Shown: in pieces, positions 1-42,044 of the stretch
Numbering within the stretch: the first letter of the stretch is position 1
Layout: the number at the start of each line of letters is the position of its first letter
Source of the DNA: Hyphochytrium catenoides
Lineage: Eukaryota > Protista > Hyphochytriomycota
Assembly: GCA_900088475.1 (NCBI GenBank)
Contig: FLMG01004602.1
Span: 1 to 42,044 of the forward strand
Reading direction: 5' to 3'
Length of the DNA: 42,044 nucleotides
The notes under the pieces: model-generated
What the model was told of the DNA's origin: nothing
The model's input: the letters and a program-made list of their open reading frames with translations, nothing else
The model's database searches: none
Made by a program: the position numbers and the translations under genes

Positions 1-159
1 AAAACATTTATGAAAGGAATTTCCAGTTCTTGGCCAGATCAGCTCGTATGTCGGGTAGAAAGCTCCAATGTAAGTGATCCTTGCTGCCAGCAGTCATCGT
101 TCCTCAACTTCCTTCTACCTGCTGTAACTGTTGTACAGGCTGGTGGTCAAGCCAAAACG

Positions 160-2285
160 AGCCCTAAAAAAGTAGTTCCGCCCTAACTTCCAGAGTCAAT
201 ATTGCGCCAATCGCGCTGAAACCTTGCAGTTCAAGTAGGTTCTTGTAGGCGTAAACTATCGTTTCCGTGTTGCAACAACCCTTGACTTTGCAACCCTTGA
301 CTTGCGACTGGTTGTGGGTGATTTTGAACTTTGCACGAGACCGACTTTTCATGAGTTTTAAAATTATAGAGCTCATAGTCCGAAATTAGATAGGTTGCAA
401 CACGACGAAATGGATTAAACGCATTGAGAGCCATCATCTGGCAAAGTTTGAGCCTCCTCCTCAAACTCCATCTGGTGCCTCCGGACCGAAGCTTCCAAGT
501 CCAGAAATCCTCGCTCAACGAGTAGGCCTCAGCTTTACTGCCTGGAAGTACGCAGCAATATGATGGTCTTTAGCGCGAAAGCCCGCAATCCGACGGTTTA
601 CTATTTATGATAAAGGGAAGAACAAGTGGCGCATATAATATATGGGTCAACAACTATTATCAGACGGACAAAAGGGGTTAAGGCGAAGTTCGAAACGAAG
701 ATACAGCTCTTGCTATGAGAGCCAGCAGTTGGAAGCTGAGGCCGCAACAATTCCTGCTTTCATCCGAAGACTTGACCCCAAGGCCCAGAGCCATCCTTCC
801 AAAGTTACCTATTTTGCTACTAAGCCATCCGGTCCAGAAAGGCACGGATACAAGCGTATGAAGGCAGAACTAGGTTGGAAGAAGCTCAACCCAACCTATT
901 GATGATGACCTGGCAGACCCACAACGATTTGAAAGAAGTAAAGAAAAAGTGTGAGGATCTCAACCGCAGAGTGCGACTTCGCCTTGATGCCCAGTTTGGT
1001 GGTCCTATGAGCTATCTGTCCAAACCATAGCGGGGTCTTATGCGCTATATGGTGGTAACTCGGTCCATAAGCCTTAATTAAGGACCATGCCAAGAAGCTT
1101 CTCTCAAAGGCAGAAGTATTGAGGAAGCATATCAAAGATGGCACCCAGCATCTGCTGTTGCTCATCTCAATAATAGAGGACGCAGAGCAAGAGGATCTGC
1201 AGCGATACTGCTGGAAGTTCTCCAAGGAGGCAGACCTTATAAGCGGATGGCAGTTATGAAGGGAATTTAAAGATGAAGAAACGACAGTCAGCCATCATTC
1301 ATGCTCTTAAGGAGACTATCAAGCCCAAGCAGCTCAGTAGGGTTACTCAACAATGCCATGCGGTGCATCTATTATTGACGGACGCTGTGTTGCAGGCAGA
1401 ACGCAAAGCAATTGCCGATGATGCAGCAGTTTCCGCGGCTTTCAAGCAACTGTTAACCCGTTCGAAGCAAGGTCTGGCAGAGTGGAGTATAGTAGGTGAA
1501 TTCCTGAAGACATATCAGCAACAGGATCGCATACCACCAGAACCTGGAGAAGCGTCTCCTGACAACTCGCTTCTAAGCCATTTTGCAAAACTTGTAGATA
1601 GTCAACCGTGTCGGCCTTAACGTCAGCTGTGGAAGGCTTTATGGAAGATATGCGAAGACGCTGGAAGAGGGAACTAATCATGAGTTTCTTTCTAGGAATG
1701 GATGAAGCCCTTAAGACGTTCGTCAGAGATAATGACCGGGTCACGATGGAAATGGCCAGGAGATTCTTGAATGACCACCGGATGGATCCTCTTCCAAATT
1801 CAACAAGAATATAAAGAAGATGACCGAGACATAGGGAAGATTCTCCGAGATCGGGGAATTAATGTTGAGAAAGGGATATCAGCTACTTGCTGATATGTCT
1901 TCTTCAAGAATTCACCTATTATACTCCACTCCAAGTCTGCCAGACCTTGCTTCCTACCACTGCTCACGCATGGATGATTAAGGCTGGGTGTAAGTACACT
2001 GAGGCAAAGGTCCTATTTATAATAGTCGACGTTAAGGCCGACACTCACGTCACGGTTGACTACAAGTTTTGCAAATGGCTTAGAAGCGGGTTGTCAGGAG
2101 ACGCTTCTCCAAAATAATTCATGAAAAGTCGGTCTCGTGCAAAGTTCAAAATCACCCACAACCAGTCGCATCAAGGGTTGCAACACGGAAACGATAGATA
2201 GTTTACGTCTACAAGAACCTAACTGCAAAGTTTCAGCGCGATTGGCGCAATATTGACTCTGGAAATAGGGCGGAACTTTAGGGCT
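160..2285. mobile_element. Degenerate TIR (DNA-transposon-like) element with long terminal inverted repeats and a decayed internal ORF
   Basis: 160-354 is the reverse complement of 2119-2285, with small indels (e.g. CAGAGTCAATATTGCGCCAATCGCGCTGAAA ... TTTGCACGAGACCGACTTTTCATGA). The interior carries + strand ORF fragments broken by stops and frameshifts. Confidence 0.85.
400..2117 (+). pseudogene. Decayed long ORF inside the TIR element, product unknown
   Basis: One frame runs ~400-902 with only two internal stops (TGA, TAA) and continues through shifted fragments (~900-1270, 1273-1620, 1608-1814, 1887-2117). No DDE, RT or integrase motif recognised. Confidence 0.55.
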
Positions 2286-2296
2286 GGTCATCAAGC

Positions 2297-2393
2297 CAAT
2301 AACAATGGTGGAGAAATCTGCAGTCTCTTCCGAGGGTGGAAGCCCTTCTTCTCCTTTTGAGTGCGGCCGCCGATTTCTCCACCATTGTTATTG
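2297..2393. repeat. 97 bp mini inverted-repeat element (MITE-like hairpin)
   Basis: Perfect 22 bp inverted repeat CAATAACAATGGTGGAGAAATC (2297-2318) / GATTTCTCCACCATTGTTATTG (2372-2393). Confidence 0.8.
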
Positions 2394-4275
2394 AAAACCG
2401 CTTCGTTTCCCTTCTTCTCAGTGCACTGCAGCCAGCGAGATTTCCCTACTTCCTAATAAATTGGCATGTTAGTTTGTCATAACCCTCAGTGTTGAGCTGT
2501 ACGAAGGCCGCATCTACCGTGAGTAAGACCTATGCTGCAAGCTATCTGTTTAGTTGCTGGCTATTAGGTCATGCGGATCAGCTCCTATCAAATTTAGGTA
2601 TAGAGGCAAAGAGAGCATTCCCCAAGCAAACAATGTGGTCAGCCCGGAGGAGACAAACTAATGCCAGGATGTGCACCATTCTCCCTCTGACATATGATGA
2701 TAACCTGACAACATCGAAAGCACCTTGAACGCCTCTTGATGATGATTGACAACAATACGACAAAATTCACATCATTGAAACAAAGACAACAACGATAGCC
2801 AGCCCAGTGCCCGGTGCATCTCTAGAAGTAGCACTATAGAAAAGAAGGGGGGAGGCCATAGTAATGAAGAAGAAAGAAGGGCAACTAAAGCATACATTGA
2901 ATTCCATATGCAAATAGCGCCCATGAAGCCGGCATAATGTGAGTCTCAAGATTGTAACTCGAGTCAAGCTTGCGTCTGACCCTCCGACCTTGATAAGTCG
3001 ATCAGAAATGAGCTCTAGAACTTCAGCTTCTAGCAACCACCTCGGAAAGCTCTGGAAGCAATTCTTTATACCAACTAGATAAGGAGACTCGACCGAGCCG
3101 TATGGTGCGGAATAATATTATTCTTCCTATAGGTCCATTAACCTATCCTCAATAACCATCCATACCCTCAAAGGAAGGCTAATAAGGGATCTTGTCACAA
3201 AGCTAAGAAGATAGCTAAAAGAAAGAGATGAGGTCTGACGATGATCAAGACCTGATGCATACCTCTAATGAACGAGCTCGATACCTCGTGATGCTCATAA
3301 TCCTCAACGCCGGACATCAACCTCTTCTTTCAGCTCGTCCTTTCTTCTGTTGCTGTCATCATACAAAGTCCTGAGCCTTCTAAGGAAGGCGACCCTATGC
3401 TTTGTGCAGTCCCTTTAGTTGGTAAGCATGGACTTCCTATAGCACTTCGAAGTATCTGTCTTGGTAATCATCGGACCCTTCCCTACGCTTGCCAGAGCCC
3501 TGCTGGTGGCTGCGGCCGCCGGTGGTCGGTTGTCTGCTGGGCCTTCTTCTGCCTTGAGATGATGGATCGATGAGCTCATCAGTCATCAGGCAGTCCATAG
3601 TTAATTTTCTGACACACAAGACAAGTAAGGAGGAAGTGTCCGTTGAGACCTCCTCCTGGAGCAATGGAGGTGTCAGTTGTGATGGCTTCTTGTTGATTGG
3701 ACCGTCGCACCATCATGCCACTTGCCTGCTGTCCTCTCTCTCCTCTCTCCTCTCTTGGCTCTCAGCTTCGTCTCTCACTCTTTGGCTCTTCGTCTATCTT
3801 CTGCACGTCCGGCTCGCAACTTCTATGGTCTTTGGTCTCTGGGGATGCGTGGGAACCGCTGCAGCTTCTTCCGCATCCATCATAGACCTTGATGTGCATT
3901 GATCATAGTAATTGTACTACGATACCGCACCGTGGCTGGCCTAGCCAGTCTTTCTATAAGCCGTCATCTTGTGTGCCCGGCCGCCTCGGGAGCACGAAGC
4001 TTCTCCTCGCCGTCAGCAGTGCTCCCGCTCTCCCGCCCCCCTAGACGAAGATAGCTATACTTTGGCTCTTTACTCTTCTCAAGGGCTCTTTTTGTTTGCT
4101 TGGTACCGTTTAACTTGTGGAGCTGATTCGGACATCCTACTGCGAACCTGGGACTTAAGGGGAGGAGGAGGAGGGATTAACCCCTGATAGAGCCACCACA
4201 GCAGCGTCATTATCAACCGACAGGAGATTGGGCGACGACTCAGGTCGGTGCACCAACTAAGGAGGAGCCATAGAC

Positions 4276-7200
4276 ATGGCGCCAAAGCGTACTACGAAGG
4301 CTCCTCAGCGAACGCTAAGAGGGCGAGGAAAGAAGAGAGCCCTTCGCAAAGTCATCCGTCCTGTGCAGCGGTACGTAGAAGAAGGGATTCATCACACGTC
4401 CACGAAGACCAAGAAAGGGAAGAAGCCAGGAAAGAAGGGCCCGCGCTCTCTCCAGAGTTCGACACCCGGTCAAGGCGAGATCTGGAGGCGCTTCCGATCG
4501 CGTGTTAAAGGGCAAGTAAGTGACGGAAGAGGTTCGCATCTGCGGTTCGTTAGAGCTCTTTGCGGCTCGTTCCGCTCACCATCCTCAAGACCATCTGGCT
4601 TTCTCTTTGCCGTACATGTGACCCATCGTCCTTCTTCTCATGGAGCTTCCAGGATCTCTGCCTGCTCCTCTCACTCTAACCGCGGCATCTGCTAAACGAC
4701 CTTGTACTATCCCTTCGTAGTTGACTCGGGTTCGCTACTACAATGCTTTCTTGGATGCGTATACTGCGTCAGGGTGGAAGCCTACACCTGAGAAGAGGCT
4801 AAGGCCTGAGGAGGAACTCAGAAAAGTTAGGGAGAAGGTTCATCGATCCAAGGTAGGCCCTGCCCTTAGTAATAGGGACAAGGGAGGGTTTGACTAGATG
4901 CGAAGCACAGCACTCTTCATTCCAATGGTGATGCTGTTAAGAGAAATAACAACAGGCTCGTCAACCCGAATGGCGCCTATACTTCGCCACCAAGATAGTA
5001 GAAAACCCCTAGAGTAACGAGAGACATCAGGTGTCGACAACGGAAGAAAGACAGAGTGTGGGTGACCGGTAGACGGAAGAGGAAGGGAGAAAGACGAATG
5101 CTACATGCCCTGACACACTTTGGCAGGTCTTACTTCGACGGATCTTGCATGAGCTTGAGGAAGCCTACAAGGACGACAAGGAAGTGGATTGCATAGTCAA
5201 CGCAGATGAGACTGGCGTGGACGTCAGTCTACTTTTTTGCTCTCGGTAAGAGTGCTGACATTGGACCTCGTAGCGCGGCTCCTTCCCCAAGGTGACCTTT
5301 CCCTGACCCGTTCCTTCCGTCTCCACGCTTGTGGGTTGCTTTCCTTCTTCGTGAAGCTGCTTAGGGAACACAGAGACAGAAGAGAACGACATCATAATGT
5401 GCGATAGAAAGGGGTGCAACAGGTATGATAGAACCGAGGCCTTTGCTACGTAACTTTCGCGCCGACACTGTCTTCTGCTAGATTCCGAATGGTTCATGAC
5501 TCATGGACTATTTTCTGACCACATTCTCCCTTTCTTTTCTTCTCTTCCTCCGTGGCACGTGGCATCAACTAGGTCCTATCACCAACTGTGCCTGGATCCT
5601 CCACTGAGGTCTGAGGACATTCCTCCAGAAGAGGAAGACTGGTTCTGCCCCAAGTGTGACTGCATTGTGGATTGCCTTGGGGACATCAACCATGACTTTG
5701 GAACACGGTTCTCGAGAGCCGCAGAGGTACCTCTTCCACCTTTTCTCTCGTGTCCTGTTCAAGTCCATTTGTGGCTATCACGCTTTATCGTTGGTCTTTA
5801 TTCTACCGCAATGGACTCAAGTGGTGGTAATCTAATAGTTGTCCGATAGGTCTTTCCTGAGGCAGCGGTACCTCATGCCGCAGCTAGTGAGGAGGAGGCA
5901 ACAATATCAGAGGAAGAAGAGTCAGAAGATGAGGATTTCAACCCTGCGGAGTGCCGGATGGAGCTTGAGGTCGGTCTGCTCCTTGGTGGTCTTAGCTTTT
6001 AAGGCGAACCCGTTACCTCTTCCGCTGCCAGATACGGTCAACTATCGTTTCTGAACTGCAATGCGTGACTGCAGGGCTCGACATCTGGAGAGTCAAGCGG
6101 GCTAGAGGACGAGGACGCTGTTCTTTCGCTACCTAGCGACGTTGCTCTTTCTGACTTGGAAGCATCATTCTTCAAAAGGTGGGTTAAAGAGTGGCCGGAA
6201 CATCCCTCCATTCATGAAAGATAGAACCCAGGGCTAACGCCTAGTTGTCATTATAGGCGGACGAGGTCATTGAAGAGTCAGGAGAGTCGAAAGCCTAGTG
6301 TAAAGGTTAGTGTCAGTCGCGTACTGGACGACGTTCCTATCTCACTTTTTTCCCAACTGGTATCCCCGTGTCATTTATACTTCGTAACATCCTCCCTATG
6401 GACTGATAGCCAGGAAAGGGCAAGAAGAGAAAACTGAGGCTTTCCTTTAAGGGCGGTAGGATAGGCAACGACGAGTCAGAGGACAGTAGTGCATCAGAGG
6501 TACTGGGAAGCTATCCACATTTTTGTCTGGTCAAGTCTACGTACCACCATTTGGCTTATTGTATGAAGCTCTGCATCTGCCTAGGCCGCTGTACGCGTAC
6601 ACCTACCAGCCAAGTCTATGTCTTAGAGAGCTAGCGTTAGCCCTCTTTCACTCTTTTTTGGTCAACAACTGTAACCTAACTCCTGTCTTGGCAGGGTTCG
6701 GAGACACTAATAGTTGAGGGCAAACGAAGGCGTACACAGGTGGACTATAGGAAACTGAACGAGATACTCTTCGGAGGCGAAGCGGATCCTGATGAGAAGA
6801 ACGAAAAGGTCAGGGCTATCACTCGTGGCTCTCTCATTGTTCCAGCCGCTGCTATGACGGCAATGGTTTTGACCTCGAGCGGTAAAGCGCTCCAACGGGA
6901 TAGACTAGCCTCCTTTAATCAGATCCCGCATAACGCTAGAGTGCCTTTATTGTCCTCTTTGGTGGCTGACAGCTCCGTTCAAGCTCTGAGCACACTCACT
7001 CACGCTGCTGCAGCTTCCCGTCAGAGTTTAACCATCGCCTCCGCTGCACTCGGCTCCTTGTAAATTCGGCTCTATGTTTTAGGACTGGAAGCTAGGTGAT
7101 GACCTTGAGGAGGAGGGTACAGGAAACAGAGAGTCCAACGGCATCAGCGCAGCACGATCATTAGTTGCTATGGCTCGTGGCAAGAGCAAAGAGGACCCAA

Positions 7201-7832
7201 CGGCGCACGTAAAACAGGAGAAGACGAGCCTAGACAGGGGACAAATGAAGGGGCATGATAGTGCTGGTATTCGAGGCAAGAAGAACACGAAGGCCTACTC
7301 AGTCAAAGAAACGAAGAAAGCGCAGTTAGTTAGCAAGAAAGGTAGTGCTGCTAAGGAGAAGCAGCAGGGTAGAAGCCGTCGTGTCAAAACGATCAAGAAA
7401 CAGAATATGGAGCCTGTCTCAGGTGAAATGGGGAAACGAAAGGAGGATACAAATGGAAGAAAGAAGCAGCTAGATGAGAAAGAGAAGAAGCCCAAGAAGA
7501 TGAGGACGCAAAGTGAAGGAAGAAAGAAGACAGAGGAGCCATCGCAAAGAACTAATCCTTTGACTGTCTTTGACCAAGAGCCTAAAGCTCCTGCACCTGT
7601 CACACGCAGAAAGAGTACTGGGAGTCAAAATAGAACAGAAAGCGCAACCATTTTAAGCACTCCTCCTCCGCGACTTCGGAGGAGATCCTCTTTGGCTTCT
7701 CAGGTCCTCCTTTCCCCTTGCTACAACTTTCCGTTTATGGAAGGCCTACAGTTCTACTACCCATTGGCCTATGGCAACTCCCAGCCACCGCCTACCAGCT
7801 TAGGAGGTAACGGAAGGACTGCTTTTGTCTAG
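4276..7832 (+). CDS. PHD-finger chromatin protein, PRH/HAT3.1-like (about 11 exons)
   Basis: The spliced protein has FLDAYTASGW...RLRPEEEL, a C4HC3 PHD (FCSRC...IIMCDRKGCNRSYHQLCLDPPL...WFCPKC), VFPEAA, an acidic tract, KRRRTQVDYRKLNEILFG and a Lys-rich tail. Approximate exons: 4276-4515, 4721-4852, 5127-5245, 5357-5422, 5573-5727, 5850-5969, 6075-6178, 6257-6305, 6452-6499, 6695-6808, 7083-7832. Confidence 0.85.
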
Positions 7833-8205
7833 AACTCTGCGCTGCCCTGACAAAAGCCAAAAGGCCGATGCGGCTGATAGGCAATAGATCCAATTGTAGA
7901 CCCGGGTGCCACTCTCGGTAGGAAGACTGGAGTAAGCCCTTCTTAACTTAATATACCAATAGCAAGGTTGTCAGTGTCACGCTCTAGATGCCTCTTCGTC
8001 GGCCGGTGAAGGGGTCAACCCCGCCGTGCTGTACAAACTCTGCCGCTTACTGACGTGCATAAAGCAGCCAGTTGGCTCCTCAAAGTCCTTCTTGATCTTG
8101 TCCTCTCTACCTCTCTCGTCTCTCTCTCGGATAGATTGTATTCATTTATCCGTTATTACACGGCCGTACAAGTTCCACCATGGCTCCAATCACTCTTGCG
8201 GTCCT

Positions 8206-11200
8206 TTAGGCTTGGCCCTCCTGTGTCGGCTTCAGACTTTTTCCACTTGCCCTCCTCTTACTGGCTCTAGCTGCTAGCTTGTCGATTTCATCAAACTGTC
8301 GTTGCCACTTCACGTTGTATAGGAACTGACGCAGATCAAACCTAATGATTAAGACCCAGAAAGGTCATGGTGAACAGGACGAGGAAGACTGCGTAAGTCG
8401 AATGGCCATTCTAACCGGGAACAGACGCTAGATCTGGGACAGCGTTTAACAAACACAAAAGACGGCAGCCAGGTACAGAAAGAGCCAAACGCTTCCGTCA
8501 TACTGAATTGTGTGGGAAGGTTTCACTTCTAGCGACGAGCTTGCGGTTCGCTCTTTACCTGTTGTCGTCTGGGGAATACTCTTCGGCGTGGTATGAGGGA
8601 GTTAAGGTAGTCATTTTGTGCCGGTTCACTGAGTAATAATAGAAGAACCGCTTCACCTATTTCGATTGATGAAGAGAGATTAGACCAAGGATATAGTGGC
8701 CAGGGGATAACAAGTCAAGGACAGTATGAGAAGAGAGACAGTGCCGGGAAAGATAGGAAACAGAAAGGCCCAGACAGCTGCAGCAGCTTTGCCTTACTCT
8801 CCGGTGTCACCGTCGTCGCTTAAATTCCTCTTCCATTGCCCCGCTTATGATGATAAGCTTACCTTTACTGCCACCTCTTCTGGTTCAAGGTGGTTCCACT
8901 CCCCCAGCAACTTCTGATACATTGTCACGGGGCCGCATCGCTTCATCTTGCGGAGCCGACCGAAGACTCCCAACTCCGCATAGCTCATTCCCATCTCATC
9001 CTCATCTAGCTGAGAGTGCTCAACCTCAGAATTATGCCTAATGAATAGCCAAAAGCAAAAGAGTAAGATGGTGATGAGGGTACAATAAGAGAGAAGGTAG
9101 CCAAGACAACTCCAAGGCCTCCACGGCCCCTTCAGGGTGGATGATACTCGTCTGCTACCCCCGCGAAACATCTCCATCAACCCAACGTTCATGGATTGCA
9201 GGCTTGACAAGCTTGTTCTATATCGCTCAATGTCTTACTTGGAGTCCCCGATTTGTGGTCTAAGCTCTGCCGTGGGAGGTGCAGCCTCCACCTCTAGAAG
9301 CGTAGGGTAGTTAAACTTTTTCCCGCACCACTTCAGAAAGCGCTTGAGATCCCCCTTCAGCAAAAGAGTCATGGAGGGAACCAAATGTGGAGAGAGTGTA
9401 AGTCAAACTGCTTAAGGCATGGACAGTCCGCAGTGGCTAGATGCCTGCCTCATGCAATCTCAAATACATCTGCCCTCGTCCCCACTTCGTTCTCTCCGTC
9501 TCTCCTACCTTACTGATGGCACCGATTGGATTGAGATCTCCGCTACTGCAGTCATACTTGGTCATGTACCTGGTAGGACAGCGTGACACTAAGATTGACT
9601 GATCATAGGACCAAATAGATAAAGAGGGACATTCTGAAATGAGAAACTGCTCACCCTCTCAAGGCTTCATCAACATTGGCTGAACTGAGAACAAGCAAGA
9701 AGCCCCTCTTTCCTCTCACCCAGGGAAGGAGTTGAGCAAGAAGAAAGGATACCACCATCCTCAGTCGGGCCTAAGAGGAAAAGTAGATAAGATCTCGTGT
9801 TATGCAATGAGTCAAACCAGACTAAAGAAACGGGGCTGGCAGATAGTGAGACCCAAAATACGTTGTCTGCCCAGGAGGTAGCCATAAGATAAGCAGTGTT
9901 AGAATTGAGCAGGATAACAGGGTTGGACTGGAGGTGAAGTGGACTAATAGATGCGCGTGGTATGAAGGTATTCACCTGGATATTCTGAAGAGCGAGGTCT
10001 TCTGTCATGGTACCGCCTTGAATGGCAAAGTTTGGCAGCTTGCCTGGAAGAGGAAGAATAGTAAGCGAAAAAGCCCTTCAGGCCTAGGTACGGACTACTT
10101 CATCTGACTCTAAGAACCGTTATTTCTTCTCCTCCCTCATCTTCTACCTCTCAAGGTAATCTAGTTTGTCTAGCTCCTTACGCTTCTTAGTACCCTTCAG
10201 TGGTCCCTCTGCGTACCTGTTACCAGAGAGAACACGCCTAAAATTGCCTGGACGATAGCATCGATCTTGAAAGTGAGGTGATAGGCTCCTATCTGTTTCC
10301 CAATAGAGCAAGGGCAAAGAAGGAACATAAATGGGTGGCAAGAGCATGGACTAGCAAAGAGGACCATACGGGACGGCACCAACGGTTAATGAGGCTCTGA
10401 CACCAACGGTTAATGAGGCTCTGACCCTCGAGCAGACTATCTTAAGACTGCTAGAAACGAACACTATAACGGCGCAAAATAGAGTGAACAGATTGCCTGG
10501 AGCAACGGCGGGAGAGGAGCAGCCGCGATCTACAGCTTTATAGGGGTGCCGCGCTTTACCTCCTTCGCTGTCTTCTTTGCACGATTCTCGGTAGCGGCAG
10601 AGCTATTTTCTGTCCCCAGATAGGCTGTATGAAGGATCCGACTGGCAAGTTCTACGGGGTCGGAAGGCACATAGGAGCTATCTGCAGAACGAATTGCCGA
10701 AAGGAAGTTAGAGAAAAGACAGACGAAAGAAGACTCACTAGCTGAGAAAGAAAGCTAGAATTGGAAGTGAGAGGGAGGTTGCAGGATAAAATCATCATAG
10801 TGTCATCTGACCTTCGGGCTCGCCAGTCACTCTTCTGGCATCTTTGATAGTCTGCATATTACCCTGACGACCGTAGCAAGCTGAGGTAAGGCTTCCTAGG
10901 ATCTGAAGTGTGGGTTAGACAGTAGGTTCTCCTACCTTCCGCGCCGACTCACAAACGAGGTTGCACATGACGCCCACAAGTGCGGCGACACTCGAAGAGT
11001 CTGCTCCTCCTGACAGAGGAAGGAAGAAGCCAGAGGCACCTACCAAGAATTAAAGGGCAAGCGAGAGTTGAGCTGTTAAATCAAGGATGTCAACGGCACA
11101 ACACAGAGCAAAGCAAACTCTGGAGGAAAGGGCAGCAGGAGCAATATGCCCATCCTGCCCTAGCAAAAGAGCCAAGCCAGCTTCTACTTTGCCACCTTCA

Positions 11201-13118
11201 CCTCTTCTCCTGCCGTTTCGCACCTGATCTTCTTAGATAGTCCCATAGCCAGCACGCAGGACCATAACCGATCTCTTCTTCAGGCATGTGATATTTCACC
11301 TCCATTGGAGGATTGGGCTGAAGCGTCCCATCGTCCTCCGGCAGGGAGAGGGAGAAGTTCAACTCTACGTGAGGAACTGCAGAGGCCTTCTGAGCGGCCT
11401 GCAAGTAAGAGAGGGATCACAAAGTCGTTAAGTGGCCGCCTAGTAGCGCTCGTCAAGTCGAATACTGAGATGGAAAGGAGAGAACCAGGAGAACGAAGAC
11501 AGATCGCTGTAATGAGTTATAAATGAGAGAAAGCCAAGAACCATCCTCATGTGGCGCCCTGTGCGGTTCATAGCTCTATGTGTCAATTCTCTCCATCTCT
11601 GTCGTCATAATCTGACCTGTCTGCTGCGGCTGCTAAATGCTCCTCGGAATGACCTGACGTCACCTAGATCCACGGTAGCGGTAATAACCTCAACATCTGC
11701 CACCGAGAACTGAGCACCCTGCGCTACGACCTTCCCATTCACCACGATCACCGCACATCCATCATAATAGAGTCGACCACCGTCGCAACCCTAGGTTATG
11801 AGGGTAACAGAAGCGCATGGGGATGGAAAAGGCGATAGGGAGGGTAACTTAGCGAATAGAATAAGACTGAGGAGGAAACGTCTGATGATAATATTCTGAC
11901 CGCCCGGGGTCAGGTTAGCGAATCGGCTGTGGTTCTCTCGCCCCTCCTTGTCTCTCACACTCTATCGTGCATGCAATCTCATTTTCACCCTCTTTAGAAG
12001 GGTTGTCCTGGATAATGGTCAGCTCAGAAGTACCTGCTGATTGGCATAAAGATAGACTCCTCCACTCTTGGCCATAGCGCTCCGCATAAGTTCAACCCTG
12101 GTGTGCAGTTTCCGCAACTGATGGTGAGAGCCACTACCATTGCCAAAGATTTCAACGCCCGCAAGCCCTATCAGGTCATTCACAGTGGTAAGCATAGCCA
12201 ACTATAGAAGATGTGCCCTAAGCAGAGCGTGTAAGAGTGGGAAGAGCTGTGACATACCTAGGTCGATGTGTGGGCTTGCAGGCGTGAACAATTCCTCGCA
12301 GGTCTCAGGAGCGAATATAGTGTCGTTCAAGTGCAGTGCGCCCCAGCCAAAGGGAACCGTTCTCTGGCCAGTGACTTCTCTTATCATGGGGTCAAGAGTG
12401 TGCTCTTGAAGGCTGTAGTCAGGCCTCTAAAATCCAGAATATGAGTGCGTTAGCTATTCTCGGAAGGTAAGCTCAGCAAAGAACCAAGAGGGTATGCCAA
12501 AGAGATGTACGCAAGAGGGAATATGCATGTCTTGTATGTAGATTAGCGCTTGGAGCGGAGAGCTCGAACTGCCGAGGAGCTAGATGTGCGAAGCCTTACC
12601 ATCTCTTTCCAGGGTGTGAACCAGCGCGTCTCCCTATAATTGCCGTCATCAGCCATATAGAGCTGGCAGTAGGTTCAGATTATGTGTGATCTTCTGGATT
12701 GTGTGGACGGCAAACCCACCTTAGGACGAATCCAGACAACTTTGCGGTTGCAGCATAGCACTCTGCAGTTATATCTAACTCCATTGTGGAAAACTGGCAT
12801 CCCAATGTCGCAGAGGATGTCGTCGGTCAAATCACCGCTGAGTATCACTGCAAGGGACTGCCAGCAGTGAAGAAAGGTGTCCTAATGGCGACGAATTAGG
12901 TGGAACGCAGCGATGAGACACCGCGATATAGAATTTACCTGTTCTAGGAAGTGATCCTCACATCCATAGCCACAAAGCTCAAGTTCAGGACCCAGCCGGT
13001 ATTTCGCGCCTTTCTTCTTCGCTTCCTTGATGGACAGTACGACGCGCTCAAGATTGCCATCAAAGTCAAGGGCCCATTGATTGAGGTTGCATGTAGCGAG
13101 CGTCACCAGACGAGACAT
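8206..13118 (-). CDS. NADSYN1: Glutamine-dependent NAD(+) synthetase (about 18 exons)
   Basis: Nitrilase-fold N-domain [37 protein letters not shown]; synthetase motifs [77 protein letters not shown]. The last few codons are less certain. Confidence 0.97.
10377..10424. repeat. Exact 24 bp tandem duplication inside a NADSYN1 intron
   Basis: CACCAACGGTTAATGAGGCTCTGA x2. Confidence 0.95.
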
Positions 13119-13303
13119 GCTTTCAACGAAATGCTGCACCTCAGGCCTTGCTCTAAACTGGTGTCTGTTGGATCCTGCTTTCGTCTTAACTTCTGTTCCG
13201 ACTCTGACACTCTGACAACGCTGAGTAGGAGATGGGGCAGTTCTCGATCAACTGTCCGTGCTATCATCTGCTGCTCCTGCTGCGGCTCCTCCTCCGCCTT
13301 GCA

Positions 13304-13344
13304 TGACATGACTGACATGACTGACATGACCTCTTTGACATGAC
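13304..13344. repeat. TGACATGAC x4 in the divergent NADSYN1/IMP2 intergenic region
   Basis: Copies at 13304, 13313, 13322 and 13336. Confidence 0.9.
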
Positions 13345-13973
13345 CAGAGCTCGTCAGAAAACTTAATCGTAATGGGAAGAAAGATCTGGGAACATTTGAA
13401 ACCTTTCTTCATCGAAATAATTGAAATGTATATAAGCATCAGTGCAGTCTCTTGGGCGTGGCCACAGTTTGAGGTTCCTAGTTATTTCGCATGATGATGT
13501 CAACATGATCGGACCCACAGCCTTGAAGCTTTCAGATGAGAACAGAAACCTTTCTGGATGAGCTTTCCAAAGCTGTCCGTTACCAGCCTCTTCTGGCAAT
13601 CATCCTTTCATGTGCTTTATCAGTTTTTTCAGTTCACCTTGTGCACCTCATTTGGGGCGCTGTCTTGGGCCGATGCGCTTGTCTCTGCATACACTTGGCA
13701 GCTCAAGACGAGACTCAAGACCGGCCAACAGCTCCCATCATCTATCCTCAAACCTTGTATGTTGGCCCAAGGTCAGTTCACGTCTGTGTCTTCTGGAACC
13801 GCGCCTGCAATTGTAATTGTTACTTCACGGGGTCCGCCGGCATTCGGAGCTCAGAGAGACATTGTTATGCGGAGCGACTTTGCCTAATTGGATGATTGCT
13901 GTCAGAACTCCTTGCTGTTGAGGGGAGAGTAGGTGGCTCCATTTTAGCGCAATATAACAGACACAGCTCAAAA

Positions 13974-14601
13974 ATGTGGGAGAAAGGCTCCACCTTATAC
14001 AAGTCAGCCGTGTTCTGCGCTAATGTTGCCCTTTGGGTTCCGGTGGGAATCGCCTTCAACGACCACTTCTACAGCGTTGCTACCGTCTCGGGTAGATCAA
14101 TGCAGCCAACTCTCAACCCCGAACTGGGGAAGGGAGGTTCCTCAAGAGATAGGGTTATTATCAGTCGCTTACATAGGGCTTCATACAAAAAAGGTGACGT
14201 CTATGTCATGAAGTAAGTACAGTTTTGGTGTTTTACCTGTTGGCCTGCACCTCATACACTGATGATCAGGAGCCCGACAAAGCCCGGTAAGACCATTGTT
14301 AAACGCATAGTGGGTCTACAAGGCGAATGGGTGAGAATGCCAGATGCAGAGATGATCCGGATACCAATGGGAAGCTGCTGGGTAGAAGGCGACAATGAAT
14401 CCACAAGTGAAGATAGCAAGACCTATGGACCGGTAAGGAGAACAGATGCGATGACGAAAGTTGCCAGCTTATTAACTCGACCTCCGACGTAAGGTCCCTT
14501 TGGCTCTTGTGGAAGGCAAGGTCGTGGGCATCATCTGGCCGCCAAGTCGGATAGGAAAGCTTCCCACTAAAGACCCGGTTGGGAGACGCATAGAAACGTG
14601 A
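13974..14601 (+). CDS. IMP2: Mitochondrial inner membrane protease subunit 2 (peptidase S26), 169 aa, 3 exons
   Basis: Exons 13974-14212, 14270-14432, 14494-14601. Motifs GRSMQPTLNP (catalytic Ser), VKRIVG (Lys), CWVEGDN...SEDSKTYGPVP, IIWPPSR, and N-terminal WVPVGIAFND. Confidence 0.93.
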
Positions 14602-15682
14602 CCCATCTCCTCTTAGGCCATCATCAGAAGACCGTCGCTTAAACGCGCATGCACATTATCGCTGTTACAACTAATGCCCTTATTTATGAATGATCTATAA
14701 ACAACACTTGGAAAAAAGCCTAGGCCAAGAAAGTAAAGTCACTAGAGTGAGAAAGTTGACACTCCATTGCCACGTGTTATTACCTAGGACCTGGCACGAA
14801 TGGAAGCCGAAGCTTGTGTTGCACAAGTTAGTGCCAATTCTTCAACACATTTTTATAAAACAATCACATTAGAACATGGATCTCCTTCTCTCATCATCCC
14901 AACCTCATCGCCACTTCTGTGCCCCTTATGAACCCTTATCCCTTCCATGGAGACTAACCTCCGCTGAGGAAGGCTCAATAGGATAGCTATTGCCAAAGAT
15001 AATATCGCCTAAGGTCAGCATCACGAAAGCGATGTGCCGATGAGGAGGAAGAGGGGGAAGAGAAAACCGACGACCCCATAGGCTAGAGGAGGCTGTACGT
15101 AGCGCGATGAGTGGCGTTCAATCTTAACAGCCACAACGACGACAAAAGAAAACTCAAAGAGCTGCAAATGGATGACAAGAGAGAACGTCTAGCGACAGAT
15201 GGAGAGTTGGAGCGCAGCTAGCGCAGAGAGTACTATGAAGAGAGTTCGCATTGAAGCTTCATCAGAACTAGCTTCATAACTTCATCATCAATCATCATCA
15301 AGATTATTGTTGCTGCCTTGTAAAAACAATCATACAAGCCACCCAGAAATCCTCCTGGGGTAGGAATATTTCATTGCAGAGCTTATTTTTCCCTACAAAC
15401 AATGCAAAAAGGGAGACTTGACTCAAGGTTGCAATCCATAGTTCCCGGAAGGTTACACTATTGCAACTCTTGACTGGTGGTGAGAGACTACAGTAATACG
15501 CTCCACAAGATACGTTACACTGAGGTATTGTAGCGGCATAGAAAGTAGTAATACACTCGCGCCGCGCGGCTGCCGCCCTTCATTCCTTAACGAAACTCAT
15601 TGTCTTGCGATCAAAAGCTGCTGAAGACGGAGATCTGTGAGGCCTGGCAAGAAGATTATTGCCACCACCTATCATTGGCGGA

Positions 15683-15703
15683 TTCTCCTCTCCATACATC
15701 AAG
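15683..15703 (+). promoter_or_regulatory. Putative RPL28 non-coding first exon with a pyrimidine (5'TOP-like) start
   Basis: TTCTCCTCTCC followed by the donor AAG|GTAAGA at 15704; the intron ends CTACAG|ATG at 16237/16238. Confidence 0.55.
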
Positions 15704-15850
15704 GTAAGAAGAAGGAAGAGACGATTCCTGGCTATAAGTTATGATGGGAGCATCTGGAAGGGTTTAGCGTCTAGCCTTGGAGCCTGAGGTTCCAGGAAAA
15801 GTTGACTTTAGGAAGGGTTGGCAGTGAGCGACTTCTGAGGATCAAGCAAC

Positions 15851-15928
15851 ATCGGGTGATGACGAAGAAGCAAAGACAACAACTTTAAAACTGAAGTTCG
15901 TTGATGACTCGCATACGCACTGAACCCC
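15851..15928 (+). ncRNA. Box C/D snoRNA, copy 1 (RPL28 5'-UTR intron)
   Basis: C GTGATGA 15856, D' CTGA 15891, C' TGATGA 15902, D CTGA 15920; flanking stem CATCGG/CCGATG; guide CAACAACTTTAA complementary to the conserved 18S sequence UUAAAGUUGUUG. Confidence 0.85.
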
Positions 15929-16041
15929 TTCGCGCCGATGGTCTTCCATAACTTATGGCACTATGGGGTAGTGTTAGGACCTTTTAGAATAGCGTAAGGG
16001 AAATAGAGGGTGTCAGCAACCGTGACCATTTCAAATGTTGT

Positions 16042-16115
16042 GGGGGTGATGACGAACTTTTAGCCAAAGCAACAACTTTTCTGAAGTCCGTTGATGACCG
16101 AGCAAGCTGAACCCC
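16042..16115 (+). ncRNA. Box C/D snoRNA, copy 2 (RPL28 5'-UTR intron)
   Basis: C GTGATGA 16046, D' CTGA 16081, C' TGATGA 16092, D CTGA 16107; terminal GGGG/CCCC stem; guide GCAACAACTTT complementary to 18S AAAGUUGUUGC. Confidence 0.85.
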
Positions 16116-16237
16116 TTGCATTGGAATGGAGGCAGTGGCCAGTACTTGGAGGGGTAGCAATTATGGGGTGTCACATGTCACTCCTAGATCACTTAGCTGC
16201 TTATGCTGACGAATCATTTGCTCTCTTGGTGCTACAG

Positions 16238-16947
16238 ATGTCGGACGCTCTCACCTGGTTGCTCGTCAAGAACAGCAATGCCTTCCTTGTGAAGGCTAAC
16301 GGCAGGACCAGACGCACTGGCGCCGTTCAGTTCAGCAGGGAGTCTGGAAACCTGTACAACTTGAACACCTTCAAGTACTCTGGCCTTGCCAACTCTAAGA
16401 CCGTTGACCTGAACCTCAAGGACAAGACTGTACGAATATAATCTTCTGTCCTCATGTCTGCTTGGTATTTGGTGTCTGTATATCGCCATTTCTTCTCTTA
16501 AGGCATTGCTCGTCTCGTTACTTACCTGTGGCTGGGCCTCAAGCTGGGATTCTCAAGATATTGTGCTTCAAGCTGGGATTTGCGAGACATTCTGTTGAGC
16601 GTTAGCTCGTTCTCTGCACTCCTTCATGACTAGATTCTGAGCCTTCAGGAGGAATCATATTCGCGTCACTCATTTTACCTCGTCAATCCTCCTGGTAGGT
16701 CTACCTCACCACCAAGGTGAAAGGCAAGGCTCGCAAGCCTGCCAAGGCTACCGCCACGGTCCCTCTCAAGAAGGGATTCAGGAAGGTCGCCAAGACCATC
16801 ACCAACACCGTTGCTTCCAACTACTACCGTGAGGACCTCAAGGCCGCTGCTCTGGCCCGCTGGACCAACCTGAACAGAGTGGCTCAGATTGAGAAGGGTG
16901 TAGTGAAGAAGGCTAAGGTCCGCCGCTCTAGAAATGTAAGAAGCTAA
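16238..16947 (+). CDS. RPL28: 60S ribosomal protein L28 (eL28), 146 aa, 2 coding exons
   Basis: Exons 16238-16429 and 16699-16947: MSDALTWLLVKNSNAFLVK...FSRESGNLYNLNTFKYSGLANSKTV...NYYREDLKAAALARW. Confidence 0.96.
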
Positions 16948-17362
16948 GCGCTATGTCTTTGACATAGATGAATGAGCGGAGAGGAGAAAGAGGCGGGTTG
17001 TGCAGATTGCCGCGGCTCCTCCTCATGAGGAAGTCTGCTAATAAAGGCACAAGCTCCGACATTATAGTCGCTTCCGACAAAAACCGGGATATCCCTGGCA
17101 TCTTTCACCTCTCTATCACTGTCCGGTCTCCCGTCTCCCCTATTCTCTCCTTCCTCCTCTACATCGTTCCGAATGGTGGTCAGGCTGAGAGTGATAACCG
17201 AGGAAGTCTGAGTGATAAGAGGGTCTAAGTATCAACTACCGTGAGAAGAAGGAAGTGAGGGTGGTCTCATTGGGAACTTTCTGACACTTGAAAACCGAAA
17301 GGCTAGAAGCAGTGAAGGAAAGGCGCCCTCAACATGAACTAGCATGATTTTCACTTATGTTA

Positions 17363-18823
17363 TCAACTGTAGAACTTCATCTGCCACTCATTCTCATACA
17401 CTGCGACTGTGTACAAACCCCAGCAGATAAGGGTCAAAACGATGATGTTGATATTGTGAGCAGGAGCGGTGAACATGAGCCGAAGGTAGTCTTCAGCGAC
17501 GTAGACAAAGAGGCCATCAAGACAGATTTTCACCAAGATAATAAAGAAGGTGAGTGCAAGCCCGTTATCAGCCAGAGACTTGAAGTCGCTACGTAGAGGG
17601 AACCCCGTGCAATTTTCCCCGACAGGGCCATAAAGAGCTGTGTCAAAGATTCCCGCTAGTACGAGTGCCAGCCAAGGGATTGCGCTGCCAATTGAAGAAA
17701 AGCATGAGCAAAGATGGTCTAAAAGATGCAATGGAGGGAAGGAGCTTATAAACGCTTGTTGGATGAGAAAGACCGGGTACAGACTACTCTTAGACAGAAG
17801 CAATAAGCTCTGACTTAAGGCGACGGCTGATAACGGAGCAATAATAGAGGCACCAAGGAAGCCTCAGCACCAGCGCGCAGAAATGAGACGTAATATCAAT
17901 TCTCTGGAGTACGGAAGAGAGAGAGACAGAGAGCCTTACCCTATCGCAATGTCCGCTCCCCTCCAGATTCTTGTGGACCTGAATGGTGGTCTTCGCTTTT
18001 TCTTCAGAATATACCGCGCCACAAGTTGTTGATAATCACAGCGGGAGCAGATTTGACAGACCCAGATCATCAGGGCATAAAGGGCCTTCCCAATGTCTTC
18101 TACCTTCTTCCGTTCTCCTCCATCCTCTGTCTCGGCCTGCTTCATGTCTACACCGTTCTTGGCCCCTGCGGCGCTGTCAAAGCCGTAGAGACCCCCCAAC
18201 AGTAGTGATTCACACCAGATTGCGGCGATGCAGGCTACCACGAAGATATCTTCATTCGTTAACACGGTGACTGCTGACTTGATCATTTGGAACTCAACGC
18301 GGAGAAGAGAGCGGAGGAGAGAGACTACTATTGGCCAGCAAATGAGAAAAGCTCTCCACCCCTGCTCCCCTGCGTTCTCTCTGATATATGGGATGCAATA
18401 GTTCAAGCCCAGATCCAATACCTGGAGGCTGAACAGTAGAATAAATAAAGGGGCGACGAGGTGTAGCTTTTGCCAGCCCATTGATATGGTGGCAGTGACG
18501 AGGCTGGACAGAAGGAGGAGCAAGGAAAGAGAACAGCCAAGTAAATTGATAAGGGCAGGAGAAAAGCAGCAGGGATAACAATGGTCAGTAAGGTAGTAGA
18601 CGGCGGATTGCAAGTGCTCGTGCATAGAACTATATGAAGAGTAGGAATAGAAGACTTTTGATGAATAATAGGTTAGCAGGAAGCTTAGGTGACAGACCTC
18701 AAAAAAGGACAACTTGATAGGGACCCAAGGGGCAAAAGAAGAGGATACTACGGAGTGGGGGAGATGGCCAAAAGAGAAAAAGAGATTAAGATGACCAGCT
18801 GGAAGAGAGAGAGAAAGGAAAAG

Positions 18824-18857
<34 letters not shown>

Positions 18858-20107
18858 AAGAGAGAGAAGAGATCAGAGTAGGAGAGGGATGGGAAGAGAG
18901 TAGAGGAAGGTGGGAGATTGGAAGGACTCACCTGACAATAGACCCGGCTAACCATGCATAAACTACGTTGACGCCTGTCCCTACGAGAACTATGAAATAT
19001 ACCGCCGTCGCCATAAAAAGCGAGATAAAGCTGTGGCGCAAAGAAGATTTGCTGATACGTAACACCACCAGACAGATTGTGAGCCCGATGAACCAGCCGA
19101 TGAGTCCTTTGCGAACTGCACCCTTGATTGCCTCCACAGAGAAGGGTTCGCATGTGCACCTGATTGAAAAGAGAGCAGACCACGGAATATTCATTAGAGA
19201 GAGCAAGTAGGAGCAGCTTATTATAGGGAGTAGTGCAGCAATAAAGAGAGCCTATCGGGGTAATAGGAGGCAAAGGGATGATGGCGGATCATCACTCGCT
19301 GAAGGAGAGAAGAGGGAGAGATGGACCTAGATAAGCAAAAAAACCGGTTCCTTACGTCATCAGCGTTGTCTCTGCCTCGCTATAGCAAAGCGTCAGGAAG
19401 GAGGACACCTCTGGCAAGGAAAGGAGTGCGTACATCCCAGCGAAAAGGAAGGTTGAGACCGCCATCGCTTTTCCTCTAAGCCTAAGGTCTCCTTTGGTGA
19501 TGGGAGTGGATATATTGATCAGCTGCACACCAGGACCTCGAGAAGCCATACTCTTAAGCATATACGTGAGGTCGCCCTCGCCTCCACGATCTCCCCCAGC
19601 ACCAGAACCCTCTCCGCCTCCTTCCCTTCTTGTTCCTCTCCCATTATCTGCATCCTTGGCGACGTCTACCAACGCATGCACTGCATGAACTGCTGATCTT
19701 GCTTGGCTCCACAGTCTCGCAGAAGCGGTCTTTCCACTGCCAATAGATGGAGAAGGAGTGATTGCTGAGGCCTGAGATGGAGAGATTGCAGTTACAGTGC
19801 CCTCTTGGTAAGAAACGGGGCTAGAAGAACGTTCTCCCACTCCTTCATCTCCAATTTCTGGTCCCGGGAGGGCATGTGACACTCTCCTTTGTTTGTTGGC
19901 TTTTACAATCTCGGCTCTTCGCTGCGGATCAAGGCCGCCTGTAGGGCTGGGACCACCGTCAGTGCTGACGGAACGCAGTCCAATACGCGCTGGAGGAGGT
20001 TCTGGCTGAATCTTGAAACTTAAGGATGGAATCACCCCTGGGCGAGTTGATGGTGCGGAGTTGACATTTGGAGGGGAGGAGGAGGAAGTAGGCTTCTCCT
20101 CTGCCAT
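17363..20107 (-). CDS. Uncharacterised multi-pass membrane protein (about 634 aa, 4 exons)
   Basis: Exons 20107-19409, 19251-18932, 18503-17940 and 17684-17363 join in frame (1905 nt) with GT-AG introns. A Ser/Pro/Gly-rich disordered N-terminus is followed by many hydrophobic segments. Confidence 0.75.
18802..18872. repeat. Imperfect (GA)n microsatellite in intron 2 of the membrane-protein gene
   Basis: GAAGAGAGAGAGAAAGG...GAGAGAGAGAGAGAGAAAGAGAGAGAGAGAGAGAAAG. Confidence 0.9.
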
Positions 20108-21367
20108 TATGGCCTAAAGTCCCAAGCAACTGGTCCTAGCCAGCAACAACTTTCTGACGGCCAATGCAGGAGCTTTTCAGTATGGTAGGAAAGGGGACGG
20201 CGTCTCCCGATGACGGTAAAATAGCTCCATCATCTACTTTCCGTTTAGAGTTTCTCTCTTTTCTTTCCGCTCAGACAGCATCCTCCTCGCTGTTGCTATG
20301 TATGGTGGGGAGCTTCATGGTCTTCCCAACCGTTCCGCTAAGCACTACCTCACAATCTTCTTATAGCAAGTGCCAACTGTGGCCGGACAGTGATAACTGC
20401 TGCCTAGCAAGCTAGAAGCTCGTTATTGTAAGGTCGAACAGCCATAGGAGGGAACAACCAACATTAAAAGCAAGAGGACATGAGAAGCTTCAGAGCTCAG
20501 ACCACTTGTTCCGGCACACAGGCCCAGTGAAGAAGGGGAAGGGTGACGATATGGCGGACACAGAGAAGATAAAATCTCTGCAATGCTGTCTGCCGATATG
20601 CAAGGGCCGCCACTAGGCATATAGGATAGCTCAAGCTAACGATGAATAGGCTAAGACTGCCAGTTCCACATCTCTTGTTCGATAGATTAGCGATGTCGCT
20701 TAATTGGGGACAGGAGGCCGCTGCCCAAGGAGAGAATGACCCATTAGTATGTTGTGGGGCTAGCGCTGTGAGACAGTTCGGACTGACATGTGTCTTAGCT
20801 TTTACCACCTTGCTCTTCATATTCTCTCTTCCTCCGCTAAGCAGTATCAGCAGGACAGGCAACAAGAAGAGGAAGGGGATGTTGCTCTGCTAGCACCGAA
20901 GGGAAGAAGATGAGACAGGCAAGACCAGTGCTGGAGGAGGTAGCCAAAGTCGAGTAGAAGGTGAAGGAAGCCTGCACTCTCGCTCGTCCTCCTGCCCTTA
21001 TCGAATGAAGGAAGCAAGAACGGAGTATAAGAAAGGGAAGAGCCATGGGAAGAGGGTATAAGAAGTTAAGGTCAGCCATTGCCAAGGGCAATCAATATGA
21101 GGGGACTCTTGCCTAGAGGAGGAAGGAAGAAGAGGAAGGGAGCGGGTTGACCAGTGCTGCGTGCACGTCATCCATCTGATGGGCAAGGAAGGAGGTCTCT
21201 CTGGAATCTGTAACCGACGAGGATTGCCTTCAGACAGGTACGACGAATAAAAGTGTGGTGTGTTATCCCTAGAATTTAGTTACCTTTTTGAAGTACTTTG
21301 ATAACTTATTTCAGGAAGGCGGATCAGCTTTAGATTCAGAGGTCTGCCCAGACTGTACAGCTTCTTC

Positions 21368-21451
21368 CCGGCCTTAGCTCAGTTGGTAGAGCGATTGACT
21401 GTAGTAGTCACAGACATCAATTGGTCGCTGGTTCGATTCCGGCAGGCCGGA
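21368..21451 (+). tRNA. tRNA-Tyr(GUA) with an 11 nt intron (21405-21415)
   Basis: Acceptor stem CCGGCCT/AGGCCGG plus discriminator A; D arm TAGCTCAGTTGGTAGAGC; anticodon stem ATTGA/TCAAT with GTA at 21401-21403; intron at the canonical 37/38 position; T loop GGTTCGATTCC. Confidence 0.97.
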
Positions 21452-21454
21452 AGC

Positions 21455-21460
21455 TTTTTT
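21455..21460 (+). terminator. Pol III oligo-T terminator of tRNA-Tyr
   Basis: TTTTTT a few nt after the discriminator base. Confidence 0.85.
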
Positions 21461-21993
21461 CCATCCAAGGTTTGGTACTACTCCTACTGTAATTCACTTG
21501 ATACCTCTTCACTCGTACAGTAGAGCTATGGCTTTCCTTGTAAACATCGCCCACGGTCAGTTACTACCCTTTCGCTTCAATTAGACGCATATACAGTTAT
21601 GTATTCCACCAAGAATAATACCTTACTATAGAGTGATCATCGTGCTCTTTTTTACAGGAAGTCTATCGTTATTCAAACCCATCATTGTCGCATATCGTGG
21701 TGCGGGTACAAGAAGAGCGTACTGACGATCGGTCTAAAATGCTGTCATCACAATCCGACTTTCTTATTATTTTGTCGCCGCAATCGTTGAGCTTCATTTC
21801 TGATTTGAGAAGATCAATTAGCGTTGACCATCCAATAGCTTTCTTCAGAATTACGTCGAAAATCTCGATAAGCCGCCAGGTAGCTAGAGTTGAGTCCAGC
21901 TGAGGCGGGCTTGCTATCCGTGACGTGTGAGCCTGACGGAACCATAGCAGAGATAGGCCGCTTGTGGCTGTCAAAGCTGAGAGCGGAGGGAGG

Positions 21994-24900
21994 ATGAGCT
22001 ATGATGAGGGTGTACGATTGGGCGGCCACCTGACCCGCGCAGATCTAAAATATCTAAAGAAGGTTGTCATCAAGGTTGGGACCAATGTAGTCAGCACCGA
22101 TGACGGCGGTGTGGCGCTAGGGCGGATCGCTTACCTGATAGAAGAGATTGCGGAGCTTAAGAGAATGGGCAAGAGCGTGTTGCTGGTGAGTTCTCCTGTT
22201 GCCGGGATTCTTGCTTGCAATCGACAGCAACAGCCTAATCATAGCGGCAGGTCACTAGCGGCTCGGTAGGCATCGGACGCTCAGTCTTGGATAAACAACT
22301 GCTGCTTTCAGCTTCACTGAGGACCCACGTGCTGGCTGCCGGCCGCTTCACTTTGCCTCAGCATAAGCCGGGTCCGTGCGCAGGTAACGTAACACCTTCG
22401 TCCGATGCGAACAGCTGTAGGTGCCCATGCTAAACCAGCTTGGACCTTGTCTATTCTGTTTTCTTAGCTGCGGGACAGTCTGGCCTCATGGCTCTTTATT
22501 CAACGCTATTCGGTCAGAAGGACTGCACTTGCAGTCAGCTGCTAGTCACGGCAGAGGACTTTAGGACCGAGCAGCGTCGAACAAACCTTATAGACACCAT
22601 CAATACGCTACTGGACCTGGACATCATCCCAATCGTCAATGAGAATGATGCCGTCAGCGCGCCACCAGACGGCAAGATTTTCTCTGACAATGACTCTTTA
22701 GCGGCTTTAGTCTCTGGTACGTATCCATTTAGCCCTACCGTCTTACCTAGGCTCTATTGGACGTTCATCTCCCCACTCCTGCCCTGGGATATCTCTTTTA
22801 TATGTCCAAAGAGTACTGCTTGTGCTACCAAGGACCTCACAGTTTCCATCTTACTTGTCCACTTCATTGCTTTTCTTGTCCTCTGCCTTCATATTCCTGT
22901 TTTCTTAAAAATTCTTCTTTCTCCTTAATGTAGGGGAAATCGGCGCTGATCTACTGCTTCTTCTGACGGATGTCGAGGGAGTGTATGACAAGCCCCCGAG
23001 TGAACCAGGTGCCAAGGTTAGTTGGACACGTTCTCCATCTCTATGTAGACTTGGAGGAAGTCACCTCCACAGATCCCTCCTATGAGTAGCCCTCAATCAC
23101 TTCTGTCTTCCTAGGCTCACTAAAACCTACAGGCTGAGAGCTCTTTTGTACTTTCTGGCCAAGCCTCCCGCCGAGTTTTTCCAATTCCCCTGTTTGCCTC
23201 TTTTTTCGTCTGCAAGACTTTACCAATCTTCTTTCATCGGCCTCCCTCCTGCACAACTTGATCAGATCCTATACACCTACAACCCAAAGATGACTATTCA
23301 AATCGGGGACAAGTCAACTAAAGGACGAGGTGGAATGGGCTCAAAAATAAATGCTGCAATGACTGCAGTGGAGAGAGGAGTCCGGGCTGTCGTGATCGCG
23401 AAGGGCACACGCTTGGGAGTGATCACAGAGCTGATAAGTGGAAAGAAGGTAGGTTCTGACATTACATTTCACTCTCATCTAACTAGTTTGGCCCACATCT
23501 CTGCCAGGTTTCACTCTTTTACCTTGGCTCACTTCTGGCTTTCCCCCCTCTTTCTTCTTATCTATTGCCTTATTTCTTCCTTATCACATCTAACCACGGT
23601 GGAATAGATTGGGACCTTATTTTCGCGGAATGTGGACTTGAGTGAATTCGAGACTGGCAGATCCGCAGAGGCCATGGCCAAGGCAGCACGAGAGGCAAGC
23701 AGGTATGCTGATTTTAGACTCAGTTATTATCGAAACGGGCTCACCTGAGAGTCCTTCGCCGCCTTAGAGTACTGCAGAGTCTCAGCACTGCTGAAAGAGC
23801 GAAGATTATGCACGCAGTGGCAGACTCATTGCTAGCTCGAGAGGAAGAGATTCTAGCTGCTAACCAGCGTGATATCGAGGCCGCAACCAAGCCTGGCAGT
23901 GGCATATCTAGCAACCTCCTTTCCAGGTGCTCTTCTGCTAATCTCCTTTAGATACTTTTCGTCGCTCCCCTTTTCCCGATATGTTCCGAGCTGCCAGTTT
24001 CCTGACTTCTTTCTTGCTTGTCTCATGAGCTTTACTGACTGAAGACGAGGGGACTAAGGAGGAAAGGAGCGACCATATACATGCGGGGAGAGAGCTGGGT
24101 CAATATATAGAGAGTAGAGAAAGCAAGACCGAGGCGCCTCAGTCCGCATTCTAAAGTGATCAATGCGGCTACTTTTGCCTGGGAAGCGTTCGTGCTAGAA
24201 GAGCTACATCTCTTACTCATGCCTCTAAGGAATTACAGAACCTAACTGTGATGGCACTTGCAGGCTTGCTTTGTCTAAATCCAAGATCAAGACACTTGTA
24301 GACGGCATCAGAAGTATCGCCAAACAAGAAGAACCGCTTAATAAGGCATGGATCCCATTAGTCTCTTGAGAGATAATGGGTCTTTCGCTTTTTATATTTT
24401 GCCCTCTTAATCCTATCGTTTCATCATCTGGGGACCCTTAATCGGTTATGTGGAATCTCTCTTACCTTTCCTGTCCCTTTAGGTGGTCTCTGCTATGGAG
24501 CTTGCACCGGGCCTGCTATTGGAGCAAACAACAGTCCCGATTGGAGTGCTTCTGGTTATCTTTGAGAGTAGGCCTGACTCTCTGCCACAGATCGCCGCAC
24601 TGGCGCTGCGATCAGCTAATGGCTTGCTTCTGAAGGGCGGGAAGGAAGCTACTAACAGCAACAAAGTCCTGCATATGGTCATAGTAGACGCAGTAGAGAA
24701 GGTAATCCTGTCTGCAGCTTCCCGTGCCGCTTACTTGCTAAAATCTCTTTCTATTTCCTTACCCTTTCCGCCTATCTACTTCACTTCACCTATATCTGGC
24801 AGCCTCCCTCGCCGTCAATCGACTGGGGCTACGGCAAGCTTGGACCTGGCACTAGTTAGACTCTCCACGTTCATTCCATTTGCTCTTATAGTCTGCGCAG

Positions 24901-26144
24901 TGGGCCCCCTCTCAAAGCCACAGCTCCTTAAGCAAGCTTTCTCTTGACTCCTGTCGTCTTACTTTTTGCAATGTTCTGTCAATGGCGTTTCAGGCTAGCG
25001 GAGGTCGCGTATCGCGGGACGTGATAGGTCTGGTGACTAGTCGAGAGGCCGTCTCTGACTTGCTGGCGCTGGACCATTTGATCGACGTTTGCATCCCCAG
25101 AGGGGGCGGCGAGCTTGTGAACTACATCAAGCGGAACACCAAGATGCCTGTGTTAGGCCACGCGGCAGGTAGAACCTCATTTCTTCTTGAGCCACTGTTC
25201 GTTCGGCTTAAGTCCCCGTTACTCTGTCTCTTGGCCTAAGTTTGGGGCTCCCAGCACTCCTTTACTTCTTTCTCTGCGTTGGATGTATGTTACATGGCTT
25301 CTCAGTTTTATTTTTCTGAGGAGTCGAGTGGCTGTCATGCTGGGTCTTGTGGGCTGGGACTCGGTGTGAAATTTCCGATCATCTTGGCTCCTTTTTCCCT
25401 TTTTCATCCGTTAAATGTGGCTAAACGGCAGCCATCGTTAACTCTTAAGGCATGGATCTGCTTCCTCACTCTCCTACTTAATATATAGGAATTTGTCACA
25501 TCTTTGTGGATAAGAGTGCAGAGTTTGAGAAAGCTGAGAGGATTATTATTGATGCAAAGACCAGTTATCCAGCGGCATGCAACGCTGTCGAGACTGTTCT
25601 CCTCCACCGCGATCTACTATCTACAGGATTTGCACAGCGTCTCCTCCAGCGCTTAGAAGAACGCAAGATTATCGTGCACGTTGGACCAACAGCTGAAAAA
25701 GAGAAAATCTTTTCTCAGCTCTCTGCTCCGCCGTCTCTAAGCCATGAGTATGGCTCTCTTGAGCTCTTGATCGAAGTGGTTCCAGATATCACTGATGCGA
25801 TCTCACATATAAACCGGTACTCCTCCGCCCACACAGAGGCAATTGTCACTGAAGATAAAGAGAGAGCCGAAGAGTTTCTTTCACGAGTGGATAGCGCCTG
25901 TGTCTTCCATAACGCCTCTACGCGCTTTGCCGACGGCTATCGCTTTGGTCTAGGAGCCGAGGTGGGCATCAGCACAGGAAGAATTCATGCTCGAGGGCCA
26001 GTAGGAGTGGAGGGGCTGCTGACTACGAAATGGAAGCTTCGAAGCAAAGAGAAGAAGGGACACACTGTGACTGACTTTTCTCCTGAGGGAGGAGAGGTGT
26101 GCAAGTATACACACAAGAAGTTAACGCTAGGAAGTAAGCTATAG
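21994..26144 (+). CDS. P5CS: Bifunctional delta-1-pyrroline-5-carboxylate synthase (glutamate 5-kinase + gamma-glutamyl-phosphate reductase), 11 coding exons
   Basis: Kinase motifs [40 protein letters not shown]; reductase motifs [69 protein letters not shown]; ends [12 protein letters not shown]. Confidence 0.97.
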
Positions 26145-26534
26145 TGATACGAAGAGCAGAGAGGCCTGGTGCCTAGACATGATCCAGAGAAAGCTATCAG
26201 AGCTGCAAGAAAGACTTATGCGTTGGAGGACGAGCAACAGAGAAGTCTGAGCAGGTGCTAAGGAGCTATTAGAGTGATACTGTTGACGGGGCAGGCCCCG
26301 CACGATCCCAGCGCCGTAGCCTATTTAACTTCAGCCTCGTCGCTAAACCTGCTCTCAGCAGAAGTCATGGACGCTAACGCTCAACAGGAGAGACATTGGG
26401 TCGGGCAAGTTTGGTACGCAGTTAGCTAATAAGTAACCGGGTTGACAGCCATGGCTAAGGCTGTCCCATAAGTTAGGCCTTCATACGATTCGACCGTATC
26501 GCTTTGTGCTTCTCCACTCCTCTTGCTTCTCTGA

Positions 26535-29500
26535 TTAATCCTCAATCAGCCCCTGGTCCTTAAGCTGCGCCCAGCCCTCTTCAGTGGGAGTGAATAAGTA
26601 GACGACTGCGGACATCATAAGGAACATCTTCGCTAGCTTCCACACGTCCTTCGGCGTCGTGCTACGAATCTGGAGAAGGAGACACAGCGGTCAGTCGTTA
26701 AGGGAAATCGGGAAAGTCAGCGGGAAGAAGAAGAATAGAAGTCATCAAAAGGCAAAGATGCCAAAAACTCTACACCCGCACCCAGGGCAGACGGAAAGCA
26801 TAAAGTGGTCACTGTGCCTCTCTCTCCTTCTATTTGCAGTTCTCTCATGTTCTTACCTGTTCAATGAGAAGCTCTTTGGCAAAAATCAAGACCATAAGTC
26901 GGTCAAAGATCAGTGTGCCAAGGATATCAAATGCGACAAGCGTGAAAATAGTAACACCAAGCTCCTTGTCTGGGAAGGGCACTAGCTGCAGAAACTTGTT
27001 GAACATTGGCATTATCTGCGACAGAACGAGAGGTCAGATGACATATGTCTAGCGTGAGGTCGACTTGCAGAAGAACAGGACAGGATTCATGCCAGTCAAA
27101 GCACAGAACGGCCTCACCTCCATAGAGCTTACAAAGATACCAATGCCACATAAGCCCAGGGAGTAGAGCAACCCGGGGTTCTCGGTAATGCCCTGCATGA
27201 AGGGCCTGCCTTTATAGTTCACAGCGAACACGCTCACCTAAGGACCAGACAATAATCAAGGTAAGTAGGTATGCAGCGTCAACAGGGCCCGTGATCAAGC
27301 ATTGTGAGGCGAACACAAGTGACAAGATGAAGAGCATGTGTTGTTCCTAGAAAAGCCTGACAAGGTAGGCTCCCCCAAGCGCATTGGAAAAGCAATGACA
27401 TCATAATTCCCAGCCAGGTCAGGCTTTACTCTTTTTAACAGTCTTGCTCCATTGCTTTTACCTGCTGAACGGTAGATATCATGAAGACAACGGTGTTGAT
27501 GAGGTTGGGCTTGAACTTCCCGTCGAGTGAAGGCTTCCACTCCTCTCCCAAGTGCTGCTTTGTTAGCCCTACAGCGTAGATCATGCAGAACAGATGAATA
27601 GCAAACTGGCCCAAGAGAGAGAGAAATAGTGCCGGGTGAAAGATTGATGTGAGAGGCCTCACTCGGCTGAGCTCCTGAAGAGGTGTAGCCCTACGAAATG
27701 GACCATTAACACGACATAAAAGTTAGACAACGCCCACGAGGTGTCAGAAGTTAGGAGATTAATCGACAAACGTTGAAGGACAGTGTCAGAAGTTAGGAGA
27801 TTTATCGACAAACGTTAAAGGACAGAAGTTAGGAGATTAATCGACAAAGTTGAAGGACAGTGAAGCCCTACAAGCCTTTGCTGAGGTGCACTGGCAGCTG
27901 ACCCACTGAGTCGGGTACTGCGTCTAGCTTTCCAACAGTGACCACTGACGTACCTGCTGAGCGTGAGGAAAGAGACAGTCATCAGCACTCCGGTGCTGGT
28001 CATCTGTCGGTCTCCATACTTCACACCATCCAAATAGAGGACGGAGAGAGAGTAAGAGGAGATAAGACAGTTGAGAGCGAGAATCTGGTACATCTGTATG
28101 GTTGTTACTAACGCGCAGCGCCCCTGTCTGATAATATCCACCGTGCCTCTAATGCTAGGGATCTTGGAGGTGAAGGGAGATGCGATAGAGGCGTCACCAA
28201 GCTTCACCATAGGAAGCTAAGGATATTCGGATAAGAGCAGGAAGACCAAAAGGCGAACAGAGAAGAGACAAGATAGGGTCAGCTACATCGTAACCCGGGT
28301 CATTCGCACGGTCAATACCTCTCTTTCTCACTCTTCTCTCTCTCAGGTATCTCCCTTTTCCAAAGCTGGACAAATCAAACCCTGCCTCGGCTTACCTCTC
28401 CATCTTCAAGATCATACATCTCTGCCATCTTCTGAGCAGAAAGCTCAAATCCCTTAGAGCCTTGCCGCGACTTCACTTGCTGACGCTGCTGCTCAGCTTC
28501 CCGGCGGGCCATATTCATGATAGCCTTCACTCGAGCAAAGCTGGGTTTACATTGTGTTAGCAACACAACCGCCCATATGAAAGGATATAATTTTTTAGAC
28601 GTCAACCATTTGCACTTCTATTGTAGATCACACTCAAAGAAAGTCAAGATAGCCAGAGAGGGCTGATCAAGGAGAGTCTTAGAGAGATGCCATCCTACCT
28701 GACACCTTCAGCCTCCAGTCTTCGCACCTCAGCTTCCAACTCCGCTTGCTTCTTTGCCATTAGCTCCCTTCGCTCCTCCGGCGTTAAGTTTTTTGAAGCC
28801 AGAGTCTATTACGCAAGGTAGTATCAGCACAGATTTAGCTTTTGCACAGGGCAACCAAGGGAACAGTCATGAGGGCAAAAGTGCTCAATTGGTGAAGGCA
28901 GAGTGGCTCTCTTAAGCGGTGAGGACATAAGGAGGCTCAGCTTTAGACTGATTCCTGTGCTTACCTTAGGCTCCTCTTTCTTGACCACTGCCTTCTGCTC
29001 CTTCTTTCCCCCGCCAGTCTTCTCCTCCAGCAGTCTAATGAGTTCACCCTTGTCATTCACATTCGTATGGTCGACCTGCAACTCCGTCAACTACAACCAG
29101 AAATAAATCAGCGCATTGGTCGGTGTAGGTGCTAGCTAAGTTAGGGAAAGAGTACAAGTGGCTACAAGGTGGATGAGCATATGAGCAAGTTCCTGGGATA
29201 ATAACTTTACGAAAGCCAGAACTTCGACTCACCTTCTTCTTGAGTGCTGACACGTGAAGCTTGCGATAGTCCACTGGCTTTGAGGGTGGCCCCGGCGTCT
29301 TTCTGTGCTTTGAAGAGGTTGAGGCGGCAGCTTGGCCGTCCGTCTTTTTATCACCTTTGTCGACATTGGCTGACCCAAACCCACTTAGTAGAGCTACTCC
29401 GACATGAGCCTACGCGGCACATTGTCAATGGGTCAGCGTCCTTTCAGACCTGCATCCTATAAGGCAAATAGAAGAAGAATATGTGGAGAAGATAGAGTTG

Positions 29501-32500
29501 CCGGATGAAAGGGAGGAGACGGCAACAGGTAATGCCGACGAGGAAGCAATGAGGAGCAGGATTAGAAAGTGATTCTAACCTGCTTGAGCGCTCCCACATC
29601 ATTAGCACCATCGCCGCACATGAGAGTGTGATGGCCCTGCTGCTTCAGTCTCGTCAATACTCGTTCCTTAGCCTCAGGGGTCATCCTTGCGTACACCGAG
29701 AGGAGAGACAGGTGGTCCCAAAGATCTCCTGGACGTTCACTTGCTGCTGATAGAGACGATCCTGTTACGCAAAGAGCGTATTTTTGCGCTAGGGAGGGAA
29801 GAGAGTCTTGCCCGTAGGGTGCAACAGGCTTATCGTTGTCTGCCCTCAGCCTAAAGCAAGCGCAACAGAAGAGGAGTGCTTAATCAAGTATCTCCTGCTC
29901 GCCTATTGCCATATATTTTTCTGTGATGGTGTTCTCTTCCGAAGGGCTTACTCTTCATCCCTCAATTCTCATAGACACAAAGCTCAAACCTTCCTTCCAT
30001 GAGTCTTCCTCCAAATCCACCTTACCAAGTCATCTTCCCGTTCTCCTCCGTGAGAATGAGAGCTTCAGCCTTTGTCTTTGGTATAATGTTGACCTCAACC
30101 GCCACATGGATTGCTGTCAGTACTGAGTCTCCCGTAATCATGGCAACGCGATGGGACCCCCGCTGAAGGTGCATTACGACATCCCGACTATCCTTGCGAA
30201 CTGAAGAGAGAAGGAGGAAAAATGGCTAGTAAGCGACAGAAATATAAAGACCAATCCTCGCAGTAAATAATTAGCCAGTCAGTGGGCCAGCTTTTTACCT
30301 AGACAGGTAAAGGCCACAAACCCTGCGAATTTGAGGTCAGACTCTGCCCAAGAGCGAGGCTGTTTGGTGAACTGCGCGTCAGAGAGAGAGGGATCTAGCT
30401 CTTTGTACGCAAGCGCCAGTACCTAGAGCGGACATAGAGGAAATATAGCAAGCCCTCGGTCGTCAGTAAGGATATCACAGGTGAACGTGTACAGACCGAT
30501 GATAAGATAGCCGAAGTGAAAGAAGCCTGGGGAAGGGAAGGATAGACTTGTCGACTTCGAAATGCTTCCCATCCAAGGCAAAAGAGAAGGGACAAGATAA
30601 GTGCAGCGAAAGTAACTGGGAGGCAGTATGAATATGATCAGCGGGAAATGACACATGCGGTAATTAGCAAGCAGGAAGGCAAGGGCATAGGGTCACTTAC
30701 TCGAAGGCCATCTCTTGCCATGGCTAGATAGGTCTCTGTGTACCATGTAGGTTTCTCACCATCCACCAAGAGTCCCTCGATCGCCTCCGGGCTGCCTTTC
30801 ACTAGCGCCCATGGCTTGGCTTTCCCCTGTCCTCCTGCCTGGACCCTCGCTATTACGCTCATACGTTGTAACTTGGATTTGAAGTGATGACGATGAAGAA
30901 TCTCCACAGACACGCGAGAGGGATCTACGCTTGATGGCCAAGTACGTGTGCCCTTCTTCGTGTCCACGACAGGGGTACTTCGGCGCGTAGCTAGAGCGAA
31001 AGAGGTTAACTTTCCTGACATGACGTGACAAAGTATGTCCAACGGAGCAATTGGCAAAAGCAATACTGAACACCAATGGTCCGGTTTGGCCTTTAGTGAG
31101 CCAGACCTTCAATGTAACAGAGACAAAATAGTGTTCGGAACTATCTCCTACCTGGATTGTACGTGAAGTCCACTCCCTTCAGAGAGGCTTCCTCCACTGG
31201 ATCTCCCAAAGTCTTCCCATCAATCTGTACAAGAGAATGACAGCCTGCCAGCACCAAAGAGGCCTCCAGCGGGGCCTCTACCATCTTCCTAGGCTTTCGA
31301 ATGGCTGCAATGGTGTGACAGATGTTAGACAGAGGGAGACATACCATAGACTTGTGCATCAGCATTCTCTGTTGGTGACCCCCACGACAAACAATAGAAC
31401 AGCGAAAACTGAACCCCAACATCTCTTTTGGATTCCACTAGCTTTGTGGGGCTCTACTTCCTTCAGTCTCCCTACTTTGTCTGCAAAGACTGTGGCCATG
31501 CCTCCACTCTATGGCTTCACTCCCAATGACGGCTGTCCAAGCGCGAACGGTAGGGCTTGCTTACCTCCTCCATCTTCTTCCTCCACATTCCCTACCACGC
31601 CCACTGCGGTAAGTTGGTCAGTGGTTATTGTTCCCGTCTTGTCAAACATGCAAACGTCCACACGGCCAGCTAGAGGAATGCGGAACGGCTCCGTGCAGAA
31701 GATTTGAAGCTTGATAAGCGCCATTAAAGCGCTGTTAACAGCTAATGCCATCTGCATAGGTAGCTCCGGTGGAACAACGGATGTGATAATCAGGACACAA
31801 TGAAGAAGCAACTCGAACTGGCTGCGGTCTTTATTCTCGAGGCCCTAGTTACGTAGTTACGTAATTGTTAGACGTCTGGGTGAGGACGCGACGGAGAAGA
31901 TGAAAGGACAGAAGAAGGCGAAAGGTAAAGTGGCAGTTGGTTCAAATTAAGGAGTAACAGAGAGTTTAGTGCTTAATCTTCACCTTCTTGAGCACATAGC
32001 CTGAAGAGATCAGTGCGAATACCAAGAGCATGGCGATGAGTAGTAAGGACTCCATGGTGTTGGGATTCACGCTCTCGCTTGAGTACTCGATCATACGAAC
32101 CAGCTTCCCTTGTGAGGAGCTGAAACCTAAATAATCCAGTGGAGGAGGGTTAGCTATGGAATGAACAGCTAATAGCTACATGCGCAGCTTGAAGGTCAGG
32201 TGTGAAATGATAGCAGACAGAACGGAGGGAAGAGAAGCTGGGGAAAGCCAAGAAAAGAGCACCCGGCAGTGGCAGGGAAGACAAAAGAGCTCGCCGCAAA
32301 GGGTTTTGGGTCTTTCTAGAACCATAACCCTTACCCGTTCGCAAGACAAGCGCCAAGCAGCCTCCATCTGGCGTGCGGATAGCATGCTCCTTGGTGCCCA
32401 TCCCATCAGCCTCCGTGCTAAACTCCTCCTGCTGCATCAACTTTGTCCCACAGAAGAGAACGTGTACCTGTACCGATAAAAGGCGGGGTTAGTGGCGTCC

Positions 32501-34475
32501 AACATGGAGCCCCATATGGAGCCAACGCATGGCAAGTTCCTACTTTGTGTGAGGACTTCATATCTAGGCAGGTGCTGGAATCTCCTCCGTTTTCATCCGC
32601 CTTGGCTATGGCTTCCTTCATCTGAGGCACACTCTCTCCCGTTAGTGTTGCCTCATTAACAACTGCAGAGCCACTCAGCAGCAGACAGTCCGCCGGGATG
32701 GTGTCTGCTTCATTGTGCCGCTTGACAGAGACCAGATCACCAGGCAGTAGCTCTTCAGTGCTGAGTTTGGTCCACTTCTTGCACCGATACACGTGAATCT
32801 CCACGGCCTCATTGCCCATGCCTCGTAGGGTCTTAAGGTTCTTAAGCCTCGAGAACACTGTGATTCCCTCAAAGGAGATAATCATGAAGAGGGTGAAGAG
32901 AGAGTATTGCCAATACTCGTCTAACATCCACAGCAGTACACAGAAGACTTGAAAGACCGTCAGGGGTGCCACCAGCTGTTGCTTGAACAACTCCATGAAC
33001 TCTGGAGAGGGAATCTCAAAGTTGTTGCGTCCGTAGAGCTCCCTCTTCTCCTGTAGCTCCTTGGCTGTCCCGTACCCCGTATGGTTGAGATAGTAGTCCA
33101 ATGGATAGTTTATAGGCATGTGGACCTAACGGATAAAGGGTACAAGTCAGAATGACACTCCAACAACTGCAAGCGTTAGGAGAGCTCTCAGGACCTAGCA
33201 GAGTCCCTCCTTTCCCACCTTAGAAAAGACGTTCTTATCTGGGTCGTAGATATACTTTCGCCTTTGGAACATAAAGTAGAGCTCTGGCTTGTGAAGAGGC
33301 ACCAACTGCGTCTTACCCCGATGACTCCTGGGAGTCACCTGCAGAAGGAGAGATGCCGGGACAAAGCAGCAAGAAGGTTATCAGTCATGAACCCTAAGTG
33401 GCTGACAACAAACTCCTTGACCACGAATTAGACGAACTCAACAGTGGAGATAACTGGTTGACTCAAAAGCTGGCATCAGTAGGGAAGGGAATCATGGAGA
33501 TTAGAAAAAAAGGGAGAGAGGTGCGAAGGACGAGGGCGAAGGAGGAAGAGTATGGCAGAGAGAGAGACTGAGGAGGGCCATACGGGATAAGCCCTACACC
33601 GTAAGAGGACAGATTAAGTGGACAGAAAAGGTGCAAGCGGGACTGAGCGTGAAAACCCAACAGCGGGCCTTGGCACGGGTGCTGGCAAGCGATACTGCCC
33701 ACCATAGACATGTTGGTTACCTTGACGTAGCTTGCCTCTTTCAGTGAAGTTGCAGGCTTGTACTTGATCAACGTCAAGACAGAGACAAACCAAACCTGGA
33801 GCAGCAGCATCAGGACGTGTAGGCACACGACGCTTGCCAAGGCTACCAAGGGCCAGAAGCCTGGAAGAAACGGATTCGGAAGAGTGACCTCTTCCGCTCC
33901 CTCCTAAACCAAAGAGAATCTTCTCAGAACCAGCCGCGATCGGCAGGGCACGGATGCAATGTGAACCTGACCTCAGTACTGTTTGTGACGACCTGATCCT
34001 TAAGATCCTCTCGGACATAAGCAGAGGAGAAGACCGACGAAGCCAGGTCTCCCTCATCTGCAGACGCAGATAACGCAGTCAGTGCCGGATGAGAAATCCC
34101 TTTCTCCTGCAGCTCCTGCAGTCTTTGCCGATAGGGGTCGCCTGTTTGATGTAGTGGAGACATCGGGATGGCCCAGCGAGTGGTTAGATAGTGTCCCTGG
34201 CCTCTGCACATTGGCTACCAAGATTGAAGGATTGTGTCGAGGATCTCTCCCACAGTACTCTTATTCATAGCTCTTCTCACTATCTCCTGACACACGGCGT
34301 CCTATGACATTAGTGCACATTTGCTCCTCTTACCTGCTGTCTCGTAGCAGTGATAGAGGACGATGCCGTACAGGATTAGAAACGGTAGATGCTCCAAGCC
34401 ATACCCCTTATAAACCGTAGGCCGCCTATTATGAAGGGAGATGCTTGTGATGCTCTTTCCCGTGGCCTTCACCAT
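26535..34475 (-). CDS. ATP13A1: P5A-type P-ATPase (Spf1/ATP13A1 family ER transmembrane-helix dislocase), about 23 exons
   Basis: [12 protein letters not shown] (P5A signature), [66 protein letters not shown]. Confidence 0.96.
27741..27862. repeat. ~42 bp minisatellite (3 copies) in an ATPase intron
   Basis: GTGTCAGAAGTTAGGAGATTAATCGACAAACGTTGAAGGACA with two slightly diverged copies. Confidence 0.95.
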
Positions 34476-35487
34476 ATCTACCTATCACAGCGCCCTGACG
34501 AAGGGCTACTCAACCGAAAAGAACAATGCTGCACTCAAACCACTGGGAAGCTTCCGATCAGACGACTTCAGCTAACACTGTTTCGATGGCACCCCGCCAG
34601 CTTGTCTCAGTCCACTCTTCTATAAGTCCACCAAGGCTTCAGTGTCCAGGAAGGCCAAATGGTATTGACTCAGTTAGGAGCCAATGCAAGGAATCTGCCG
34701 GAGCTCGTTGAGGATCTGCGGCTGTCTGAGGAGCTCCAGTAAATCTCCAGCTTTTGGTGGTGGATCAGGGAACTCAGACCTCCTCCGGGACATTGTTGCT
34801 GTAGCTTTAAGCTTGTTTTCTTCGGTACTCGCCCGTCTAATCCCGATTTTGGATTACTAAGCACGGAGAGCCCTTCCTGTTGGTCGCGTTCAGTTATAGT
34901 ACAGTGCAATCACCACATTCGTAAAAGTCGGGAATATGGCAACCTCAGTTCAGTTACTTTAGGCAGCTTTACTAAAGCCGGACTAACCCGACAATGTGGT
35001 TGTTACAGCTTTGATGATAGCTTTGATGTCCGCTGCAGAGATTGAGGCCAGCACTTCTCTGAAGACCTGGACTTCTCCTATGTGCTCAGTTGTCCATAGG
35101 CGAGCAGAGAGCCTGATGAGCTTCGTTTACCTATCTCCATTGTCCTTCTGAGACCTTAGGAACCTAGTCAAGCTCCACTGTGTACAGCATCGTGGGTTAA
35201 GGCTGCTGCATTAACTTTCGGGATTGCATAGCCTGCAGAGGAAGGACTACGACGGCGGAGATCGGGGTTTGGATCGGTTAAGTGATATCTCCTTCGCTGG
35301 CACCACTCTCCTTAATGAGAGAGACAAGGTTTATTGACAGACATATAAACAGAACTAACGACAATTTTCACCTTGGGATCTATAACTTCTGGCACAAGGT
35401 ACCATCGCCCTCCAGGTTCCTAAACAACCTATACTACATGCCCCCTGAAGAGGCTATTGTCTCACCAAGACCAACGCCTCCGTGTAG

Positions 35488-36560
35488 TCAGGTGCCTGTT
35501 GCCGTCTTCCGCTTGCTTTCTTGCTCCTGTGCAGCAACTGCCTCCACAGAGGGAGCAATAACTTGGTTTAGGACCTGATCTAGAATAAACGCCGTCAGGC
35601 CCCATACGGGCTTTGGGCCATCTCGGAAGATGGGCACCGTCCCTCTAGAGCGCAATATGTGTCCGACTTGGTGATGATGTGCGTAGAAGCGGTCATGGTC
35701 CGCTACATTCTTGTTCAGCTGCTCAGCCGCTTCACAGAAGAAACTCCCTAAATAGTTGTTTCCTGGGCTGCACGAGACTCGTCTCTTGAGCCTAGAAGCG
35801 CGATCTTCGACGGCCAAGAGGTCTTCAATATGAAGCGTGAAGAGGCCCTGAACCTCGTTAGGGTTTGGCCTAAGTATTGAAAGGTCTCCAACGTCCTTTG
35901 AAATGAATCCAATGATTGGCGTCACCCACGTGCCCGTCACTGTCGACACAGAAGAATGTGACTTTTGGGTACATCATCGTAAGGAGCAAAGCAAGGAGTG
36001 TTTGAGCACAAGAATAAGGCTTACCAGCTTGGACATCGTGATAGGAGCCCAAGACGTTTATATGGCCTACTCCTCCCACCTCCTCATGCAGCTCACGAAT
36101 AGCTGTCTCTTCTGGCGTCTCTCCCTCCTCACAGTGCCCCCCAGGGAAGGATACATGTCCTTTATGAGAACCCACAGATGTAGCGCGCACCATCAGCAGG
36201 ATGCTTGCCTTTCCATGAACATGACAGAAGGGAAGCATTACAGCGGCCTTGCATGAGGTTCGCCTCTCAAAGTCCTTTCCAGAGGAGTAGACCATAGCTG
36301 CGTCATAGAACTTGTGGTTCTTTTCCAGCTTCTTTAACCTTGTAGTGACCTCTCGAAGCAAGGGAGGTGCAAATCTCGAGCCGAGTTTGGCCAAGGAGGG
36401 TGCTTTAGAGACCAGAGCAGTGCTCGCTAGCACTGTGGATACCACCCCTGCGCCGCTGGTGAGGACAGAAGAGAGGTAAAGTACCGACTTAGATGGAAAA
36501 ACTCCGGCAAGCAGGTAGATCAAGGTCACGAGATGCCGTGACTAAGGAACCTTACCTCAT
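35488..36560 (-). CDS. Nudix hydrolase, CoA-diphosphatase (NUDT7/NUDT8/PCD1) subfamily, about 295 aa
   Basis: Exons 36560-36556 (ATG AG), 36455-36025, 35939-35488. CoA-type motif LMVRATSVGSHKGHVSFPGG, Nudix box GGHCEEGETPEETAIRELHEEVG, PNPNEV, VWGLTAFIL. The basic/hydroxylated N-terminus resembles a mitochondrial presequence (NUDT8-like). Confidence 0.9.
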
Positions 36561-38807
36561 ATTAAACACCGCAATCAAAGTCCTCGGTTAGTTTTGCCAA
36601 AGCTTGCTTCTTTCGGTTGAGACCTCAAGCTTGATTGCTCTACAGTCCTGACCATTGAGATGGAACTGTGACCTTCCCCGTCTCTCGCTCAATAGAGGTT
36701 AGATCGGCGGTAATCGTTCTTGAGAAGAGCTCTCAATAGCTGCAATAGCGTCCACCGCGGCGCTTTACTGAGGTTAATGCGAGAATGGACCTGCGCTGTT
36801 CGAAAGGGCAGGGTCCAGTTGGCTGAAAGTGTGCTCCACTCTGAGCCAGGCGTCACATAGCACCTCCGCTTGACCTGGCCTCAGCTTCAAGCGCCAAAAG
36901 CCCAGCCCCAACTCCAAACAAATGCCGCAGCAGCTAGCTAGTCCTCCTTTTGAAGTCTCGAGTTAGGAACACATGCCTGCTCGCTCTCATGCCTTATCAC
37001 TGCAGGTCCAGAGGGAGAAAAAGACGAGGGGTGTCTTCTGTATAAAGAACACGCGCCCATCAACCTGTCCCTGCATCCCCAGGCCCCAGCCCCAGTCCTG
37101 CCGCTTCAACATCTATCCTCTGAGATAGGAGCGTACCTTCTAAAGATCCTTGCCGCCAGCAGCCAGGCAGCAACCTGATGACGAAGAAGCTGAAGAAGGA
37201 AAGAAGCCCAGGGTTTGGGTTGAGACTGTTCTCTCCTTTTGACTGTTCTTAGCTGCTCAAGTCACCTGATAATGTTCCGCTTATGAGGGGGCATTGTGCC
37301 ATCATACTATGGGAAGCACCACCGTCATGATCTGACCCTACGCCGGTTTGGAGGAGGGAGGCCATAAGGTGTGGCAATGCGCTCGTCTTTGTCTCTCCAT
37401 CACATGTGTTGTTGAATCCTTCTATAAGGGTCAGAAGCCCACTACATCTCTAGGTCTTTTATGCTCTGGACCTGAAAAGAGGGGCCACCCTCCTTTGATA
37501 CTTGCCGCTGACACTTTACAGCTAGGTGACCCGGATCTGAGGGTGGGCCGGCGGGCAGAAGGGCCGTTACTGTTTTATGACGATGAGGAAGCAAGTGGGA
37601 GGATGAGGAAGTGCACTTCTTCCGAGTGATCACTAATCAATGTATCAAGGATTGTCTCTCATTTTATAAAAGCACAAAGCGCCAAGCAGGCAAAGCATCT
37701 TCATAGACACCTACAGGCTCGATGTACTCTACTGCAGCTTAGGATTTAATAAGTTCTAAGTTAGGGCGACTTTTGAAGACGTCACGGAGACGAACAGTAG
37801 ACATCATCACCTTATTACCCTAGGCCCTTCTTTGCCAAAGCGACGCGCTGCCGCTACTCAGGCAGGCTGGACATCAATACATCAAAGGGCGTATTGTTGT
37901 TGCCTACTCAGGCTTGTACGTGGCGCCTTAAGAGGAAAATTGTGGCGCTGATGAGTTCCTGACATCGGAGAGTTTATTCGAACAGTAGTCGTTTCAAGCC
38001 CTCGCATATCAGAGGTGGAAGTAGGAAGACGAGAAAGAGAAAATAATCATCCTCCACTCTCGGGGGCGATGCTTTGTATGGAAAGGGGTGCGCCACAAGA
38101 AGCTCCAATTAAGGCAGGGTTTACATTAGTCGTCCGCAGAGAAAGGATGAGCATCGCTGCGTTCGATTCTTGATTTTAAGTGTATTCAAGAATATAGAGA
38201 ATGATTGACGACGGCGAGGATTATTGGAAGTCAGTCCCTACCATTGTAGGAGTAAGCAAAGGCGAAATCAGCTAAGGGGTGCTCATTAGGAGATGACCAG
38301 TGCTTGATGTCTGTTCTAACACGGTACCGACATCAGTCGCAGGACACGCCCATCATAGTGGTCCTTGTTATGGGCCTGCGGTCCTCTTTGTCCTTTTATC
38401 CTAATGCCTTCTCTTCTTTATAAATAACGTAGCTCTATGGGTGATTACAAGGCTTCCCGAGGCGCCGCTAGCGTAGATTTAGACTAATCCTTGAGAAATG
38501 TGCCTGCAATTAGCGTCCCTGCCCTGCCTGTGCATGAGTCGGAATCCAATCTTCTCAGTTGGCAAGAAGGTGGAGCTTATTTTCTCTCCTAGTGCTCCTT
38601 GCCAAGCACCACAAAGGGAAGGGCAACGGGGTCACTACCTCTCAGGACCTTGAGAGACGTATACAAACGGCAACGGCCGCAGAAACTGAATAGTGGTAGC
38701 GGGTGCTAGAGCCCTACCCTCGTTGTACGGCCGCTCCTCGGCCCCACGCAAAGGTGTCACAAATGTAGTCGAGCGATCTTTTCGCTCCTCCCGTTCTCAT
38801 ATCGTTC

Positions 38808-39869
38808 TCATATAAGCACGCAGCACTTCGTCGTTCGTTTGTCTTCTCCAGCAATGGCTGTAGCCTTAGCCTGGGACTCCTCCGCTTCTCTTAGTACCGC
38901 CTCAAGCATTATCTTGTCATTGAGCAGACTGTTCGTCTGGTCGCGACCTGCTGCCGAGGATTCTGCCACTCTGTCTAGAACTGTTAAACAGAGCCCAACA
39001 GACGGCTTTCTGATCTGTGAATCCGCCAACTTCCCCAAAATGTTCTTGGCCGCTTTCCAGGAGTTCCCAAAGTGCAAGGCGGAGCGGGTACCTTCTACCT
39101 CGCTTAGCCCATGAGGTTCCTTTTGCTGGGCATTGGGGTCATAACGAAGAGTGATAACCTTCCATCCTTCACCGTGGTCCCTGTGGTCTCGTATGGTGGC
39201 TCGTGGTACTGATGGAGCCACCGAAGGGCCGTAGACTATCGCCCGTACTACCTGGGGAAGGTGTTGCAGCGCTTCAACTAGAGGGGCACTATCTTCAAGT
39301 TTATCGTCAAATTCGAAGACAGAGTAGTCCACAATATTTGGTTTCCGAGCCGTAAGGCTAGCACACCAGCCATACTCATCACTATAGCATAAGTCTCCCA
39401 GCATCATATCCTCCTGGCTCCAAGCAGCACGGAGTGCCGCCTTTAGCTGATCAAAGCTTTCGTAACGCATCAGTCTGGCTCTAGATTCTACCTCTAGGAC
39501 GCCTCCACGGCTCATAACTAGGAGAAAGACGCGCTCTCCGTATGCCAGACTAGTAAGGGTGTACCCTTCATCCCACATCTTTCGTACAAATCGTTGGGCT
39601 TTGGTCCAGCTGCTTTCCAATGCTACCTTTTGCTGTAGACGAAGGTCCTTTGAAAACATGAGAAGCCATTTGCCCAGAGAGGGAAGGTAAGTCGTATCTT
39701 GAAGATCATAGCCTTTTGAAAACCTTTCGTTCACGGTGAAGCTAAGCTCAGGGAACCTAAGAAGTTCGACTTCCTGAATGAGCCGATAATCCTCATGTTC
39801 ATGAGAGGCTATGATCCAGGTCTTGTTTCTGCATCGGACAATGCAGCCATCTAGCGAGCCAACCACCAT
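38808..39869 (-). CDS. Intronless 353 aa repeat protein with a C-terminal CaaX box
   Basis: Uninterrupted ORF with ~45-50 aa internal repeats (e.g. RKMWDEGYTLTSLAYGERVFLLVMSRG); ends KRTTKCCVLI*. Confidence 0.85.
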   Translation of the reverse strand: MVVGSLDGCIVRCRNKTWIIASHEHEDYRLIQEVELLRFPELSFTVNERFSKGYDLQDTTYLPSLGKWLLMFSKDLRLQQKVALESSWTKAQRFVRKMWDEGYTLTSLAYGERVFLLVMSRGGVLEVESRARLMRYESFDQLKAALRAAWSQEDMMLGDLCYSDEYGWCASLTARKPNIVDYSVFEFDDKLEDSAPLVEALQHLPQVVRAIVYGPSVAPSVPRATIRDHRDHGEGWKVITLRYDPNAQQKEPHGLSEVEGTRSALHFGNSWKAAKNILGKLADSQIRKPSVGLCLTVLDRVAESSAAGRDQTNSLLNDKIMLEAVLREAEESQAKATAIAGEDKRTTKCCVLI

Positions 39870-42044
39870 ATCTCTTGCCTCTAGGCGCTGCCTTGATTCT
39901 CCGAACTAAACTGAGGTTGAGCTGCTCACCAAACTGCTGACAAGGCCCGCTGTCCACTCTTATCGAAGCTTCGCCCTCCTGAGCGCTAGTTCAGAGTCAT
40001 AGTAGCCAACTACCGGCAGATAGTAGAGCGCCATGACCTACACTTTTTACAAGGCCCACAAGCCATCCACCATGGCATGAAAGACTGAAGCGCAGACAAC
40101 AGCAGACAGATAACAGCAGACGACGCCAGCAGGACGAGGAGCCGATGGACACTTTGTCTCTTTCAAGGACGCTGCCAGTCAGGACTTCAGAATGCAGCAG
40201 GAAGAAGGTTCTTGTTTGCCTCCGATTGCGGGTAACGCAGCTGTTACCTTTTCCCCAAAGTGTAGCACCGACAAGCAAAACCTTCAGAAAAGAGGAGAAA
40301 TCGGGTATGAAAAATGGTGCCAGGAAACTAAACATCAGCCGGCTTTGCTGTCCAGCTGGTACGGCGAGAGCAATAATTTCCTAAACCTTCGCATAGTCCG
40401 GGGTGTTTCGGAGAATTTTGGAATATTTTCAAGTCCCACCACCACGCGCTCACCCACAATACTATACTATATACACTTTTAACGTTTCTGCTGCCGAAAA
40501 TAGTCCTCAAGAGTCTGTTTTAATCCGAGACTAGTTGCGGCCAAGGTTAGGAGGTCATAGGAAACTTTCTCATCACTCGATGACCAAATCCGATATTAGT
40601 GTCCTAATGATGGAAGGTCCTTTTCCATCATCTTCAAAGGAGAACGATGTGCCTGCAGCAGGTGCGACCATCAAAGAAATGGCCTTGGACTGTGCTGTGC
40701 TGTCTGATCAGCAGGAATGGCGCCCAGGATTTATAAACAAGTCTGCTGGCTCATAATGAAGGCGATCTTGCCGCTGTAACCGCCTTCCTCAGCTGGCCGT
40801 TGTTGGGCTACTGGGATCCTTGGTGGCAGCAGGATTGATGGGCCATCAAGAAGCTATCGAGGATCAGCAATGAAGAAGGTGGTAGTAGGTAGTGTGCCGC
40901 CCATCATAAGATCGAAAGAAGTAAGTAGCAAGTAGCAAGATGGTTAGTAGGCCATCATGATACGATGAGACAACAAAACTGGTATGCTAGCTGCTCTTCC
41001 ACTACGAGTATGCTGTGCAACTGCCTGTACGGAGTCCCATTGAACGTTCCGGACAACAGGAACTCAGTATCTTTGACTGGTTACCGTGTCGTTCTTAATC
41101 CGAGTTGTTTAGGGTTAGAGGAAAAATGATGACTTAATAGGAATGCTGAGGTGCCATCTTCTCACCGTGACGAAGAAGGCTTCGCTCATGGGTGCCAAGT
41201 CTAGGAAGGGCGAGACTGTCCTTACGCACATTTATTTGTCATTTGAACTTTTTCTGCATTGAGGCTTCGTTCTCCGTCACCTGTTATTCTTATTAACCTC
41301 CCCTGTATATAAGTCTAGTCTCCTTAGGAGGAGAGCGTCAAGTTGTACTATGAACGACTTGCTTAAGGTAGCATAGACAGGCATTCGCCTAGCTCTCGCC
41401 TAGCTCTGGCGACAACATATTCGCCCGATATTCGCCGATATAAGAGGTTAAATTGCCTCACTGTTGTTCCGGGCTTGCTGCAACCTGGCGACAGTAAGAT
41501 TCCTGCTGAGTCTGCACATCTTGCTAATCTTCTGGTGGTGCTGCTCCACGCCTTCATGCGCGACGAACCTTCCGGCTGTGTATGGGAGCAAGATCTGCAG
41601 ACTCAGGAAGTCCCGCTTTAATGTACAAGGCAAGCAAGCCCATACAGTGTGTGGGATCGGAGGCAGCTAGGCAGGGACGACGAGCATGCGTGAACTCGAA
41701 GTTAAACAACAGTAAATCTTCTTTGGCTAGCGAGGTACTAGGTGTAGGCTTCTCTATTCCTACATGGACCACGTTATTCCTGATCCTCTATCGGGACTCT
41801 GGACCTGACCTTGGACAGTCTGCGTGCATAATACACTGATTCAGTGAACGGATAATAGATACCGTGCTTCCTTCTCAGCAGCGTTCCTCGATCACAATCA
41901 CAGCGAAAGAAGAATAAACAGAAGCTTGCAATTGTACGAGTTCCACACCTCCCCCAGGAGCGTAGAGTCGTTACAAACCCATCTCAAAAAGTTCTGATCC
42001 TTCGGCTTCTCCTTCCTTCCTCACCTGTCCTCACGTCCCTCTTC

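Follow-up and report, generated by a model that had tools for sequence, protein, structure and literature searches.

A conserved C-terminal PTS1 suggests peroxisomal import of P5CS in Hyphochytrium catenoides and the oomycete branch

Introduction

Textbooks place proline synthesis in the cytosol or plastids of plants and in the mitochondria of animals, and P5CS, which joins a glutamate 5-kinase to a gamma-glutamyl phosphate reductase, is described as cytosolic in plants and mitochondrial in animals. The stretch of DNA analysed here (the window: 42,044 nt, the forward strand of contig FLMG01004602.1 of Hyphochytrium catenoides) carries a P5CS gene whose last sense codons specify Ser-Lys-Leu, and SKL is the prototype PTS1. 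Is P5CS a peroxisomal enzyme in this lineage, as was originally predicted from the nucleotide sequence alone, or does the tripeptide stand at its C-terminus for some other reason?

Results

A complete, two-domain P5CS gene

The P5CS gene occupies positions 21994–26144 of the forward strand and comprises 11 exons (741 codons plus a TAG stop). The gene model was built by joining exons under the guidance of tblastn with three full-length homologues (P0003, P0004 and P0005), and the joins yield a single open frame of 2226 nt and 741 amino acids with no internal stops, in which both domains lie; the order of its parts follows that of homologous P5CS throughout (collinear). All exons are on the forward strand. 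Exon 1 (21994–22185) begins with ATG and carries no presequence, as judged by tblastn and an upstream in-frame stop; exon 2 (22251–22383) has GT-AG borders and maintains the frame; and exon 3 (22468–22716), placed by Pfam, tblastn and frame, holds the kinase core with its NEND and DNDSLA motifs. Exons 4 (22934–23016), 5 (23266–23448, with the GRGGM motif), 7 (23768–23926), 8 (24264–24345), 9 (24483–24701) and 10 (24994–25168) are each supported by tblastn and frame, and exon 6 (23608–23702), which encodes the interdomain linker, by frame. Exon 11 (25489–26144) covers the reductase domain's C-terminal half, where the catalytic-site motif PAACNAVET lies, as well as the tail and the stop; it is supported by an open reading frame piece at 25506–26144, by tblastn and by matches to solved structures. 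Nine of the ten introns are GT-AG. Intron 8, which follows exon 8 (24346–24482, forward strand, AAG/GCATGG ... TTTAG), is GC-AG, and since homologues fuse the flanking exons exactly (...EEPLNK runs straight to VVSAMEL...), we take it to be a real intron of that class.

Pfam matches AA_kinase (PF00696) in exons 1, 3 and 5 and Aldedh (PF00171) in the last exon. In the model, KVGT, NEND, DNDSLA and GRGGM of the kinase all stand at alignment columns that are invariant among homologues, and C30, N31 and E34 of the PAACNAVET reductase motif are invariant in the homologue alignment of the last exon. Comparison of that exon with solved P5CS structures from human, Drosophila and Arabidopsis gave E values of 1e-71 to 3e-63; the best match was the human P5CS GPR domain (2h5g, E 1e-71), and Drosophila 7f5t and Arabidopsis 8j0e and 8y2h were also recovered. 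These matches extend to within a few residues of the solved C-termini, so no terminal exon is missing. By sequence criteria, then, the window protein belongs fully to the P5CS family. An additional exon 3' of SKL was also considered and rejected; homologues and solved structures stop at the same point.

The two ends of the protein

Read directly, positions 26112–26144 are CAC AAG AAG TTA ACG CTA GGA AGT AAG CTA TAG. The SKL tripeptide is encoded by AGT AAG CTA at 26133–26141 (forward strand), at the extreme C-terminus and immediately before a tandem stop, TAG TGA (26142–26147, with the TGA at 26145–26147). It closes a nine-residue tail, KKLTLGSKL (26115–26141, forward strand), that follows the conserved YTH. 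Lysines stand at positions -8 and -9 and a histidine at -10, so that two Lys and one His make up the upstream basic residues of the final dodecamer, and there are no acidic residues among the last 12. We modelled the last exon with AlphaFold2 as a part-domain monomer, using a 56-sequence alignment. Mean pLDDT for this model was 85; residues ~201 to 217 were without secondary structure and the last block had a pLDDT of 53. Such a low-confidence predicted coil would fit a free, flexible tail, within the limits of a monomeric part-domain model. A tripeptide of the form [SAC]-[KRH]-[LM] stands directly before the stop, the end of the protein agrees with the end of its homologues, and the window P5CS has what is expected, at the level of sequence, of a PTS1 cargo.

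At the other end, the kinase domain of homologues aligns from about residue 14 of the window P5CS. The frame is closed by a TGA at 21934 and contains no ATG from there to the start codon at 21994; three of the first 23 residues are acidic. A tRNA-Thr gene (anticodon TGT; 21368–21451, forward strand), followed by a T-run, lies ~540 bp 5' of the start codon, and so restricts the room for a P5CS exon farther upstream. There is neither space for nor sign of a mitochondrial or plastid presequence. The original prediction had described a protein ending in -SKL before TAG TGA, with basic residues ahead of the tripeptide and no N-terminal presequence, and our reading of the sequence and of the open reading frame agrees with it on all of these points, to the exact coordinate at the C-terminus.

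The tag is conserved among oomycetes and their relatives

When the last exon was searched against 1.84 billion representative proteins, the best matches had only 53–61% identity and no close relative was found. Eleven of the top 150 matches end in [SAC][KRH][LMI], an ending expected at random in ~0.4% of proteins on a rough estimate from typical amino-acid frequencies. In a maximum-likelihood tree the window P5CS pairs with a homologue, P0223, that ends in SRL, and a search with P0223 led to oomycete relatives. All retrieved oomycete P5CS (22 named clusters from 19 species and 12 genera, plus about 20 other clusters) end in SRL or SKL. The form ...A-R/K-P-x-S-S-R-L is found in Phytophthora, Plasmopara, Bremia, Peronospora, Nothophytophthora, Pythium, Globisporangium and Lagenidium, and -SKL in Saprolegnia, Achlya, Thraustotheca and Aphanomyces; every ending is thus a canonical PTS1, SRL in Peronosporales and Pythiales and SKL in Saprolegniales. 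Oomycete P5CS (for example P. infestans PITG_12161, P. sojae Ps108383 and Saprolegnia parasitica SPRG_01557) are the nearest relatives of the window protein, with 54–61% identity and a sister position in trees.

P0223 is the closest P5CS homologue of the window protein and is encoded by one uninterrupted open reading frame that ends at its PTS1, whereas the window gene has 10 introns. It lies on a gene-dense contig of 35.6 kb from an oomycete-like organism (L001, Logan SRR27418475), next to TatD-DNase-like and glutamine amidotransferase/His-biosynthesis-like open reading frames.

Trees were rebuilt with the last 25 residues cut off, so that the tag could not influence topology. IQ-TREE analysis of 68 rows recovered a clade (SH-aLRT 92) of the window protein, two metagenomic lineages and 19 oomycete rows, in which S[KR]L was present in 21 of 22 members. 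It was present in none of the 22 rows of the sister clade, which holds the ochrophytes Chattonella, Fibrocapsa, Ascophyllum, Tribonema and Mallomonas together with a trypanosome, a euglenid and other rows. In a FastTree analysis of 316 full-length proteins, the clade of window and oomycete proteins carried S[KR]L in 41 of 42 cases, as against 21 of 274 elsewhere; the tag was universal in the oomycete crown (36/36), outside which the window protein falls, and the window-oomycete grouping had a support of 0.75. The stretch that follows the conserved YTH measures 6, 8, 9, 10, 11 or 20 residues depending on the branch (nine in the window), and S[KR]L alone is constant. The SKL of the window P5CS is therefore far beyond chance, and the pattern indicates that selection has maintained S[KR]L across the oomycete/pseudofungal branch.

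The sole exception within the clade is P0303 (L002 2470-2590, Logan ERR6349611), which ends in YTHKKL at a genuine TAG. Its frame remains open past that TAG (RRHEESSRGIVKDYTLR...) as far as the end of the contig. The KKL ending could represent either loss of the tag or stop-codon read-through.

Several metagenome contigs (P0305, P0375–P0379 and P0326) encode a P5CS lineage that stands beside the window and oomycete proteins in the IQ-TREE analysis and ends in SKL or SRL. No named close relative came up in a protein search with P0305, and the lineage may belong to uncultured pseudofungus-like stramenopiles.

PTS1 endings outside the oomycete branch

Tagged P5CS sequences were also found in five non-oomycete species, with SKL, AKL or ARL as the ending. 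Three are Amoebozoa (Balamuthia mandrillaris, AKL; Nematostelium gracile, SKL; Phalansterium solitarium, AKL), and the others are the vampyrellid Leptophrys vorax (Rhizaria) and the haptophyte Prymnesium parvum. Three of the five sequences come from Trinity transcript assemblies, which means that the tag codons are present in the mRNA of those three species. Variation is limited to S or A, then K or R, then L, just as PEX5 recognition would predict, and this would be hard to account for otherwise.

Plant P5CS1 and P5CS2 and animal P5CS/ALDH18A1 share with the window protein the same bifunctional order of domains (glutamate 5-kinase first, gamma-glutamyl phosphate reductase second), ~50–57% identity in the last exon, the conserved catalytic motifs and an end only a few residues past a Y-T/L-H motif. 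Unlike the window protein, which ends in SKL and has no presequence, they lack a PTS1. The retrieved plant sequences end in ...YTHKDLNLEA or similar and the animal-like protein in ...PIPQRNTN, and no PTS1 was seen on the retrieved P5CS of ochrophyte algae, plants or animals.

These comparisons bear on the wider part of the original prediction. Its premise that plant P5CS stops shortly after YTHK holds in the retrieved sequences, and the animal protein is likewise without a PTS1. The survey of stramenopile C-termini that it had proposed gives a divided result, with the tag on the pseudofungal branch and none on the ochrophyte algae. As for a peroxisomal P5CS in this lineage, the targeting half of the idea is strengthened by the conserved tag, by the variable linker before it and by the PTS1 variants found elsewhere, but the tag is not specific to the lineage, since tagged forms occur also in Amoebozoa, a rhizarian and a haptophyte.

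Discussion

Import into peroxisomes

We consider it probable that the window P5CS is imported into peroxisomes as a PTS1/PEX5 cargo and that its tag is kept by selection in the oomycete/pseudofungal branch. Import by PEX5 of at least part of the P5CS pool is the best reading of the data: from the gene, its signal, the position of that signal at the true C-terminus and its conservation, we infer PEX5 binding, import and activity within the organelle. The PTS1 receptor PEX5 would bind the folded, probably oligomeric enzyme in the cytosol, and the enzyme would then be imported into the peroxisomal matrix. There it would phosphorylate glutamate with ATP and reduce the resulting gamma-glutamyl phosphate with NADPH to glutamate-5-semialdehyde/P5C. 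As a small solute, P5C could leave through peroxisomal pores, to be reduced elsewhere to proline or transaminated to ornithine. Why the reaction would be placed there is a matter for speculation: as an NADPH sink or redox shuttle, the roles suggested with the original prediction, as a way to use a peroxisomal NADPH pool, or to separate synthesis from mitochondrial proline catabolism.

Peroxisomes with both PTS1 and PTS2 cargo have been reported for Phytophthora, and GFP-SKL-type signals are functional in a diatom (PMC3178647). In Phytophthora palmivora, among the closest relatives that are open to experiment, CFP-SKL produced small peroxisome-type dots along the hyphae and sporangia, with a vector made for P. 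infestans (PMC6385658).

In its C-terminal [SAC]-[KRH]-[LM], predicted flexible tail and upstream basic residues, the window P5CS resembles canonical PEX5 cargo such as peroxisomal malate dehydrogenase and acyl-CoA oxidase, as well as CFP-SKL itself. It differs from them in function, as ATP- and NADPH-consuming amino-acid biosynthesis is unusual for peroxisomes, and we found no P5CS in the peroxisomal proteomes that have been described. Two points count against import. ATP and NADPH, both required by P5CS, do not permeate freely, and the reaction, if peroxisomal, would depend on a supply of both within the organelle; and the KKL ending of P0303 departs from the pattern of its clade.

Other explanations for the tag

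A dual or conditional localisation, in which the P5CS pool is partly imported or an alternative transcript drops the tag and yields a cytosolic isoform, seems unlikely to us. A splice-donor-like hexamer, GTAAGC (26134–26139, forward strand), does lie within the SKL codons AGT-AAG-C, and it is similar to donors in the P5CS gene (GTGAGT, GTAACG, GTAGGT and others); however, GTAAG arises automatically from the codon pair AGT-AAG, and the homologues lend no support to its use as a donor. None of them continues beyond the SKL point, and the single open reading frame of the oomycete-type P0223 ends at its PTS1. Candidate acceptors downstream of the hexamer yield only arbitrary tails (median 13 residues) and no homologue-supported exon, and the ~700 bp downstream of the gene must also accommodate the last part of a P5A-ATPase gene that runs towards it. 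Optional signals do have a precedent in the cryptic PTS1 of fungal glycolytic enzymes (GAPDH and PGK), which arise by alternative splicing or stop-codon read-through in Ustilago and Aspergillus. As there, a housekeeping enzyme of another compartment would have gained a PTS1, and in the window a splice-donor-like motif overlaps the signal; the difference is that the window gene model has the PTS1 as a constitutive part of its main reading frame. The pathway, for its part, is perhaps not confined to a single site. In the supplement of the P. infestans genome-scale metabolic model iSR1301, R00239 (glutamate 5-kinase) is tied to two genes, PITG_12161 (P5CS) and PITG_02973 (PMC6638193). A second glutamate kinase, distinct from P5CS, may thus exist in oomycetes, and where it resides would bear on the pathway.

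That the enzyme is instead cytosolic, as P5CS is in plants, with an SKL that is non-functional because it is buried in an oligomer or filament or overridden by its context, strikes us as improbable. Fly and Arabidopsis P5CS form filaments, to judge from the titles of their structures, and these could hide the C-terminus; the tail of the window protein, however, is predicted to be flexible. A silent ending would be expected to drift, yet S[KR]L persists in the clade (all but one of its members) through several remodellings of the linker, and variants that conform to the PTS1 consensus appear in other lineages. The model iSR1301 does place both P5CS reactions (PITG_12161) in the cytosol, but this assignment comes from the automatic predictor LocTree3 and not from experiment (PMC6638193).

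We give very little credence to the idea that S[KR]L is retained for the enzyme's own sake, as an oligomer contact or for regulation of the reductase domain. Peronosporales do conserve a stretch longer than the tripeptide (A-R/K-P-x-S-S-R-L). However, a distance of 6 to 20 residues from the folded domain is a poor match for a structural contact of fixed geometry, and the enzymes of plants, animals and ochrophytes manage without the tag. Across lineages the residues exchanged (S/A at -3, K/R at -2, L at -1) correspond precisely to what PEX5 tolerates, and a basic residue shortly before the tripeptide, such as Peronosporales carry, is a known PTS1-enhancing context.

Peroxisomal P5CS in a wider context

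If PEX5-dependent import is accepted for the oomycete branch, the tagged sequences from other groups allow a broader and more tentative proposal, which we hold to be possible but doubtful. Glutamate-to-P5C conversion in peroxisomes could be an old, overlooked pathway, with the PTS1 present early in pseudofungal stramenopiles, Amoebozoa, Rhizaria and haptophytes and lost in ochrophytes, plants and animals, where the enzyme would have become cytosolic or mitochondrial after loss of the tag; the oomycete-type organelle would then supply ATP and NADPH for the making of proline and ornithine precursors. A connection with zoospore osmoregulation is conceivable, as is one with a peroxisomal pool of pentose-phosphate NADPH.

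Our searches of the open-access full-text literature yielded neither a description of peroxisomal P5CS nor a mention of the signal on the oomycete enzyme. A 2009 survey gives P. sojae P5CS only as a multifunctional protein (PMC2705460). Enzyme and signal were both known already, and what appears to be new is their conserved combination, of which we could find no earlier description. The tag spans all of the retrieved oomycetes, a group that includes major crop and fish pathogens, and several free-living and pathogenic amoebae. If import is confirmed, an ATP- and NADPH-consuming reaction of amino-acid biosynthesis would be added to the known functions of peroxisomes, compartmentalised metabolic models would change (that of P. 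infestans, with its cytosolic P5CS, for example), and concrete questions would follow: how cofactors are supplied, and how metabolites pass the peroxisomal membrane. Transformation vectors for Phytophthora and the CFP-SKL marker already exist, which makes the idea directly testable.

The gene that converges on P5CS from its 3' side (~26845–28210, reverse strand) encodes a P5A-type ATPase, an Spf1/ATP13A1-like ER transmembrane-helix dislocase. Its last coding piece ends near 26845, ~700 bp from the P5CS stop. Pfam gave no match for three short pieces of this gene, and its identity comes from a PDB sequence search, in which one piece matched 8op3 and 6xmp with E values of 3e-32 to 7e-31.
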